DNA from: an uncultured delta proteobacterium
Lineage (GTDB): Bacteria > Desulfobacterota > Desulfomonilia > UBA1062
NCBI GenBank assembly: GCA_963785235.1
Contig: CAWAUM010000012.1
Location: 235,995 to 299,994, forward strand
DNA: 64,000 nucleotides
Direction: 5' to 3'
In this document: positions 1-64,000 of the stretch, one piece after another
Position numbering within the stretch: the stretch's first letter is position 1
Layout: every line of letters starts with the position of its first letter
The notes under the pieces: model-generated
What the model was told of the DNA's origin: nothing
Database searches by the model: none
Seen by the model: the letters and a program-made list of their open reading frames with translations, nothing else
Program-made: the position numbers and the translations under genes

Positions 1-346
1 GATTTACCTTAAGGCTTGAATTTTCCCGCCCGATCTCTTCGATGACTCTATCATGATCCTTGAGCTTGCGGGCAACGTCCTTTTTCTCAAAAAGGATCTG
101 GGAGAACTCAGTATTCAGATCCTCAATGGTTTCTACAGCCCTGGCAATGGTGGCATGAGCAATGTCTTTTGATACCATGGGGGATATAACCGGTTCTTTG
201 TGGGCTGCCGGTGCAGGAGCGGTCTGCTCTTTGATCTCTTCCTGGGGCTTTATAAGTACCGGGTCTACATTCCAGGGCCTGTTGGGACGGCGCTTCTGCA
301 TCTTGGGCATCCGCTGCGCTACGCTTGTATCAAAACCGTCTTTCAT
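1..346 (-). CDS. PomX-like protein, N-terminal part (runs off window edge): basic N-terminal peptide, Pro/Ala-rich linker, start of coiled coil
   Basis: Not in the ORF track. Hand translation from ATG at 346 (AGGAG RBS upstream): MKDGFDTSVAQRMPKMQKRRPNRPWNVDPVLIKPQEEIKEQTAPAPAAHKEP...AVETIEDLNTEFSQILFEKKDVARKLKDHDRVIEEIGRENSSLKVN, open to the edge. Confidence 0.65.
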   Translation of the reverse strand, partial: MKDGFDTSVAQRMPKMQKRRPNRPWNVDPVLIKPQEEIKEQTAPAPAAHKEPVISPMVSKDIAHATIARAVETIEDLNTEFSQILFEKKDVARKLKDHDRVIEEIGRENSSLKVN

Positions 347-439
347 AGATAATAACTCCTCATTTCAATCTATTGGCATCAGAAAAAGATCCAATGCCCT
401 TCAGGTTGCTTCCGAGCACTACGTTAACCATAAAACCGA

Positions 440-1399
440 TTAAAAAACAATCGGGAGATTGGGAAAAACCTCCCGAATAAAATCATTCAGATCTACCGAG
501 CCTCTGTTCTTCGGTGCATACTGCGTAATAGGTATCCCTACACTCGCAGCCTCGGCAATTTTTATGTCCTGGCGTATCAATGTCTTCATAAGATAACCAT
601 TATAGTGCGTCTCCAATGCCTCTTTCGCCCGCTGGCAGATATTGTGGGATGCATTATAGTTATTCAGAAAGATATAGATATTCTCAAAGATGAATTCAAA
701 GTCTTCCTCAATAGTCGATAACGTCTCGAAGAGGATCTTAAGCCCATGGTAAGACAGAAAATCCGCCAGAACCGGTACAAAAAGATCATTGCAGGCCAGG
801 ATGCCGTTCAGATTCAACAAGCCGATGGATGGCGAGGCATCCATGACGATAACATCATAGTCATTCTGGATCGCGGTTATACTCTTTCTCAGGCGCTGCT
901 CACGGGCATTCATGGAAGTGAGAGCCAGTTCCACCGGAGAGAGGTCGAGGTTTGCAGGGATAAGCTTCAGATTTTTCATCTTGGTATTTATGATAATGTC
1001 GCGAATGTCAGTCTTCTCGATAAGGACACTATATAAGGTGTTTTCAATGGAATCATGATCGATCCCGAGACATTGAGTGAGATGGCCCTGGGGATCAAGG
1101 TCCATGAGGAGTACCTGCATGCCGAGCTGAGCCAGCCTGAAGGCATAGAAGGCCGAACTGCTCGTCTTGCCTGTTCCCCCTTTAAAGTTGAGGAATATCT
1201 GTCTCCTTTTGGATGCTAACAAGGGAGGTTTTCCGAGGCTCTTGAGATAAAAGGGGATATCATGCGGATAATAGATACGGACGCCATCAGCAAGCTGGGG
1301 TTGAGGGAGTGTTCCCTCAATCTCCATTTTCAACAGGGACGGCTTTGAAATCCCGAGCAATGTTGCAAATTCCTTGGCCGTATATACGGTCTGTTCCAT
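440..1399 (-). CDS. ParA/MinD-family ATPase with N-terminal HTH-like extension, PomZ/AgmE-like
   Basis: Deviant Walker A LNFKGGTGKTS, DLDPQGH, DASPSIG, and DLFVPVLADFLSYHGLKILFET, which matches myxobacterial PomZ as I recall it. Confidence 0.85.
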   Translation of the reverse strand: MEQTVYTAKEFATLLGISKPSLLKMEIEGTLPQPQLADGVRIYYPHDIPFYLKSLGKPPLLASKRRQIFLNFKGGTGKTSSSAFYAFRLAQLGMQVLLMDLDPQGHLTQCLGIDHDSIENTLYSVLIEKTDIRDIIINTKMKNLKLIPANLDLSPVELALTSMNAREQRLRKSITAIQNDYDVIVMDASPSIGLLNLNGILACNDLFVPVLADFLSYHGLKILFETLSTIEEDFEFIFENIYIFLNNYNASHNICQRAKEALETHYNGYLMKTLIRQDIKIAEAASVGIPITQYAPKNRGSVDLNDFIREVFPNLPIVF

Positions 1400-2056
1400 C
1401 TATGAGCGCTCCCTCATGATCTCCCACCAACCCTGCCACCTTGCAATAATCCACTCGAATTCCTCTGATGAAGCACCAAGGGGTTCTCCAAAATCCTCAC
1501 CCGTGAGCCTTTTTAGGGTATGCGCAGCCTGCATTCTCACTTCATGAGATGTGTCTTCCAGTGCCTGGATTACCTGCTCCACATTTTCTATGGATCCCCA
1601 TATGGCGATCAGCCTCAGACAGTCCTTCCTGACGGATTCATCCGGATCTTCTCTGCAGAGTCTTGCCACTGCGCCAAGAGAGCTCTTGTCATTCAACCAG
1701 AAAATGTAGCTGATAATCCTCCTGCGGACATAGGAGTCTGGGTCTTCAAGCCATTTGATCCCATCTTCAGGACGGAATGCGCCTCTACGGAAAAGATACC
1801 GTATGGCCCGCGCCCTCACCCTGGGGTCTTCATCCCGGGTGGCTGCATGGAAGATATTCGAGAAATCGGCCTGGGCATCAAAGAGGATGTCATAGATGGC
1901 AGTAGCCGTAGGCTTATCGGCATCTTTAAGGACCTCGGACAAAACCTTCTCTGGGTCCGGGATATCGTTGAGTATGGCCCTTGCAGCCATCTTCTTGATT
2001 TCAGGGTCTGCATCATGCAGGTCTGCGAGAATCTGGTTCAAGCCGATACCCTTCAA
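1400..2056 (-). CDS. HEAT-repeat protein (occupies the PomY position)
   Basis: Repeated D-x-D-x-x-VR-x-x-A motifs (DEDPRVRARA, DPDSYVRRR, DPDESVRKD, DTSHEVRMQA). TTG start at 2056 follows a GGGGAGG RBS (ORF open to 2104). Stop abuts the ATG of the ATPase. Confidence 0.75.
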   Translation of the reverse strand: MKGIGLNQILADLHDADPEIKKMAARAILNDIPDPEKVLSEVLKDADKPTATAIYDILFDAQADFSNIFHAATRDEDPRVRARAIRYLFRRGAFRPEDGIKWLEDPDSYVRRRIISYIFWLNDKSSLGAVARLCREDPDESVRKDCLRLIAIWGSIENVEQVIQALEDTSHEVRMQAAHTLKRLTGEDFGEPLGASSEEFEWIIARWQGWWEIMRERS

Positions 2057-2168
2057 CGAACCCTCCCCTTTTTGTATGTATGAATATAAAGGGGAAGGAT
2101 GCAATCAGTCAAGCATATCAAAGAAAAGGATTTTATCCGCTCATGACTCCATGGTAGAGCAGTCCTTT

Positions 2169-4313
2169 ATGGGAGCCCTCATAGCCGATGTAGTCATTCT
2201 TACAAACATACCCAAGATTCTCTCCTATTCTATCCCTGAAGGGGTATGCCCAAAGGTAGGTTGCAGGGTCGAAGCGCCGGTCAGGAAGGCGACAAGGATC
2301 GGTATCGTCATCGGCATCCACGAGGGAACTCAGACATTTGAAGGGTTAAAGGACCTCATATGCGTACTTGATGAGCATCCTTTCATAACATCCGAACTCA
2401 TCGAGCTCATCACCTGGACTTCGAGATATTACCATGCAGGCATAGGCCCCTGCATGGCATTAGCCTTTCCCCCATACCTCAGGGGAGGCCGAACTATAAC
2501 AATAGATATAGACCCGGTCTTATTCAGGACCGATCGCATACAAACCAAGACCGGACCTCATCAGAAGGCCATCCTTGATTCCATACCCCATACAGGCATC
2601 CGATTGAGCGACCTCAAAGGCCGTATACCGCGGCATGGCCCAGAATATGAAAGGCCTCATCAATCGCGGCCTCATTGAGCTCAAGGAAGACCCTGTCAGC
2701 TACGTCCCTTCATGCTCACCAACACCGGAGTACACCCCGGACCAGCAGATGGCTGTTCAGGAGATAAGCAAGGCCATCAAGGCAGGCAGATTCCATACCT
2801 ATCTGCTCCACGGGATCACAGGATCGGGCAAGACAGAGGTATATCTGGCAACTGCGATGGAGGCCCTCAGGCATGGCAAGTCGGTCCTCTACCTGGTCCC
2901 TGAGATCGCCCTGACACCCCAGACCATCGACATGGTCAAGAGCAGGATACCTGTAGAGGTGGCGGTGTTCCATTCAGGCCTAGCCCCAAAGGAACGGGCA
3001 AGAGAATTCATGAAGGTGGCCTCAGGTGGTGTCAACTTCGTTCTCGGTACCCGTTCAGCCGTCTTTTCGCCTTTGAAGGAAATCGGCCTCATCATAGTGG
3101 ACGAAGAACATGACCACAGCTACAAGCAGGACGACGGCATACCCTACAACGCCCGGGATCTGAGCATCCTGCGGGCAAGGAACAACCAGGCCGTGGTGAT
3201 CCTGGGCTCCGCAACGCCCAGCATGGAGACTTATCAACGCTCAAGGCTTATCCCATTCAAGCCTCATCACCATGCCGAACCGGATCGGCCCCGCAGCATT
3301 GCCGACAATCGAGATCGTGGATATGAGAGGAGTGGAAGGACCACTGTCGGAAAGACTCATCACGGAGATGAACCATACCGTCTCCAGGGGCGAGCAGGTG
3401 CTGCTCTTCATTAACCGCAGGGGCTTCTCGGCTGCCATGGTATGCCCGGGATGCGGCAAGGTCCTCAGGTGCAAACGCTGCGACAGGAGCCTCACCTACC
3501 ACAAGGCCAAAGGTTTAGGCCTGTGCCACTGGTGCGGCTTTACCATGAAATTGCCCGAGATCTGCCCTTCGTGCGGGTGTCTCGACATGAAGCCCATAGG
3601 AATGGGGACGGAACAGGTCATAGCTTCAGTGGAAAAGACCTGTGCGGATAAGCGCCTGATGCGTATGGACTCGGACGAGATAACGAGTGCAGCGAAATTG
3701 ACAACCGCCCTCGATTCCATCAGGGCCGGCCATGTGGACATCATTGTGGGAACCCAGATGATCTCCAAGGGGCATGACTTCCCCAATCTTACCCTGGTGG
3801 GGGTGATTTATACCGAGCAGCTTCTGCATATGCCCGGACTTCAGGAGCCTGGAAAGGACCTTCCAGCAGATAGTCCAGGTAGCCGGGCGCGCAGGCAGAC
3901 GGAAGTCCGACACCAAGGTCATCATCCAGACCCTTATCCCGGACCACCCGCTTATCCACTCGATTTCACGCTATGATTATCTCTCCATGATAGAAATGGA
4001 AAAGGAGATCAGAAAGGCAACAGGCTTCCCGCCATTCTCCCACATGGCCAGGTGCGTGATCACCTCCATGAAAGACAAGACTGCGCGGGAGTTCTGTACT
4101 CAGATTGCATCGGTTGTCAAGATACAAGGCGTCGAAGTTCTCGGTCCTGCCCCGGCCCCCATTTCGCTTTTAAAGAACCGCAACAGATGGCATATTATTT
4201 TGAGATCCAAGAATAGAGGCTCTCTTCACAAGGCCCTTGACATCATTGAACAGGTCCCATGTCCGAAGGAAGCGGACCTCAAGATCGATGTTGACCCTTA
4301 TTCCATGATGTAA
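2169..4313 (+). CDS. priA: Primosomal protein N' (PriA), split by about four frameshifts (probably sequencing errors)
   Basis: Consecutive ORF fragments carry GITGSGKTEVY, DEEHD, LGSATPS, CxxC zinc knuckles, GTQMISKGHDFPNLT and C-terminal IDVDP. Confidence 0.9.
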
Positions 4314-4326
4314 GGCTAAAAAGTCT

Positions 4327-4437
4327 TTAGGGTTTCCTGTAGGAAAGTCTTCGGACCAGCTTTGCCCGATCCTTGAGCTTGATCTTCAGATAGCATGGGC
4401 TCAAGATGAGGCTTTTAATAACTTCTTTCATTGTCAT
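4327..4437 (-). CDS. Small basic hypothetical protein (36 aa)
   Basis: AGGAG RBS then MTMKEVIKSLILSPCYLKIKLKDRAKLVRRLSYRKP*; lies downstream of tRNA-Ser. Confidence 0.45.
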   Translation of the reverse strand: MTMKEVIKSLILSPCYLKIKLKDRAKLVRRLSYRKP

Positions 4438-4577
4438 CCCTGAACTCCTTTTCATCCTCCATGATTGTGTAATCTTATATATCGGCAGAACCTGATCGTT
4501 TCTGGAGCGCTGATTCATCCTTGGGTATAATCGGTGAGCTAATGATAAAGGGAGATACTCTCAAGCAGTGCGGACTA

Positions 4578-4670
4578 TGGCGGAGAGAGAGGGATTCGAA
4601 CCCTCGGTAGAGCTTTTGACCCTACATTCGCTTAGCAGGCGAACGCCTTCGTCCACTCGGCCATCTCTCC
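4578..4670 (-). tRNA. tRNA-Ser(GCT)
   Basis: GGAGAGATGGCCGAGTGG...TTCGCCT-GCT-AAGCGAA, long variable arm, GGTTCGAATCC T-loop, encoded CCA. Confidence 0.97.
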
Positions 4671-4885
4671 ACCCGCAGCCTGTTCTAAAAAGAAGTCATT
4701 CAGAACTTGCCGCAAACGCGACATACTAACAACATTTAGCACCTATGAGTCAAGTGCTCTGATGCTTTGGGCAAACTTTCTCAGTACCCATGCGACATCA
4801 TACTTGCAATCCCCAATAGGGTGACTTAAAGTGGGCTGGTATTTTTAAGTATTGCATTCAATCTGTTAAACGAGATCGGAAATCT

Positions 4886-5695
4886 ATGAACACGGAAATA
4901 ACAACCTGGATTGAAGTAAAACCAATTGGTTTATTATCATTCCTGGTGTTCTCCCTGTTAATCATGAGCGGATGTTCCTTATGGCAAGGCAAGGCAGCCA
5001 AGGAAATGCCTTGCCTTATCGCACCCGAGCGTATTGAGGGTCTCTATGGCACCAAGCTCACCTCAGCGGACTCACCGGGGAGGATGATACGTCTGAAGCT
5101 ATCCCCTGGCCATCATTCGGAGATGATTACTGACACACTGGACGGCAAGCCCGCCCTGATCGAGAATGGGCAATGGGAATGCCGGCTAGCCTCAACGGTA
5201 ACCGTGAAGCTGACAGGAAGGGTAGGCCAGAAATATGAGAAGCCCGAGGTCATCAACTTTACTGTAGATGGCGACAGCCTTTCAGCCATCCAGTACGATA
5301 AAGATAAATGGGGTAGTATTGATCTGCGCCTGGAACGCAACCCCGAAGTCACGGGAATAGTCTGGCGGCTCGTGCAGATCCAGTATGCGAACAACACGGC
5401 TCTAGTCCCTGAGGATCCATCAAAATACACGCTGATCCTGTCACAGGACGGAACGGTGACCGTGAGGGCAGACTGCAACCGGGGCATGGGGACATATCTG
5501 ATGGCAGGCCCTTGGCTTGTCATGCGCAAACTCGCATACACCCACCAGATCTGCCTGGATAACTCTCTGTTTGACCCATACACCAAGGCGCTTGAAGCGG
5601 TTTCATCATGCATGTTCCGGGAAGGGAACTTTTACATCATGCTCCAGACGGACAGCGGTGTCATGAAATTCGAGCCGGCAGTTGTAGGGCAGTGA
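4886..5695 (+). CDS. Lipoprotein with NlpE-N-like and META (HslJ) domains
   Basis: Lipobox MSGC; META motifs WRLVQI, ADCNRGMGTY, T-x-x-x-C. Confidence 0.7.
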   Translation: MNTEITTWIEVKPIGLLSFLVFSLLIMSGCSLWQGKAAKEMPCLIAPERIEGLYGTKLTSADSPGRMIRLKLSPGHHSEMITDTLDGKPALIENGQWECRLASTVTVKLTGRVGQKYEKPEVINFTVDGDSLSAIQYDKDKWGSIDLRLERNPEVTGIVWRLVQIQYANNTALVPEDPSKYTLILSQDGTVTVRADCNRGMGTYLMAGPWLVMRKLAYTHQICLDNSLFDPYTKALEAVSSCMFREGNFYIMLQTDSGVMKFEPAVVGQ

Positions 5696-5738
5696 AGGGT
5701 TAGAGAGGACTCAGAACAATTCTGAGGAGAAAACCTTA

Positions 5739-5789
5739 CCCGTTAAAATCATGAATCTCGGCTTCACCGAGATTCATGATTTTAACGGG
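5739..5789. repeat. Perfect 23-bp inverted repeat between convergent genes (REP/MITE-like; may also terminate transcription)
   Basis: CCCGTTAAAATCATGAATCTCGG-cttca-CCGAGATTCATGATTTTAACGGG; related element at 52944-53028. Confidence 0.8.
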
Positions 5790-5842
5790 CCATTTTTTGG
5801 TTTTTTATTGAAAAACATTTCCGAGCCGGAACATATCCACCC

Positions 5843-6604
5843 TCAACTCTTCCCCAACAGCCCACGCAGCGTCTCATATGCCCTCTTGGCCGGATCGGGT
5901 GAGTCCATGATCCTGCCCATGAGGTAACTGCCCACGATAACCCCGTCGGCAAAGGTGAGCAGATCATCCACCTGGGCCGCGCTGGACACCCCGAAACCCA
6001 CACACACCGGCAAATCGGTCATCTCCTTGATGATGCCCACCTGGGCCTGCACCTCGGGAGGCAGATCACTTCTTGAGCCTGTAACCCCCTTGGTGGAAAC
6101 CGCATACACGAACCCGCTGCACTGGGAGAGGACCTCTGTCATCCTTTCGGGCCCGGTAGTCGGGGCCACCATCCGGATCAGGTCCATGCCGATCTCGCGG
6201 CAGTCAGCATAGATCTTACACGCATCCCGGGGCAGGTCCGGGATGATTGCCCCTCTCACTCCACAGCCTTTAAGGCTTGCAAACGTCTGAAGAAGCCCAT
6301 TTCGCATCAAAGGATTGATGTAGGACATGACGATGAGCGGTATCTCGAGCATGGTGCTCCACTCTTTAAGACAACCTTGAAACTCATCCATCTTAAACCC
6401 AGCCTGCAGGGCCATGAAGGCGGCCTTCTGCAGCACCGGACCGTCAGCCATGGGGTCAGAGAAGGGAATGCCGATTTCGATGGCCGCAGCGCCTGCATCC
6501 TGAAGAGCCAGGAGGATCCTGCCTGTCGTATCGAAATCCGGCAGACCTGCCGTGACATACGGGATTATTGCCTTTTTATGATCTTGTATTGCCTTAGCTA
6601 TCAT
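5843..6604 (-). CDS. trpA: Tryptophan synthase alpha subunit
   Basis: IEIGIPFSDPMADGPVLQ, GVTG, VGFGVS motifs. Confidence 0.97.
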   Translation of the reverse strand: MIAKAIQDHKKAIIPYVTAGLPDFDTTGRILLALQDAGAAAIEIGIPFSDPMADGPVLQKAAFMALQAGFKMDEFQGCLKEWSTMLEIPLIVMSYINPLMRNGLLQTFASLKGCGVRGAIIPDLPRDACKIYADCREIGMDLIRMVAPTTGPERMTEVLSQCSGFVYAVSTKGVTGSRSDLPPEVQAQVGIIKEMTDLPVCVGFGVSSAAQVDDLLTFADGVIVGSYLMGRIMDSPDPAKRAYETLRGLLGKS

Positions 6605-6606
6605 GG

Positions 6607-7755
6607 TCAGCCCCCTAACACCGTGTGGATGTCCTTGTCTCCCCTGCCGGAGAGATTGACCAGGACCTTTCTGCCCGGTTTATCCTTGCAATACTCTACA
6701 AGATACCCGATGGCATGGGCGCTCTCCAGGGCAGGGGCGATCCCCTCCAGCCTGTTCAGCAGCTTGAAGGCGTCCAGCGCCTGCTCGTCATTGACCAGGA
6801 CGTAACGCGCCCCTTTCATGGAGGCAAGAAAGCTGTGCTCAGGACCAACGCCAGGATAGTCCAGGCCCGCTGCGATGGAGTGGGTCTCAACAACCTGACC
6901 GTCCTTGTCCTGAAGCAGGAAGGACCGCGTGCCGTGGAGGACGCCCGGTGTCCCGAAGTTGATGCTGGCGCCGTGCCTGCCATTGCCCTGGCCATAGGCC
7001 TCCACCCCGATCAGGTCCACCTTGTCTTCATCAAGAAAGGCGCTGAATATCCCGATGGCATTGCTGCCGCCGCCCACACATGCCACCACGGCATCAGGCA
7101 GCGAGCCTGACAAGGCAATGATCTGCTGTCTTGCCTCACGGCCTATAATCTCCTGGAAAGCCCGCACCAGGCTCGGGTAGGGGTGCGGACCGATGGCTGA
7201 GCCGATGAGGTAGTACGTAGTGTCTACATTTGTTATCCAGTCCCTGATGGCCTCGCTGGTTGCATCCTTCAAGGTAGCGCTGCCGCCGCCGACCGGGACC
7301 ACCTCGGCACCTAGAAGCTTCATACGCTCCACATTTATCTGCTGCCTGGCAATGTCCGTGCTGCCCATATACACATGGCATTCCATGCCGAACAGGGCGC
7401 ATACCGTTGCCGTTGCCACACCATGCTGGCCCGCCCCGGTCTCGGCGATGATCCTGCGCTTTCCCATGCGCCTGGCGAGCAGTATCTGGCCGATTGCGTT
7501 GTTGATCTTGTGAGAGCCGGTATGGTTGAGGTCTTCCCTTTTGAGCCACACGTCGAGCCCGAGGTGCACGGAGAGCCTTTCCGCATGAGTGATAGGTGTG
7601 GGCCTGCCCACATAGTTGACCATATAGGAGTTGAATTCATCCCAGAAGGTCTTATCGTCAAAGGCCTTTCCCATGGCAGCATCCAGTCCATCAAGCGCGG
7701 GCAGTAATGTTTCAGGCACGTACTGCCCTCCGAATTCTCCAAAGTATCCCTTCAT
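6607..7755 (-). CDS. trpB: Tryptophan synthase beta subunit
   Basis: [43 protein letters not shown]. Confidence 0.98.
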
Positions 7756-8312
7756 GACTTGGCCTCCCTGATAAATCTCTCTACTTTCAGCGGGTCCTTG
7801 ATGCCCGGCGACATCTCTACACCCGAAGACACGTCCACACCTTCAGGCGAAGCTTTCATGATGGCCTCCCGGACATTATCCGGGGTAAGCCCTCCGGCCA
7901 GGATGAAAGGGATGTCGCGTTTTTCCCATATTCCTTTCATGCCTTTGCCCGTGCTCGCGTCCATAAGGATACGGCAGGGGTAACCCGGGAGCATGCCCTG
8001 CCTGTACTCGTGTGTGGCATAGATGATGCCGTACTGCTCCATCAGACGCTCATGCCTTTCTGAAGGTGCTGCATGGAGCTGAATAGTGTCAATCCCGAGG
8101 TCTTCACAGGTCTTAAGGATCTCATCCACACCTTCATCCATGAATACCGCCACCTTCTCCACAGAGGTTATCTCTTGAATCCAGGGTACTATGATCTCTC
8201 GAGATACGTTCCGAGGACTCTTTGTAAAGACAAAGCCCAGGGCATCGGCACCACACCGGGCAGCGAGCAGAGCGTCCTCACGCCTGGTGATGCCGCAGAT
8301 CTTTACCCACAT
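7752..8312 (-). CDS. trpF: Phosphoribosylanthranilate isomerase
   Basis: [26 protein letters not shown]. Confidence 0.95.
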
Positions 8313-9035
8313 GGAAGATATCCTCCCTTAATGTCCTGTCCGCAAAGGCCCTGCCGATTAACACGGCATCATAGCCAAAGGTTCTGAGTTCAATAAGCCT
8401 TGTCCCTGATGTTATGCCGCTCTCGGCAACCTTAACCGCATGAGTAGGGATATACCCGCAAGCTCTTCGTGTCTTACAGGGTCAACCTGAAGGTTTTTCA
8501 GGTCCCTGGAATTCACGCCGATGATCTCTGCACCCACTGCAATGGCCTTGTCCAGACCATCCAGGCCGTGGACCTCCACGAGGCAGTCCATGCCCAGGTC
8601 CTTCCCGCATGCATACAGGGCCTTGAGCTCTTTCAGGCTCAACATCTCGGTTATGAGCAGAAAGGCATCGGCACCCAGGGCACGGCCGGTCTTGATCTGC
8701 CGCTCATCCACAATAAAGTCCTTCATCATGACCGGCAAAGAACAGCTTGCACGGATGATGCCGATGTATTCGAGACAACCTGCAAAATACTCCGGCTCGG
8801 TGAGACACGAAATGGCGCTTGCGCCAAGCCGTTCGTAATCGCGTGCAATGGTTGCCGGGTCATCGGTGATCCCGAGCAGGCCGTCCCTGGGTGTGGCATA
8901 CTTCACCTCTGCAATAACAGCCATACCATTCAAGGCAGCCTTGAAGGGTCTGACCGGGAAGGGATACCCTGCGGGTAGAATAAGCCCTGCCGAGCGTTTT
9001 TGCGAGAGCCTGTACATCTTGTCCAGAAAATCCAT
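8278..9035 (-). CDS. trpC: Indole-3-glycerol phosphate synthase (read in frame with TrpD; C-terminal frameshift near 8455)
   Basis: VIAEVK, SCLTEPEYF, KDFIVD, LVEVH, IIGVNSRDL; the shifted frame continues VKVAESGI...DAVLIG to TGA at 8278. Confidence 0.88.
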
Positions 9036-10031
9036 GGTTACTGCCCTGGCTCGCTTCAGGGCATTAAGGGCCTCCCCGTTTTTGATCACCTTTGCCGCCA
9101 TGACCACTCCATCCCTGATCCCCACCGTGCCGTCCACGGCCATAAAGGCTGCAGCCGCATTCAGGAGCAGGCTGTTCAGGCATGCACCTTCGAGCTTACC
9201 ATCGAAAAGGTCTTTTATCTTCTGTGCGGATTCCATGGGAGACGCTACCTTGAGGTCTTCCATGGACATGCATGCAAGCCCGGCCTGCTCGGGCGTAATC
9301 TCACCTTTTGTGATCCTGCCGTCAGAGAGCCTTGCATATCTGGTGGGTCCGGCAATGGATACTTCATCGAGCCCGCTGTGTACTACCATGGCACCCTTGA
9401 GCCCCATGTTCTTCAACACCTCGATGATGGGGTCAACCAGGGATGCCGCATAAACGCCTATGACCTGATTGGTTGCGCTGGCAGGGTTTGCAAGCGGGCC
9501 CAGGGTATTGAAGATGGTGCGGATCCCCAGCTGCTTCCGGGCCGGCATGGCGTACTTCATGCTCGGATGATAGGCAGGTGCAAACAGAAAGCAGAAACCC
9601 TTTTCCTGAATTGCCCTTGCGGCATCATCCGGTCCAAGGTCAATGGGCACGCCCAGCGCCTCCAGGCAGTCGGCACTCCCGGAAGAGGAGCTCACGGACC
9701 GGTTGCCGTGCTTGGCAACATTGTATCCGGCCCCGGCCATAACAAAGGCCACGGCAGTGGATATGTTAAAGGTAGAGGCGCCGTCTCCGCCTGTTCCGCA
9801 CGTGTCTACAACCATGTCACACCCGGTTTTCACCGGCAGTGCCCTGCTGCGCATGACACGGGCCGCTGTCTCGATCTCCTCTGGGGTCTCCCCCTTGATC
9901 CGTAGCGCAGTGAGGAACCCGCCTATCTGAACATCATTGGCCTGGCCTGACATGATCAGATCAAATGCGTGTTCCATCTCTGCGGGGCTCAAGTGTTGTC
10001 CTGAGATCAATTTTTCAAAAGACGCCTTCAT
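9036..10031 (-). CDS. trpD: Anthranilate phosphoribosyltransferase (no in-frame stop before trpC)
   Basis: DTCGTGGDG, NISTA, KHGNRSVSS, RTIFNTLGPLANP. Confidence 0.93.
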
Positions 10032-10609
10032 GATGGCCTCCTTGCTAAGAATATGAATCTCTCCAGGATCTCTTCACCATAATCGGTAGCAATGGATTCC
10101 GGGTGGAACTGGACCCCGAAAATCGGCATATCTTCATGGCAGATAGCCATGATTTCACCATCGTCATAGGCCCTGGCGCTCACCTGGAAGTCTTTTGGAA
10201 GGCTGGACTCGTCAATGGCCAGCGAGTGGTACCTTACGGCCGAAAAGTTGTCAGGGATTCCATGGAACAGACCCAGACCGTTATGGGCAATCCGGGAGAG
10301 CTTCCCGTGCATGACCTTCTTTGCATAGACTATCTTTCCGCCAAAGGCCTGTGCAATACACTGATGACCGAGGCATACGCCCAAGATGGGGATGGTCCCG
10401 GCAAGGTCTCTTATAATTTCCATGGAGATACCGGCATTATCAGGGGTGCCGGGGCCCGGCGATATGATGATCGCAGACGGGTCAAGATCTCTTACACCAC
10501 CTGAGTCTATGGCGTTGTTCCGCCTGACCACCACCTCCTCGCCGCGTGCCGCTATGGCCTGCACCAGGTTGTAGGTAAACGAATCAAAATTGTCGATCAT
10601 GAGTATCAT
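10028..10609 (-). CDS. trpG: Anthranilate synthase component II (glutamine amidotransferase)
   Basis: IDNFDSFTYNL, SPGPG, GVCLGHQ, RYHSL, QFHPES. Confidence 0.95.
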   Translation of the reverse strand: MILMIDNFDSFTYNLVQAIAARGEEVVVRRNNAIDSGGVRDLDPSAIIISPGPGTPDNAGISMEIIRDLAGTIPILGVCLGHQCIAQAFGGKIVYAKKVMHGKLSRIAHNGLGLFHGIPDNFSAVRYHSLAIDESSLPKDFQVSARAYDDGEIMAICHEDMPIFGVQFHPESIATDYGEEILERFIFLARRPS

Positions 10610-12009
10610 CTCGTCCCCCCCAATGCCGTCTGAAGGGCCTTCAGTTTGTTGTCTATCTCCTTGAGCTCCCGCTCAGGCACGGAATCCCACACGATTCCGG
10701 CGCCTGCCTGGAGGTATGTCTTGTCATTCCTGGAAAATATTGTCCGGATAATGATGCCGGTGTCCATGTTGCCGTTGTATGAAAGGTAGCCCACAGCGCC
10801 GGCATAGGGGCCCCGGCATCTCGCTTCCAGCTCATCGATGATCTCCATGGCCCTTACCTTCGGCGCGCCTGATACAGTTCCCGCAGGGAAGCAGGCCTTG
10901 AGGACATCAACGGCATCCACACCCTTGCGGCGTAATCCCTCGACACACGAGACGATATGCATCACATGCGAATAGAGCTTCACCTTTTCCCTCGCCACCA
11001 CCTTGACCGTGCCGGGGATGCAGACCCGGCCCAGGTCGTTGCGTGCCAGGTCCAGCAGCATGAGATGCTCTGCGCGCTCCTTCTCGTCGTTCAAAAGGTC
11101 CTGCGCCAGATAATCGTCTTCCGGCGTGCTCTTGCCCCTCGGCCTGGTCCCGGCGATGGGGACCGTGGTGATCGTCTCTCCCTGGAGCCTCACCATCTCT
11201 TCAGGGGATGAACCGATCAGGGTTACATCAGCAATCCTCATGAAGAAGAGATATGGCGATGGATTGATGCGCCTGAGCCTGCGGTAGATGTCAAACGGGT
11301 CGCCTTCAAGGTCGATCCTTACCCGCCGCGAGAGCACCACCTGCATGATGTCGCCTTTGTGCAGATAATCCTTGGCCTTAAGCACGGCATCGGTGAACTC
11401 ATCATCACCAGGGGATATCTCCTGCACACCCCGGATGCCGGGCATCTTCGGCCTGACATTGATACTGCCTGAATAGAGCGCTTCCTCGATCTCGGAGAAC
11501 TTTTCCCTTGCAAGGGCGGTCGCTTCCTCATCGGTAATGGAAGGCCCCGGAATCACCTGAAGGAGCTTGAGGTCCTGTTTCAGGTGATCAAAGACCAGCA
11601 GGGTGCTCACCCGGCCAAGCAGTGCATCAGGAAACCCTGAAGACTTTGGCGGCCGTGGCAACACCTCCACCCCCCTGATCATGTCATAACCAATGTAGCC
11701 CACATACCCTCCAATGAAGGGAGGAAGACCGTTTTGGTCAAAGACAAGCGGGTTTGCAATCCTGGGGACTTTTGCCCATGGGTCTTTTTCCCCCTCCTCT
11801 ACCGTTACAACCCCTCCCTTGTCAAAACGGCCGACAAAGCTGTAGGCTACCGGTACGGATTCCAGCAGAAATCCCTGGGACTCTCCCACAAGGGCCTTGT
11901 AGGCGCCGACCGGGGTAACCGTATCGCAGGCCATACTCTGCACGACCAGAACCCCCTGGTCGCCAATGTCTCTGATAATGTTCAATCGGTCCGGCATAAT
12001 TTTCTCCAA
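10606..12009 (-). CDS. trpE: Anthranilate synthase component I
   Basis: NPSPY, GSSPE, PIAGTRPRG, KERAEHLML, PAGTVSGAPK, QAGAGIV. Confidence 0.95.
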   Translation of the reverse strand: MEKIMPDRLNIIRDIGDQGVLVVQSMACDTVTPVGAYKALVGESQGFLLESVPVAYSFVGRFDKGGVVTVEEGEKDPWAKVPRIANPLVFDQNGLPPFIGGYVGYIGYDMIRGVEVLPRPPKSSGFPDALLGRVSTLLVFDHLKQDLKLLQVIPGPSITDEEATALAREKFSEIEEALYSGSINVRPKMPGIRGVQEISPGDDEFTDAVLKAKDYLHKGDIMQVVLSRRVRIDLEGDPFDIYRRLRRINPSPYLFFMRIADVTLIGSSPEEMVRLQGETITTVPIAGTRPRGKSTPEDDYLAQDLLNDEKERAEHLMLLDLARNDLGRVCIPGTVKVVAREKVKLYSHVMHIVSCVEGLRRKGVDAVDVLKACFPAGTVSGAPKVRAMEIIDELEARCRGPYAGAVGYLSYNGNMDTGIIIRTIFSRNDKTYLQAGAGIVWDSVPERELKEIDNKLKALQTALGGTR

Positions 12010-12014
12010 ATAAT

Positions 12015-12049
12015 AAAAAAAGCGGCAAGCTTTCTGGAAGCTTGCCGCT
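12015..12049 (-). terminator. trp attenuator terminator hairpin
   Basis: Minus strand AGCGGCAAGCTT-ccaga-AAGCTTGCCGCT followed by a U tract, just upstream of trpE. Confidence 0.9.
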
Positions 12050-12073
12050 CTGACATGTGGCTTAACGTAAGCC

Positions 12074-12157
12074 CTAAGACAAACCTCCGCGCATAACTTT
12101 ATTCATGGCGCGCCACCACCACCTATTAGCCTTCATCAGATGAATCTTTTTCTTCAT
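12074..12157 (-). CDS. trpL: trp operon leader peptide
   Basis: MKKKIHLMKANRWWWRAMNKVMRGGLS* with three tandem TGG codons upstream of the attenuator hairpin. Confidence 0.9.
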   Translation of the reverse strand: MKKKIHLMKANRWWWRAMNKVMRGGLS

Positions 12158-12159
12158 GT

Positions 12160-12192
12160 TGTTTCTATATATAGAAACATATCGGTTGTCAA
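12160..12192 (-). promoter_or_regulatory. Sigma70-type trp promoter with a 20-bp perfect palindrome over the -10 region
   Basis: TTGACA at 12192-12187; TATAGA/TATATA -10 lies within TGTTTCTATATATAGAAACA (12160-12179). Confidence 0.65.
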
Positions 12193-12312
12193 CCCTTTCT
12201 TCTTAAGAGAAGAAAATTAAAAGGAGACTTGATTTTCCGAGTGTTTGGAGATATCATAATAAGTGTTCGCAAAACCTTTTATTACCAACATCTCCACACA
12301 CAAGGGGGCACT

Positions 12313-13326
12313 ATGAACGACAACATCATCTCCCTAGACCGTCATATCATGGATGAACAGCGCAGGTCCGGGGGCAAGGGCGACTTCAGCTCAATCCTGA
12401 GCCAGATCATCTTCGCCGCCAAGGTCGTGGCTGCACAGGTAGCCCATGCAGGGCTCGTAGAGGACATCCTCGGGAGGACCGGCAAGACAAACATCCAGGG
12501 TGAAGAGGTTCAGAAACTTGATGTATTCGCCAACAAGGTTTTCATCAACGCCTTAAATTATATCGGCAAGGTATGCGTCATGGCCTCGGAAGAAGACCAG
12601 GACATGATCAAAATACCCGATAATTACCCCAAGGGCGACTATGTGGTGATGTTCGACCCCCTGGACGGGTCCACCAACATCGATGTGAATGTGTCCATCG
12701 GCACTATCTTCGGCATCTATAAGAGGGTTACGGATAAAGGCGACGGGACACTGGATGATTGTCTCCAGAAAGGCCATAAACTCTTCGGCGCCGGTTACGT
12801 AATCTACAGCTCAAGCACCATACTGGTCTATTCCACAGGCAACGGGGTCAACGGCTTCAGCCTTGACCCGAGCGTGGGCGAATTCATCCTGTCACACCCC
12901 AACATCACCATGCCCAAGCGCGGAAAGATCTACAGTACAAACGAGGGTAACTGCACCTACTGGAAGCCCGGCACCAGGGAATATATCGACTACCTGAAAT
13001 CCGATAAAAACGCCATGAAAAAACCGTACTCAACCCGCTATATCGGCTCGCTGGTGGCGGACTTCCACCGGAATCTCCTAAAGGGCGGCATCTTCCTCTA
13101 CCCGGAAGACACCAATGACCCCAAGAAACCCACAGGTAAGCTGAGGCTCCTCTACGAGGCCAACCCGCTGGCATTCATAGCCGAACAGGCAGGCGGGTAT
13201 GCATCAACGGGGTACGAGCCCATCCTGGACATCCAGCCCACAGGCCTGCACCAGCGGGTGCCGCTCATCATCGGCTCCAAGGACGATGTCCTGGAATACG
13301 AACAGTTCGCAAAGAAGAATAAATAA
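12313..13326 (+). CDS. fbp: Fructose-1,6-bisphosphatase class 1
   Basis: GEEVQKLD, FDPLDGSTNID, RYIGSLVADFHR, GKLRLLYEANP. Confidence 0.96.
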   Translation: MNDNIISLDRHIMDEQRRSGGKGDFSSILSQIIFAAKVVAAQVAHAGLVEDILGRTGKTNIQGEEVQKLDVFANKVFINALNYIGKVCVMASEEDQDMIKIPDNYPKGDYVVMFDPLDGSTNIDVNVSIGTIFGIYKRVTDKGDGTLDDCLQKGHKLFGAGYVIYSSSTILVYSTGNGVNGFSLDPSVGEFILSHPNITMPKRGKIYSTNEGNCTYWKPGTREYIDYLKSDKNAMKKPYSTRYIGSLVADFHRNLLKGGIFLYPEDTNDPKKPTGKLRLLYEANPLAFIAEQAGGYASTGYEPILDIQPTGLHQRVPLIIGSKDDVLEYEQFAKKNK

Positions 13327-13369
13327 AGGCAATCTTGCCCGGATATCTCATAATTCGAGGAGGCATACC

Positions 13370-14641
13370 ATGGCGAATTCGAAAGACTTCAACAAGGCGC
13401 TGGAGATCGGTCGTCCACCCAACATCGTCAAGCTCTTCCCCAACTCAAAGGCCCTTATTGTGAGCGGCAAGGCAGTTGACCGGGCCATGATAAAAAAGGG
13501 CAAGGCCATGACCATTGCGGCCAACGGCCGCAACAGCATCGTCATCAAAGGGGTCCTGCAGGCGGCCCAGAGGGCCAATGCAGCAGTCATCCTCGAAATC
13601 GCCAAATCCGAGTCATCCTATTGCCTCATCAGCATGTGGAACCTGGCCCGTTATGTGGACAGCATCTGTAACGAGCTCGGCATCACGGTCCCTATAGCCA
13701 TCCATGCCGACCATTTCGGACTCAAGAAACAGCCCGAGGTAGGAAAGGCCAAGGTGGACATCCCCTCCATATTCGATGCTGGCATGACCTCCATTGCCAT
13801 CGATGCATCCCACATGGTGGATGAAGAAAACCTGCTGGCCAATATTGAGCTCAATAAGTATATCCCCTCCTGGGCCGGCTATGAGACCGAGGTGGGCGAG
13901 ATCAAGGGCAAGGAGGGATTATCAACCCCTGAAGAAGCCCTGTTTCTTATCCAGGGCCTGAACGCCAATGGCATTTTCCCGGACCTGATCGCGCTCAACA
14001 ACGGGACAACCCACGGCATCGAGGCCTCAGACTCGGGCATAGACGTGGAACTGACCAAGCGTATCCATGAGCCGCTTGCAAAATACGGCATCTCCGGCGC
14101 CCAGCATGGAACATCCGGCAACAGCTATGAGCGGCTCAAACGCATTGCCACAGAGACACGCACCACCAAGGCCAACGTGGCTACTGCGTTGCAGATGATC
14201 TCCTGGGGGCTCAAGGTCAATGAGTTCGGAAACGCCTTCATGGATGATCAGAAAAACTTTGTCAAGCTGCCGAACGAAGGTGTCACTGATGAGCTGTGGG
14301 CCGAGATGGTGGCCTATGCCCAGGGCAAGTCACTCAAGGCAGGCGACTACAAGAACCTGAACCTGCCCTTTGAGAACAAACTGCTCGCCCAGCCGAGAGA
14401 AATCCGCGAGCGCATGGCCAAGGGCGTGGAGGACTTTGTCTATGACATGCTCGTGAATTGCTTCAATGCTGCAGACACCGCACCGCTTGCCATTGAAGCC
14501 ATCCTCGAGAAGGGTTCCTATGACCTGGGACCAAAGGTAACCCGCATCGAAGACCCCAAGGAGTGGACAAAGGAAAAGATCATGGCCCGCGGCCAGGCCT
14601 TGCATAAGAAAGGAACCGCCACGGGTAATTACGACGATTGA
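13370..14641 (+). CDS. fba: Class II fructose-bisphosphate aldolase (deltaproteobacterial type)
   Basis: IHADH, IAIDASH, ETEVGEI, NNGTTHG, AQHGTSG; GAGGAGG RBS before ATG 13370. Confidence 0.9.
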   Translation: MANSKDFNKALEIGRPPNIVKLFPNSKALIVSGKAVDRAMIKKGKAMTIAANGRNSIVIKGVLQAAQRANAAVILEIAKSESSYCLISMWNLARYVDSICNELGITVPIAIHADHFGLKKQPEVGKAKVDIPSIFDAGMTSIAIDASHMVDEENLLANIELNKYIPSWAGYETEVGEIKGKEGLSTPEEALFLIQGLNANGIFPDLIALNNGTTHGIEASDSGIDVELTKRIHEPLAKYGISGAQHGTSGNSYERLKRIATETRTTKANVATALQMISWGLKVNEFGNAFMDDQKNFVKLPNEGVTDELWAEMVAYAQGKSLKAGDYKNLNLPFENKLLAQPREIRERMAKGVEDFVYDMLVNCFNAADTAPLAIEAILEKGSYDLGPKVTRIEDPKEWTKEKIMARGQALHKKGTATGNYDD

Positions 14642-14721
14642 GAAGACATCATGGCCCTTGACGGGCCTGAATTTGTATGGCATGAGGGCACTGCTCTCAT
14701 TTGAAAACCAGGAAGGTAATA

Positions 14722-14916
14722 ATGGCACGAGTCACCGTTGAAGATTGTCTTGAAAAGGTAAACGATCGCTTTTCTTTAGCCGTTGCTGCATCCAAGCGTA
14801 CCAAGCAGCTCATGAAGGGGTCCAATCCCTTAAGCAGACGCAAGGACAACAAGTTTGTGGTCACGGCGCTGCGCGAATTGGCTGAGGGGAAGATCACGCT
14901 GCACGAACGTACATGA
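14722..14916 (+). CDS. rpoZ: RNA polymerase omega subunit
   Basis: [19 protein letters not shown]...ALRELAEG. Confidence 0.95.
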
Positions 14917-16013
14917 CAAAGAGGGATTACTACGAGATCCTCGGAGTATCGAAGGCAGCGACCGCCGATGAGATAAAGAAGGTCTACCGTCAGCTTGCAC
15001 TGAAATACCATCCGGACCGCAACCCTGGCGATCATGAGGCTGAATCGCGCTTCAAGGAGGCAGCCGAGGCCTACGAGGTGCTCCACGATACTGAAAAGAG
15101 ACGCCTGTACGACCAGTATGGACATGAAGGCCTCTCGCGCACCAACTTCCACGAATTCACCAGCTTTGACGATATATTCAGCAGTTTCTCGGATGTCTTC
15201 GGCGACATGTTCGGTTTCCCGGGGGGCAGAGGTGGTCGCAGGCGTCCCACCAAGGGGGCCGACCTCAGGTACGACACCACCATCACCCTGGAACAGGCAG
15301 CAACAGGCACTGAGATCGAACTGGACATCCCCAAGACGGAACCATGCGAAGAGTGCAAGGGCAGCGGGGCCGAGGCAGGGACATCTCCCGAGCGATGCTC
15401 CACCTGTGGAGGCAAGGGCCAGGTAAACAGGACCCAGGGCTTCTTCACCATCAGCACCACCTGCCCTTCCTGCAGGGGAGCCGGCCAGGTAATCAAAAAG
15501 CCTTGTAAACCCTGCAGGGGAAGCGGCCACGTCACCAAAAGGAAGCACCTCAAGGTCAAGATCCCTGCCGGTGTTGATGCAGGGGCCACCATGCGGGTCC
15601 CTGGAGAAGGCGAGCTTGGTGAATTGGGCGGGCCTCCCGGAGACCTGTATGTCTTCATCAACCTCAAACAGCATGAAACCTTTGTCAGGCAGGGCGATGA
15701 CCTCTATATCGAAATGCCCATCAGCTTTGTGCAGGCATCGCTTGGTACAAGCATAAAGGTTCCAACCTTAGACGGCGAGGCCGACCTGGACATCAAACCC
15801 GGCACCCAGCCCAATGAGATATACACGGTCAAAGACAAGGGCATAAAGCACCTGAGGCACTCAGGCCACGGTTCGCTCCATGTGGGCATCAGGGTGGAGA
15901 TCCCCAAAAAGCTCACGAAGGATCAGGAAGAGCTCCTGCGCAAGTTCGCCGAAATAACCAATGATGACGTGAAGGACTCCAAGAACAAGAAGAAGCTGTT
16001 CGGAAGGTTCTAA
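14913..16013 (+). CDS. dnaJ: Chaperone DnaJ
   Basis: J domain with HPD, four CxxCxGxG repeats. Confidence 0.97.
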
Positions 16014-16017
16014 AAAC

Positions 16018-17249
16018 TCACTCATACCGCAACGCATCGATGGGGTTCAGAAGCGAGGCCTTATACGCCGGGTAGAACCCGAAGAACACCCCGATAAACC
16101 CTGAAAAACCGAATGCCAGAAGGACTGCCAGCGGAGAGACGACGGTGGGCCACTCGGCAAACTTCGAGATGATGGCTGCGGTAATGGTGCCTACGATTAT
16201 CCCTATAATGCCGCCGATGAGAGAGAGCGTTATGGCCTCGATGATGAACTGGAACCGGATGTCCCTGGCCTTGGCCCCCACGGCCATGCGGATGCCGATC
16301 TCCCTTGTCCGCTCCGTCACTGACACGAGCATGATATTCATGATGCCGATACCCCCGACAACGAGCGAGACCGAGGCAATGGCGCCAAGCAGCAGGGTCA
16401 TGACCGTAGTGAACTGCTGGGCCATCTGGAGCATCTGGGTGAGGTTGCGGACGGTGAAGTCCTGTTCCCTGTTCGGCCCGATGCGATGGCGCTGCATCAG
16501 CAGATCGGTCACCTGTGATTTCTGCATCCGGCAATGCTTCCGTACTTACTGCCTTGACCATAATGGAGCGGACCATGCCGGGACTGGCAGTACCGATAAT
16601 CTTCTTCTGCGCCGTAGTGATAGGGATATAGACGACATCATCCTGGTCCTGGCCCCCGAGCGACTGCCCCTTCTGCTTCCAGGACCCCGATGACCGTAAA
16701 GGGGACATTCTTGATTCGGATGATCTTCCCTACAGGGTCCTCGTTTCCGAAGAGATTTTCCACCACGGTCTGGCCAAGGACGCTGACCTTGGTGGCGTTG
16801 CGCACATCCTGATCCGAAAAGTTTCTCCCCTCCACCACCGTACAGTCGCGGACATCCAGTATGTCAGGGACAGTTCCGGTGATGCCCGTGGCCCAGTTCT
16901 GGTTTCCATAGACAATCTGGCCCGAGCCGTTCAGGATCGGCGCCACGCTCTGAACGGCCGGGCACTCGGTTTCTATGGCTTCTGCATCCCCCATGGTAAG
17001 GGTCGACTGCGAGCCGCTCCCCATGCGCAGTCCGCCCTGGGTGGTGCTGCCGGGGACGACGATGATGAGGTTGCTCCCCACGCTCGCCACCTGCTGTGAG
17101 ATTTTCCTGCTTGCACCGGTCCCCACGGCAAGCATGGCAATGACGGCACCCACGCCGATGATGATCCCCAGCATGGTGAGCGACGAACGCATCTTGTTCA
17201 CCCACAAGGCCCTGAGTGATATCCTGACAGTAGCAGGAATACTAATCAT
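16018..17249 (-). CDS. MacB-type ABC permease (two frameshifts, near 16660 and 16527)
   Basis: RSSLTMLGIIIGVGAV, GGIGIMNIMLVSVTERTREIGIRMAVGA, PIDALRYE across three frames. Confidence 0.88.
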
Positions 17250-17935
17250 ACGCCTTTCACCTCATCGCCTATCACCTTCCCGTCCAGGAAATGGATTCTC
17301 CGTTTGCTGTATGCCGCGATATCCTGTTCATGCGTGACGAGGATGATGGTTATGCCTGAGTCACTGTTGAGCTTTACAAAAAGGTCCATGATCTCCATCG
17401 AGGTCTTTGTGTCAAGGTTTCCGGTGGGCTCGTCCGCAAAGATGAGAGGCGCATCGTTGACAAGCGCCCGCGCAATGGCCACCCGCTGCTGCTGCCCTCC
17501 GGAGAGCTGATTCGGGTGGTGGCGCTCCCTGCCCTCGAGACCCAGGGATTTCAGGGCCGCAAGGGCACGTTTCTTTCTCTGTGCGGCCGGGACGGCATTG
17601 TAGAGCATGGGCAGCTCCACATTCTCCAGGGCAGTAGACCTGGCAAGGAGGTTGAACCCCTGAAAGACAAAGCCGATCTTCCGGCTCCGGATATCCGCCA
17701 GGTCATCGGACGTCAGGCCGCCTATATCCACTCCGTCAAGGCGATAGGTACCGCTGGTGGGCTTGTCCAGACAGCCCACAACATTCATGAAGGTGGATTT
17801 GCCGGACCCCGATGGACCCATGATGGCAACGAACTCTCCATGCCCGATGCTCAAGGTGACCCCGTCCAGGGCGTGGACAGGACTGTCTCCCACATCATAA
17901 ATCTTGAAGAGGTCCAGAGTTTCTATCAGTGCCAT
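17246..17935 (-). CDS. ABC transporter ATP-binding protein (MacB/LolD type)
   Basis: GPSGSGKST, LSGGQQQRVAIARAL, ADEPTGNLD. Confidence 0.95.
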   Translation of the reverse strand: MALIETLDLFKIYDVGDSPVHALDGVTLSIGHGEFVAIMGPSGSGKSTFMNVVGCLDKPTSGTYRLDGVDIGGLTSDDLADIRSRKIGFVFQGFNLLARSTALENVELPMLYNAVPAAQRKKRALAALKSLGLEGRERHHPNQLSGGQQQRVAIARALVNDAPLIFADEPTGNLDTKTSMEIMDLFVKLNSDSGITIILVTHEQDIAAYSKRRIHFLDGKVIGDEVKGV

Positions 17936-19121
17936 CAGTGGAACATCCTCGGGGAGCGGCTTGACTGGGTATCATTATTCTGTCCAACAATCGACACGAT
18001 GACCTCCTGGCCTTCCTTGAGCTGACCGGAAACAACCTCGGTAAAAGAGCCATCGCTTATGCCTGCGGTTATTTTCACCTGCTTGGGTTTGTTCTTCTCA
18101 AGAATCCAGATCGCCGGCCCTTTATTCCCTGTAGCGCGCTTCTTGGGGGTGTTCGTGGATCCGTCTCCTTCAGCCTGCGGGCGGAAGCGCAATGCACTGT
18201 TGGGCACCAGCAAAACCCCTTTCCTGCTGTCAGTAATGATGGAAACATTGGCAGTCATACCGGGCTTGAGTTTAAGCTCGGCATTGTTCACCTGTACAAT
18301 CACATCATAGGTAACAACGTTCTGCACCGTGGTGGGGGCATTGCGTACCTCGGACACCTTGCCGGTAAAATTCATATCAGGATAGGCATCCACGGTAAAG
18401 TCGTACATCCTGATTCACCTTCACCTTGCCTATATCCGCTTCATCCACGCTCGTGTCGATCTGCATCTTGGTGAGGTCTTCGGCAATAGTGAAGAGTGTC
18501 GGGGTCTGGAAGCTTGCGGCGACCGTCTGGCCGACATCGATGCTCCGGGAGATGACCGTTCCGTTTACCGGGGAAACGATTCTCGTATACCTCAGACTGG
18601 TCTGAGCCTGGCTCAATGCAGCCCGGCCCTGGAGGACCTGGGCCTTTGCTGCGTCAAGTTGTGCATCGGCGGCCTGGGCATTGGTTTCGGAAGTGTCCAG
18701 GTCGCTTTGGGCTATGAAATCCTTGGCTACTGAGCTGTTTGTTACGCTCATATGTCCGCCGTGCATCCAGAAGGGAGGCCTGGGCCTTTTTGAGATTGGC
18801 CTCGGCGCTGAGAAGGCTCGCCACTGCCTGGTCCACCTGGGCCTGGATCGTTGCAGGATCGATCTGCGCCAGGAGCTGGCCCTTTTTTACCGGGGAATTG
18901 TAGTCCACATACAATGCATTGATCGTCCCCGAGACCTGTGTTCCTACAAGTACGGTCGTGACTGCATTGACTGTACCCGTAGCCGTTACCTTGGCATCAA
19001 GGTCACCCTTCTGTGCCGTGGCTGTCTTGTACTGGGGTTTGCCATTCTCTTTCTTTATCAGGTACCACGCGCCCATGGCCGCGATGAGAATTATCAATCC
19101 ACCTATAAGAACCTTCTTCAC
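17935..19121 (-). CDS. MacA-type periplasmic adaptor subunit (frameshifted)
   Basis: GTG start KKVLIGG; VGTQVSG, SPVNGTVISR, GQTVAASFQTPTLF, LKPGMTANV spread over three frames. Confidence 0.85.
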
Positions 19122-20446
19122 TGTTTGACCCCCATGGCCTTTTCCAGGTTTGCAATGGCCAGCCGGTAGTAAATACAGGGCATTGGTATAGGCGGTCTTT
19201 GAATTGATCTCCAATACAACAGCATCGGCCACCTCGATGCTGTTCCCCACACCGGCCGCATACCGCCCCTGCGCCAGCTCGCGGTTCTCCTTGGCCTGCA
19301 CCACGCTCACCTCTGCCAGCACTATCCCCTCCCTGGCATCATTGAGATTATAATAGGCCTGCTCCACATCAAACCTGATGCCCTGCCGGATGTTGTCCTC
19401 GTTCGACCTTGCCACCTCCAGGTTGGCCCGGGCCTCTTCCACCTGGGACCGCGTGAGGAAACCGCTGAACAGCGGGAAGTTAAGCGCTGCCCCTACGGTC
19501 CACTGCTTATCCAGCGGAAAATCCTGGCCTGTCCACCCATACCCCGCATTGCCCGAGAGCACCGGATAGTACCCTGTCCGGGCCAGGTCTATGGACCGCT
19601 CGGCAGCCTCACGCTTCGCTGTGGCAGAGGCCAGGTCCGGCCTTGCATCATAGCCCCTCTTCAGTGCCGTGGCCAGGTCAATGGGGTAATCCTGGTAGGC
19701 CATGCTGTCCTTCACTTCATAGCCCGGAGCATCCGGCACCCCCATGGCGTTGTTCAGAGAAATCCTCGCAATGCGCAGCGCATTGTCCGCCTTGAGCAGG
19801 TTGAGCCTTGCCTGGCTCAGATCCACCTCTGCCTTTGTCACATCGATCTTCGGCTTTGTCCCCACCTCGTAGAATCTCTTGGCCTGATCCAGGTGCTGCC
19901 GGAACTGCACTACCTCCTGGGCATAGGCATCCCTGCTCTGCATGGACTGGATTATGCTGTAGTAGGCCTGTTTGACCCCAAGGACGATCTGGCTCTGCGT
20001 ATAATCAAGGTCGGCACGGGCCGCATCTGCTCCAAATGACTGTACGTCCACCTGCGAAGAAGTCTTGCCGAAATCAATGAGCGTCTGGTTGAGGTTAAAC
20101 GAGCTCTGGTATTGATCGTAGGAGGACTTCTCCGATCCCAGGTTGCCCGAGACTCCGGAAGGGTGGATGCGGCTGTAACCGCTGGACAGGTCGGCCTGTC
20201 GGGTAATAGCCCGACCTCGCCTGGGATACCTTGCTTTCGCTTGCCTTGAGGCTGCCTTGGGCACCCTTGATAGCAGGGTGGTTCTTCAGCGCAATGGCTA
20301 TGCAGCGATCAAGATCCAGGGTCTCGCCTTGCCTGATCTCATCCGCCGCACCGGACACAAGGGGTAAGAGTGCTATCAGACTCAGGCAATACAGGAAACG
20401 CCAGGACCCATTGTATACGTTGTTTCCAAGAGATTGTATCTTCCAT
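19118..20446 (-). CDS. TolC-family outer membrane protein (frameshifted)
   Basis: LDLDRCIAIALKNHP, YYP-x-LS, LNFPLFSG, RYAAGVG; fragments 20095-20358 and 18654-20264. Confidence 0.82.
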
Positions 20447-20627
20447 GAACCATATCATCTTATTCATCATAGTTATATAATCTCGCCGAAATTTTTTTAA
20501 AGAGCATACATTCATCCTATTTCATTTTCCCAATCTAACATATTTCTTTACAGACGTATGGTGAAAAGGATTTGTTTACATTGGGGTAATAATACTAGAT
20601 GAAGAGATCTGTTCTACTATAGAAGTC

Positions 20628-20650
20628 CGGGCACAAGGCATGCCCCTACA
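20628..20650 (-). repeat. GTAG-type REP half-site remnant
   Basis: Minus strand GTAGGGGCATGCCTTGTGCCCGG, a GTAG-led short palindrome. Confidence 0.4.
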
Positions 20651-20727
20651 ACCATTTTCATCATTCATTGGTTTCAACACTTCTCTGCTCTTCTTAGAGA
20701 GTACCTGGAAGTTGAAGGGCTTATTGA

Positions 20728-21072
20728 TTAATCATCATTATCCTTGATGACACTGCCCGGATCTGTTCTGAGTCTTTCCAGTTTGCTCTTGAATTCTTCG
20801 GTGGGTTTGACCCCTGCCTTCTTAAGCATCTGCTCGGCATTCAGGCCTATGTTCCTTGAGTCCTTGTAGAAACTATCGGACTTTCGTGCCTTGGGGTTAT
20901 ATGAAGAAGTGCGATCAGATCCCGATGAATGATAGCTCACCTTGGAAATAATCCTCTTGAGGTCTTGTGATCCGCAACTCTCACATGTGGGATCAACAGG
21001 GGACGTATAACCCTGGACAAGAAAACTTGTCAGATGGTTGCAACCCTTGCACTTATATTCATATATTGGCAT
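20728..21072 (-). CDS. FmdB-family zinc-ribbon protein
   Basis: MPIYEYKCKGC...CESCGS..LKRIIS. Confidence 0.85.
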   Translation of the reverse strand: MPIYEYKCKGCNHLTSFLVQGYTSPVDPTCESCGSQDLKRIISKVSYHSSGSDRTSSYNPKARKSDSFYKDSRNIGLNAEQMLKKAGVKPTEEFKSKLERLRTDPGSVIKDNDD

Positions 21073-21096
21073 TGTATGAACCACTAAGGATATATA

Positions 21097-21146
21097 AGGC
21101 GGGGTTCCAATGGATCTATCCAACGCATCCATCTTGAACCCCGCCT
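21097..21146. other. Stem-loop downstream of dnaK
   Basis: AGGCGGGGTTC...GAACCCCGCCT outer stem with inner ATGGAT/ATCCAT. Confidence 0.55.
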
Positions 21147-21153
21147 CTTGTTC

Positions 21154-23076
<1,923 letters not shown>

Positions 23077-23111
23077 GTTAATAATCCTCCCTTATGTTTT
23101 CTCCTCTTGAG

Positions 23112-23663
23112 TTAAGAAACTACTGTTACCTTTGCTGGCCTTAATACCCTGTCATTCAATAAAAAACCTTTCTCGATCTCGTCGGCCACCATGCCGGATG
23201 CGATATCATCCCTCATAACCTGCATGAGGGCCTCGTGATAATTCGGATCAAAGGCTGTATTGGTTGTTTTTATAGGTTCAACTCCATTCTTTTTCAAGGT
23301 CTCCAGCAGGAGTTTCTCAGTCATCCTCAAGCCGGTTATGAAGTGCAGGTCATCAGGAAATAACTCTATTGCAGAGGCGATAGACTTCTCAATGGCGTCG
23401 AAAACCAGAAGGAAATCCTTCAGGACAGCCTCTTTGCCGTATTTCAGCACATCGGCATATTGTCGCTGCTGGCGCTTCTTCATGTTCTCCATTTCCGCCA
23501 TTGCCCTGAGATATTTATCCTTGAACTCTACAACCTGCGCCTTGAGCTCATCGGTTGATGGTTCTGATGCCTGCTCCGGTTCGGCGGCTTCCTCCTGCAC
23601 AATTTGAATCTCTTCAAGAGTGTTGTTATTCATCTCCCTCACGTTGTCTTTGTCGTCTTGCAT
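23112..23663 (-). CDS. grpE: Nucleotide exchange factor GrpE
   Basis: LRAMAEMEN, FDPNYHEA, KGFLLNDRVLRPAKV. Confidence 0.96.
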   Translation of the reverse strand: MQDDKDNVREMNNNTLEEIQIVQEEAAEPEQASEPSTDELKAQVVEFKDKYLRAMAEMENMKKRQQRQYADVLKYGKEAVLKDFLLVFDAIEKSIASAIELFPDDLHFITGLRMTEKLLLETLKKNGVEPIKTTNTAFDPNYHEALMQVMRDDIASGMVADEIEKGFLLNDRVLRPAKVTVVS

Positions 23664-23664
23664 C

Positions 23665-24696
23665 CTACATGTCCTCCAAAAAATCGCTCAAAAATCTTGC
23701 CATATATCCCACGAGCGGTATCACCCTTGTATAGTCCATGCGCATCGGGCCGATCACGCCCAGAGAACCCACAGGGATATTTTTTTTATGGTAGCCAGTG
23801 GCCACCATGCTGAAATTATCTATTCCGATATTCTTCATCTCTTCACCGAGCAGGACCGATACACCAGGTACCTCGAGCACCCTGTTGAGAATCCGGACGA
23901 TCCGACCCTTGTCCTCGAAGGCATTCACGACATCACGGAGCTTCCCTAAGTCTGAAAGATCGGGCTTGTTGAATACGGTATCCTTTCCCTGGATAACTAT
24001 TTCAGGAACATCCTCAACGGCCTTGAGCGCGGTCATACCAAGGTCAAGGGCCTGCTTTATCAGCGTATCCACCTTTGCCTTCTCGCTGGACATCTCTCGA
24101 AGAAGCCTGTCGCGCATTTCATGTATGGTGAGGTCTGCGTAGGCCTCGTTCAGATAGTTCGCAAACTGATCGAGCTTCCCCTGCCGTATATCCTCTCCAT
24201 GGACAATGTGGTTGTAAACCATTCCCGCCCGGCTCACCAGTACGACCATGATCCTGTCCTCATCCAGCCTGACAAACTCGATACGCTTGAAGAAGAACGT
24301 GTCAAACCTGGGCAGGATGATGATGGAGGCATTCTGGGAAATTTTAGAGAGCAGCACAGATGCATTTATGAGGGTATCCATGATATCTCCGGTGCCATGA
24401 GACATATGCCGGGAGATCATGGTCTTTTCTCCCCTCGGAAGCGACTTGAGCTCCATGATATCATTCAGATAGCACCGGAATCCCTCGGGGGTCGGTATCC
24501 TGCCTGCAGATACATGGGGCTGATACAACAGGCCCATTTCCTCAAGGTCGGCCATAATGTTTCGGATGGTAGCCGAAGACAGGGTGTTAAGGTACTTCCT
24601 TGCAATAATCCTCGACCCTACCGGTTCACCGGTATCCACATACTCACGGATGATTGCATTTAATATACTTTTATCTCGATGAGTTAGCTCGGGCAT
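23665..24696 (-). CDS. hrcA: Heat-inducible transcription repressor HrcA
   Basis: EPVGSR, SSATIRNIMADLE, PHVSAGRIPT, GVIGPMRMDY. Confidence 0.95.
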   Translation of the reverse strand: MPELTHRDKSILNAIIREYVDTGEPVGSRIIARKYLNTLSSATIRNIMADLEEMGLLYQPHVSAGRIPTPEGFRCYLNDIMELKSLPRGEKTMISRHMSHGTGDIMDTLINASVLLSKISQNASIIILPRFDTFFFKRIEFVRLDEDRIMVVLVSRAGMVYNHIVHGEDIRQGKLDQFANYLNEAYADLTIHEMRDRLLREMSSEKAKVDTLIKQALDLGMTALKAVEDVPEIVIQGKDTVFNKPDLSDLGKLRDVVNAFEDKGRIVRILNRVLEVPGVSVLLGEEMKNIGIDNFSMVATGYHKKNIPVGSLGVIGPMRMDYTRVIPLVGYMARFLSDFLEDM

Positions 24697-24707
24697 ATTA
24701 TCATTCC

Positions 24708-24734
24708 TTAGCACTCGTCTCCCTTATCTGCTAA
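24708..24734. promoter_or_regulatory. CIRCE operator (HrcA site)
   Basis: TTAGCACTC-N9-ATCTGCTAA versus consensus TTAGCACTC-N9-GAGTGCTAA, immediately upstream of hrcA. Confidence 0.85.
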
Positions 24735-24741
24735 CAGGCAT

Positions 24742-24770
24742 CTTATAGAATCTCTCTTTCCCAATGTCAA
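24742..24770 (-). promoter_or_regulatory. Sigma70 promoter of hrcA-grpE-dnaK
   Basis: TTGACA-17 nt-TATAAG on the minus strand, upstream of CIRCE. Confidence 0.7.
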
Positions 24771-24868
24771 TATTCAACCTACCCCCTAGACAAACAGAAC
24801 AATTGATATTAAGAGGCACTTAAATCAACCGGTTCAATGCCAGGACCAAACAGAGTAAAGAGGCTCCC

Positions 24869-26530
24869 ATGAAGGACAAGGTAGAAAGGCTACTGAAAGA
24901 TACGGCAAAGAACCTTATCTCTTCAGGCGTCCTCCCTGAGCTGGATCTTGATATCATCTCCATAAGTATTCCAAGCAACAAAGAATTCGGCGATTTTTCA
25001 TCAAACCTGGCTATGATGGCTGCCAAGAAGACCAAAAAACCTCCCAGGGAAGTGGCCGGAATAATCAAACAGGCAATCGAGACTCATAGCGAGTTGATCG
25101 AAAAGGTCGAAGTGGCAGGGCCCGGCTTCATAAATCTCTTTATAAAACCTGTAAGATGGGCGGGCCTGCTCCAGGAGATCACCACGCTGCGCCAGGACTA
25201 CGGGAAGAGCAGCTACGGCGCCAAAAAGAAGGTGCAGGTGGAGTTTGTCAGCGCCAATCCCACAGGTCCGCTGCACATCGGACACGGAAGAGGGGCTGCG
25301 GTGGGCGACACACTGGTGCGCATCCTTGATGCGGCAGGATTCGATGTTGCGGCCGAATATTACATCAATGACATCGGCAACCAGATGAACAATCTGGGGC
25401 TTTCCGTACTGGCCCGGTACAAAGAGATACACGGCAAGGACCCACTGTTCCCGGAAAGCGGCTACAAGGGCGATTACATCAAGGACATCGCCCAAGAAAT
25501 GATCAAGATCCATGGAGATGCCCTTCTTGACAAAGACCATGACGAGGCAGTCAAGGTCTGCAGGGAGTATGCAGCTCAGGTTATCCTTGAGGGCATAAAA
25601 GAGGACCTGGGCCTTTTCAATGTCCATTTCCATAAGTGGTTCAGCGAGTCGAGTTTGTATCACGATCACAAGGTCGAGGATGCCCTCGTATATCTAAAGG
25701 AAAAAGACTTAAGCTATGAAGCGGATGGCGCTCTGTGGTTCAGGACATCACACTTCGGGGACGAGAAGGACCGCGTGCTGAAAAAGCAGGACGGCTCTCT
25801 CACTTACTTTGCCCCTGATATTGCCTACCACAAGGACAAGCTTGACAGGGGTTTTGCGCAGGTCATCGACATCTGGGGCGCAGACCATCACGGCTATGTG
25901 CCCAGGATGAAGGCGGCCATCACTGCCTTGGGCGCCCCGGAAGACTGCTTCCATGCACTGCTCATCCAGCTTGTATCGCTGGTGAGGGACCGCAAGCCGG
26001 TGTCCATGTCCACACGCTCCGGCGAATTCGTTACCCTAAGAGAAATCATCAATGAGGTAGGCAAGGATGTTGCCCGATACTTCTTCATGATGCGCAAGTG
26101 CGATGCACAGCTCGTATTCGACCTTGATCTTGCAAAAAAGAAAAGTGATGAAAACCCTGTTTACTATATCCAGTACGCCCATGCCCGGATCTGTTCCATC
26201 ATAAGGAATGCGGCCGAACAGGGCTTTGCACCAAACCTTGAAGGGGCAAATCTGGAACTGCTTGTGGGCGGAGATGACCTGGACCTCATCAAGGTACTGG
26301 CCGGCTACCCCGATATCGTCGTATCGGCTGCATCGGACCTTGAACCCCACAGGATAGCCTTTTATCTCTTGGACCTTGCAACGGCTTTTCACAGGTTTTA
26401 TAATAGAAACCGGGTGATAACAGAGGATGTGCCATTGACTTCAGCCAGGCTGGTACTCATTGATGCAGTAAGGCAGGTAATTGCCAATGCCTTAGCGCTC
26501 ATGGGCATTGATGCCCCGGAAAGCATGTAG
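24869..26530 (+). CDS. argS: Arginine--tRNA ligase
   Basis: SANPTGPLHIGHGR, WGADHHGY, MSTRSG, YYIQYAHAR. Confidence 0.98.
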   Translation: MKDKVERLLKDTAKNLISSGVLPELDLDIISISIPSNKEFGDFSSNLAMMAAKKTKKPPREVAGIIKQAIETHSELIEKVEVAGPGFINLFIKPVRWAGLLQEITTLRQDYGKSSYGAKKKVQVEFVSANPTGPLHIGHGRGAAVGDTLVRILDAAGFDVAAEYYINDIGNQMNNLGLSVLARYKEIHGKDPLFPESGYKGDYIKDIAQEMIKIHGDALLDKDHDEAVKVCREYAAQVILEGIKEDLGLFNVHFHKWFSESSLYHDHKVEDALVYLKEKDLSYEADGALWFRTSHFGDEKDRVLKKQDGSLTYFAPDIAYHKDKLDRGFAQVIDIWGADHHGYVPRMKAAITALGAPEDCFHALLIQLVSLVRDRKPVSMSTRSGEFVTLREIINEVGKDVARYFFMMRKCDAQLVFDLDLAKKKSDENPVYYIQYAHARICSIIRNAAEQGFAPNLEGANLELLVGGDDLDLIKVLAGYPDIVVSAASDLEPHRIAFYLLDLATAFHRFYNRNRVITEDVPLTSARLVLIDAVRQVIANALALMGIDAPESM

Positions 26531-26534
26531 TAAG

Positions 26535-27059
26535 ATGATAAGGAAAAAAACCAAGAAAAAAGGCCGCCGTGTCAAGCAATTATCCCTTGTAAAAAATGTG
26601 GCGCTGCTCTTCCTCTCTTTAGGCCTGCTTACGGGTGTCAGTTTTGTCTTCTCATACTTTTCTAACCGCTCAGAGCTCTCCCTTGACCCTATTCAGAGCA
26701 CATGGAACAGCGCCTTTTCAGAAAAAGAGAAACCCCAGGCAGTCCCTGATCAACCAAAAACCAAGACAAGCTCGGTAGCCCCCATTGACTTGACCTTCTA
26801 CGAAACCCTCAACCAGAAGGAACCCTCAAGTAGAGAGGACAGCTATACCATCCAGGTCGGCGCCTTCAAGAGCAGGGCTAAGGCAGACAATTTTGTTAAG
26901 GAGCTCAAGAATAAAAGCAAGCTCTCCTTCAGGGTAGACAAGGAGGGCAAATCATACTGTGTGAGGTGGAACACTTTCACAACCCAGGAATCGGCTGCAA
27001 GGGACTGCGTAAAACTTGCTGCCAAGATCCAGCATGGATGCAAGGTTGTAAAGATGTAG
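26535..27059 (+). CDS. SPOR-domain membrane protein (FtsN-like position after argS)
   Basis: Basic N-terminus, TM helix, LTFYETL, YTIQVGAF. Confidence 0.8.
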   Translation: MIRKKTKKKGRRVKQLSLVKNVALLFLSLGLLTGVSFVFSYFSNRSELSLDPIQSTWNSAFSEKEKPQAVPDQPKTKTSSVAPIDLTFYETLNQKEPSSREDSYTIQVGAFKSRAKADNFVKELKNKSKLSFRVDKEGKSYCVRWNTFTTQESAARDCVKLAAKIQHGCKVVKM

Positions 27060-27116
27060 ACCGCGAAAGATAGGCCTGCGGCGTAACGTTACAATCTTTT
27101 TTTTAGGAGAGAAGCC

Positions 27117-28164
27117 ATAATCCTTCATATCGTCGGGGCACGCCCCCAATTCATCAAACTCGCACCTGTTGTACGGGCATTTCTGGAATCGGGCATGCCA
27201 TATAAAGTTCTGCATACAGGTCAGCATTATGATTACACCATGTCGGATCTCCATTTCACCTCCTTAGGCATGGAAGCCCCTCACTATTCCCTCGAGATCG
27301 GTTCAGACTCTCACGGTCGGCAGACCGCCAAGATGCTTCAAGGCATAGAAGATGTCCTGGTCAAGGAAAATCCAAAGATGGTCCTTGTATATGGCGATAC
27401 AAACTCCACTTTAGCAGGTGCGCTCAGTGCCGCCAAACTCGGGATCAAGGTAGGTCATGTGGAGGCCGGCGTCCGAAGTTATGACAAGAGAATGCCCGAG
27501 GAGATCAACCGCGTGGTGACGGACCATATAAGCGATCACCATTTCTGCCCCACAATCAACGCAGTGAATATCTTAAAAACCGAAGGTATAGCAGGCATTC
27601 TGACCGGTGATGTCATGTATGATGCGCTCTTGCAGGTACACAAAGAAGACCTTAAGAATCCCTATACCAAAGGATATGTGCTCGTTACGATCCACCGGGC
27701 GGAGAATACCGATAACTCGGATAAGTTCCTTGCCATCTGGGAGGCCTTGGAAAATATCTCGCATCACACAAAAGTGATCTTCCCCGCCCACCCCCGCACA
27801 AAGAATATGTTTGGCCACATGCTTGCCCATGCGAATAGTCATATCCAGGTCATTGAACCGGTGAGCTACCTCACCATGCTCGCCATGATAAAGGACGCGC
27901 TCTGCATGATCACCGATTCCGGAGGGGTGCAGAAGGAGGCCTTCCTGCTGGGTTGTCCATGTGTAACCGTCCGTGACACCACTGAATGGCCGGAGACCGT
28001 ACAGGCAGGGGCCAACCGTCCTTGTTGAAGCCGAACCGGAAACAATTTTGAATGCTGTAATTAATATGATGGACAAATGTATTGAAATGGCGGATAATCC
28101 CTTTGGTGATGGACATGCGAGCCGCAAAATCGCCGGATTCATCAAGGACCGCTACTTTATGTAA
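27117..28164 (+). CDS. wecB: UDP-N-acetylglucosamine 2-epimerase (apparent ATA start; frameshift near 28015)
   Basis: ILHIVGARPQFIK, HTGQHYD, VYGDTNST, HVEAG, TDSGGVQKEA, NPFGDG. Confidence 0.9.
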
Positions 28165-28244
28165 AGGCCGGATCTAACACATCCTGATTCATACCCCACG
28201 AACAGATCCTCCCCATAGAATGTTTTGTTGTGAAAGGAGGGTTC

Positions 28245-29212
28245 CATGAACAAGTCCAGACCAGTCACGAAAGACCCGCGCGACATTGTTGGCTGATGCA
28301 CAGCATGCTGCATCACGCAAGGAAGTGGATACGGCACTTCTTCTCTTTGATGAGTGCATCAAAGAATATATTAAAAGGAAACTGCTGTTCAAGGCCATGG
28401 CAGTTTCCAAAAAGGCAAAAACGGTTCTCGGTCACATACCCAAGGTCAGCGCACTCATCATCCGGTCTTATACGATGGCAGGCCTGTTTGGGGATGCACA
28501 GCAGGAGTATGAGTTTGCTGCATCTTTTTTGAAAAAAGACTCCTTGAGCTTCTTTATGGCCCTGGAGAAAGATGTTTTCATTGACCTGCTCTCTATAATG
28601 GACATCAATACCTATCCCAGGGGAACAATTGTCTTGAAACGCAAAGATGATGGCGGGGACGTCTTTGTAATGCTCTCAGGTTCCTGTGAGGCTTACCGTG
28701 ATTCGAGAAGGCTTGCCGTCATGCTGCCGGGTGATGTATTCGGCGAGATCGGCTTTTTCGCCGGGACAGCCCGTAGTGCAACCGTGAGGACAATCGAAAA
28801 GAGCATGCTCGTCAGGATGCCTTCAGGACCCTTGCGTGAACTGAAAGAGCGTCATGTGAGCCTGCGGCAGATCCTTGAGAGTATCTACAGCGAGCGCATC
28901 ATGAAAAAGGTTGTGGAAGACCTTGAAGCTGAAGGCCCGCTGAAGTCGTTGCCTGAAATCATTACAACCCTGAATTATGCCAAGGGCCAGGAAATTCCTG
29001 TTACCCCTAAAGGTAGCGTGGCTATCTTAAAACACGGGATCGTAGAGGTTGATTACGATGACATGCGCCTTAAAACGAAACAGTATCTGAAGCCCGGGGC
29101 CATAATCGCAAACAAACGCCTCCGTGCACGCGCCAGCACCAATGTGGTGATCATGCTTACCAGCATAGGCTACCAGGCACATACAGTCCCCAAGGAAATC
29201 AAGGAGCGCTGA
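28245..29212 (+). CDS. Cyclic nucleotide-binding domain protein (5' frameshift likely)
   Basis: GDVFGEIGFFAGTARSATV cNMP motif; AAGGAGG RBS at ATG 28245 is out of frame with the main ORF. Confidence 0.7.
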
Positions 29213-29417
29213 CAAGACATATAGAGTAATTGGTTCATGTGAAGATTGTCATCGTCTCTGGTCCTTGTATCGATTCATAGTCATAACAAAAACATGAGAA
29301 GCTTCAGGTTTATGATTACACCTTATGTAATAAATCCCTTGCACCGAAAAGAATTTCACAACAGTATGTTCATGGCATGCCTTGTTCTGATAAGAATCTG
29401 GGTATAATAGGATAACA

Positions 29418-32400
29418 GTGAAGAAGACCTCAGGATTTTTAACCCTTATCACGCTTATATACATCCTCATATCCTTAACGGATTCCAATATCCTTGCCGA
29501 CTCGAAGAAGCATCCGGTATCTCCCGGTCTCCAGACCAGCTATTCATGGAACGAGGGGAGGGCAAAAAAGCATGCATGGATGGCCATGGACGAGGCAGAA
29601 ATCCTCCTGAAAAAAGAACCCGGAGCTCATGACAATGCACGCAAAACCATCAGGTCCTACCACCCTGAAGCAGTTATTACCGAAGAACATGCACAAAGTA
29701 TGAGCATACGCCTACCACGCTTAAATAATCCTCAAGAGCATTCAGCCAGACTGAAAAAATACAAAGGCTCAACGGGGATCAGGACTGCCCTGCCGGTGTT
29801 CTTTGCAAGCCCTGCCGGAAATCCGGAATCCAAGATGGTGCTCACCGAGCAGATCATTGTTCAATATCCTGGAAAAACCACGCTGAAGGCCATCTTAAAA
29901 ATCGAATCCGGTTATGGGCTCAAACGGATCCAATCATTCCCCTTTGCCCGCAATACCTTCCTCTATGAATTGGATGATCCTTTCCTTGGCTTAAAGATCT
30001 CCAACGAGCTCCAGAAATCCGGATCAGTGAATTATGCATACCCCAATTGGATGAGGGTCCGTACGAAACGATCCATCCCGGACGACACCCTTTTCGTAAA
30101 CCAGTGGCATGTCCTCAATACGGGACAGGGCGGTGGACAATCGGGCGAAGATGTGAATATAGTCTCTGTTTGGGATACGTACCGCGGCTCTGCATATGAG
30201 ATTATAGCCTTGGTGGATGACGGTCTCGAAATCGACCACCCCGACCTGAGAGATAACGTGCGGACTGATCTGTGCTGGGATTTTGTCAACAACAATAGTG
30301 ATACTACCTATGGAGAACACGGCACTTCCTGCGCAGGGGTGGCTGCAGGAAGGGGGTTCAATTCACTCGGCATCTGCGGTGCCGCCCCGAATGCACGGCT
30401 TGTTGGACACCGCATAACCTTCGATACCTTTCTTCCTGATACGGTTTGGGCCTCTGCCCTTTCCCGGAATAAAGATGAAATAGACATCTACAGCAACAGC
30501 TGGGGCCCGGGAGATGGCGGATATTATCTCGATGGCCTCTCCCCGCTCATTCGAGATGCACTGGCAAATAACATCGGCACCGGAAGAGCAGGCCGCGGCA
30601 ATATTTACCTCTGGGCAGGGGGCAATGGCGGATTTATCGACAACTCGAACTATGATGGTTTCTCCAACTCACGCTATGCCATTGCCGTAGCTGCAAGTAC
30701 GAACAATGGAATGCACGCTCCCTACTCAGAAAAGGGCGCAAACATCCTGGTAAACGCGCCATCCAACGGCGGCACCCTGTCCATCACCACTACAGACCGC
30801 ACGGGTTCAGACGGTTATAACTCAAGTGATTATACTTCGACGTTTGGGGGCACCTCCTCTGCAACACCCCTTGTTGCAGGAATTATTGCCCTCATGCTCC
30901 AGGCAAACCCGGAACTTACATGGAGGGACGTGAAGAGCATCCTTGCTGAGACTGCAGAGAAAAATGATCCCACTGACTCTGATTGGACCACCAATGGCGC
31001 AGGTTATCATATTAATCATAAATACGGCTTCGGCCGGGTCGATGCACAAGCGGCAGTGACGGCGGCCATAAGCTGGATAAATGCAGACACGGAATTACAA
31101 GCCGGCATGTCGTCATCGCCTAATAGCCCTATTCCGGACAATGATTCCACAGGGGTTTCCGACACTATCACTATCAATGACACCATCTCCATTGAATTTG
31201 TGGAGGTAGAGTTCTCTGCTTCTGACCATACATCCTGGCCTGACCTGGAAGTGGTCTTGGTCTCCCCTGACGGTACCGAGAGTGTATTGGCAGAAAAGCA
31301 CACCCCTTCAAGTTCACCGGACGGGAATTATGATCATTGGGTATTCGGCAGTGTCCGACACTATGGCGAAAATTCAAAAGGCGCTTGGATGCTTCGCGTG
31401 AGAGACCTTTCCACAGGTGACATCGGCACATTCCAGTCTTGGACACTCAGACTTTATGGCACTAACGTTCCACCGACACCGTCCATCTCCGGCATTTCAA
31501 TCTCGTCCCTGACCGATACAACCGCCACCATAACATGGGACACTGATCAGGCCTCTGACAGCACAATCCAGTTCGGAACCCTGAATTCCACATGGGGGCA
31601 TTATCCTGCTGAAACACATTCATCCGATATGGCAACCTCTCACAGCATCACACTGACCGGGTTGACCGACGGCACTGTCTATTTCTTGAGGGCGGGGTCC
31701 ACAAATGCTGCAGGCAATGGTCCGTCGAATAATCCCATCGAGACGAATCCTTCAGAAGAACTTACCTTCACTACTTTATCGGATGCCCCGATCATCACCG
31801 GTGTATCCGTAGCCGCAACACCAAGTACGGCAACGATCAACTGGACAACGGATGAGCCGGCTGACAGCGTGGTCCGGTATGGACCTGACAGCGTTGCATG
31901 GGAAACCTATCCTTCATCCAGATCAAATTCCACCCTTTCAACAATCCACAGCGTGACCATCACCGGCCTTTCCGAAGGGGCAAGATACTACTTTTCCGTG
32001 GGCTCCACGGACACCTCGAATAACGGACCGGGGCTTAATGCAAACTCAACAAACCCTTCTATTGAATACCAGTTCACAACAACGATCACCCCACCCTATG
32101 TGACAGGAACCACTCGCATCAATTTCTTGGCAAACACCATAGACATATCCTTCAGCAAGGCGGGTATGCAGGGAGTAGCCGTGCAGACGAACTACCGTTT
32201 CAGCCCCAGCCTTGCATTCAAGAGCCCGGGAGGTTCCAATATCATTCAAATCAGCAGCAGTACCTACCGCCTAAATCTCTCCTCCATACCACGTGACACG
32301 ATCTACTCTTTGACACTGGTGAACATAACAGACTCATACGGGTATGCCCTCTCAAAGAGCACGGTAACCCTTAATGATGACAATCACAACAATATGGCTG

Positions 32401-33641
32401 ACGATTGGGAGGCCTCTTACGGCATAAGCAATGCAAACGCCGACCCGGACAACGATGGATTATCAAACAGAGATGAATATCGTAACGGCTCACTGCCTGC
32501 CAATGCCGATACGGATGGCGATGGCCTGCCTGACGGTTGGGAAGTGAAGTACGGACTGGATCCACTTGATCCATTGCGTGAAAACGGAGCAAACGGCGAC
32601 CTCGATGGCGATGGATGGACGAACAGAGAGGAATACCAAAACAATACCGACCCTTTGAGTGCCTCCTCTCCAATACCTGAGCCCCCTGATGTCGTAGAGG
32701 TACATCCCCATGACGGCGCAGGAACGACCGACACCACACGCATACCCATAAACGCCTCCTTCGCGGTTAACCTCTATGATAAAGACGGCATTAACTTGCA
32801 GGATACGGATAGTATCATTCTTACCATCAACGATGGCGTTAACCCTGTCTACAGCGTAAGCCCTGCAGATACTGATGTAGTAAGGACAGTGAAGATCTCT
32901 CCCGATGAAGACTCACGGGTATCAAACCTATGGGTTATCTATGACCGGTCCCGTGAAGGTACTCTGGGTTCCTTCCCCTATGGCAAAACCATTATCATAA
33001 CTGTGGAGGCAAAAGACCGTTTGGGAGACTGGATGCAGGTTCACACCTATTCATTTGCAGTGGAGTCGAAGCAGGACCATGTCGAGGCTTTCAGGGCATC
33101 ACCTGGAACCGTTGCCCTCCAATCGGGCAGTAGTATGCTGATGGATATCTATAACGCCGGGTTCAAGGTGATAAGCGGCGTGCTTGAAGGGATGATGGTT
33201 ATCTTTAATAACAGCGAACCGGTGAAACCGGAGCTGGGTCCATCAGATGAAATCCCGCTGCTCAATGTGGACGGAATCAATGCCGTAGGCGAGGTTCTCA
33301 ATTTGCAACCGCCCACGGTTTTTAACACCCCGGTTAAGGTTTTCATACCCTGCCGGGGCTACTCAGACCTGAGCAAGGTAAATGTGTATCTCTTTGACGG
33401 GTCATCCTGGCTTCTCGGCTGTGATGGACAAGGAAATGTCCAGAATTCAGCCCTGGGGTGGATGGTGGAGGGCTCCCGTGTTGACCATCCCGAACTTTTA
33501 CCTCCGGCAATTGAGATCAGGCTCTACCATTTCTCTGCAGTGCAGGCAGGCTCTTCATTGCTGCCTGATACTCCCGTAGCAAAGCCAAGCGGTGGCGGGG
33601 GAGGTGGCGGAGGCTGCTTTATCGAGACGGCATCAATGTAG
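29418..33641 (+). CDS. Secreted kexin/furin-like S8 peptidase with P domain, FN3-like repeats, Ca-binding DxDxDG repeats and Gly-rich CFI C-terminal tag
   Basis: VDDG, HGTSCAG, GGNG, GTSSATP catalytic motifs; LTWRDV, YGFGRVDA; P domain; DTDGDGLPDGWE; ends GGGGGGGCFIETASM. Confidence 0.88.
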   Translation: MKKTSGFLTLITLIYILISLTDSNILADSKKHPVSPGLQTSYSWNEGRAKKHAWMAMDEAEILLKKEPGAHDNARKTIRSYHPEAVITEEHAQSMSIRLPRLNNPQEHSARLKKYKGSTGIRTALPVFFASPAGNPESKMVLTEQIIVQYPGKTTLKAILKIESGYGLKRIQSFPFARNTFLYELDDPFLGLKISNELQKSGSVNYAYPNWMRVRTKRSIPDDTLFVNQWHVLNTGQGGGQSGEDVNIVSVWDTYRGSAYEIIALVDDGLEIDHPDLRDNVRTDLCWDFVNNNSDTTYGEHGTSCAGVAAGRGFNSLGICGAAPNARLVGHRITFDTFLPDTVWASALSRNKDEIDIYSNSWGPGDGGYYLDGLSPLIRDALANNIGTGRAGRGNIYLWAGGNGGFIDNSNYDGFSNSRYAIAVAASTNNGMHAPYSEKGANILVNAPSNGGTLSITTTDRTGSDGYNSSDYTSTFGGTSSATPLVAGIIALMLQANPELTWRDVKSILAETAEKNDPTDSDWTTNGAGYHINHKYGFGRVDAQAAVTAAISWINADTELQAGMSSSPNSPIPDNDSTGVSDTITINDTISIEFVEVEFSASDHTSWPDLEVVLVSPDGTESVLAEKHTPSSSPDGNYDHWVFGSVRHYGENSKGAWMLRVRDLSTGDIGTFQSWTLRLYGTNVPPTPSISGISISSLTDTTATITWDTDQASDSTIQFGTLNSTWGHYPAETHSSDMATSHSITLTGLTDGTVYFLRAGSTNAAGNGPSNNPIETNPSEELTFTTLSDAPIITGVSVAATPSTATINWTTDEPADSVVRYGPDSVAWETYPSSRSNSTLSTIHSVTITGLSEGARYYFSVGSTDTSNNGPGLNANSTNPSIEYQFTTTITPPYVTGTTRINFLANTIDISFSKAGMQGVAVQTNYRFSPSLAFKSPGGSNIIQISSSTYRLNLSSIPRDTIYSLTLVNITDSYGYALSKSTVTLNDDNHNNMADDWEASYGISNANADPDNDGLSNRDEYRNGSLPANADTDGDGLPDGWEVKYGLDPLDPLRENGANGDLDGDGWTNREEYQNNTDPLSASSPIPEPPDVVEVHPHDGAGTTDTTRIPINASFAVNLYDKDGINLQDTDSIILTINDGVNPVYSVSPADTDVVRTVKISPDEDSRVSNLWVIYDRSREGTLGSFPYGKTIIITVEAKDRLGDWMQVHTYSFAVESKQDHVEAFRASPGTVALQSGSSMLMDIYNAGFKVISGVLEGMMVIFNNSEPVKPELGPSDEIPLLNVDGINAVGEVLNLQPPTVFNTPVKVFIPCRGYSDLSKVNVYLFDGSSWLLGCDGQGNVQNSALGWMVEGSRVDHPELLPPAIEIRLYHFSAVQAGSSLLPDTPVAKPSGGGGGGGGCFIETASM

Positions 33642-33690
33642 GGACGCCTTCAGTATCGGTTGGCAATATCGCGGCTGAAGCCGCTCCTAC
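33638..33690. repeat. GTAG-family REP doublet
   Basis: GTAGGGACGCCTTCAG...TCGCGGCTGAAGCCGCTCCTAC; each GTAG end contains a gene's TAG stop. Confidence 0.7.
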
Positions 33691-34424
33691 AAACCCAGAA
33701 CCCCTGCAGCACATGCCATGACAATGCCAGCCGCTACGGCTACGTTCAGTGATTCAGTAGCGCCTTTCATGGGAATGGAAACCGTGTCATAACAGATATC
33801 GAGGATCTCCCTGCTGATGCCTTCGGCCTCCCGGCCTAGACATATGGCCACCTTGGGCTCAAACAGTGCAGGAGAAAGATCCTTGCTGCCCCTGGCAGTA
33901 AGGGCAAGGATGCGGTGGGGAAGCCGCTCCAGATCGCCTGCAGCACAGCGCGCAATCCTGATTCCCAGGCATGAACCCATGGAAGCCCTTACAGCTTTAC
34001 CTGAAAAGGGGCTTGCCGTACCGTTCAAAATGATCATGCCGGAAAATCCGAATGCCTCGGCAGTCCGAACAATGGTGCCGACATTACCTGGGTCCTGGAG
34101 ACCATCCAGGATAACAATCCTCTCCTGATCCATGAGGTCTTCCATATCTGTCCAGGGTACCTGAAAAAAGGCCAGAACACCCTGGGGTGTTTCGGTCTCA
34201 CAGATACCGGCAAAAAGCATGTCGGACATTATGGCATCGGGTGGCAAGGGAAGGCTTTGAACCTCTTCATACCCTTGGGAAACAGCCACCATCCTCGGTT
34301 TAATGCCCCGTTCGAGGGCATCGACCACAAGGCGCTTCCCCTCCAGCAGCATAACCCCCTTGTCTTTCTTGAGGGCAATCAACTCCTTGTAGAGGGGGTT
34401 ATGTCTGCTTGTGAGAGTCTGCAT
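33687..34424 (-). CDS. TrmH/SpoU-family RNA methyltransferase
   Basis: LQDPGNVGTIVRTA, GREAEG, ESLNVAVA. Confidence 0.92.
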   Translation of the reverse strand: MQTLTSRHNPLYKELIALKKDKGVMLLEGKRLVVDALERGIKPRMVAVSQGYEEVQSLPLPPDAIMSDMLFAGICETETPQGVLAFFQVPWTDMEDLMDQERIVILDGLQDPGNVGTIVRTAEAFGFSGMIILNGTASPFSGKAVRASMGSCLGIRIARCAAGDLERLPHRILALTARGSKDLSPALFEPKVAICLGREAEGISREILDICYDTVSIPMKGATESLNVAVAAGIVMACAAGVLGL

Positions 34425-34445
34425 GCATTGCTGTCATCAGGTGCC

Positions 34446-35198
34446 TTACTTCCTTGTCCACATTGAGAGAAAATCAATGGGTATGGGTATGATCGTACTC
34501 GTTGAACCCTGTTCCGATGACATCTCGCGTACGGTCTGGAGATAGCGCAATTGCAGGGCAATAGGCTCCTGAGCCATAAGTGTGGCTGCATCCAGGAGCC
34601 TCTGGGCTGCCTGGAACTCGCCTTCTGCATTGATGACCTTGGCCCTTCTCTCCCTCTCGGCCTCTGCCTGCCTTGCAATGGACCTCTGCATCTCCTCGGG
34701 CAGGTCGATGTTCTTGAGCTCAACCGCAGAGACCTTGATCCCCCAGGGTTCGGTATGCCGGTCAAGGATGGACTGGATCTGGGCGCTCACCTCATCCCGC
34801 TTGGACAGGAGTTCATCGAGCTCTGCCTGGCCGCATACGGAACGCAGCGTGGTCTGGCTGAGCTGGCTTGTTGCATAGAGGTAGTTCTCTACATCAATGA
34901 CCGCCTTCAAGGGATCGATCACCCGGAAATAGATGACGGCGCTCACCTTGACCGTGATATTATCCCTGGTGATGACATCCTGGGGCGGCACGTCCTGGAC
35001 GATGGTCCGTAGCCCAATACGGATGAACCTGTCCACGAGCGGGATAATGATGATGATCCCCGGGCCCTTGGGCGCTCCGAGTACTCGTCCAAGTCTGAAA
35101 ACCACTGCCCGCTCATATTCATTGAGGATCTTGATGGCGGAAAACAGAAAAAGGAGAACAAGGACAACCATGGTGATGACGGCATACCCGGCAATCAT
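34446..35198 (-). CDS. SPFH/stomatin (slipin) family protein
   Basis: [33 protein letters not shown]. Confidence 0.95.
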
Positions 35199-35228
35199 AG
35201 AACACCTCCTAAAGGGGTTCTGTTACGT

Positions 35229-36881
35229 TTAACCCGACTTACCCGCCTTGAGCGACTTGTCCAGGGAGAGATCATCAAGCAAAGTAAGTTCTTTAAGGCT
35301 CTGCTGCTTGAACCTTGCCAAGACAGGGCCATGAAGCGTTGGCCCGTTTACCGGTTCGAGACGCAAGGGGTTGGTATACTTTCCCCGGTACTGGACCCTG
35401 AAATCGAGATGAGGGCCTGTTGCAATGCCTGTGGCTCCTACATAACCTATCACATCTCCCTGTTCTATATGCCTACCCTTTGTGATCCCTTTTGCAAACC
35501 CTCTGAGATGTCCGTAATGGGTGATATATCCGCCCGGATGTCTGATGGTAATGGCCTTGCCGAATCCCCTTGCCCATCCGGATGCTGTTATCCTGCCCTC
35601 TCCCAGGGCCACCACCGGGGTGCCGGACGGTGCCGCATAATCAACACCAAGATGGGGTCTCCTTACATGGAACACAGGATGAAGACGGTGATGCGAAAAA
35701 CCCGACGAAATGCGGCGGTAATTGAGCGGCGCCTTTAAAAAAAGCTTGCGGATGGGTTTGCCGTGTTCGTCATAATACCCATGCTTGCCTTTGTTGTCGA
35801 AGTAGACAGCCAGGTGCTCTTCACCTTTCACCACAAAGCGGGCGGCAAGGACCCTTCCATAACCCCTGAACCTGTCCTGAACGGAATACTTCTCGTAGAG
35901 AACCGTAAAGGTGTCACCATCTTGTATATCAGTGAAGAAGTTGATGTCCCACCCGAATATGTCGGTAAGATCCATGACGATCTCCGGGCTCAAACCCGAC
36001 TTGACGGCCGATTCATACAGGGAGTTCGTGATGGTCCCTTGAGCCCTTTCAACCGAGGTTTCCAAAGCCCTCGTACGGGTTCTTGCCTTGAAGATACCGT
36101 CCTTGGGGAGCACCTCGAGATAGGTTACCGGGTTGATCTCATAGATGAGCTTCTCCAGCTTTTTGGGAGATTCACCCGTGACCCACACCTTCAAGGGATG
36201 TCCGGGGGTGATGTCGGCAAGATTATACTCTCGTCTGACCGAGGTAAAGAGCCGATGAATCTGTTCATACCTGATTCCGCAGGCACTCAGGAGGTTGAAT
36301 ATGTTGTCGCCGCGCCTTATCTTCAGATCCACCTGCCTCAAGGCATTAATCACAGCGGGGTCCACAATCCGGTCAACCTGCTGTTTCCTGGCTTCGATGT
36401 TATCCCCGTTAATGTTCACCGTGATTCTGCTGAGATCGGCAATCTCATACTCCAGGCCTAATAAAGTCTGGTTATCCTTGCTGAAGTAGAGAATGAACTC
36501 ATTGCCCACAGTGATCTTGGTGAGGTCGTATGCATCTCTGACCCTCTCAATGATATCAAGGGCCTGTCTCTGGGGTATGCCGTTTTCCCTGAGTATTCCA
36601 GTAAAGGTATCGCCCCTTGCAATATTCAGTGATACCCTTTTTGCGTTTTTGAAGGTGTCAGCCTGTAGTACCTGCGCCAGTACGGGTTTGGCAGTCTGCT
36701 GCTCGTTGCCGGTCTGAACAATAAGCGCAGGAGAAGGGCCTGCCTTGGAGGGACCCTGATCGAGGAATGCCCACACTATGCCGGATACTACGGCAGCCAT
36801 GAAGGCTATAAAAAAGAATTTCCTCGGGTTCCTCCCCCTGCTCCCCTGGTAGATGATCTCCCCCTTGTATTCCAAACCCAT
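35229..36881 (-). CDS. M23-family peptidoglycan DD-endopeptidase (MepM-like)
   Basis: N-terminal TM helix, OapA-like region, HLGVDY, YGHL, TGPHLDF. Confidence 0.9.
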   Translation of the reverse strand: MGLEYKGEIIYQGSRGRNPRKFFFIAFMAAVVSGIVWAFLDQGPSKAGPSPALIVQTGNEQQTAKPVLAQVLQADTFKNAKRVSLNIARGDTFTGILRENGIPQRQALDIIERVRDAYDLTKITVGNEFILYFSKDNQTLLGLEYEIADLSRITVNINGDNIEARKQQVDRIVDPAVINALRQVDLKIRRGDNIFNLLSACGIRYEQIHRLFTSVRREYNLADITPGHPLKVWVTGESPKKLEKLIYEINPVTYLEVLPKDGIFKARTRTRALETSVERAQGTITNSLYESAVKSGLSPEIVMDLTDIFGWDINFFTDIQDGDTFTVLYEKYSVQDRFRGYGRVLAARFVVKGEEHLAVYFDNKGKHGYYDEHGKPIRKLFLKAPLNYRRISSGFSHHRLHPVFHVRRPHLGVDYAAPSGTPVVALGEGRITASGWARGFGKAITIRHPGGYITHYGHLRGFAKGITKGRHIEQGDVIGYVGATGIATGPHLDFRVQYRGKYTNPLRLEPVNGPTLHGPVLARFKQQSLKELTLLDDLSLDKSLKAGKSG

Positions 36882-36945
36882 GGTTAGCGCCCTTTATAAA
36901 AGGATTTTCTTGCCATATCAAGCCATTTTGTCTTTTATAGTAGCT

Positions 36946-37596
36946 GTGTATATATTCGTTGCCGATATCCATCTCAGGTCAGGCTCGAAAAAAGAAGCCG
37001 GGAGATTCATATCCTGGCTTTTGAAGGCCCTTTTGGATGCCGATGCCATCTACATCCTGGGCGATCTTTTCGATTACTGGTATACTGGGCTCGGGTCCCA
37101 ATTCCAAGATGTGCTCGAAGCCATCCAATCTCCTAAGGTCCACTTGTTGCCGGGCAACCGAGACTTCCTTCTGAATAACTCCAAACAGAAAGGCATCGAC
37201 ATTATCCATGCTGAGGAGACTGTCATCACCCTGTATGGTTCCAGGATACTGCTGGCCCATGGACATACCCTCACTGAGGCTGACACCGGATTCAAGCTGC
37301 TGCATCGGTATGGTTGGCCTGCATTGGAACACCTGGACCGCTTGCTCTCCGTAACCTTGAAGGACCGCTGTGCCCGCTCGCTGGTCAAATCCTCTGCCAT
37401 GGTCAGACCTTCACTGTCGAATATCCGGGAAGGAATACATACCGAAAAGGGGGTTGATACGGTTATATGCGGCCACCTGCATAGGCATATCACAGAGCCG
37501 GGCCTCATCGTTCTGCCCGCCTTTTATGACGGCGGGTCATGGCTTGAGTGGGATGAATCGGGCCCCCGCCTGAAGTCCTCATTAGTCGGGGGATAA
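36946..37596 (+). CDS. lpxH: UDP-2,3-diacylglucosamine hydrolase-like metallophosphoesterase
   Basis: ADIHL, LGDLFDYW, GNRDF, HGH, GHLH. Confidence 0.75.
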   Translation: MYIFVADIHLRSGSKKEAGRFISWLLKALLDADAIYILGDLFDYWYTGLGSQFQDVLEAIQSPKVHLLPGNRDFLLNNSKQKGIDIIHAEETVITLYGSRILLAHGHTLTEADTGFKLLHRYGWPALEHLDRLLSVTLKDRCARSLVKSSAMVRPSLSNIREGIHTEKGVDTVICGHLHRHITEPGLIVLPAFYDGGSWLEWDESGPRLKSSLVGG

Positions 37597-37608
37597 AGGT
37601 CTGTACCC

Positions 37609-38766
37609 CTATCCCGACAGCACCATCTTGGCCAGGATGGGTGCGGCGATAAAAACGCCCATGGTGCTCCCCAGGTTTGCGAACGTCACCACCAGCAGGA
37701 TCCTGGTGATGGGGTTTCTGTACCAGCCGCTGAACTTGAGGATGTCTTCGTGGATAGTCTGGAAATCCGAGACCTTGGGCTTTTTCAGATATGCCTCGCT
37801 CAAACCGGCAAACCAGCCTGATGCAAGGGCCGGATGGAGCGTGGTCATGGGTGCGACAACTGCGGCAACAAGCACGGTAATGGGGTGGGCAAGGGCGAGG
37901 ATCGTGGCCAGTGCGGTGCAGACCATGGTGGTAATGACCCATAGCTTGATCATGTCAATGCCCTGCTTGGATCCGCCGAAGAAGAATCCTGTCAGAACCA
38001 GGGCCAGGATGATCGTGGGCAGAATCCATTTCATCACACTGTCTTTTTTTTCAGGGACTTCTTCGAGCCTGGCAATGTCTACCACCGGATGTTCGATCTG
38101 AGAGAGGATTCCCTTCATGTGTCCGGCGCCGATAACGCCCACGACCCTGCTTGATGAGGAGATGTCCGCTATCTTCCTGGCCATGTAGGCATCGCGTTCA
38201 TCAATGAGGACCTCCTTGATGGTGGGAGCATACTTGGCCATCTCTTCGACCGCAGTGGTCAGGACATCCATCTCCTTGAGCTTTTCAATATCCTTTTCGG
38301 TTAGTTCTTCCACCTCAAAGATGGAGAGCGTGGCGCCGTAAAGCAGCTTCATTTTCTCCCAGAAGCCAAGTCCCCTCCATACGCGCGCCAGGGTTATCTG
38401 GACGTTCCTGTCCACGAGCACAACCTCGATACCGTTTGCCTCGGCCTCTTCTATGGCTGCCCTCATCTCATCGCCGGGCTTCACCCCGAGCTTCTGGCCG
38501 ATACGCCTCTGGAAGGAAGACATCACGAGGTTCGCCATTAAAAATGCAGTCTTCTTCTCCTTGATGACCTTGAAGATATCCATGTTCTGCCAGGCTAAAG
38601 GATTCTTCATCACATCATACCGGGCCTGACAGAGTTCCACTGCCACGGCATTGGGCCTTTCCTCCAAGATGGTGGACCTGACCTCCTCAACCGATGCCTT
38701 TGAGACATGGGCTGTTCCAACCATGATAACCTCTTTATCCCCTAACTGTATTCTCTCAGACGACAT
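37609..38766 (-). CDS. TraB/GumN (pheromone shutdown) family protein
   Basis: VGTAHVS, VAVELC, LIDERDAYMA, GAGH, C-terminal TM helices. Confidence 0.9.
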   Translation of the reverse strand: MSSERIQLGDKEVIMVGTAHVSKASVEEVRSTILEERPNAVAVELCQARYDVMKNPLAWQNMDIFKVIKEKKTAFLMANLVMSSFQRRIGQKLGVKPGDEMRAAIEEAEANGIEVVLVDRNVQITLARVWRGLGFWEKMKLLYGATLSIFEVEELTEKDIEKLKEMDVLTTAVEEMAKYAPTIKEVLIDERDAYMARKIADISSSSRVVGVIGAGHMKGILSQIEHPVVDIARLEEVPEKKDSVMKWILPTIILALVLTGFFFGGSKQGIDMIKLWVITTMVCTALATILALAHPITVLVAAVVAPMTTLHPALASGWFAGLSEAYLKKPKVSDFQTIHEDILKFSGWYRNPITRILLVVTFANLGSTMGVFIAAPILAKMVLSG

Positions 38767-38805
38767 GTTGTTCCTCTCTCCATGATGCTGACTGCTTAAA
38801 ATCGA

Positions 38806-39306
38806 TCACCTCTTGAAAAAGACAAGCTCTTTGAGCTCCTTTCTCTTGGAACTGATAAATAACGGTTCGGCCGGATAACCCAGTGCAATCACGGCCATGA
38901 GCTCAAAGGGCCCAGGCGCTTCAAGAATAATCTTGAATTCTTTCTCGCTTTTCAGGATCTCTCCCAGCCACACACCGCCAAGCCCCAGCGAGTGTATTGC
39001 AAGGAGCATGTTCTGGATGCACGCCCCGACGGCCTGCACGTCCTTGGTATGGTGATAGCTTGTTTCCGTATCAAGGAAGACCGCAATGAGCACATCTGCG
39101 CCCTTGATGGTCTTGCTGTAGCGGGTCAAACCGCTTACCATGTCCTTGAGATTCTTATCCCTGATAACGGCAAATCGCCATGGCTGGTTATTCATCCCTG
39201 AGGGTGCAAACCTGCCCGCGTCCAGGATCTGTTCAATCAGGTCATCTGCCACGACGTTGTCGGTAAAGGTCCTGATGCTCCTGCGGGTCTTGATGAGGTC
39301 AAGCAT
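38806..39306 (-). CDS. Nitroreductase family protein
   Basis: RRSIR, APSGMNNQPW, GLGGVW, IALGYP. Confidence 0.92.
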   Translation of the reverse strand: MLDLIKTRRSIRTFTDNVVADDLIEQILDAGRFAPSGMNNQPWRFAVIRDKNLKDMVSGLTRYSKTIKGADVLIAVFLDTETSYHHTKDVQAVGACIQNMLLAIHSLGLGGVWLGEILKSEKEFKIILEAPGPFELMAVIALGYPAEPLFISSKRKELKELVFFKR

Positions 39307-40415
39307 GCGTGCCTTCCTTGGTTGAAGCAGCGGTTATGAGATATGCATCGATAAATGCCGTGATGTCGCCGTCCAGCACCGCACTGACATTGCCCACCTC
39401 GAAGTTGGTGCGGTGGTCTTTCACGAGCTGGTAGGGCTGCATGACATAGGAGCGTATCTGTGAGCCCCAGGCAATATCCTTTTTCCCCCTGGAAAATTCG
39501 TTCATGCGTTCTTTCTGTTTCATTTCTTCGAGTTCATAGAGCTTGCTTGCCAGCAGCTTCATGGCAAAGGCCTTGTTCTTATGCTGAGAGCGCTCGTTCT
39601 GGCACTGGACAACGGTGTTGGTGGGCACGTGCGTAATCCTCACCGCCGAGTCGGTCTTGTTCACGTGCTGGCCCCCATGACCTGAAGCACGGTATGTGTC
39701 GATCCGCAGGTCCTTTTCATCAATGTTGATGTCGATGCTCTGGTCCACCTCGGGTGTAGTGAGCACAGAGGCAAAAGAAGTGTGCCTTCTCTTGTTCGCA
39801 TCAAAGGGCGATATGCGAACCAGCCTGTGGACCCCGGTCTCTCCCTTGAGGTAGCCGAAGGCCCATTGGCCCGATATCTCAACGGTTGCCTGTTTGATGC
39901 CTGCCTCCTCGTCGGAGGATATGTCTATGATCCGCGCAGTGTACCCGTTCATCTCCGCCCACCTGATGTACATGCGGAGCAGCATCTCCGCCCAGTCCTG
40001 AGCTTCAAGACCGCCGGCCCCTGCATGGATCTCCAGGAAGGCGCTCTTGGTATCATCCTTGCCTGATAGAACATGAGCCTTCTCGCTGGCATTGATATAC
40101 TTTTCGAGCTGTGAAATGGTGTCTGTGATATCAGCGATAACACCCTGCTCGTCTTCCTTGGCAAGTTCCATGAGTACCTGCAGATCATCCCAGAGGGTCG
40201 ATACGGTATTCCATTGCGAGAATATTCCGGTGATGCCTGATTTTTCCGACTGGAGGTCCCTTGTCTTGCCTGTGTCTTTCCAGATTTCCGGCTGGGTCAG
40301 GAGAGAGTCTATCTCAGAAAGCCTTTTTTCACGTGAGGGTATTTCAAAGATACCCCCTCATGGCAATAATGCGTTCGCCTATTTCTTCTATCTTTTGCTG
40401 GTAGTCTGCTATCAT
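39299..40415 (-). CDS. prfB: Peptide chain release factor 2, programmed +1 frameshift
   Basis: SPF and GGQ motifs; short first frame from ATG 40415 ends in AGGGGG-TAT-CTT-TGA; the +1 frame is continuous with the 39299-40171 ORF. Confidence 0.95.
40343..40358 (-). promoter_or_regulatory. prfB autoregulatory frameshift site
   Basis: Internal SD AGGGGG, 3 nt, then CTT TGA A. Confidence 0.9.
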
Positions 40416-41941
40416 GGGACCTTGGGTTTAGCACCCGCAAATAGCATTGTCAATGCCGCGATGATTGATGCCGCAGCCCACATAAGCGCCACAACCGGGC
40501 CGTATCTTACATAGAAGCTTAAATAATCGATCTTTTTTATATCACAGACAATCATACCCTCTTTGAGCAGCCCTATGCGGTCCACCACCTTACCTTGCGG
40601 GTCGATGACAGCGGATATCCCGTGGTTCACTGCACGCACCAGCCACCTCCTTGTTTCGATGGCTCTGAAGCAGGCGAACTGGAGGTGCTGCTCTGAGGTT
40701 GACCAGGTCTTGAACCAGGCATCGTTGGACATGTTCACCAGGACCCGTGCGCCTTGTTTGCAGAGCTGCCTGGAGATGTCCGGGAAGATACTCTCAAAGC
40801 AGATGAATACACCGATATCCTCTATGGGTTCCACCTTTGTCCCGGTGCTGAAGTCACCCACCTGTGCAGTGAGGCCATTAAAATACTCTCTCAAGAGACC
40901 TGCAAAGGGCAGGTATTCACCAAAGGGGACAAGATGCATCTTGTCGTATGATCCCATAATCTTTCCACTGCGGAGCAGATATGCCCGGTTGAAGAATCTG
41001 CCGTCCTCATAGGCCGGGCTCCCCACAAGCAGGTCTGACTGGTTTGCCATGCTTAGCTTCAAAACACGCCATGTCTGTGTCCAGTGCCGGAAGAGATAGA
41101 AGGTGCATGCCGTCTCAGGCCAGGCAACGAGCTGGGCCTTCTTATCAATGGCCTGCTGGGTGAGCGATAAATAGGTATCCAGTGTTGCATCCACCTGCTC
41201 CTTTCGCCACTTCTGGTCCTGGGGGACATTGGCCTGTGCCGCCGCTATTCTGAAGGGGGTGCCTTCAAAGGGGCCATTACTGATTCGCCACTGCCCGAAG
41301 CCGGCACAAAAAATAACCAGGCCCGCAGCGATTGCTACAGGGGCATACTGTTTCTTCATGGCCTGATAAATGGCTACATTGCCTGTCATGACAACGGTGC
41401 TCACCAGGAACACGCCGCCGAGCTCAGCAACCTGGACAAAGGCGGTAAACGGGAGTTGGGAATGGCCAAGCAGGGCCCAGGGAAAGCCTGAAAAGATAGT
41501 ATAGGAGCGCATCAGCTCTAAGGCAACCCATAATCCCGGCAGGATGAGGAATGCGAATCTGTTTTTGAGAAACCTGGATGCAGCCCAGGCAAAGGCACCG
41601 AAGTACAGAGACAGATAGGCAAGGAGCAATAGGAGCAATAAGATTGCGGTGAACAGGCCCATGCCGCCATAGGTGCTCATGACCAGAGCGATCCAGTAGA
41701 CTACACCCGCCCAGGCAATGAGACCGGATATCATTCCGGAAAAGAAGGCCCTGCTCTGATTAACATCCTCTATAGAGAACAGGAGCGGCACCACGAAGAT
41801 CCAAGCCAGGGGCCAGAGGTCGAAAAAAGGGAAGGCAAGCGCATAGAGGATGCCCGTAAGCACAGGCATTAGGACCGGTTTCAGCAAAGACTTGAGGTAA
41901 ATCCCCCCGGATGTCTTCTTACTCGTCTCGGTTTGCTTCAA
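40412..41941 (-). CDS. lnt: Apolipoprotein N-acyltransferase
   Basis: GFPW, WPE, YDKMHLVPFGEY, ICFE, SNDAWF, RAIE. Confidence 0.95.
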   Translation of the reverse strand: MKQTETSKKTSGGIYLKSLLKPVLMPVLTGILYALAFPFFDLWPLAWIFVVPLLFSIEDVNQSRAFFSGMISGLIAWAGVVYWIALVMSTYGGMGLFTAILLLLLLLAYLSLYFGAFAWAASRFLKNRFAFLILPGLWVALELMRSYTIFSGFPWALLGHSQLPFTAFVQVAELGGVFLVSTVVMTGNVAIYQAMKKQYAPVAIAAGLVIFCAGFGQWRISNGPFEGTPFRIAAAQANVPQDQKWRKEQVDATLDTYLSLTQQAIDKKAQLVAWPETACTFYLFRHWTQTWRVLKLSMANQSDLLVGSPAYEDGRFFNRAYLLRSGKIMGSYDKMHLVPFGEYLPFAGLLREYFNGLTAQVGDFSTGTKVEPIEDIGVFICFESIFPDISRQLCKQGARVLVNMSNDAWFKTWSTSEQHLQFACFRAIETRRWLVRAVNHGISAVIDPQGKVVDRIGLLKEGMIVCDIKKIDYLSFYVRYGPVVALMWAAASIIAALTMLFAGAKPKVP

Positions 41942-42801
41942 TCTTCTTTCCTCAAGGGGGCATGGACCACAAGTTTATGGATTCTTCTCTTGTCAGCACC
42001 AACGATCTCAAAGACCAGCTGTTCATACTCGAGCTTCTCTCCAGGCTTGGGTATACGCTCCATTTGCGAGGTGATGAATCCGGCCACCGTGTCGTAATCA
42101 CCGTCAGGTATCTTTATTTCAAAGGCCTCGGAAAACTCATCGATAGGCGTCATGGGGTCGACGGCATACATACCGTCGCCTTTATGCACGATGTATTCTT
42201 CGATCTCATCCCCCTCCTCGCCTATCATGTCACCCACGATCTCCTCCATGAGGTCGGCGATGGTGATGAGCCCGTCCACACTGCCGTATTCATCAATGAT
42301 GATGGCGATCTTGGTCCGTTTTTCCCTGAACTCGTTTAAAAGATCGATGAGCTTCTTACCCTCGGGGATGAAGAAGGGTGCGTGCATGAGCTGCCTGATG
42401 TCCTTGATCTCATCACGGGAGTTCCAGTATTTGAGCATGTCCTTGGCATAGACGATGCCTACTATGTTGTCCAGGCTGTCTTCATAGACCGGTATCCTGG
42501 AATAGCCTTCTCTGGTAAAAATATCGGCAAGCTCATTCAATGTGGCGGTGCTCGGCAGGGCAACGATATCGCCTTTGGGCACCATAACCTCGCCTGCAGA
42601 GGTGTCCTTGAGCACAAGGATATTCTGGATCATGTCCCCCTGATCCTCGTCCAGGTTACCCTTTCCCTCCACCTCATCGAGGATCTTCTCGATCTGCCTC
42701 TTGGTATCCGAGGCGCCCATAACATCCTTGGCCCTGGTGAAGAAGACCCACAGGCGCTTCAGCAGATTGTCCGTTTGCTCGTTCTCGTCATTACTGCCCA
42801 A
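41938..42801 (-). CDS. corC: CorC/HlyC-family CBS-domain protein
   Basis: YSRIPVY, IDEYG, DLMEEIVG, DTVAGF; precedes lnt. Confidence 0.85.
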   Translation of the reverse strand: MGSNDENEQTDNLLKRLWVFFTRAKDVMGASDTKRQIEKILDEVEGKGNLDEDQGDMIQNILVLKDTSAGEVMVPKGDIVALPSTATLNELADIFTREGYSRIPVYEDSLDNIVGIVYAKDMLKYWNSRDEIKDIRQLMHAPFFIPEGKKLIDLLNEFREKRTKIAIIIDEYGSVDGLITIADLMEEIVGDMIGEEGDEIEEYIVHKGDGMYAVDPMTPIDEFSEAFEIKIPDGDYDTVAGFITSQMERIPKPGEKLEYEQLVFEIVGADKRRIHKLVVHAPLRKED

Positions 42802-43118
42802 TTCTAAAAACTCCTTTGTTTCATGGCTTCAGATCCCTATTTCTATCGGAAACACAACAAACAGTCAATGAAGGGTGATAAGAGGCATGATGGAGCGTTA
42901 GATTCATATGTATTAGCTACATCTTGATCTTATACCCTGAAGCTGAAGAGGCTGGTAGGTAGGCTTCTTGATCTATTATAACCAACTGAAATTAAAAATT
43001 AAAAAGATATAAGCATTTCTATTGTTGCTTTAAAAACCATAGTATGTGATAGTTGAAAACTATTCAAAATAATTCACCTAATCTCAGCTAAGGCCAAGAA
43101 CTAAACTAAGGAGAACAA

Positions 43119-43250
43119 ATGATGAAAAAACTTTGCCTGATCCTTACGTTGGCAATTATGCTTACTATCCCTATCCTGGAGTTTTTTGTGAGCCCTACGT
43201 GAAAGCCTCTAAAAACGGATTTGATTATTTACCTGCGGCCACACCTTGAT
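43119..43250 (+). pseudogene. Remnant of a small secreted protein gene
   Basis: AAGGAG RBS and signal-peptide-like MMKKLCLILTLAIML, then an early stop. Confidence 0.3.
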
Positions 43251-43529
43251 CCCGAAATAGCTGCCATCCATGAAGGTACATTGATAGATATTCAAATGAA
43301 AATGTATAATTTTTCCACTAAGCATAGATATAATTCATCTAATAAATTACCTATAGTTCTTCAAAGTAGATCTGATAACTACTAGATTTAAAAAGATAGA
43401 ATAATGCTAAGCATCAAGTTATATGCTTATCATGTTATAAAATGATCATTACCAGGCTCGGCACTATGAAAAGGATAATAAACATCATCGGCAGTTTTTC
43501 CATAAGATTGTCTGGTATTCATCATGAAG

Positions 43530-43956
43530 CAGCTCACGCCCTTTCGCTCCACTTCCATTACATTTCTTCACTACGGTACGGGCTGATCGCCCTTGCAGCT
43601 CGCATCGGTTCGTCTTCCTGTGTCCTCCATTTGGACTTCTTCCTTGCATCAGACACCATTCCCACGTTCCGCATGAAAGCCTGTATCAGGCTCGCGCCAC
43701 CTTTCTGCCGGCCACCATCTGGGCAGTAAACAGAGTTCCCCCACACTCTATCCCCGATAACAAACCCGTTTCGATGACTCTGTATCTTTTCGACAGCTCA
43801 TCAGTGGTTCACTCTACGTTCGCCTTCCCTGGTCCGTACCTGATCCAAGATCTTGCCTCGCCTTTTCCTGGTCCGCATCACACCTGGGACTACCTTACAG
43901 CAAAATATCCGGTCCACGTGCCGCATCTATGGCTTGGTGCAACCTTCGTGGCGCAC
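43530..43956 (-). mobile_element. Degenerate group II intron fragment (domains I-III, internal deletion, no DV/DVI)
   Basis: Starts GTGCGCCACGAAGG; long stretches nearly identical to 57512-58023; retains EBS1 GTTATCG; 5' exon ends CTGCGATAAC. Confidence 0.85.
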
Positions 43957-44071
43957 GTTATCGCAGAGACCTCTAAGTTTTGACATACCTATTCTGTCAT
44001 AATTTTACCGCTTATTGAAGTCTGGTACAGTCCATAAGGGGGTCACTGTAAAACAGTCACTCTCTATTTCA

Positions 44072-44851
44072 CTAGGGGTTGTAGCATGGATCTGGACAAG
44101 ATACTCTGACTGCTGCTTCCACGCGGCGATTCTTTTGTCTTCCTTCTTTGGTATTATTATCTTCAACAGGTCTGGTCTCACCATAACCTTTAGCATCCAA
44201 GCGGGATGCATCGATTCCCAATATTGCCACCAGAAAGTTCTTCACGCTATCGGCCCGTTTCTGGGAGAGCGTCATGTTGAGGTCATCAGTGCCGACACTG
44301 TCCGTATGTCCTTCAATCATCACCTTTAGGTTGGGATACTTCCTCATGATATCGGCCAATTCAGCCAACTCAGCAAAATATTGATCTTTCACCACAGCCT
44401 TATTGGTATCGAATTGAATATTCAACGTGGCACGGCCTTTTTCTACAAGAGCTTTTTCTTTTTCTGTTGGTGTTGGAGCTGGAGCTGGTGCCGGCTGAGG
44501 AGTTGGAGGAGGCGTTGCAGCTATTTTTTCTGCCTTTGGAAGTATCCTAATAGCAGGAGCACCAAAAACTTGGTGACAATCTTCATTATTACATATAATT
44601 GCATTGGCACCATTCTGCGCAGCTACTTTTTGCATAAGCTTAATAAGATCATACTGGGTGTCCAAAGCTCCATCAACTGAGACTATTCCAATTACTTCAT
44701 AGTTTACACCATTTAGAGGCGTATCGAGAATCTTAACATCTCCATTATATGGAGGATATGTCGTTCCTGATTTTACAAATGTAGCAGTAGCGCATCCATA
44801 GAGAGCTAAAATTACGATTATGGTGATCATAGTCAAGACTACATGTTTCAT
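44072..44851 (-). CDS. OmpA-family lipoprotein
   Basis: Lipobox LYGC, Pro-rich linker, IEGHTDSVG, LSQKRA, NRRVE; the C-terminus may extend to 44005 by a frameshift. Confidence 0.88.
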   Translation of the reverse strand: MKHVVLTMITIIVILALYGCATATFVKSGTTYPPYNGDVKILDTPLNGVNYEVIGIVSVDGALDTQYDLIKLMQKVAAQNGANAIICNNEDCHQVFGAPAIRILPKAEKIAATPPPTPQPAPAPAPTPTEKEKALVEKGRATLNIQFDTNKAVVKDQYFAELAELADIMRKYPNLKVMIEGHTDSVGTDDLNMTLSQKRADSVKNFLVAILGIDASRLDAKGYGETRPVEDNNTKEGRQKNRRVEAAVRVSCPDPCYNP

Positions 44852-45113
44852 CCTTGCCCCCTAAGATTTAAATACTAACTCTCTGATAATGAACATCTGA
44901 ACTAAATATTTCTAATATTATAATATAACTATCAAGCATAAATATATGGGTGCTTTCTGTGCTCATATTTTTTCTAACGGATATCCGTATGTGATTACGC
45001 TGAGATCAAAGAAGTGAATCCTCAAATCACCCTTCTCTCTCCAATCACTGTTCACTGATCCCTGATAGTGTGCTAAGAAAGAAGGTCTAAATTTTCGCTT
45101 CAGGAGCAAACGC

Positions 45114-45950
45114 ATGCAGAACCATGAATTCACCGGCGGAAAGGATTACGTTCTCGATCCGGAACTCTCAAAGATCGTGAACGCCAGCATCAAACTCGAG
45201 ATGCCTTTACTCATCAAGGGCGAGCCCGGCACGGGCAAGACGCTTCTGGCGCACGCCATTGCGCAGAACCTGTCAATACCGCTCATCATACTCAACGTCA
45301 AATCCAGCATGAAGGCCGTGGAGGCCCTGTACCAGTACGACACCCTGACACGGCTGAACGACAGCCGCTTCGCAGATTCCAAGCGTGACGTGAGCAACAT
45401 CGAACACTACATCAAGATGGGCAAGATCGGACAGGCCTTTGCCTCAGATGCCAAGGTCGTACTGCTCATCGATGAAATCGACAAGGCCGACACCGACTTC
45501 CAGGACGACCTCTTGGATGTGCTCGACCAGATGTCATTCGATATCATCGAGATCGATAAGACTATCCGGGCAAAGAACCGGCCCATCATCATCATAACAT
45601 CCAATGCCAAGAAAGACCTCTCGGACCCGTTCCTTGGCAGGTGCGTTTTCCATCACATCGCCTTCCCGGATGCCGAGATGATGGACGCCATCGTTCACGC
45701 CCACTTCCCGGACCTGGACAAGAAAATCTCACAGGCCTGCATCGAGGCATTTTACCGCTTGCGCACTATCCGGGGTATCGAGAAGAAGCCTGCCACGAGA
45801 GAGCTGATCAACTGGATCAGGATCCTGCTCATGGACAAAAATTTCGACCCCAAACATCTCTCCAAGAGCGACATCCCTTACCTGGGCGTGTTGTTCAAGA
45901 AGAGCGAAGACTTCAAGATCGTGCAGCGTCAGGTTACCGGCACATATTGA
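45114..45950 (+). CDS. MoxR-family AAA+ ATPase
   Basis: GEPGTGKT, YQYD, LLIDEIDKAD, ITSN, KKPATREL. Confidence 0.92.
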   Translation: MQNHEFTGGKDYVLDPELSKIVNASIKLEMPLLIKGEPGTGKTLLAHAIAQNLSIPLIILNVKSSMKAVEALYQYDTLTRLNDSRFADSKRDVSNIEHYIKMGKIGQAFASDAKVVLLIDEIDKADTDFQDDLLDVLDQMSFDIIEIDKTIRAKNRPIIIITSNAKKDLSDPFLGRCVFHHIAFPDAEMMDAIVHAHFPDLDKKISQACIEAFYRLRTIRGIEKKPATRELINWIRILLMDKNFDPKHLSKSDIPYLGVLFKKSEDFKIVQRQVTGTY

Positions 45951-45974
45951 TGAATAAGGGTTGAGGGCATAACG

Positions 45975-47165
45975 ATGTTCGCGGAGTTTTTTTTCCTGCT
46001 CAGGGACAAGGGTGTCCCCATCTCGCCTTCGAGCTTTTTACGGCTCCAGGAGGCATTGCACAAGGGGTGTATCTGCTCGCTGGATGATCTGTATTCGGTG
46101 AGCAGGGCTGTGCTCATCAAGACCGAGCGCCATTTCGACACCTATGACCGCGTGTTCGCGCATTTCTTCAAGGGCGCCGAGCTGAGCCCTGATGCCTGTG
46201 CCGAGATCGACCTGGCCATCAAGGCCCTGCTGGAGGAGTGGCTCAAAGACCCCAAGACCATGGCAGATTTCCTGGGTATCGACGAGGAGACCCTGAACAA
46301 GCTCACCCCTGAACAGCTTGAGGAATACTTCCGGCAGCGTCTTGCCGATCAGGACGAAAGGCATGACGGCGGCAACAGGTGGATCGGCACGGGGGGCACC
46401 TCACCCGTGGGGCATTCCGGCTATCACCCCGGCGGCATGCGCGTGGGCGGACAGTCGCGAAACAAATCGGCAGTGAAGGTGGCCCTTGAGAGGCGCTACA
46501 AGGACTACACCGATGATGCCATGCTGGGGCCTTCGCAGATCTCGGATGCCATGAAGCGGCTCCGTCACATGAAGCCGGCCGGCCCCAAGGACCATCTGAA
46601 CATCGATGAGACCATCTACCAGACCATGAAGAATGCAGGAGAGATCGAGATCGTATTCGACCGTTCCTTGAAGGACAAACTCAAGGTCATCCTCATGATC
46701 GATAACGGCGGGTTTTCCATGGACCCTTTCATCAATGTGGTTCAGGTGCTGTTCAACCATGCCAAGAGCCAGTTCAAGGACCTGCAGATCTTCTTCTTTC
46801 ACAACACTATCTACAACCGGGTGTGGAAGGACCCCCAGCGGTATGACAAGCCCTTCGGGGTTGAGGAGTTCACCAGGGCCGACCCCGAAACCAGGCTGAT
46901 CATCGTGGGAGATGCATCCATGGCGCCATACGAGCTGTTCAACCGCAACGGGAGCATCTACTACAACACCAAGACCGAGCCCAGCGTAAAAAATCTTGAA
47001 TTCCTTGCCAGGACATTCAAACATAGTGTATGGCTCAATCCCAAGTATGAGTATACCTGGTCGCATACGCATACCTGCGAGGCGATACAGGAGATATTCC
47101 CCATGTTCGAGATCACGTTGAAGGGTCTTGAGTTGGCAGTTGAGCGCATGATGCGAAAAAATTGA
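45975..47165 (+). CDS. VWA-containing CoxE-like partner of MoxR
   Basis: WIGTGGTSP, DNGGFSM, FFFHN, VGDASMAPYE, WLNP. Confidence 0.88.
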   Translation: MFAEFFFLLRDKGVPISPSSFLRLQEALHKGCICSLDDLYSVSRAVLIKTERHFDTYDRVFAHFFKGAELSPDACAEIDLAIKALLEEWLKDPKTMADFLGIDEETLNKLTPEQLEEYFRQRLADQDERHDGGNRWIGTGGTSPVGHSGYHPGGMRVGGQSRNKSAVKVALERRYKDYTDDAMLGPSQISDAMKRLRHMKPAGPKDHLNIDETIYQTMKNAGEIEIVFDRSLKDKLKVILMIDNGGFSMDPFINVVQVLFNHAKSQFKDLQIFFFHNTIYNRVWKDPQRYDKPFGVEEFTRADPETRLIIVGDASMAPYELFNRNGSIYYNTKTEPSVKNLEFLARTFKHSVWLNPKYEYTWSHTHTCEAIQEIFPMFEITLKGLELAVERMMRKN

Positions 47166-47172
47166 ACAATGC

Positions 47173-47249
47173 GCGCCCGTAGCTCAGTCGGATAGAGCGT
47201 AGGCCTCCGGAGCCTAAGGTCACAGGTTCGATTCCTGTCGGGCGCGCCA
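47173..47249 (+). tRNA. tRNA-Arg(CCG)
   Basis: GCGCCCGTAGCTCAGTCGGATAGAGC, anticodon arm TAGGC-CTCCGGA-GCCTA, GGTTCGATTCC, CCA. Confidence 0.97.
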
Positions 47250-47332
47250 CATATCCATATACCCCTCACTTGCTTTCGCATTTATCTTACATGCATAAAG
47301 CCGGGGGCTTGAGGATAAGAATTTGATGAAAC

Positions 47333-48406
47333 ATGAATAAGCCAAGAAAAACCGACAGGGCCTTACAGACACCGGAGTTGATCAATCTGCTGGATTGCGA
47401 CCGGCAGGAACTGGAGCAACTCTTCCCTGAGACGCCCTACCGGGGAGGCCAGATCTTCACCTGGCTGTTTGACAAAGGGGTGCGGGATATCTCATCAATG
47501 ACCAATCTCCCCAAGGAATATCGCCAAAAGATGTCGGAGTCTGCCGAAATTGCATACCCAAGGGTCGTGGGCTCCCAGGTATCACAAGACGGCACGGAAA
47601 AACTCGCCTATGAACTGAAAGACGGCTGCATCATCGAGAGCGTTCTCATCCCCGAGAAGGACCACTGGAGCGTGTGCGTCTCATCGCAGGTGGGCTGCGC
47701 CATGGGGTGCCGCTTCTGCTTCACCGCCACCATGGGGTTTACCAGGCACCTCACCACCGGCGAAATAGTCTCACAGCTCCTTTATCCCATCCATGCCTAC
47801 CCGGGTCGCCCCATAAGGAACGTGGTCTTCATGGGTATGGGCGAGCCCATGCTGAACTACGACACGGTGATCAAGGCCGTACGCATCATCACCGACCCTG
47901 ACGGGCCCGGGATATCCAAAAGGCGGCTCACAATATCCACGTGCGGTATCGTCCCTGCGCTGAAGGACCTGGCGCGCGACACGGTTACAAACCTTGCAGT
48001 CTCGCTTAATGCCCCTGATGACAAGACACGCTCGTTCATCATGCCCGTGAACAAGAAATACCCGCTGGCCGCACTGATCCAGGCATTGAAAGACTACGAG
48101 CTGCCGAACCGCAGGCGAATCACCGTTGAATATGTGCTCATCAAGGGCATCAACGACCACGTAGAGCACGCCAGGAGGCTTATCAAGCTGCTGCACGGCC
48201 TCAAGGCCAAGATAAACCTCATCCCCTTCAACCCCTGGCCCGGATGCGGTCTTGAAGCGCCGGAAACAAAGGACGTTCTGGCCTTTGAAGAGAGACTGAA
48301 AGACAGCCCATATGTCGTTATGCTCCGCAAGGAAAAGGGCAAAGACATCCTTGCTGCCTGCGGGCAGCTTGCCGGCAACAAGAACAGTGGCGCCAAAGAC
48401 CCTTGA
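47333..48406 (+). CDS. rlmN: 23S rRNA/tRNA methyltransferase RlmN
   Basis: CVSSQVGCAMGCRFC, MGMGEP, NLIPFN, AACGQL. Confidence 0.96.
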   Translation: MNKPRKTDRALQTPELINLLDCDRQELEQLFPETPYRGGQIFTWLFDKGVRDISSMTNLPKEYRQKMSESAEIAYPRVVGSQVSQDGTEKLAYELKDGCIIESVLIPEKDHWSVCVSSQVGCAMGCRFCFTATMGFTRHLTTGEIVSQLLYPIHAYPGRPIRNVVFMGMGEPMLNYDTVIKAVRIITDPDGPGISKRRLTISTCGIVPALKDLARDTVTNLAVSLNAPDDKTRSFIMPVNKKYPLAALIQALKDYELPNRRRITVEYVLIKGINDHVEHARRLIKLLHGLKAKINLIPFNPWPGCGLEAPETKDVLAFEERLKDSPYVVMLRKEKGKDILAACGQLAGNKNSGAKDP

Positions 48407-48414
48407 AGTAAGCC

Positions 48415-49287
48415 ATGAAGATTGACCTTCACGTCCACTCCAAAAATGGCTCTGATGGAAAATGGCCTCTGGAGCAGATCTTTGCCGAGGCCAAAAGGCG
48501 CCAAATCTCCCTGATCTCTATCACTGACCATGACTCGCTCCAAGGCCAGGGCGAGGCAAAGCTGCTCGCCACTACTCATGGGATAAAGTACCTCACCGGC
48601 GTGGAGTTGAACGTGACCCTTGCCCACCCTTATTACACAAGGGGTAAGGACTCATCCCTGGACTTCCTCGGGTATGCCTTTGACATCAATAACCTTGCCC
48701 TCTTGAGCAAGCTGCACGAGCTTCGTGCCTACCGGAAACACAGGGTTGAAAAGATCCTTGAGAACATCAATGAGGAATTCATCAAGGAAGGCCGTCCATT
48801 GCTAACCCAAGTAGACATGCATGCCATAGAGGCCGGGGTAGAAGGCTCGTTGGGCAGGCCGCATATCGCAAACCATCTTATTGCAAAGGGGATTGTGGCT
48901 ACAAAGCAGGAGGCCTTTGATCGGTATCTTACAAGGTGTGATGTGCCCAAAATGCCGCTCTCTCTGGAAGAGGCCTCTGCCCTGGTAAGGGCCGCCGGAG
49001 GCAGGCTGGTGCTTGCCCACCCCAATGATTCCAAGGGAACTTCTTTGGCTGTTATAACAAAGTCCCTTGAAGAGCAGAAAAAAATGATTCTGGAAATGAT
49101 GCTCCCTTATCTAGACGGAATCGAATGCTGGCATACCAGACATGACAAGCATGCAGCCGCCTTCTACCTGGCAATTGTGCGCTCCGAGGGTCTCATGGCA
49201 ACAGGCGGGTCCGACTGCCACCAGCAGCCCGTGCTCATGGGCAATGTTCAGGTCCCTGATTGTGTTGCAGATCAGTTTGGTATATAG
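48415..49287 (+). CDS. PHP-domain phosphoesterase (TrpH/YciV-like)
   Basis: DLHVHS, ITDHD, GRPHIA, LAHP, TGGSDCH. Confidence 0.9.
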   Translation: MKIDLHVHSKNGSDGKWPLEQIFAEAKRRQISLISITDHDSLQGQGEAKLLATTHGIKYLTGVELNVTLAHPYYTRGKDSSLDFLGYAFDINNLALLSKLHELRAYRKHRVEKILENINEEFIKEGRPLLTQVDMHAIEAGVEGSLGRPHIANHLIAKGIVATKQEAFDRYLTRCDVPKMPLSLEEASALVRAAGGRLVLAHPNDSKGTSLAVITKSLEEQKKMILEMMLPYLDGIECWHTRHDKHAAAFYLAIVRSEGLMATGGSDCHQQPVLMGNVQVPDCVADQFGI

Positions 49288-49326
49288 AAAATCACAAACA
49301 AGGAGACTCATTAAGGGGTGAAATCA

Positions 49327-50097
49327 ATGATGAAAAGAATGATCTTCTGTTTCATGATTCTCCTTCTCCTCGGCGGGTGTGCAGGCCAGTTCAAGGAGCA
49401 GCGCAATCTCTCCAGGCCCCTGGTGGCGCTCGGTATGAGCAAGATCCAGGAAAACGACATCCAGGGCGCTCTCAGCGAACTGCGCAAGGCCAAAAATGCA
49501 AACCCCGGTGACCCCGAGGTTTATTACGGTTTTGCCTTTGCCTACTGGAAGTCGGGAAAATTCGACCAGGCGCTCGAGAACGCCGACGAGGCCATTGCAC
49601 TGGCCGACAAGCTGGAAGTGGAACACCCGGGCCTCAAGGGCGAGGCATATAACCTCAAAGGGACCATCTTTTCAAGCCAGGGTAAATTTAACGATGCCCT
49701 GGCGAGCTACAAAAAGGCCCTGGCAGACGAGCTCTATCAGACACCGGAATATGCCCAGCACAACATTGCCACCCTCTATCTGGAAAAGAAAAACCTCCAG
49801 CTTGCCTTTGAAACCACCCAGAAGACCCTCGATCGCAATTCCCACTATGCCCCGGCATGGCATCTGCTCTCCAAGATATACGTGGCGCAGGGGAGGCCCG
49901 ACGATGCCATTGATGCGCTCAAGCATGCTGTCCTTGAGTATCCAGGTTACGCTGAGGCCCATTGGGATCTTGCCCAGCTCTACCTCCAGATGGGAGCGTC
50001 CGGAAAGGCCAAGGGAGAGCTCACCAAGGTGGTCGAGCTCGATCCGGGTGGATACTATGGGACTTTGGCTGTAGGAAAACTCAAGGAGATGGAATAA
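49327..50097 (+). CDS. TPR lipoprotein, PilF/PilW (Tgl)-like
   Basis: Lipobox LGGC, tandem TPRs, ALADELYQTPEYAQHN; follows rlmN. Confidence 0.75.
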   Translation: MMKRMIFCFMILLLLGGCAGQFKEQRNLSRPLVALGMSKIQENDIQGALSELRKAKNANPGDPEVYYGFAFAYWKSGKFDQALENADEAIALADKLEVEHPGLKGEAYNLKGTIFSSQGKFNDALASYKKALADELYQTPEYAQHNIATLYLEKKNLQLAFETTQKTLDRNSHYAPAWHLLSKIYVAQGRPDDAIDALKHAVLEYPGYAEAHWDLAQLYLQMGASGKAKGELTKVVELDPGGYYGTLAVGKLKEME

Positions 50098-50228
50098 AGG
50101 CTCGGTATAAATCTTTTACTATCTATCCCGACAAATTATTTTTAGGGTAAGGCTTATCCATTTGCCATCCATGCCGATAAGAATAGTACAACAAGAATCC
50201 CGCATCCGTGAGATTTACTCATAAGGCG

Positions 50229-50262
50229 CCAGGCAGCATTATCGCTGCCTGGTCCTGTTTTT
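50229..50262 (+). terminator. GC-rich hairpin followed by a T-rich run
   Basis: CCAGGCAGC-attatc-GCTGCCTGG-tcctgttttt. Confidence 0.5.
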
Positions 50263-50355
50263 ATAATCTCTATAGCCTGTTACTCAAGTGAATTTCTTTT
50301 TCCGTTATTGCCTTGAGGGATTATGACGTTATATATAAAGCAGGTGATGAGATAT

Positions 50356-50766
50356 ATGCATAAGGTATTCGCAATCTTCATATTCATTTTACTGCCTGTT
50401 TCCGTGCCCGCCATGAGCCCGCTTTCCGATGAGGATCTTTCAAACATCAGCGGGCGTGCAGGTGTGAGCATCATGCCGAATATTACCATGAGCATCCACA
50501 TTGATGTCCTGGCCTGGGGAGACTCTGACGGGCTTGGTTCAAACAACATCTGGGGGGTTCAAACGAGTGGCGGATATGTCGGGGTAACGAATCTCACAAT
50601 CACCAATTTGTATATCGGACCCCGCACCGGTTCCTATACCGGCATGTGGCCTATTACCATCGACGTCAGCAATGGTGTTGTACGCGCCGTTGATGAAACC
50701 TACACACGCCTCGATCTCGAATACCTTCAAAACCCGCTTATGCTGTCGAATTTGAAGTGGCGCTAG
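50356..50766 (+). CDS. Secreted DUF6160/FilA-like protein
   Basis: Signal peptide then AMSPLSDEDLSNISGRAGVSI and WGDSDG. Confidence 0.65.
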   Translation: MHKVFAIFIFILLPVSVPAMSPLSDEDLSNISGRAGVSIMPNITMSIHIDVLAWGDSDGLGSNNIWGVQTSGGYVGVTNLTITNLYIGPRTGSYTGMWPITIDVSNGVVRAVDETYTRLDLEYLQNPLMLSNLKWR

Positions 50767-50961
50767 GGGCGTTTCGAAGCAAGGTCAGACCATCCCTGAC
50801 AATTCCGAACAGCTCATTCCTGATCATAAGCCCAAAATGCCAGTGAATCCGGATGTTGGGTTCAAGAGGCGTAATAATTTCATGGTAACTATGAGTATTT
50901 TGCTTAAAACCACCTGAAGCACATAGAGTATTTATGGGTACATTCAATCACAGAATCCAAG

Positions 50962-52815
50962 TTAAATGCACCCCTCGAAAACCCTGATGGACAACTGTAT
51001 GGCCTGAAGCCCTGCCGGGGTCATACCTTCTATAAGTGAGGCCTGTCCGAGCGTTACAGGACGTATCTCGGCAAGTCTGCATTTAAGCTCGTTGGATAAT
51101 CCCTGAACATCTGCATAGTCGAGGCCTGAGGGAACCTTTATGCGCGCCAGTTCCTTGTGCCGGCCAATCTCCTTGAGCTGCCTGTCAATATAACCTTCAT
51201 ATTTGATCCCCACCTCGGTCTCTATCTCTGCAAGGGGTGATGTCGCGGGCAACACCTTATACCGCTTAAAGTCCTTTAAGGTTGCCTCAGGTCTCTTGAG
51301 CAGCCGCTCAAGGGTGATACGCTCCTGGTCGCTCCCCCGGGTTGGGGCAAACTCACTCATATCCTTGGGGAGGATGACCGTGGTCTTTTGCAGATAATCC
51401 CGTAACGAGGTAATCTCGGTTTCTATCTCATGAATCCGTTCAAAGCGCTCCTTGCCGATGAGTCCCAGCCTTAAGGCATCATGGCTGAGCCTGAAAACGG
51501 CATTGGTCTCCCTGAGCATGAGCCGGTACTCGGCCCGGGATGTAAACATGCGGTAAGGCTCTGACGTTCCCCTGGTAACCAGGTCGTCGATCATGACAGC
51601 AATGTAGGCCTGGGACCTCTCCAGAATAAAAGGCTCTTTGCCCATGATGGCCAAGGCGGCATTGATGCCTGCCATAATTCCCTGTCCTGCAGCCTCTTCA
51701 TAACCCGAGGTACCGTTGACCTGGCCTGCCAGATAGAGACCTTTCACCCTCTTGGTTTCCAGGGTTTGCAGGAGCTGGGTAGGCAATATATATTCATACT
51801 CAATGGCATATGCCGGCCTGACGATCTCCGCATTCTCAAGTCCTGGAACCGATCGCACTATCTCCCACTGGAGCTCTACGGGCAGGCTGTTTCCCAGGCC
51901 CGATGCATATACCTCCTTGGTATTGATGCCCTCGGGTTCAATGATGACCTGGTGCCCACCTCTCTCGCCGAACCGCATGACCTTGTCCTCCAGGGATGGG
52001 CAATACCGGGCAGGGGTCCCGGTTATGGCCCCGGAGTAAAGCGGGCTCAGAGAGATGTTTTTCCGGATGATTTCATGGGTTAAGGGGGTAGTCCTCGTGA
52101 GATAGCACGAAACCTGAGGAAGATGCGTTCCTGAAGATGCAAAACCAAAGGCCATGCAGCCCGCTTCCGGGTCCTGGCTTGTCAGGGCTGAGAAATCAAT
52201 GGTGTCCCGGTGGAGCCTGGGCGGTGTTCCGGTCTTGAGCCTACCCAGGGTAAACCCCAGAACCTTCAATGATTCAGCCAGCTCGTAGGCCCCCTCTTCG
52301 CCTGCCCTGCCCGCAGGGATATGCACATCGCCGATGTGGATGAGGCCGGAAAGAAACGTGCCTGCCGTTACTATGACCGCCTTGGCATGATACATTATGC
52401 CGGTACGATCCCTGATCCCGGTAATGCAGCCGTCCTTTGTCTCGATGGCATCGACACGAGTCTGGCGAATATGGACACCTGAGTCCTCCACCCTGGACTT
52501 CACTGCGGACTCATACATTTTCCGGTCATTCTGTGTCCTGGTGGCGCGCACGGCCGGGCCCTTCTTGGTGTTGAGCACGCGGTAGGAAATGGCTGTCTCA
52601 TCTGCCACCTCAGCCATGATGCCGCCCAGAGCATCGATCTCCTTTACCAGGTGGCTCTTGGCAAGCCCTCCGATAGATGGGCTGCAGGGCATCCGGCCCA
52701 CCACGTCCATGTTAAGTGTGAAGAGCGCGACATTCATTCCTAACCTGTGCGCAGCAAGGGCCGCCTCCACACCGGCATGACCGCCACCTACTACGATGAT
52801 GTCAAAGGATTCCAT
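50962..52815 (-). CDS. mnmG: tRNA uridine 5-carboxymethylaminomethyl modification enzyme MnmG (GidA)
   Basis: [45 protein letters not shown]. Confidence 0.97.
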
Positions 52816-52943
52816 CGTCAGAACCTCTAGGTCAAACAGCGTTTATTTTCAACATGAAAGGATAGCGGGGCAGAACCATGCGCCGACAACTCAACTTTTG
52901 TCCTTAAATCCGGATTTTGGGTTTGTGATGAGAAAAAACTTAA

Positions 52944-53028
52944 TCCGTTAAAATCCTCAATCTTGCAGCCTTGAAGGACCGAGATAATGAGCACTCCACA
53001 AAGGCTGCAAGATTGAGATTTTAACGGA
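52944..53028. repeat. Long inverted repeat (28-bp stem, one bulge), related to 5739-5789
   Basis: TCCGTTAAAATCcTCAATCTTGCAGCCTT ... AAGGCTGCAAGATTGAGATTTTAACGGA. Confidence 0.78.
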
Positions 53029-53103
53029 CCTATTTTAAAAAACAAATCCATGGTCACTATGCGTATTATGCCATTTCCCTTAAGTGCTCACTCATCAATC
53101 ACA

Positions 53104-53793
53104 CTACAACCGCCCATTCAGGGGGCAGGCATCGCAGCGGGGTTTTTTTGTCTTGCAGTAGTCCTTGCCGGTGTACACGATATGGGCATGTATATCCTTG
53201 TATACCGCAAGCTTCCGGGGCAGACCGGCCTCAAAGAGGGATTGAATTTCATCATACCCTGCATGCTCAGCAATAATGCCATGCCGCAAAAGGATACGCT
53301 TCGTGTAGGCGTCCACCACAAAGATGCATTTGTCCGCGGCATAACAGCAGATGCTGTCTGCAGTCTCCTTACCGATGCCGCTCACCCCAAGCAGCTCTGT
53401 TCTTAGCTTCTGCAGTTCCAGGGAAAAAAGGGCATCCAGGTCACCTGAATGTGAGGTCATGATCATGTGCACCAGGTTCTTCAGGCGTAAGGTCTTGATA
53501 TTGTAGTACCCCGAAGGCCTGATAAGAGAGGCCAGGTATGGCACTTGGGCATTATCAATGGCGGCAACGTCCATGAGGGATGCCGACTTGAGGTTGATAA
53601 TGGCCTTTTCCACATTGGTCCATGCAGTGTTCTGGGTAAGAACCGCACCGACCATTACCTCGAATGGCGTCTCCCCGGGCCACCATAGCGACGGACCATA
53701 GTGATCGTACAGGACCCGATACAGATGTGCAGGGTTAAGGACGGATTCAGGACTCACATTTGGTATCTTCTTGCCCTTTGTGCATAATGACAC
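53104..53793 (-). CDS. HhH-GPD endonuclease III-like DNA glycosylase
   Basis: GAVLTQNTAW, GIGKETADSI, FVVDAYT, C-terminal CKTKKPRCDACPL. Confidence 0.88.
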   Translation of the reverse strand: MSLCTKGKKIPNVSPESVLNPAHLYRVLYDHYGPSLWWPGETPFEVMVGAVLTQNTAWTNVEKAIINLKSASLMDVAAIDNAQVPYLASLIRPSGYYNIKTLRLKNLVHMIMTSHSGDLDALFSLELQKLRTELLGVSGIGKETADSICCYAADKCIFVVDAYTKRILLRHGIIAEHAGYDEIQSLFEAGLPRKLAVYKDIHAHIVYTGKDYCKTKKPRCDACPLNGRL

Positions 53794-54529
53794 CCTTCAT
53801 CCTGTCGCGGATGTCTCCGCGTATGTTGAAGAGCATGGCAGTCATCTCCAGCTCATATTCGAGCGCGGCCTTTGCATCGAGACGGCTTACCACATCCAGG
53901 CTCCTCTTGATGGCCTTGACCACCTCCGGCGATCTGTTCACAAGCTGCTGGGCACAGTTCAACACCTCTTCACGGAAGCGCTCAGGCTCCACTACCCGGT
54001 TCACAAGACCGATTGTCTGTGCCTCCCGCGCCCCCATGGGTTCGCCTCTCAGCGCCAGGTCTTTGGCCCTGGCGATGCCGATGCGGTAAACCAGCGGGGC
54101 GAGCAGAGGGTTGAAGCCGTACTTGATCTCGGGATGGGCAAAGATGGCGCTCTCGGAGGCAATGATGATGTCGCCCATGAGCGCAAGGTTGAAGCCGCCC
54201 CCAAAGGCGATACCGCTGACCGCTGTAATGAGGATTTTGTCCTGATCCAGCAGCATGGAGTAGACCTCAACAGCGAGCCGGAAATAATTCGCTGCCTCTT
54301 CGGTGGTGAAATGCGGTGCTTCTTTCAGGTCAATGCCTGCAGAGAAGCACTCTATACCGCCGGTTAAAACAATGAGCCTGATTTCAGAAGACTCGTTCAG
54401 GACCTGGGTGAAAACCTGACGGATCTCCTTCATCATCCCAGAGGACAGGGCATTCATCTCGCGTTTGCGGTCCAACTCGATGAAGGCTATTTGATCTCTC
54501 ATATCTGCCTTGATGAACTGGTATCCCAT
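53747..54529 (-). CDS. Enoyl-CoA hydratase/isomerase family protein
   Basis: FSAGIDL, AFGGG, PEIKYG, GLVNRVV. Confidence 0.9.
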   Translation of the reverse strand: MGYQFIKADMRDQIAFIELDRKREMNALSSGMMKEIRQVFTQVLNESSEIRLIVLTGGIECFSAGIDLKEAPHFTTEEAANYFRLAVEVYSMLLDQDKILITAVSGIAFGGGFNLALMGDIIIASESAIFAHPEIKYGFNPLLAPLVYRIGIARAKDLALRGEPMGAREAQTIGLVNRVVEPERFREEVLNCAQQLVNRSPEVVKAIKRSLDVVSRLDAKAALEYELEMTAMLFNIRGDIRDRMKGVIMHKGQEDTKCES

Positions 54530-54628
54530 GGGTATCTCCTTAAAAACGTGCTGTAAGTCATGTACCCTTGGTGAAAATTCATGTCAATAAAAGGAATGCC
54601 TGCTTGAAAATATTGCGTCTTTTCTGCT

Positions 54629-56089
54629 ATGGCCAATGCTGTGACCTGCCTTAGCGTCAGTGAGTTGAACGAACGCGCCCGTGAAGCCTTGAGTGCGGGG
54701 CTGGGGCCCGATGTCTGGGTAGTTGGTGAGATCCACGGGTTGAAGGCCCATGCAAAATCCGGCCATATATACTTCGACCTCGTGGAGAAGCCCGCTACTG
54801 CCTCGGACCAGTACATCGCAAAGGTGAGCTGCGCATTCTTCAGGGGCTCGTATGTGCCGTGGCAGAGATCGCTCTCATCGCTTGGAATACAGGGGTTCGA
54901 GCTGACGAGCGGCATAGCGGTCAAACTCAGGGCAAGGGTCGACCTCTTTGTAAAAGAAGGCCGCTACCAGCTCATCGTCAGCGAGATTGACCCGAGCTAT
55001 ACCCTGGGCGCCATTGCCAGGCGCAGGGCACAGACCATCGAGACCATGAAGGCTGGGGGCCTCATGGAGAGAAACAAGGTCCTGGAGCTGAGCGCGGTCC
55101 CGTTACATATCGGCCTGATCACCTCCAGGGGTTCTGCCGCCTACCAGGACTTCACCAGCATCATCTTAAAATGCGGTTTTTCATTCCGTATTACTCTCTA
55201 TGATGCGCACATGCAGGGTGAGAGCACCATTAAAGAGGTGACCCAGGGTATCAGGGCACTTGAAAAATACCCGGAAGTGGATGCTATCGTCATCATCAGG
55301 GGCGGCGGCGCCAAGACAGACCTGTTCGTATTTGATGACATCGGCCTCTGCCGGGCAATAGCAACTTGCTCCAAACCTGTTTTCACCGGCATCGGCCATG
55401 AGATCGACCTGTCAGTGGCGGACATGGTGGCGCACAGTTACTTTGTCACCCCTACCGATGCGGCGCGTTTTTTTGTCTCTCAGGTGGAAGGCGTCTGTTC
55501 ATTTCTGGAAGATGCTGCTGCCTCCCTTAATTATTCAGCCCTGAACGCCCTGAACAAATCATCTGGGCGCCTCGGTCTGGCGGCAACCCGCCTCGCCTTC
55601 CTTTCCCAGAGATACTCATCCCGGGCACGCTCCGCCCTGGAGGCTGCTGCATCTGCGTTATTGACCAATGGCCTTACCATGATGGCCACCCATGACAGAC
55701 GACTTCTGAAGGTGCTGTCCGCCTTTATTCATCAGGCAACTGCAGCCATTCATGCCCAGTCGTCAATCCTTGATCAGGCGTTTTTCGGATTGAAGCTCAA
55801 CTCATCAGCGTTCCTGAAACACCTTGGGACAGAACTTCAACGCCGTCACGCCCTCATGCTCAAGGAGATCTCCGACGGCCTTGCCGAAAACCTGAAGACC
55901 CTGACAGGTTATGAAAAAGAGCTTCATCTTCTCGAGCCTGGCGTTACCCTGCAAAGGGGGTACAGCATCACGCTGGATAAAACGGGCAGGGCTTTATGCG
56001 ATTCCAGCGATGTAGCCAGGGATGACCGCATCACAACCCTGCTCGCAAAGGGAAAGATCCACTCTGTGGTATACACAAAGGAGCCATGA
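54629..56089 (+). CDS. xseA: Exodeoxyribonuclease VII large subunit
   Basis: WVVGEI, SGHIYF, RGGG, TGIGHEID, TPT, LQRGYS. Confidence 0.93.
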   Translation: MANAVTCLSVSELNERAREALSAGLGPDVWVVGEIHGLKAHAKSGHIYFDLVEKPATASDQYIAKVSCAFFRGSYVPWQRSLSSLGIQGFELTSGIAVKLRARVDLFVKEGRYQLIVSEIDPSYTLGAIARRRAQTIETMKAGGLMERNKVLELSAVPLHIGLITSRGSAAYQDFTSIILKCGFSFRITLYDAHMQGESTIKEVTQGIRALEKYPEVDAIVIIRGGGAKTDLFVFDDIGLCRAIATCSKPVFTGIGHEIDLSVADMVAHSYFVTPTDAARFFVSQVEGVCSFLEDAAASLNYSALNALNKSSGRLGLAATRLAFLSQRYSSRARSALEAAASALLTNGLTMMATHDRRLLKVLSAFIHQATAAIHAQSSILDQAFFGLKLNSSAFLKHLGTELQRRHALMLKEISDGLAENLKTLTGYEKELHLLEPGVTLQRGYSITLDKTGRALCDSSDVARDDRITTLLAKGKIHSVVYTKEP

Positions 56090-56319
56090 CAAAGATGAAA
56101 AAAGCAAAGGGATATTCGGACGTATTGAAGGAGCTCGAAGAAACGCTGGAGCGGATGAACCGCGGCGAGATCCCCATTGACGAACTGGAGGAGGCCATCA
56201 AGTCGGCGGCCCAGAAGATCCGCTACCTGCGCGACAAGCTCAAGGCCACCGAGGCCGAGATCGTGAAGGTGCTCCGGGAAATCGAAGGTGAGTCGCTAAA
56301 AACAGACGAAGGAAAATAG
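56086..56319 (+). CDS. xseB: Exodeoxyribonuclease VII small subunit
   Basis: Short helical protein overlapping the xseA stop; LEETLERM..GEIPIDEL. Confidence 0.88.
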   Translation: MTKMKKAKGYSDVLKELEETLERMNRGEIPIDELEEAIKSAAQKIRYLRDKLKATEAEIVKVLREIEGESLKTDEGK

Positions 56320-56364
56320 TATGCCTTCGTAGAGGCTTATACGCATAGGGTCCGACACAAGATC

Positions 56365-56413
56365 TTCAGTTTTCAGACTTCCTAAAACTGAATAGAAAGC
56401 GCAGTTATCTTCA
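56365..56413. repeat. Degenerate ~50-bp direct repeat, copy A
   Basis: TTCAGTTTTCAGACTTCCTAAAACTGAATAGAAAGCGCAGTTATCTTCA; similar to 58728-58776. Confidence 0.6.
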
Positions 56414-56731
56414 CCGTGGCAGAACCCAGTGATACTTACCTTTAGGCTTAGCTGTCTTCATCTGCCTTTCTCTGGCAGTATTTGCAAACCTACTGATATA
56501 TCCCATTTTTCCCTGCCACTTGAGCATCTCCCTGCAACACCATACAATATCATCTTTGAGATCACATTGGATTTCACTTACCAGCTCTCCATTCTTGAAC
56601 AACTGGCAGTGGTATTTCCCTGCTATGGTGGTTACCTTTACTTCATGTTTAGGCTCAACATACTCTTCCAGATGTTTTTTCTGTTTGGCAATATGTCTTC
56701 TGATAAATGATGCTATGTCTTTGATATTCAT
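56411..56731 (-). CDS. Hypothetical protein (AT-rich island)
   Basis: 106-aa ORF with GAAAGGTG RBS; no recognised motif. Confidence 0.55.
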   Translation of the reverse strand: MNIKDIASFIRRHIAKQKKHLEEYVEPKHEVKVTTIAGKYHCQLFKNGELVSEIQCDLKDDIVWCCREMLKWQGKMGYISRFANTARERQMKTAKPKGKYHWVLPR

Positions 56732-56871
56732 GACATCACCTTTCCAACACCAACTATGTCAATTATTTCACTTGAGATCATAAAGCCTGTCTGGAGTATA
56801 CTGAATATCGTTAAAAGCATAGGTATTACTGCATGTTCTCTGGTTGAGAGTCCTGGCATGGAACCGTTGAG

Positions 56872-57144
56872 TCATTGACCATTGCATTTATATTGTTTTT
56901 TCATCCGGAAGATTGTGAAATGAGTAGGACAAGTGCAAAATTGATTAGAGCCGTAACTTATTCGATATGAACAATTTTCAGGTTCTTTAGACTTTAGGTC
57001 TAAGACGTAAGGTTCAATAGCATAGTTAACTTTACACATCTTGTGTTCACCACACATGCCAAATTCCAGGCAGGAGAATGAGTGGGGGCACTTGGTTGTT
57101 ACATTTAAGATCTCAACAGGCACAATAATAGACATATATTCCAT
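56872..57144 (-). CDS. Small cysteine-rich hypothetical protein
   Basis: AGGAG RBS; C-x5-C-x5-C-x5-C ... C-x11-CTCP pattern. Confidence 0.6.
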   Translation of the reverse strand: MEYMSIIVPVEILNVTTKCPHSFSCLEFGMCGEHKMCKVNYAIEPYVLDLKSKEPENCSYRISYGSNQFCTCPTHFTIFRMKKQYKCNGQ

Positions 57145-57347
57145 CTCCTATACAACAATGAAATAGCATATTATAAGGCTATGAATATCATTAATATAAA
57201 AATTGATCAAGCTCCTGTGCCGAAAATTCAGCCGGAGTTGGAATCGATCCAAGGTTTCGTGTCACAGGACACGCTCTGGCATAAAGTGATAATCTACATG
57301 TGTTTCAGCCTAAGATAATCGGTTCTAGGGTCTTTAAAAAGCGCCAA

Positions 57348-58023
57348 GTCGAGTAGCGCAGGGGAATCGCACCCCCACGCCCTCACAGAACCGGACGTGA
57401 GACTCTCACCTCATCCGGCTCCTACTGTCCAGTCGCAGGTATTATACCAAACGACTTTGCCTTATCCATAAGCTCCTCCCATTGCTGGTTTACTCATAAA
57501 TAAGGTTGTACAGCTCAGCCCCTTCGCTCCACTTCCATTACAGAAGTTTCTTCACTACTACGGGCTGATCCGCCCCTGCGCTCTGCATCGGTACTCTCGT
57601 CTTCATGGGGCCTCCACTTCGACTTCTCCCTTAGCATCAGAGCGCCAGGTTCCCACGTTCCGCATGAAAGCCTGTACCAGGCTCGCGCCACCTTTCTGCC
57701 GGCCACCATCTGGGCAGTAAACAGGTTCCCCCCAGACTCTGTCCCGGGCCCGATAACAAAGCCCGGTTTCGATGACGTCTGTATCTTTTCGACAGCTCAT
57801 CAGTGGTTCACTCTCGTTCGCCTTCCTGGTCCTCACCTGACAAGGTCTTGCCTCGCCTTTTCCTGGTCCGCTCACCACCTGGGATCTTATCCCCACGCAG
57901 CGCCAGGCGGTTTGGGATCTGATCCTGTAACCCGATCCCGAGGGGCCTCCCCTCATCTTCCATGCAGCATGGCTGCTCCAATGTAGCCCTTACAGGCTAC
58001 TTCTTCGCGCCTTCGTGGCGCAC
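57348..58023 (-). mobile_element. Complete ORF-less group II intron (IIB, class D/RmInt1-like architecture)
   Basis: 5' GTGCG; DV GAGCCGGATGAGGTGAGAGTCTCACGTCCGGTTC (57421-57388) with AGC triad; DVI ending ACTCGAC; EBS1 GTTATCG pairs with 5' exon CGATAAC; DIV holds only an RBS and MDKAKSFGIIPATGQ*. Confidence 0.92.
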
Positions 58024-58036
58024 GTTATCGCAGTGA

Positions 58037-58534
58037 TCATAAAAGGTAGCCTATTTGGAGTGTTATGAAATTTTCACTGAAGTTCGATGTATCTGTCCAA
58101 TGGAATATCCCTTTCCCGTTAGAGAAGTGTTTATAACCAATCGAAAAGTCATATTTTTCTGTCCTTATGCCCAGTGCAGATCGGAACGCAAACTGAAGCC
58201 GTGTGCCTAGGTTGCTTGTAGTCCTTCTAAGGTAAGCACCGCCGGGTTCTAAGGAGATATACATTTTTCCATACAGGTTTATCCATATACCCTTGGTAAG
58301 AATGAGTGCATTGTTGTGATCCGGTCCATTCCATGATCCGAATGCCACATCATAATAACTTTTAAGACCAAATAGTTGTGGTGAATCTATTTGATAGCTG
58401 AGAAATATGGTCTGGGAATCTGTGGAGTAATATATACCCTGGCCACCTTCAAGAAATACGCCATCGGCGTATGCCGGTGTGGAGCAATAGAGAAGCACGG
58501 GGATAAGTACCGCAATCCAAATTCTCAAGCACAC
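58037..58534 (-). CDS. PagL-like lipid A deacylase / acyloxyacyl hydrolase beta-barrel
   Basis: Signal peptide, LGTRLQF, YKHFSNG (H-x-S-N), terminal IGYLL beta strand. Confidence 0.75.
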   Translation of the reverse strand: MCLRIWIAVLIPVLLYCSTPAYADGVFLEGGQGIYYSTDSQTIFLSYQIDSPQLFGLKSYYDVAFGSWNGPDHNNALILTKGIWINLYGKMYISLEPGGAYLRRTTSNLGTRLQFAFRSALGIRTEKYDFSIGYKHFSNGKGIFHWTDTSNFSENFITLQIGYLL

Positions 58535-58727
58535 TATCCTTAATAAATCCTAGGAAGTCAGATAAACATTTAAGTAATAATCTTGTAACCATCTGATATC
58601 ATTAATTTCAGCTTTCTGCAAACTGACCTTTGCAGGGTATTACACAATGATTTGGTCAAAACTGATGGGTGACAGAACCAGCTCTCTCACCTGTAGCCTG
58701 AATACCATAGATTAAAAAAACAATATA

Positions 58728-58776
58728 TTCAGTTTTCAGCCTTCTCAAAACCGTGACGATATCGCAGTTATATTCA
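58728..58776. repeat. Degenerate ~50-bp direct repeat, copy B
   Basis: TTCAGTTTTCAGCCTTCTCAAAACCGTGACGATATCGCAGTTATATTCA. Confidence 0.6.
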
Positions 58777-58843
58777 GTATGAGGAAAATAGTTAAGCGAC
58801 AAAATAATTGTAAATTGAATATATTTGATTCATAAGATATCTC

Positions 58844-59977
58844 ATGAAAGTGCTTCACCTTTTAAGTGACTGGAAGTGGACAGGGTCTTCTGAACCTGTA
58901 GTTTCACTTTGTGAGGCCCTCGCAGCAGAAGACGTCGATGTAACCATTGCATATAGAAAAACACCCGCCCATCGTGTTAACGTGAACTCTGTCGAGAAAG
59001 AGGTTAAAAAGAGGGGGGTCCCTTATTACGAAGGGTTCAGGCTTAATCGGTATTTTTCTTTGAGAGACTGCCTTCATGACATGATATACATAAAGCGTTA
59101 TGTCGAAAATGAAGGCGTGGATATTGTCCATACCAACCTCTCCCATGACCACTTCATTGCATTGCTTTCGCTTCAATTCTGCAAAAAAAGACCCCTGATA
59201 ATAAGAACAGACCATAAAAGGGACGGTTTTTCTAAAGCACCTTTCATGAAATGGGCATTATTCGAAACCGATGGTCTGGTGGCATACAGTAGAAAGATCA
59301 TTGAACACGACATAACAACATTCGGGTACCCTGTCGAAAAGACATGCATCATCCCATCTGGTGTTAAACGGTTTGAGGGCGAGATAGAAGATAAATGTCA
59401 TGAATTACATATCGATGCTAATGATAAAGTAATCGGGGTCGTGGGGAGACTGAAAAAGGAACGAGGATATGATACCATCTTCAAGGCATTCAAACGGGTG
59501 AGAGATCGTATCGTGAATGTGAAACTTCTTGTCCTGGGGAGAGGCAGTCCCCAGGATGAATCAATCGTACATAATTTAATTGAAGACCTGGGGATTGGAA
59601 ACGATGTAATACTGGCAGGGTATCGGTCGGATGATTATTTCTCTCTGATTTCGTCATTTGATGTTTTTGTCATGATGAGGGCAGGAACCGATGGGACAGC
59701 CAGGGCTTTAAGGGAGGTGATGTCCATGGGGGTACCTTCTGTCGTGTCGGATCTTGGCATGCTGCCTGAGCTTGTGGATGATGGGATCAATGGTTTTGTG
59801 GTGAAGCCACAAGAACATATACTTGCGGAAAATATCATTGAGTTGCTTTTAGATGATAAAAAGAGACAAATCTTTGGAAAAGATGCAAAAGAGACCGCAC
59901 AAAGTAAATGGAATTATAAGAACCAAGCAGTAACCATGATGAATTTTTACAAAGAACTCTTAAATCCAATAAGGTGA
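58844..59977 (+). CDS. GT4-family glycosyltransferase
   Basis: MKVLHL, VVGRLKKERG, EVMSMGVPSVVSDLG, ELVDDGINGF. Confidence 0.9.
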   Translation: MKVLHLLSDWKWTGSSEPVVSLCEALAAEDVDVTIAYRKTPAHRVNVNSVEKEVKKRGVPYYEGFRLNRYFSLRDCLHDMIYIKRYVENEGVDIVHTNLSHDHFIALLSLQFCKKRPLIIRTDHKRDGFSKAPFMKWALFETDGLVAYSRKIIEHDITTFGYPVEKTCIIPSGVKRFEGEIEDKCHELHIDANDKVIGVVGRLKKERGYDTIFKAFKRVRDRIVNVKLLVLGRGSPQDESIVHNLIEDLGIGNDVILAGYRSDDYFSLISSFDVFVMMRAGTDGTARALREVMSMGVPSVVSDLGMLPELVDDGINGFVVKPQEHILAENIIELLLDDKKRQIFGKDAKETAQSKWNYKNQAVTMMNFYKELLNPIR

Positions 59978-60398
59978 TTGGCCTTTCCCCCTTTGACTAG
60001 GCTTCAACTTTGTTTAGTATGTAACATCATTATCCATGTCTTTATGTTTCATCGATAGTATCTATCCTGTGTCAAAATGTGGGATTTGAAAAAAGAGAAT
60101 CCATGTGAAGAGTTCGTGCGAAAATCAAAGCTTTGTTCATACTGAATATTTCTTTTGATAATCTTCACAAGTAAATGGACAGGTGAGGAATATGTTTCAA
60201 TAATTGATATTACGACCAACATTGAATATACCCGCAATGACTTAAAGTCTTCTCAAAGCCTCTCTCTTCAAGGTACCATTATATGATCAAAACTGCCTGC
60301 CTTTTCATCAGCAGTTCTCCATAAAAGTTCTTATCCGAATCCATTATGCATCATCGCTCTAATTGACCCTTTGCACAAAGGTCTGCTATAGGGACACC

Positions 60399-61541
60399 AT
60401 GAATCCATCCCGCACCGCCCAAACCATAGCACCTTTTCTGGTCATGGATGTTATGGAAAAGGCCAACACCCTTGCCGCCTCAGGCAGGGACATCATCCAC
60501 CTGGAGGTGGGCGAGCCTGATTTCGACACCCCGGAGTGCATCCGCATGGCAGCGGCAAATGCCATGCATAAGGGCAAAACCCACTACACAGAATCGCTGG
60601 GTATTCCCGAACTCAGGCATGCCCTGAGCGCACATTATAAAAAGACCTATGGCGTCACCATTGATACGGAATGCATTGTTGTCACTGCAGGCTCGTCGCC
60701 AGCACTCCTCATGGCCATATCGTGCCTCGTAGATGCAGGTGACGAGGTCATGATGACCGACCCGTACTATGCCTGCTACCCGAACTTCGTCAAGGTCCTG
60801 GGCGCCAAACCCCGCCTCATCCGCACCGGGAGTTCGGACAGATTCCAGCTGGACCCGGTCAAGGTAAAACAGACCATAACCGGTAAAACCAAGGCCCTGA
60901 TCATCAACTCGCCTGCCAACCCCACGGGTGTCTGCCTTGACGCAGATCACCTGAAGGCCTTAGGCAAGCTGCCCATCCCCATCATATCCGACGAGATCTA
61001 CCACGGGCTGGTTTATGCAGGCGAGCAGCACACCATACTCGAGTACACGGATAATGCCATTACCATCAACGGTTTCTCCAAGGCCTATGCCATGACAGGC
61101 TGGAGGCTGGGCTGGGCCATCTTCCCCAAGGCACTGATCCGTACGGCCCAGAAGATCCAGCAGAACCTCATGATCTGCGCCCCGTCCATTGCCCAGTGGG
61201 GTGGTGTGGCGGCACTCACAAAGGCAGGTGCGGATGTGGAGAACATGCATCAGATATTTGCAGGTCGAAGGAAGGTCATGCTTGCCGAGATGAGAAAGTA
61301 CGGTTTCAACGTTGAGGTGGAGCCCACCGGGGCCTTTTACGTACTGGTGAACATGGGCTCTTTCACCAAGGACTCCCGCCTGTTTGCCATGGATATCCTG
61401 GAGCATACAGGTGTGGGTGTCACCCCGGGTATTGATTTCGGACCAGGGGCGCAAGGATATATCCGCTTTTCTTACGCCAACTCGGAGAAGAACATCATTG
61501 AAGGCATCTCCCGCGTTGCAACATATCTGAAAAGCCTATGA
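60399..61541 (+). CDS. PLP-dependent aminotransferase class I/II
   Basis: GEPDF, NSPANPTG, SDEIY, FSKAYAMTGWRLG. Confidence 0.95.
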   Translation: MNPSRTAQTIAPFLVMDVMEKANTLAASGRDIIHLEVGEPDFDTPECIRMAAANAMHKGKTHYTESLGIPELRHALSAHYKKTYGVTIDTECIVVTAGSSPALLMAISCLVDAGDEVMMTDPYYACYPNFVKVLGAKPRLIRTGSSDRFQLDPVKVKQTITGKTKALIINSPANPTGVCLDADHLKALGKLPIPIISDEIYHGLVYAGEQHTILEYTDNAITINGFSKAYAMTGWRLGWAIFPKALIRTAQKIQQNLMICAPSIAQWGGVAALTKAGADVENMHQIFAGRRKVMLAEMRKYGFNVEVEPTGAFYVLVNMGSFTKDSRLFAMDILEHTGVGVTPGIDFGPGAQGYIRFSYANSEKNIIEGISRVATYLKSL

Positions 61542-62116
61542 AAGTAAAAGTACGCGACGCATCCTTTGCCGGTGTCTTTCCCCATCATAGCGCAGGGCTT
61601 CCTCAATTCGCCTTTGCAGGAAGGTCGAATGTGGGCAAGTCTTCACTCATCAACACACTGCTGAACCGGAAGGCCCTTGTAAGGATAAGCAAGGTGCCGG
61701 GCAAGACCAGGGCCGTCAACTTCTTTAAGATCGACCTGGTTGACCTGCCCTCCATCTATCTCGTGGACCTGCCGGGCTATGGTTATGCCAAGGTATCCAG
61801 GACCATAAGCCATGAATGGGGTGATCTGATTTCCAAATACCTCTCCAAGAACCACGAACTGAAGCTCGTCATGCTCCTTGTAGACATACGCCGCGACCTT
61901 GAAGATGAGGAGCGGATGCTCATTGAACTCATGGCGAAAAGCCGGGCCAAGGTCGTACTCGTTGCCACCAAGACCGACAAGCTGAACTACGGCCAGCGAC
62001 TCAAGCGTGCATCCGAACTTTCAAAGCAGTGCGGGCTGTCTCCGGTTATAACCTCTGCCGCCAAGGGTGAGGGCATGGATGAACTCTGGACTCAGATCAT
62101 AACTTCCATAGACTGA
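61538..62116 (+). CDS. engB: Ribosome biogenesis GTPase YihA/EngB
   Basis: GRSNVGKSS, PGKT, DLPGYGYA, TKTDK. Confidence 0.95.
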   Translation: MKVKVRDASFAGVFPHHSAGLPQFAFAGRSNVGKSSLINTLLNRKALVRISKVPGKTRAVNFFKIDLVDLPSIYLVDLPGYGYAKVSRTISHEWGDLISKYLSKNHELKLVMLLVDIRRDLEDEERMLIELMAKSRAKVVLVATKTDKLNYGQRLKRASELSKQCGLSPVITSAAKGEGMDELWTQIITSID

Positions 62117-62172
62117 CCAGGTACTGCGATAATTTTTTGTGTTTACTCACTTGATCGATATGCTATTATCAT

Positions 62173-62442
62173 ATGACTATGGAAAGAACCTCCATTGACA
62201 TTAACTCATTCCTGCCTATCATTCTCCTCTTCCTCTTCCTGGTTCTTCCCGCACTGTTGAAACGCCTCGGGCAGTACACGGCTGCCGGCAAGGATGCCAA
62301 CAGGCCGCCTGAACAGGACCGGGAGGCCCAGCCTGAAGAACGCATGCACGATTACTTTGAAGAGCCCCCGATAGGGCATGACTACACACGCACACAAAAG
62401 GAAACTTTCTCCAACAAACCCATCCATCCCAAATGGTTTTAA
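62173..62442 (+). CDS. Hypothetical membrane-anchored protein
   Basis: N-terminal hydrophobic helix; ends KPIHPKWF. Confidence 0.55.
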   Translation: MTMERTSIDINSFLPIILLFLFLVLPALLKRLGQYTAAGKDANRPPEQDREAQPEERMHDYFEEPPIGHDYTRTQKETFSNKPIHPKWF

Positions 62443-63002
62443 ATAACAGACCAGACAAGGAACCGCTGCGTTTCTTTTTCGGCATCTTCATCATCGCGCT
62501 GTCGATCTATGCATACTATATAGGCACGAGCATGAGAAACTCCCCTGAGCTGTTCCTCCTGCCGGAAGCCATCAAGGCAACCGAGCTTCCATGTTCATTG
62601 GCGAGTTCAGATAGCCTGTCTGTATGCATCCCTGCCGGTATCGACTTCTCGGGCAGGGGGGACGCAATTGAGTTCTATTCCGCCAGGAAGCAGCTCCGTG
62701 GTGCCATAGAAATTATAAAAGGCCTTCCCCTGGAGCGTCAGTGGAGGACATCGTTGAAGAGTCCTCTCATGAGGATTTTTATCCGGGATATTGATAAAAC
62801 GGACACCTATGAACTCATGGTCTCCATCCTGCAGCACAAGTATAACCCTTCACTGATGGGGGCTAAGGCTGCCCTCATCCCGCCCTGGATGAAAAAAGCA
62901 CATGGGTCCCGTATCCTGATGCTAAGGGAAGATAAAGGCCTTATATTCTATACCACGGAGCAGTCCCTGGGGTTTTTGTTCAAGCCTGGCGCCACATTAT
63001 GA
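62433..63002 (+). CDS. Hypothetical membrane protein
   Basis: 189-aa ORF with an N-terminal TM helix, overlapping the upstream gene. Confidence 0.55.
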   Translation: MVLNNRPDKEPLRFFFGIFIIALSIYAYYIGTSMRNSPELFLLPEAIKATELPCSLASSDSLSVCIPAGIDFSGRGDAIEFYSARKQLRGAIEIIKGLPLERQWRTSLKSPLMRIFIRDIDKTDTYELMVSILQHKYNPSLMGAKAALIPPWMKKAHGSRILMLREDKGLIFYTTEQSLGFLFKPGATL

Positions 63003-63065
63003 TTTCCGTAAAAGGAAAGATCCCGCTTCAGGCTACAGTTGGGATCATGTCATCCATAAGCCTTA

Positions 63066-63528
63066 TCAAACCGGCAGGACCAGGAAAGGAATTGACGGGT
63101 TCTTCATGAACTTCTCTGAATAATCGCTCCTGAATCCGGCAAGGGCCCCCTTGCTAACCTCATGGCCGATAATAAGCAACTCAATTGACTTTTCCTTGAT
63201 CACCTTATTGATCCCATCAATGGGAGCTCCCCTCATGACAAGCCTGTGCTTCGCATCGATCACATTATCGCCCACCTGACTGCAGATGGAATACATCTTG
63301 TCTTTGGCTGCGCTTATTACTTCCTCTTCAAGTTTGTCTGTGTTGATGTGAGGAACATAAAAACCTGCCAGCATTCTTGATGTCGGTGACGGTATGAAGG
63401 ACAAAGAGCTCTGCATCAATAAGGCAGGAGAGCTGGTATGCATAATCAACAATAAAGGCGCTGTACTTTGCATAATCGATGTAGCAGAGAACCTTCTGTG
63501 GTTTCTTCAACTTGGTCGTCTTCTTCAT
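63066..63528 (-). CDS. Universal stress protein (frameshift near 63365)
   Basis: KVLCYID...AELFVLH in one frame; GAP, ELLIIG, PFLVLP in the other. Confidence 0.75.
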
Positions 63529-63531
63529 AAT

Positions 63532-63924
63532 CTACCTCCTCAATGCTGTTGTTATACCTTCTTGTGAAACCGATTCTATCACACTCTTGAGCTCCTTGAG
63601 TTTGAAGGGCTTTGCTACAAAAGCGTCAGCCCCACGGTCAAAGGCCAATTTCTGGGCCTCGCTAATGGAAAAGCCCGTAATCAGGACAATGGGCACCTTG
63701 GGGTACTTTGCCTTGATCTCTCCCATCAGCGTGAATCCATCCATGCGAGGCATATGGATGTCGCTCACCACAACCTGGATATGCTGGGAGTGCATACATT
63801 CCAAGGCATCGTATCCATCGTGCGCCGTATATACCTGGTATCCGTACATGCCCAGGAAATCCGCTATCACATGGGTCAGGTCCTGGGAATCATCAACGAT
63901 CAGGATCTGCTTTGAATTAATCAT
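63532..63924 (-). CDS. Single-domain response regulator
   Basis: ILIVDD, SDIHMPRMDG, LITG, FVAKPF. Confidence 0.92.
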   Translation of the reverse strand: MINSKQILIVDDSQDLTHVIADFLGMYGYQVYTAHDGYDALECMHSQHIQVVVSDIHMPRMDGFTLMGEIKAKYPKVPIVLITGFSISEAQKLAFDRGADAFVAKPFKLKELKSVIESVSQEGITTALRR

Positions 63925-64000
63925 TGGCCCCCTCGCTTGTCAAATCAATAATCTCATAATCCCTTAAAGCCGGGTATCTTTTGGTATCGGCGTTCGTGAG
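63917..64000 (-). CDS. 3' end of an upstream gene (partial)
   Basis: Open frame LTNADTKRYPALRDYEIIDLTSEGAND* overlapping the regulator start. Confidence 0.4.
   Translation of the reverse strand, partial: LTNADTKRYPALRDYEIIDLTSEGAND

Follow-up and report, generated by a model that had tools for sequence, protein, structure and literature searches.

Organization of the locus

We analysed a window of 64,000 nucleotides (G000:C12:235995-299994) from a Desulfobacterota genome of the class Desulfomonilia. At its beginning lie three co-oriented genes, all on the minus strand, for a HEAT-repeat protein, a ParA-type ATPase and a third protein (gene 3), in the order given by a preliminary description of this DNA, which had read them as a three-gene division-site positioning cluster like the PomY, PomZ and PomX genes of Myxococcus xanthus. 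Gene 3 leaves the window, and both it and a small fourth gene (gene 4) were completed from the genome beyond. The features are listed below.

2083..2112, minus strand: sigma-70-type promoter-like site upstream of the HEAT gene (10/12 consensus matches; sites of this kind are no more numerous in the region than expected by chance)
2062..2066, minus strand: GGAGG ribosome-binding site of the HEAT gene
1400..2056, minus strand: HEAT-repeat protein, 218 aa, TTG start behind GGAGG (Pfam HEAT_2, 5e-19)
440..1399, minus strand: PomZ-family ParA/MinD ATPase, 319 aa (AAA_31, 1e-45)
1163..1183, minus strand: deviant Walker A motif of the ATPase, residues 73-79
1..346, minus strand: PomX-like gene 3, first 115 of 255 codons
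281..346, minus strand: putative ATPase-activating N-terminal peptide of gene 3, codons 1-22 (ungapped alignment to the PomX peptide)
G000:C12:235573-236340 (L001 11579-12346): whole gene 3, 255 aa
G000:C12:235350-235583 (L001 11356-11589): gene 4, outside the window, 77 aa

The ATG of the ATPase gene abuts the TAG of the HEAT gene (1400/1399), as had been described; 93 nt separate the ATPase gene from gene 3, and gene 4 overlaps the gene 3 stop by 11 nt. Ribosome-binding sites are present before the HEAT gene and gene 3. Upstream, priA diverges from the cluster, and downstream a sensor kinase/sigma-54-type response regulator pair (labelled from sequence) converges on it. No division gene adjoins the cluster on either side, and no chemotaxis genes were seen among the immediate neighbours.

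A hairpin of 10 pairs followed by a T run (window 451-476, minus strand) overlaps the last ATPase codons. It is kept in close relatives and is weaker or absent in distant ones; it might adjust how much ATPase is made relative to gene 3 product, or could be due to chance. The priA gene (window 2091-4313) is split into four frames here but forms a single 719-aa frame in a close relative (L002), so the split probably comes from assembly indels. The trpC end of the 8412-10031 frame also appears shifted. RNA runs contained 5-8% of the words, and on contigs of relatives 26 of 30 bins were covered in one run; because these contigs had no DNA control, such coverage does not show transcription.

The ATPase and its relatives

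As a reference we used locus L150 (genome G464), which encodes a PomY of 682 aa, a PomZ of 319 aa and a PomX of 404 aa and has G62, D90, K268, K13 and R15 as published for M. xanthus. When 36,324 six-frame segments of the host genome were searched with Myxococcus PomZ, the top match was the 319-aa ATPase (45% identity over 315 aa, 2e-95), and the next was the ParA beside parB (3e-42). Both ATPase motifs quoted in the preliminary description were found in this protein, whose N-terminus has a PomZ-like extension of about 60 residues. Walker A residues K73, G74 and K78 correspond to K61, G62 and K66 of PomZ, and K280 corresponds to K268; all five of the PomZ residues compared (K61, G62, K66, D90 and K268) are kept. 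Since G62, D90 and K268 are common to ParA proteins, they are necessary for a PomZ but not diagnostic of one. In the pockets taken from published models (bioRxiv 2025.12.01.691545, available text), 6 of 13 residues of the PomX-peptide pocket are identical to PomZ and four more are conservative, and the PomY alpha5 pocket is identical at 6 of 8. The pocket residues that differ are E256G, Q271E and E275V, with loss of the acidic E256 and E275.

Two trees also grouped the ATPase with PomZ and apart from Soj/ParA. The first, a quick IQ-TREE run of 75 rows, joined 17 Desulfobacterota and 23 myxobacterial sequences as two sister groups (SH-aLRT 100). The second was a careful run of 38 rows that left out most long branches and added seven distant representatives, found by a profile search of 1.84 billion proteins, and three Desulfomonilia-class relatives. 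It recovered a 27-row clade without Soj/ParA (support 100/97) that contains a Desulfobacterota group (99/96) and a group of myxobacterial sequences plus one protein labelled Riflebacteria (98/94); the branching order of the two groups was not separated. The host ATPase was not nested among the sampled myxobacterial sequences. From these comparisons, membership of the ATPase in the PomZ clade appears firm, and direct sisterhood of the Desulfobacterota and myxobacterial PomZ groups is not firm.

Five proteins (P0182, P0184, P0188, P0189 and P0194) also belong to the PomZ clade but fall in neither group; one of them carries the label Riflebacteria, and three have long basic, coiled-coil N-terminal extensions. 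A MipZ family search matched in 14 of 14 controls and so does not discriminate.

The closest ATPases in other loci are 87-99% identical to that of the host. Relatives are mostly labelled 'chromosome partitioning protein' or 'ParA family protein' in their source records, with one already named PomZ by an automatic UniRef label. These labels, and the fact that our trees contained no named ParC, leave some room for an ordinary Soj/ParA or a chemotaxis ParC with unrelated neighbours, but the best-match search, both trees, the conserved PomZ residues and the PomX-type peptide encoded next door make this very improbable. The host also has a separate parAB pair elsewhere, with its own ParA beside parB, so the ATPase is not the chromosome-partition ParA. 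It likewise scores far below the MinD cut-off.

The host and the spread of the cluster

An RpoB tree (FastTree, 29 rows; two of 30 genomes had no match and one fragment was left out) placed the host within its own family (support 100) and class (98); the nine Myxococcota rows lay apart from it (98). In line with the preliminary description, the host is not a myxobacterium but a Desulfomonilia-class member of the Desulfobacterota; its genome is 93% complete with 0.45% contamination. Records of the closest ATPases include some titled Desulfomonilia, Thermodesulfobacteriota or delta proteobacterium and two titled Bacteriovoracaceae, one of which is assigned to the host's genus. The titles of these records, together with cluster names, are the basis for the class name Desulfomonilia. 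Although some related records are labelled 'Deltaproteobacteria', 'Myxococcota' or 'Bacteriovoracaceae' at NCBI, we give almost no credence to a myxobacterial host or a contaminant contig, given the RpoB placement, the low contamination and the recurrence of the same cluster in 50 of 51 genomes of the host's family; the records examined for this family are metagenome-assembled.

Across a sample of the phylum, the ATPase had a match (E up to 1e-60) in 14 of 301 genomes: the host itself, 3/3 genomes of its family, 8/9 of family f13, and the single genomes of families f5 (1/1) and f9 (1/1). The class sample, in which the ATPase was present in those 50 of 51 genomes, gave only a distant relative (33-38% identity) in 18 of 69 genomes of the sister family. 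We collected 40 loci from the host's family (30 from the class-sample search, plus 8 and 2 others). The HEAT gene was found in 39/40, gene 3 in 39/40 and gene 4 in 38/40, with the misses at contig or locus ends, and because the gene order recurs in these 40 loci it is not due to chance. In f9 the cluster has three genes only. The host's family, f13, f5 and f9 do not form one clade by RpoB, yet their ATPases do, a distribution that may reflect either descent from an early ancestor followed by losses, or horizontal exchange inside the phylum. In a sample of the Myxococcota (the phylum of G302), 134 of 251 genomes matched the ATPase at 44-49% identity (E up to 1e-60); this count, and no other, includes the unpublished genome G500.

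In five f13 loci (L169-L171, L176 and L177) the HEAT gene is preceded by a small gene of ribbon-helix-helix-like type. The sister family (f2, loci L246-L250) has a deeper PomZ-like ATPase (34-37% identity) with no HEAT gene upstream; the gene that follows it encodes a protein of 100-150 aa that starts with a basic peptide, contains a PW motif and ends in a hydrophobic stretch. Since the neighbours of these deeper relatives are small proteins that appear to be anchored in the membrane, division need not be the function of the wider family.

Gene 3 as a PomX-like protein

Gene 3 had been described from its first part as a Pro/Ala-rich coiled-coil protein. Both elements are present in the whole protein, although the Pro/Ala part is short, covering residues 20-68 at 31% P+A (43% over 156 residues in PomX). 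In the structure model, a short helix at the N-terminus is joined by a disordered linker (17-60, modelled at low confidence) to a single helix (62-253), and the coiled coil aligns with that of PomX at 94.5% probability in the same starting register. The N-terminus and the activating peptide of PomX can be aligned with no gap: F5, V9 and P14 are kept, position 12 is R or K, and the net charge is +4 (+5 in PomX). PomX K13 and R15 are the two required residues in M. xanthus (PMC7993993, available text), and gene 3 has M at position 13 and keeps a basic residue, K, at position 15. It also carries a conserved PW motif that is added relative to PomX.

A profile built from 28 myxobacterial peptides and fixed to the start codon ranked gene 3 first of 47,688 candidate starts from 9,804 frames (27.3, next 17.5); when free shifts were allowed it was second. 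Other searches did not connect gene 3 with PomX. Pairwise BLAST of the M. xanthus-type PomX and PomY against the host matched neither neighbour of the ATPase gene, and unanchored PomX profiles of the peptide and the coiled coil either missed gene 3 in the host or gave it rank four, below generic coiled coils (ZapB among them). The reverse search from gene 3 missed PomX in five of five myxobacterial genomes, and an Atlas search of gene 3 returned generic coiled coils only. Peptide, Pro/Ala linker and long coiled coil together make gene 3 PomX-like; for the linker and the coiled coil, the support from sequence is weak.

Two PomX-like paralogues in tandem, each with an N-terminal peptide, were seen in f13 (L166-L171, L176 and L177) and f5 (L174). 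In seven of the eight f13 loci and in f5, a short gene 3 paralogue lies between the ATPase gene and the long copy, and it is this short paralogue that carries the PW motif, which in the host sits in the long copy. Such an arrangement is possibly a two-activator design unlike that of Myxococcus.

The HEAT protein and PomY

The HEAT protein is modelled as an all-helical, 13-helix solenoid (pLDDT 93). It is colinear with the HEAT part of PomY over 191 columns (profile match 99%) and corresponds to the middle third of PomY only, lacking the N-terminal coiled coil, the disordered tail, alpha5 and the C-terminal globular domain. Profiles for the PomY coiled coil and globular domain matched in none of 15 Desulfobacterota loci; in myxobacterial loci they matched in 33/34 and 30/34, respectively (in-sample), and no locus lacked both. 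We found no convincing match to these outer parts elsewhere in the host genome. The short form is not an assembly error, since the length is constant (216-218 aa) in 39 loci.

These missing parts have known roles in M. xanthus. In vitro, the coiled coil is both necessary and sufficient for PomY condensates; full function depends on all three parts of PomY, and a PomY lacking the coiled coil marks no constriction sites (PMC10307791, available text). The second-activator function of PomY lies in residues 496-682, with alpha5 and the globular domain (bioRxiv 2025.12.01.691545, in the text available).

Orthology with PomY rests on position more than on sequence. A search of the host with the PomY HEAT part found the 218-aa protein second, behind another host protein, and the HEAT profile found PomY first in two of five myxobacterial genomes (ranks 1, 1, 3, 7 and 9). 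Because HEAT repeats align generically, such matches are ambiguous. The two also differ in charge, with a pI of 5.1 (acidic) for the HEAT protein and 9.0 (basic) for the PomY HEAT part. It could be that Pom orthology is confined to the ATPase and gene 3 and that a HEAT gene came independently to occupy the place of PomY, as the inconsistent best matches in both directions, the generic alignment of the repeats and the opposite charge would allow. Against this, the ATPase gene has a HEAT gene immediately upstream in all four Desulfobacterota families that have the ATPase and in 34 of 34 myxobacterial loci, the match is colinear throughout, and 5 of 34 myxobacterial PomYs already lack one outer part. 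We regard independent recruitment as improbable.

The PomY coiled coil is absent or barely visible in L157 and L155, and L158, L163, L178 and L179 are without the globular domain. Judged by these profiles, PomY is modular within the Myxococcota too.

Gene 4

Gene 4 encodes 77 aa, with a conserved N-terminus of 25 residues and a short coiled coil. We considered it as a homologue of PomX, PomY or ZapB, but profile probabilities were 2-9%, and ZapB lies elsewhere in the host. Its N-terminus was likewise rejected as a mimic of PomY alpha5 (score 4 vs 40; 5% of random 9-mers score as high). The alpha5 motif itself is absent from 28 myxobacterial PomYs although the PomZ pocket is kept.

Other division regulators

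The host has one ftsZ, on G000:C13, and DivIVA and ZapB are present. MinC_C and MinE had no match in the host genome (93% complete), and none of 14 proteins scanned reached the MinD cut-off of 213 bits, the two MinD-like ones scoring 125 and 102. Within the phylum sample, MinC had no match in 275 of 301 genomes, so its absence from a host genome of this completeness says little. None of the 14 Pom-bearing genomes is among the 26/301 with a MinC match, but this mutual absence is weak evidence because MinC is rare in the phylum.

A proposed reduced Pom system

The locus holds a PomZ-family ATPase, a gene 3 with a PomX-type peptide and layout, and the PomY-PomZ-PomX gene order, conserved throughout the host's family. 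In these respects the proposal of a Pom-type system in a Desulfobacterota host stands, although similarity of the flanking genes to pomX and pomY is partial, the HEAT protein lacks two PomY parts with proven roles, and the described set of three genes has gained a fourth. We put at a little better than even (a probability of about 0.55) the reading that the cluster is a reduced Pom machine that places the division ring at mid-cell, using a PomZ-family ATPase, a PomX-like protein and a HEAT-only PomY-like protein. The FtsZ ring as cargo and the role in division are inferred by analogy with M. xanthus.

On this model, ATP-bound ATPase dimers would bind the nucleoid non-specifically, through K280 as PomZ does through K268. 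Gene 3 product would self-assemble via its long coiled coil into a scaffold, and its basic N-terminal peptide would trigger ATP hydrolysis, upon which the cluster would travel along the nucleoid until it reaches mid-cell. Bound to this scaffold, the HEAT protein would serve as an adaptor, and FtsZ might be recruited through it, through gene 4 or by the ATPase itself. With neither the coiled coil nor the activator tail of PomY, the system would have one activator instead of two, and it would recruit FtsZ either in the absence of a PomY condensate or with gene 4 standing in.

The main alternative is a Pom-derived, nucleoid-guided machine that would position a complex other than FtsZ, bound by way of the HEAT protein or gene 4. 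What the HEAT protein lacks are the segments of PomY linked to condensates and to stimulation of the Z-ring, no division gene adjoins the cluster, members of the wider PomZ-like clade have different partners, and ParA/MinD ATPases position many cargos (bioRxiv 2025.12.01.691545, available text). The same source reports that PomZ interacts with FtsZ in two-hybrid tests, which speaks for division, as do the retained three-gene order and HEAT core; presence in 50 of 51 family genomes fits a housekeeping role, and no alternative cargo gene is linked. We think a different cargo unlikely, though it carries real weight.

If the cluster is a reduced Pom machine, the Pom system may predate the myxobacteria, with a simpler, single-activator and condensate-free form positioning the Z-ring here and the PomY coiled coil and second activator added later in the myxobacterial line. 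We offer this history tentatively, at odds somewhat short of even.

PomXYZ has been placed in the Cystobacterineae or the myxobacteria (PMC7993993 and bioRxiv 2025.12.01.691545, available text). Our literature search, which further covered the available text of PMC4672049, PMC3910319, PMC4429545, PMC11271474, PMC11407121 and PMC11318664, found no publication on Pom genes in Desulfobacterota; supplements and the distribution data of Treuner-Lange 2013 and Schumacher 2017 were outside its scope. What is new is a conserved, non-myxobacterial variant of Pom, and its interest lies in what it lacks. PomXYZ is among the few positive systems for division-site selection and a showcase bacterial condensate. 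A natural version without the condensate-forming and second-activator parts makes it testable, with four small soluble proteins, whether FtsZ recruitment needs phase separation and why PomZ has two activators. The cluster is also a candidate means of selecting the division site in a phylum in which most of the genomes searched gave no MinC match.

Comparison with known systems

MinCDE and MipZ are negative regulators of Z-ring placement with a ParA/MinD-family ATPase core. The cluster is unlike MinCDE in that the host has no detected MinC or MinE and the ATPase falls far under the MinD cut-off. With Soj/ParA of parABS systems, the ATPase shares the deviant Walker A fold, a basic DNA-binding residue and about 30-36% identity; it differs in belonging to a separate clade and in having no parB beside it, the parAB of the host lying elsewhere.

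The M. xanthus Pom system differs from the cluster in its host, which here is non-myxobacterial, and in the fourth small coiled-coil gene found here. Its PomY (682 aa) has the coiled coil, tail, alpha5 and globular domain that are absent from the 218-aa HEAT protein, and its PomX (404 aa) has K13 where gene 3 (255 aa) has M, and is without the PW motif. The two systems are alike in the order of HEAT protein, ATPase and coiled-coil protein, in an ATPase that shows 45% identity along its full length and shares the extension and the catalytic and DNA-binding residues, and in a gene 3 with an N-terminal peptide, a Pro/Ala linker and a long coiled coil.

Follow-up and report, generated by a model that had tools for sequence, protein, structure and literature searches.

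To our knowledge, only integrons and, as a more recent addition, dif modules have been well described as systems in which promoter-independent gene modules are stockpiled and shuffled at short sites. Intergenic repeats of other kinds, such as REP/BIME, ERIC and the Neisseria NIME and Correia elements, are lineage-specific, number from tens to a hundred copies, cluster in variable regions and are targets of specialised mobile elements. In integrons, introns of the group IIC-attC type occupy the attC bottom strand, in the orientation opposite to that of the cassette genes (PMC3001079). The Acinetobacter plasmid dif (pdif) modules, which depend on XerC/XerD, are bounded by 28-bp XerC-spacer-XerD sites in alternating orientation (excerpt of PMC13141974), and these sites are targeted by specialised mobile elements of the IS1202 family (excerpt of PMC10132070). 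Two further reports, on IIB introns in integrons (PMC7923331) and on a groEL stop-codon intron (PMC12584367), give examples of introns with a dedicated target, be it a recombination site or a fixed motif.

The locus considered here lies in a 64,000-nt stretch of DNA (the window) from an uncultured member of the Desulfomonilia. A variable island extends from the stop codon of xseB to the promoter of an aminotransferase gene (56328–60346, the gene itself at 60363–61541). The initial annotation had described an array of degenerate ~50-bp direct repeats punctuating cargo genes, one of them the target of a group II intron, and had read it as a gene-capture array; the observation is partly confirmed and the interpretation partly supported. 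The repeats, their cargo and the intron all lie on the minus strand. Repeat A (core 56357–56413) and repeat B (core 58720–58776, with an extension to ~58640) form a 57-nt direct repeat with 77% identity (44/57). Removal of the intron does rebuild a third site, which aligns without gaps to B at 35 of 57 positions, rather than the 32 of 51 counted earlier, and to A at 32 of 57; the best identity to B was 33 among 200,000 random 57-mers from the genome and 31 among 50,000 AT-rich ones. The proposed length proved too short, as conservation extends to ~+100–120 in most copies. A and the rebuilt site were both said to begin at the stop codon of a gene: the first triplet of A is the stop (56411–56413) of a 106-aa ORF, and in the rebuilt site the stop of a PagL-like ORF (58037–58039) falls within the left part. 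A weaker candidate repeat at 56794–56840 gave no HMM match even at E ≤ 100.

Between site A and the interrupted site lies a two-gene module (56411–57144) consisting of the 106-aa ORF (56411–56731) and a 90-aa ORF (56872–57144), neither of which matched a Pfam or NCBIfam family. In the relative G011 the two ORFs travel jointly as a single module between two sites on a different contig, with 91% identity. The right part of the interrupted site (~57310–57347) is followed by a 60-nt extension (~57250–57309; 57250–57347 in all) that is absent from the orthologous G011 site. The ORF-less group II intron (676 nt, 57348–58023) begins with GTGCGCC and contains domains V–VI, and its IBS is the left part of the site (58024–58042, ending ..GATCACTGCGATAAC), which also holds the PagL-like stop codon. 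The PagL-like ORF (lipid A 3-O-deacylase family, 165 aa, 58037–58534) is the cargo between B (58640–58776) and the interrupted site; it has a paralog at C1:516951–517584 (88%), and in G011 (contig C70) the right part and extension of site B are inherited together with the PagL gene. A truncated and diverged intron copy is located at ~43530–43956, and the stretch proposed as a further site, 43957–43975, is the left part of a site forming the 5’ exon of this copy (43530–43975 together).

A, B and the rebuilt site are members of a lineage-specific site family in peat and sediment Desulfomonilia. The profile scan suggested by the initial annotation was carried out, and the site HMM gave 42 matches at E ≤ 0.01 in this genome (G000) against none in the reversed genome; seven trial exact patterns each caught just 1–3 places in the same genome. 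Overall this genome holds ~40–50 copies, and counts per genome were 50 for G000 and, among four congeners, 67 for G002, 82 for G003, 109 for G004 and 60 for G011, with none in G012 and one in G009. The site was absent from all 16 genomes searched in the sister family. All genomes are MAGs, and the loci in relatives were selected for holding sites. The core measures ~57 nt and contains the invariant block CTGCGAT; in many copies an extension of 60–80 nt comes after it. Both the consensus and the breakpoint mapping drew on 160 of the ~440 sites in the genus. The left part spans ~19 nt (GAT..CTGCGATwnn) and the right part ~38 nt (..GTTTT-N10-AAAAC.GATGATCTTG). The 60-nt extension, flanked by CTT(A)G..CTTG, behaves as an optional insert. 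Left parts also occur by themselves: a pattern search gave 36 matches against 2 in the control, of which 13 lie beside HMM sites and 2 form the 5’ exons of the two intron copies, while the other 21 are isolated, mostly in long open frames with ~4 non-coding. Three other identities for the repeat were considered and rejected. The consensus has stops in several frames and is not a coding repeat; a sigma-54 promoter in the extension (TGGCAC-N5-..) lacks the GC of the -12 element and has a misfitting spacing; and for a structured RNA no consensus fold was found, nor any Rfam family at E ≤ 1 in 56200–58900 except the intron.

The expected array arrangement was evident, with 75 same-strand and 14 opposite-strand pairs among neighbouring sites up to 10 kb apart and a median spacing of 1.4–1.9 kb, typically ~1.5 kb. 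As had also been proposed, these same-strand arrays surround variable, AT-rich accessory genes. Gene orientation within the bracketed modules is mixed, and the cargo includes ordinary-looking operons encoding a two-component system, an ABC efflux pump and an SDR. The arrays resemble integron arrays and CALINs, in which short head-to-tail sites bound cargo that is small, variable and frequently AT-rich, every site combines parts belonging to two different cassettes, and a dedicated group II intron lineage resides in the sites. Unlike in integrons, the sites have neither an attC hairpin nor R’’/R’ cores and are not linked to IntI; in addition, the longer of the two site parts is located 5’ of same-strand cargo, and modules may hold several genes in either orientation.

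Cargo shuffling, anticipated by the initial annotation, was observed between genomes: the same modules occupy different arrays in different genomes, and homology breaks inside the site, within a window of a few bases directly after CTGCGAT. Three xseB-linked sites (A and the C11 site of G000, and the C243 site of G011) have their right part in common; for the left part of A, the match in G011 is the site located after the 106-aa ORF at another place in that genome. At the interrupted site, the right part segregates with the 90-aa ORF and the left part with PagL. Where the upstream flanks of two sites were at least 88% alike and the downstream DNA differed, seven of nine pairs lost homology at −6 to +27 of the site start, and the two exceptions ended 45–68 nt before the site; one further pair ended ~10 nt to the right of the usual breakpoint and another differed throughout the left part. 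One site in G003 is a clean hybrid: its left part is that of one G004 locus, its right part that of a second G004 locus, and the two meet at CTGCGATAA(C/A)|T. The contents of the xseB island differ among G000, its second copy in G000 (C11), G002 and G011: G002 has 917 nt of other DNA, and G011 and the C11 copy carry other cassettes with the xseB-linked half-site retained. In the congeners G007 and G014 the island is empty, with only 50–60 nt present. For solo sites, no clean orthologous pair of empty and filled loci was found, because both loci tried lie in variable contexts. A search of public sequencing runs matched 24; one contained 78% of the query words, and the matches in the rest were mainly to the intron. 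Short Logan contigs (150–600 nt) from four public runs included no site-to-site joint, circle or intron-less allele, an outcome that carries no weight for or against excision.

The intron scored 106 bits against RF01999 and 62.9 bits against RF00029, and displays the features of bacterial group II introns, namely a 5’ GUGCG, domain V/VI, EBS1–IBS1 pairing and, in full copies, an RT/maturase. In G000 the pairing is between GTTATCG in the EBS1 loop and CGATAAC in the 5’ exon, and in G002 a compensatory change is present, with EBS1 TTTATCG opposite exon CGATAAA. Together with this change, the position of all ten close copies directly after ..CTKCGATWNN bears out the earlier description of a site-specialised intron, and the insertion point coincides with the module breakpoints. 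The target is recognised through the 7-nt EBS1, and probably through EBS2 as well. The intron would retrohome to the exchange point through EBS1–IBS1 pairing with CGATAAC and, by homing there, would be a parasite of the site. No RT gene was found in the G000 assembly; copies in the congener G002 encode a 417-aa IEP with RVT_1 and GIIM domains, and the ORF-less intron may be mobilised in trans by the RT/maturase of such full-length copies. Like other site-specialised group II introns, this lineage is restricted to one kind of repeated target outside genes. It differs from them in its new target family, in the use of 7-nt EBS1 pairing instead of a DNA stem-loop and in the predominance of ORF-less copies. 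Assignment as a group IIC-attC intron was rejected, since its target is a site other than attC and it shares its strand with the three cassette ORFs.

Linkage of the sites to one tyrosine recombinase family, which the initial annotation had expected, was not borne out, as no tested recombinase family tracks the sites. A FimB-like integrase of 205 aa is confined to G000, G011 and G003 and does not follow site number, and neither does IntI, present in 9 of the 25 genomes searched. The Y1 HUH transposase (Y1_Tnp, RAYT-type) does not track the sites, nor does the Y2 HUH transposase (Y2_Tnp), seen in G002 only, or serine recombinases/resolvases, of which G000 has none. XerC and XerD are the sole recombinases common to all site-rich genomes examined, and XerCD is therefore the candidate enzyme, by elimination only. 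The host XerD scored 379.6 bits on TIGR02225 (cut-off 329.6), and the XerC-like protein 304 bits on TIGR02224, below the cut-off of 335. A candidate host dif, CCGATAA-TATATG-TTATGTTAAAT, is present as a single copy in 12 of the 15 genomes of the genus. The likeness of the sites to dif is weak: they share only CGAT(AA) of the XerC arm and have an invariant TTT where the XerD arm has ATG. The site consensus does not have the layout of a Xer site (11-bp XerC arm, 6–8 bp spacer and 11-bp TTATGTTAAAT-like XerD arm), and no dyad-symmetric arms surround the inferred crossover in the consensus of 160 sites. As in pdif modules, short sites bound accessory modules that are shuffled between replicons and carry no recombinase of their own; unlike pdif, the sites are direct repeats of ~57 nt, are chromosomal in Desulfomonilia and have nothing of the XerD arm.

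The explanation that we consider somewhat probable is an undescribed site-specific cassette system, in which a lineage-specific recombination-type site bounds modules and exchange is mediated by an enzyme. Along the chromosome, sites would follow one another head-to-tail, with one to four accessory genes in each module that they bound. A module would be made up of a site's right part, the cargo and the left part of the site that follows. Modules would be swapped from array to array and from genome to genome, the DNA being broken and joined within the few bases after CTGCGAT, the pattern of breakpoints that a recombinase with a fixed crossover would yield, and may be excised as a circle and re-inserted at another site.

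The main rival, unlikely in our judgement but to be taken seriously, is a dispersed non-autonomous intergenic repeat (MITE/REP/ERIC-like) that accumulates in hypervariable, horizontally acquired regions, its shuffling resulting from transfer and from homologous or microhomology recombination at the best-conserved block, without a dedicated recombinase. The site has much in common with repeats of the REP/ERIC type, including a copy range of 0 to 109 among congeners, intergenic clustering in variable regions and targeting by specialised elements. The sites are spread over many contigs, frequently close to contig ends, and the same regions carry other small repeat families and an IS that inserts into the site extension, as expected of repeat-rich junk regions; the mixed cargo orientation and the lack of a correlated recombinase point the same way. 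However, no palindrome, terminal inverted repeats or conserved hairpin were found in the site, the RAYT-type transposase is not associated with it, and its left and right parts are passed on with different neighbours rather than as one unit. Sites are only 65–80% alike, and the invariant block, at 7 nt, is too short for RecA-type exchange. The strong same-strand bias also argues against a dispersed repeat.

The coincidence of breakpoints with the intron insertion point raises the possibility that the intron itself made the exchanges, homologous recombination between 676-nt copies in different sites having swapped the flanks and later intron loss having left hybrids. Introns 92–99% alike are present in multiple copies (at least six in G002), and some G002 copies have a site-like 5’ exon and a poorly site-like 3’ exon. 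This route is nevertheless improbable: precise intron loss is rare in bacteria, most sites have no matching IBS1 (A at position 18 in 29% and C at position 19 in 63% of 160 sites), intron-free hybrid sites exist in G011, and G000 has no RT gene. About as improbable is a regulatory or protein-binding role common to the sites, in which each, lying upstream of accessory genes, would be an operator, a promoter or a nucleoid-protein site with a GTTTT-N10-AAAAC dyad, conserved for expression and merely used by the intron. The TTT and AAAA are conserved without covariation, many modules open with a same-strand gene 225–370 nt downstream, and a promoter-like match lies inside B, but that match is specific to B, many of the sites are found between convergent genes or ahead of antisense genes, and breakpoints inside the site are left unexplained. 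Finally, the small cassettes in co-oriented arrays and the IntI encoded in the genome could suggest unusual attC sites served by that integrase (CALIN-type arrays). This is very improbable, the attC reading being contradicted by core, fold and co-occurrence tests. In agreement with the initial annotation, the consensus of 160 sites has no RYYYAAC/GTTRRRY pair, and the sites have no conserved hairpin. RNAalifold on 27 of 34 rows gave no consensus structure on either strand, and pairing in the central stem was 67.6% against 66.1% in shuffles. Single-stranded folds of 14 AT-rich sites had z-scores of −2.4 to +1.3, with 3 below −2, whereas the separate canonical integron of this genome, which has its own IntI, contains GC-rich attC hairpins with ..TAAC/GTT.. 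cores that reached −2.5, −2.5 and −4.1 in three correctly placed windows (+2.0 in a misplaced fourth). IntI and the sites are also dissociated, G003 having 82 sites without IntI, and G012 and G009 having IntI with 0 and 1 sites.

With the site-specific cassette system as the preferred reading, a fuller proposal can be put forward tentatively: a second, integrase-independent cassette system would exist beside the classical integron, with dozens of ~57-nt double-strand sites, a crossover fixed beside CTGCGAT, and either XerCD or an unrecognised enzyme as the host recombinase. Its modules would have their own 5’ leader and be excised and re-inserted, and a dedicated intron lineage and an IS would have specialised on the sites. 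The intron and the IS, each specialised on the site, would offer a natural case of convergent parasitism. With the site model, accessory-gene flux could be mined directly in metagenomes from peat and sediment, and the system is amenable to simple two-site plasmid assays. If true, this would be a third system, unrelated in sequence to the two described and chromosomal in an uncultured anaerobic lineage, implying that site-bounded cassette platforms evolved repeatedly.

The AT-rich stretch between xseA/xseB (54629–56319, plus strand) and a glycosyltransferase gene (58844–59977) has a GC content of 0.36–0.43, compared with 0.52–0.60 in its flanks, and carries a 57-nt direct repeat on the minus strand. 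The two intact copies, site A (56357–56413) and site B (58720–58776), are identical at 44 of 57 positions, and removal of a group II intron rebuilds a third site that matches B without gaps at 35 of 57 positions and A at 32. Random 57-mers from the source genome (n = 200,000) reached at most 33 matches to B, and AT-rich 57-mers (n = 50,000) at most 31. Read 5′ to 3′, the minus strand presents site B, a PagL-like ORF (165 aa), the intron-split site, two ORFs of 90 and 106 aa unassigned to any Pfam or NCBIfam family, and finally site A and the 3′ end of xseB. The repeats described in the initial annotation are real, and far larger in extent than was seen there; a weaker candidate at 56794–56840 fell away, with zero HMM matches even at E ≤ 100. 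The PagL-like gene has a paralog (88%) on another contig of the source genome (C1:516951–517584, locus L027), followed by a shortened site in which ~17 nt are absent after TGATC.

A four-site HMM located 36 places in the source genome at E ≤ 0.06, and the profile scan proposed in the initial annotation, run with a refined HMM, returned 42 at E ≤ 0.01 and none in the reversed genome. Copy counts across genomes were taken from a sequence-only covariance model, which gave 50 matches in the source genome, 67, 82, 109 and 60 in the related genomes G002, G003, G004 and G011, and 0–18 in each remaining congener. Within the same family, six other genera had 1–4 matches and four had none, and the sister family had none in 16 of 16 genomes. 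Across 160 sites from five genomes, aligned in one register, CTGCGAT is near-invariant (73–98% per column), with GAT ahead of it and, ~10 nt beyond it, GTTTT-N10-AAAAC and GATGATCTTG. Most copies carry a further extension of 60–80 nt; it is lacking from the orthologous G011 site, and the comparison shows it as an insert with CTT(A)G on one side and CTTG on the other.

The intron (57348–58023, minus strand) is a 676-nt ORF-less group II element that matches RF01999 (106 bits) and RF00029 (62.9 bits). The source genome holds two full ORF-less copies that are 98.8% identical, and despite this no RVT_1 match was found in the whole genome (93% completeness). A truncated copy, 87% identical over the 5′ two-thirds, lies at 43530–43956 on the minus strand; the left part of the site still stands in front of it as its 5′ exon, at the position suspected (43957–43975), and CTGCGATAAC precedes all three copies. 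The proposed specialization of the intron for this site was borne out, with all ten close copies examined (three in the source genome, one in G004 and six in G002) sitting after ..CTKCGATWNN. The EBS1 loop is GTTATCG with exon CGATAAC in the source genome and TTTATCG with exon CGATAAA in four G002 copies, a compensatory change. Pairing of EBS1 is weaker in two G002 copies that bear an intron-encoded protein (IEP). The IEP, carried by full-length intron copies of G002 (L149:712–1965), has 417 aa with RVT_1 and GIIM domains and no endonuclease domain. According to PMC3001079, IIC-attC introns occupy the bottom strand, opposite to the cassette genes, whereas the intron of the window shares its strand with the cassette ORFs.

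Sites that neighbour each other within 10 kb mostly share a strand, with 75 same-strand pairs compared with 14 opposite-strand pairs (G000, the source genome, 13/1; G011 14/1; G002 10/2; G003 13/0; G004 25/10), the loci in relatives having been chosen for holding several sites and not by strand. Median spacing is 1.4–1.9 kb, and the modules between sites comprise 1–4 genes each, facing either way. Among the cargo are PagL, PilZ, GNAT, STAS, response regulators, a two-component pair, a PMT-type glycosyltransferase, ferredoxin, SDR, a PEP-CTERM protein, KaiB, MipA, an ABC/HlyD efflux set, a PASTA-repeat protein and LEA_2, along with several ORFs without a family; no recombinase was found among the scanned ORFs, which are a part of all cargo. 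A further repeat family of ~90 nt (TTTTCCATGCCCC.CTTTTTCGATGATTATC..), tandemly duplicated at L107:4540–4640, has dozens of matches in G003 and G004, often adjoins sites, and also lies upstream of sites at C1:390111 and C9:11648 of the source genome.

The xseB stop of G007 and G014 lies 50–60 nt from the promoter and start of the aminotransferase gene (window position 60363), and all of 56328–60346 is therefore extra DNA. The corresponding island of G002 is 917 nt of unrelated sequence with zero sites, and that of G011 has two sites and cargo unlike that of the window. A second copy of the xseB-end/aminotransferase locus, at a contig end of the source genome (C11:294724–299769, L014; 86–91% identity), has one site and one ORF unlike the window's, and the contig stops 60 nt into xseB-like sequence; this copy represents either a true segmental duplication or sequence of a second strain binned together with the first. 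All three site-bearing versions have the same half-site adjoining xseB.

Comparison of these versions places breakpoints inside the sites. The right part of A is common to the xseB-linked sites of G011 and C11, and its left part has its match on a different contig of G011, in the site after the 106-aa ORF; at the interrupted site, the right part travels with the 90-aa ORF in G011 and the left part with PagL. Nine pairs sharing only the upstream flank were obtained from 70 sites of the source genome and G011, to which two G003 and G004 loci were added. In five of eight pairs inspected, identity reaches a few bases from position 19|20 before falling to family level; one of the others differs over the entire left part and two are blurred by an upstream indel in the gapless comparison. 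With 160 sites of five genomes, nine upstream-flank pairs end at −68, −45, −6, +1, +6, +11, +15, +15 and +27 from the site start, the intron insertion point being +16. In G003, one site combines the sequences of two G004 loci in a clean hybrid whose joint lies at CTGCGATAA(C/A)|T. Excision itself was not directly visible in public contigs. Downstream-only homologies frequently start at +66 to +197, in part because of an IS5/IS1182-like element (L107:2700–4530, contig C6 of G004) that lies in the extension, encodes a DDE transposase of 502 aa and has ..GTTGAAAAAGC as its terminal inverted repeat. G004 has five copies of this element that are 97–99% identical and one at 86%, each inserted ~100 nt past the site start, within the extension.

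The source genome also possesses a classical chromosomal integron (C12:115395–126000, L016), outside the window and ~120 kb upstream of its start, in which intI (464 bits on TIGR02249, cut-off 265) heads a plus-strand array of small ORFs and GC-rich canonical attC sites whose cores are ..TAAC and GTT... Single-stranded folding of three integron attC windows gave z-scores of −2.5, −2.5 and −4.1 (a misplaced fourth gave +2.0), and 14 AT-rich sites gave −2.4 to +1.3, three of them below −2. RNAalifold, applied to 27 of 34 rows after seven atypical or duplicated rows were left out, yielded no consensus fold on either strand; the central stem seen in site A was 67.6% paired versus 66.1% in shuffles, with no covariation, and Rfam at E ≤ 1 matched only the intron. 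IntI does not track site number, G003 having 82 sites without IntI, and IntI being present in G012 (no sites) and G009 (one site). The attC reading, a minor rival that the initial annotation had already set aside, and a structured-RNA reading are excluded by these results.

Five tyrosine recombinases are encoded in the source genome (XerD, an XerC-like protein, IntI, a FimB-like protein and a 443-aa phage-type integrase), together with one IS110 and two Y1 transposases; serine recombinases are absent. The FimB-like protein (C5:581505–582122; L010:1506–2123), of 205 aa, has the size of FimB/FimE and the catalytic domain only; its gene lies 2 kb from a site, with close orthologs only in G011 and G003. 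The anticipated linkage to one recombinase family did not emerge, as no family tested across relatives tracks site number, and XerC/XerD remain candidates by elimination. A candidate chromosomal dif, CCGATAA-TATATG-TTATGTTAAAT (C5:398696–398722), comprising an XerC arm (..CCGATAA), a spacer (TATATG) and an XerD arm (TTATGTTAAAT), was found in a single copy in 12 of the 15 genus genomes. CGAT(AA) is common to this dif and the left part of the site; the XerD arm has no counterpart in the site. The putative junction falls at the arm/spacer border, the place at which XerC would cut. Xer involvement in recombination of the sites is a lead only.

That the sites are instead a dispersed repeat ranks second and is rather unlikely; intron-mediated exchange and a regulatory site are minor alternatives. 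Given the comparative breakpoints, a site-specific cassette system is favoured over these, and the sites somewhat more probably than otherwise constitute such a system.

Follow-up and report, generated by a model that had tools for sequence, protein, structure and literature searches.

Bacterial group II introns without an ORF are rare and, according to the excerpts of the papers that treat them (PMC4424553, PMC3245105), nearly always share their genome with a related IEP. ORF-less introns of this kind are the TeI3 introns of Thermosynechococcus elongatus, as set out in extracts of Mohr, Ghanem & Lambowitz 2010 (PMC2882425), and the excerpted text of a review (PMC4424553) presents C.te.I1 of Clostridium tetani as the only ORF-less intron known from a bacterial genome that has no IEP. 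For class D introns, passages of PMC4615759 state that delta-ORF ribozymes splice and retrohome when the IEP is supplied separately, and they give the C-terminal motif of the class D protein as LX3AX3PXLF[V/A]HW. The excerpts of the literature on bacterial ORF-less and class D group II introns contain no natural ORF-less class D bacterial intron, and one may exist in print.

We analysed a stretch of 64,000 nt (the window; contig C12, positions 235995-299994, of a genome that we call G000) for which an earlier note had proposed a shortened group II intron. The element is genuinely a non-autonomous group II intron and well supported as such; its features lie far beyond chance. We consider it very probable that it is an RmInt1-like (class D/IIB) intron that arose from an RT-encoding parent, spread in trans, and is now stranded.

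Anatomy and fold of the window intron

The window intron, hereafter copy A, occupies 676 nt (57348..58023), and its ends were placed by comparing its flanks with those of a second copy in the same genome, copy B. The intron, its exons and the neighbouring gene all lie on the minus strand. A covariance search with group II models, one of the checks proposed in the earlier note, gave full-model Rfam matches above the gathering scores for both RF01999 group-II-D1D4-2 (106.1 bits, E 7.7e-21) and RF00029 DV/DVI (62.9 bits against a gathering score of 40, E 5.4e-10, model positions 1-77). The plastid DV model RF04357 reached 50 bits on DV of copy A, which is below its gathering score of 53, and at gathering thresholds the rest of the window contained two tRNAs and no further match.

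Group II introns start with GUGYG, end with AY, and carry in DVI a bulged adenosine 7-8 nt from the 3' end. Copy A agrees with this consensus in all three respects: it starts with GTGCG at 58023, it ends with ...GAC at 57348, and the bulged A at 57354 is positioned 6 nt before the last intron base. Domain I (intron positions 6-371; 57653..58018) was delimited by the consensus fold and covariation and encloses the RF01999 match at 57835-57954; its label was assigned by analogy with the standard six-domain plan. The putative Domain II (intron positions 372-452; 57572..57652) and Domain III (456-509; 57515..57568) correspond to helices 18-21 and 22-24 of the consensus fold, respectively. They are followed by a DIVa-like hairpin (57460..57505) that contains a Shine-Dalgarno sequence, GGGAGGAG (57480-57473), and an AUG (57469-57467). 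The AUG opens a remnant ORF of 15 codons (57422..57469; ATG at 57469, TAG at 57424-57422), MDKAKSF/GIIPATGQ*, with the translation MDKAKSFGIIPATGQ*, and alignment to the full-length parent L026 places the junction between its two parts at 57449/57448. Within the remnant ORF the fold contains what is left of a DIVb hairpin (57431..57456), in which AGUCG…CGACU closes GGUA-UAA-UACC. Domain V (57388..57421), as delimited by the RF00029 alignment, begins directly 3' of the stop codon. Its 34 nt, GAGCCGGAUGAGGUGAGAGUCUCACGUCCGGUUC, fold into a hairpin that has a 2-nt bulge and contains the catalytic triad. Domain VI (57348..57384) was delimited by the same alignment.

The loop of hairpin 258-264/274-280 carries EBS1, GTTATCG (57751..57757), which is a perfect complement (7/7 bp) of IBS1, CGATAAC, the last seven exon bases (58030-58024); the pairing is likewise 7/7 in copy B. 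A candidate EBS2, AGAUA (intron positions 238-242; 57782..57786), was deduced from sequence variants. The 5' exon target that comprises IBS2 and IBS1, TCACTGCGATAAC (58024..58036), spans exactly the 13 nt between the stop codon of a PagL-like ORF and the intron, and the 3' exon (57269..57347) is what is left of a single copy of an intergenic repeat that is dispersed in the genome, as judged by nhmmer (C12:293263-293343, E 4.8e-16) and by alignment to other copies of the repeat. The catalytic hallmarks of the 676-nt element, the 7-bp EBS1-IBS1 pairing, and the mini-ORF MDKAKSF-GIIPATGQ* that ends right before DV, all of which had been listed in the earlier note, are present, on the minus strand.

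The fold of the region from D1 to DIVa was derived from 13 natural sequences, consisting of nine ORF-less copies, the full-length parent from the congener G002, a 71% ORF-less relative from G003, and the full-length introns of G051 and of S. meliloti pSymA. The consensus contains 164 pairs, and 98.2% of the cells are paired as compared with 35.7-44.5% when the partners are slid. Compensatory changes, that is, changes on both sides of a pair, were found in 70 pairs as compared with 7-18 with slid partners, and none of 500 shuffles reached the observed values. For the whole-intron fold of 193 pairs, which includes DV and DVI, we used scripted ORF-deleted versions of the full-length relatives. 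The DVI stem covaries among the relatives as well, with six compensatory pairs in helix 640-652/660-673, and the outcome is a six-domain secondary structure with covariation.

Copy A had been called intact. It has all of the hallmarks and keeps 190 of the 193 pairs, but three of its pairs are non-canonical, whereas copy B has no such pair and, like most other ORF-less copies, keeps all 193. At five of the eight points at which copies A and B differ, the state of copy A is found in no other copy. These private changes and the three broken pairs suggest that copy A is slightly decayed, so that the description holds for the hallmarks and not quite for the fold. The DIVa-like hairpin (helix 25) has 15 pairs, of which 8 show changes on both sides, and all full-length relatives (G002, G051, and S. 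meliloti) have it as well. The proposal that the IEP-binding site had been kept is thus borne out as far as the hairpin with its ribosome-binding site and AUG is concerned, since it is retained and covaries; an IEP of this lineage would presumably bind there.

The PagL-like ORF encodes 165 aa (58037..58534; Pfam PF09411, 36.3 bits with a cut-off of 23, E 7.5e-9), and its TGA stop codon precedes the intron by 13 nt on the same strand, just as had been noted. A simple scan detected no terminator-like site between this stop codon and the intron, which makes it plausible that copy A is co-transcribed with the PagL-like gene.

The full-length parent and the deletion

A search of 60 related genomes together with G000 gave matches in 11 of the 61. 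The search for a full-length parent with an RT, which the earlier note had suggested, led to the congener G002, which has two full-length loci that are ~93% identical to copy A over intron positions 1-580. The IEP of this parent (P0001) is an RT/maturase of 417 aa, MDKAKSFCISKR…LWSLGIKPSAGQ, that ends with LGIKPSAGQ directly before DV. Pfam places RVT_1 at 68-288 and GIIM at 315-392, with nothing else of note, and the score with NCBIfam TIGR04416 is 433.7 bits (cut-off 300). The termini of the protein, MDKAKSF…GIKPSAGQ*, match the two ends of the remnant ORF of copy A. When copy A was aligned with the parent L026, exactly 1206 nt (402 codons) were found to be missing in frame; the deleted stretch starts after codon 7 (TTT) and ends before the codon for the G of GIKPSAGQ, and the last eight codons are kept. 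This alignment demonstrates that the inference of a clean in-frame internal deletion, joining the first and last IEP codons, was correct. A DIV deletion flanked by recognisable N- and C-terminal ORF remnants, one mark of a trans-mobilised derivative, is therefore present in copy A. In the parent, base-pairing is possible (read by eye) between the AGUCG of codons 5-6 and the CGGCU with which the ORF ends, which suggests that the deletion took the loop of the DIV stem and left the base of the stem. The G002 parent is itself a twintron, with the inner intron positioned in its DVI.

Copy A has no IEP of its own, and its class was therefore judged from its relatives. The G002 parent IEP has the RT and X/maturase regions and no D/En, as do class D proteins. 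It is 61.6% identical to the 419-aa IEP of an intron on S. meliloti pSymA, which matches the same Rfam D1 model (123 bits), and the best plasmid matches to the parent IEP are 58-64% identical IEPs of Bradyrhizobium, Sinorhizobium, Neochlamydia, and others. The class D motif reads L-GRI-A-KRN-V-D-L-F-V-L-W in the parent, with 6/8 fixed positions (P -> V, H -> L); it is complete, 8/8, in the G051 relative (LQRIARRQPGLFAHW) and 7/8 in the S. meliloti relative. The IEPs of the relatives, or their remnants, start with MDKAKSF, MDRAKPY, MSQAKPF, or MSIAKPS. Taken at the level of sequence, these features suggest that the parent IEP is likely a class D protein (IIB3, RmInt1-like). The full-length copies of G051 and S. 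meliloti are inserted in the YADD-coding site of another RT. We rejected the idea that the S. meliloti comparator is RmInt1 itself, given its length (1861 nt vs 1884 nt) and its insertion in another RT gene.

Two junction variants of equal length were found among the ORF-less copies. Type 1 (…GTCGTTTGGTATAATACCTGCGACTGGACAGTAG) keeps the 15-codon ORF. In type 2 (G002, L057, L032), 9 of the 16 loop bases differ and a small hairpin still forms, but the stop codon is lost; read by eye, the type-2 copies continue as MDKVKSLCSLQTTGRQEPDE… without a stop. Selection on the 15-residue peptide was rejected on account of this loss, and the 15-codon ORF appears to be a by-product, the peptide of which is not conserved. 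In a maximum-likelihood (ML) tree of the ribozyme, a full-length copy nests inside the ORF-less copies, with a bootstrap of 100 for the enclosing clade and of 74 for the grouping with type 2, several nodes being low; L032, L058, L060, L063, L064, the truncated copies, and the S. meliloti intron were left out of this tree. The nesting implies that either the deletion recurred or the copies recombined, and a single-deletion history is not established. One possibility is a recurrent, structure-guided loss of the ORF by a cut across the base of the DIV stem, which would fit both the two equal-length junction variants and the nested full-length copy. The 71% family of G003 and G004 is also ORF-less, has a remnant of its own (MSIAKPSYTIG*), and occupies the other strand of the dispersed repeat in which copy A lies.

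Copies, homing sites and the helper reverse transcriptase

Copy B, the second full copy in G000, is located on another contig (C5:565386-566060) and is 98.8% identical to copy A, from which it differs by seven substitutions and one indel. What the flanks of the two copies have in common is the 10-nt target and a loosely similar repeat, with ~19/29 bases shared in the 3' flank by a hand count. A third, decayed copy lies within the window on the minus strand (43475..43956). It follows the 5' exon …CTGCGATAAC/GTGCGCCACGAAGG and retains the exon motif and the first 14 nt; positions 15-150 are scrambled, positions 140-513 are 87% identical, DV and DVI are absent, and the stretch gave no Rfam match. 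Congeners carry further ORF-less copies of 675-676 nt, one in G004 (96%) and four in G002 (92%). When 185,579 species genomes (G000 left out) were searched with a pattern spanning the junction, only these same five loci were recovered, and the pattern was also present in eight metagenome contigs that represent at least six different sites, since L058, L061, and L064 occupy one site (L060 is 5'-truncated and L063 ends at the contig edge). Other copies with the deletion, for which the earlier note had advised a search, thus exist in the same genome, in two congeners, and in metagenomes, at different sites with a common IBS motif. The copies in G000, G004, G002, and the metagenome contigs have unrelated flanks with different flanking genes, and orthologous insertion sites across species were rejected because these genes do not match. 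Copy A therefore belongs to a set of deleted copies at different sites with fitting EBS/IBS, which is a second mark of a trans-mobilised derivative.

Every full copy is found at the target …CT(G/T, once A)CGATA(A/G)N/T, and the phosphodiester bond at which the intron is inserted does not vary. The first base of EBS1 fits exon position -1 in 9 of the 12 copies read, a set that excludes the EBS1 of L062. An EBS1 G faces a C at -1 in 3/4 copies (G000 A and B, L059), and an EBS1 T faces an A in 6/8 copies (G002 a-d, G004, L061); the mismatches are in L057 and the two full-length G002 copies. The candidate EBS2 pairs with the copy's own IBS2 at 3/5 positions in copy A and at 4/5 in copy B, and its variant AGUUA, found in G002_b, c, and d, pairs with the IBS2 UAACU at 5/5. 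Two sites that have the identical 10-nt target followed by a T at +1, at C3:502645 and on the C5 minus strand at 425308, are empty. The occurrence of one deletion at different sites, in combination with base-pairing to the target, very probably means that it was the ORF-less RNA that inserted and that its protein was supplied from another source.

The insertion point and its surroundings are part of the dispersed repeat, which is ~110-165 nt long, intergenic, and matched 46 times in G000 by nhmmer at E<=1e-3. Three of these matches fall in this part of the window, at 58705-58775, at the intron's own site, and at 56337-56388. Two copies of the repeat with CTGCGATAAC/TT are empty of the intron, as are many other repeat copies. 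As all intron copies are located in members of one repeat family, the similarity between them continues past the intron, for 10-19 nt on the upstream side and 29-51 nt on the downstream side. The repeat has no Rfam match and no consensus structure, its folding as DNA is no better than that of shuffles (z -0.94 to +0.04), and it shows no fixed orientation relative to neighbouring ORFs by crude ORF calling. The idea that the repeat is an attC site or integron cassette was dropped, as it does not lie beside an integron integrase and in view of the folding, structure, Rfam, and orientation results. The position of the target motif within a dispersed intergenic repeat would explain why copy A is found 13 nt behind the PagL-like gene. 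As a separate observation, G000 encodes an integron integrase (TIGR02249, 464 bits, C12:115401-116339).

In the G000 assembly (93% complete, 13 contigs), PF00078, PF08388, and TIGR04416 each gave 0 matches, as did two protein queries, among them the parent IEP, and tblastn at E<=10 returned noise only. By comparison, G002 has two cognate IEP copies, and G004 has no cognate IEP, only IEPs that are 35-38% identical. G003, which is 100% complete, has five DV/DVI matches over the cut-off, and its best TIGR04416 match reaches 144 bits vs the required 300, so that none is over. In the DNA run X1, which may be the source sample, one contig carries a DV at least 92% like that of copy A that runs, as read by eye, into an apparent IEP C-terminus, …QLGIVPEAG. 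This contig points to an ORF-bearing relative in that sample, either in the G000 organism or in another. With an assembly that is 93% complete and in 13 contigs, an RT-bearing copy could be missing. With no RT detectable in G000, all three of its copies, the two full ones and the decayed one, have most likely become stranded. The suggestion that the intron could be mobilised in trans is therefore favoured by the deleted copies at different sites as an account of the past, but not demonstrably of the present, since the assembly has no RT.

Origin, rival explanations and known systems

We propose that the ancestor was an RT-encoding intron of ~1.88 kb, in which a deletion of the domain IV loop would have removed 1206 nt (402 codons) of the IEP gene. 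The shortened intron would have retained all of the catalytic RNA, together with the DIVa hairpin that bears the ribosome-binding site and AUG and with the stem that the ORF's first and last codons form. An IEP acting in trans from a full-length relative would then have spliced the shortened RNA and reverse-spliced it into DNA, with EBS1/EBS2/EBS3 pairing to …CT(G/T)CGATAAN/T determining the choice of site. Copy A would now be transcribed within the PagL-like transcript, immobile, and probably poorly spliced or unspliced. Signs of its present immobility are the two perfect targets that are empty and the decay of the third copy.

One could envision instead that the ribozyme has become independent or domesticated, either as an IEP-free intron that self-splices or uses a host factor, as has been proposed for C.te.I1, or as an element with a host role such as an outward promoter or RNA processing. 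The failure to find an RT in G000, together with the presence in the complete G003 genome of DV/DVI matches without an IEP over the TIGR04416 cut-off, is what such a ribozyme would predict. So is a fold that is almost fully kept, but this fits recent copying equally well, because only working ribozymes get copied, and the changes of copy A that break three pairs and the decay of the third copy resemble drift. A host role might be read from the type-1 junction, where the region has its best promoter-like sequence (TGGATA, 16 nt, TG-n-TATAAT; 57468-57441, intron strand, 10/12), but this promoter is a consensus match only (11 matches vs 5.2±2.2 in shuffles), and the G002 junction variant is without TATAAT. 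We compared the contigs of the DNA run X1 and of three RNA runs from two studies to the region 56900-58600. The RNA contigs from the three metatranscriptome runs consist of intron sequence only, which would agree with an autonomous RNA; they differ from copy A, however, and show neither starts nor splicing, there being no joints in these contigs. Moreover, in the excerpted account of the RmInt1 delta-ORF intron (PMC4238363), self-splicing in vitro occurred only at 100 mM MgCl2 and 500 mM ammonium sulfate. We thus regard independence or domestication of copy A as quite improbable. The wider notion that the ORF-less lineage is IEP-independent or co-opted in genomes without a canonical group II RT (G000, and the 71% family in G003) strikes us as unlikely; it would require self-splicing or host-factor splicing, and an example of co-option would be the extended -10 promoter at the junction, which could drive downstream genes. 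If true, such IEP independence would mean that a bacterial group II intron has moved in the direction of the 'splicing-only' or domesticated forms.

It is very unlikely, in our view, that the intron spread as DNA, carried by duplication or transposition of the repeat or by recombination between repeats. The similarity that extends beyond the intron, 10-19 nt upstream and 29-51 nt downstream, could be taken in favour of such carriage. However, the intron is 98.8% identical between copies A and B, as opposed to only about two-thirds for the adjoining repeat, the flanking genes are unrelated, and many repeat copies are empty. Nor would carriage as DNA be expected to yield a constant phosphodiester bond at the insertion and an EBS1 first base that fits exon -1 in 9/12 copies. 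An artefact, in which the RT ORF is present in the cell and collapsed out of the assembly, had been named as an alternative in the earlier note, and a multi-contig assembly does invite the suspicion, repeats often being broken or collapsed. We consider it exceedingly improbable, since a Logan unitig from X1 (record 5, 57361-57497) spans the deletion junction 57449/57448, and the same junction is found at the second locus, in two other genomes, and in eight metagenome contigs; a decayed copy and a related ORF-less family exist as well. The reading that we prefer remains that of a trans-mobilised, now stranded derivative of an RT-encoding intron.

These introns provide a natural series in one genus of uncultured deltaproteobacteria, from an autonomous twintron parent through an ORF-less derivative, at about a dozen sites in three genomes and in metagenome contigs, to orphan copies and a decayed copy. 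The series supplies a natural minimal class D ribozyme and a test bed for the origin of non-autonomous introns, for their survival beyond the driver, and for what a class D IEP needs in DIVa. The current picture of group II intron biology is unchanged. If the absence of the RT holds, G000 would be a second kind of exception beside C.te.I1, most simply a stranded one. C.te.I1 resembles copy A as an ORF-less intron with no IEP-related gene found in the genome but, as the excerpted accounts describe it, it lies inside a gene, splices (also alternatively), and is from a complete genome, whereas copy A is intergenic, comes from a 93%-complete genome, and is known from sequence alone.

The RmInt1, RmInt2, and Sr.md.I1 introns of Sinorhizobium (class D/IIB3), as portrayed in extracts of PMC4615759, PMC5894124, and PMC4238363, are similar to the parent in having an IEP of ~417-419 aa without D/En; their C-terminal class D motif is shared by the parent in part. 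According to the same extracts, they share with the window lineage target recognition by EBS1, EBS2, and EBS3 and homing into repeated or mobile DNA, not genes, and their ORF-free ribozyme works with a separately supplied IEP, as that of the window lineage presumably does. In these extracts, delta-ORF donors are engineered, whereas the deletion in copy A is natural, and the T at exon -15 that is critical for RmInt1 is not conserved at the sites of the window lineage. The same Rfam D1 model is matched on both sides, but the identity to the compared S. meliloti IEP is only 61.6% and the class D motif of the parent only 6/8. The homing of introns into other introns, in archaea and bacteria, was reportedly described by Dai & Zimmerly in 2003. 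The relatives of copy A are comparable, in that the G051 and S. meliloti copies lie in the YADD-coding site of another RT and the G002 parent has an inner intron in its DVI; copy A itself, in contrast, is not nested, its target being a short intergenic repeat.

The likeness to TeI3 is the closest. In the excerpts of PMC2882425, TeI3 introns have many copies with common break-points at different sites and good EBS/IBS pairing, are mobilised by the 'driver' IEPs of ORF-containing relatives, and form twintrons within the same family. The differences, as far as those excerpts extend, are that TeI3 belongs to another lineage with an IEP that has an En domain, that an extra U interrupts the frame of the TeI3 remnant while the remnant of copy A stays open in frame, and that the driver IEPs reside in the same T. 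elongatus genome whereas none was found in the G000 assembly. The window lineage, moreover, has two junction variants and a phylogeny that is not that of a simple single deletion. The mechanism and the type of element are thus already known, with TeI3 as the best parallel, and the new details are the lineage, the target, and the orphan status.

The dispersed repeat at the homing site

The homing site of the ORF-less group II intron lies within a dispersed intergenic repeat of approximately 110-165 nt, the core of which reads …GATCTCTGCGATAAATGGGTGCTTT..AAATGCCCTAAAACCGATGATCTTGG…. The repeat is not palindromic and found no match in Rfam. There are 46 matches to it across the source genome, with clusters at, among other places, C5:541-574 kb and C13:26-40 kb, and in this part of the window three copies lie on the minus strand, at 58705-58775, at 57269-57349 (plus 58024-58036) and at 56337-56388. 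Between these copies reside the PagL-like gene and two small ORFs downstream of the intron and on its strand, one encoding a Cys-rich protein of 90 aa (56872-57144, minus strand) and the other a protein of 106 aa (56411-56731, minus strand).

The same genome encodes an integron integrase outside the window, at C12:115401-116339 (TIGR02249, 464 bits, cut-off 265), which does not adjoin the dispersed repeat. Other repeats, which are palindromic and approximately 130 nt long, were seen at C12:102.3, 130.6 and 133.3 kb.

Further copies and a second ORF-less family

A decayed third copy of the same intron, with a scrambled 5′ part and without DIV-DVI, occupies another copy of the target (…CTGCGATAAC directly before GTGCGCC…) at window 43475-43956, minus strand. 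A contig of the DNA run X1 matches DV/DVI and diverges at window 57425, a loose end beyond which the sequence, as read by eye, is that of an IEP C-terminus (…QLGIVPEAG). Because this contig passes from DV/DVI into an apparent IEP C-terminus, an ORF-bearing relative is present in the X1 sample.

A second ORF-less family, 71% identical, is represented in two congener genomes by L008, L017 and L022 (G003) and by L018 (G004:C45). Its members begin with GTGTG or GTATG and carry a remnant ORF of their own (MSIAKPSYTIG*). They too lie within the dispersed repeat described above, on its opposite strand (…GATCATCGGTTTT directly before GTGTG). G003 has five DV matches above the cut-off, yet no IEP above the TIGR04416 cut-off.

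Deletion junction, twintron parent and insertions in RT genes

At the type-1 deletion junction (57441-57468, minus strand), the sequence TGGATA, 16 nt, then TG-n-TATAAT (10/12) is the closest sigma-70-like match in this region. It is a consensus match only and faces DV, the 3′ exon and the ORFs further downstream. The type-2 junction is without this match.

The full-length parent (L026/L042, G002:C18:1258-5079) is a twintron, in which a second intron of approximately 1.9 kb is situated inside DVI of the outer intron. The inner intron starts with TTGCGCC, matches RF02005 D1D4-6 and encodes its own IEP, which is 35% identical to that of the parent; beyond it, the outer intron continues with the rest of its DVI and the ...CTACTCGAC end. 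L032, among the copies with the type-2 junction, has the same arrangement.

Full-length relatives of the ORF-less intron in G051 (L009, near 1869) and S. meliloti pSymA (L065, near 962) interrupt another reverse-transcriptase gene exactly within the bases that code for YADD (…TATGC(T/C)GACGAC(A/T) directly before GTG…). As judged from these insertion points, both relatives represent homing into the ORF of another intron.
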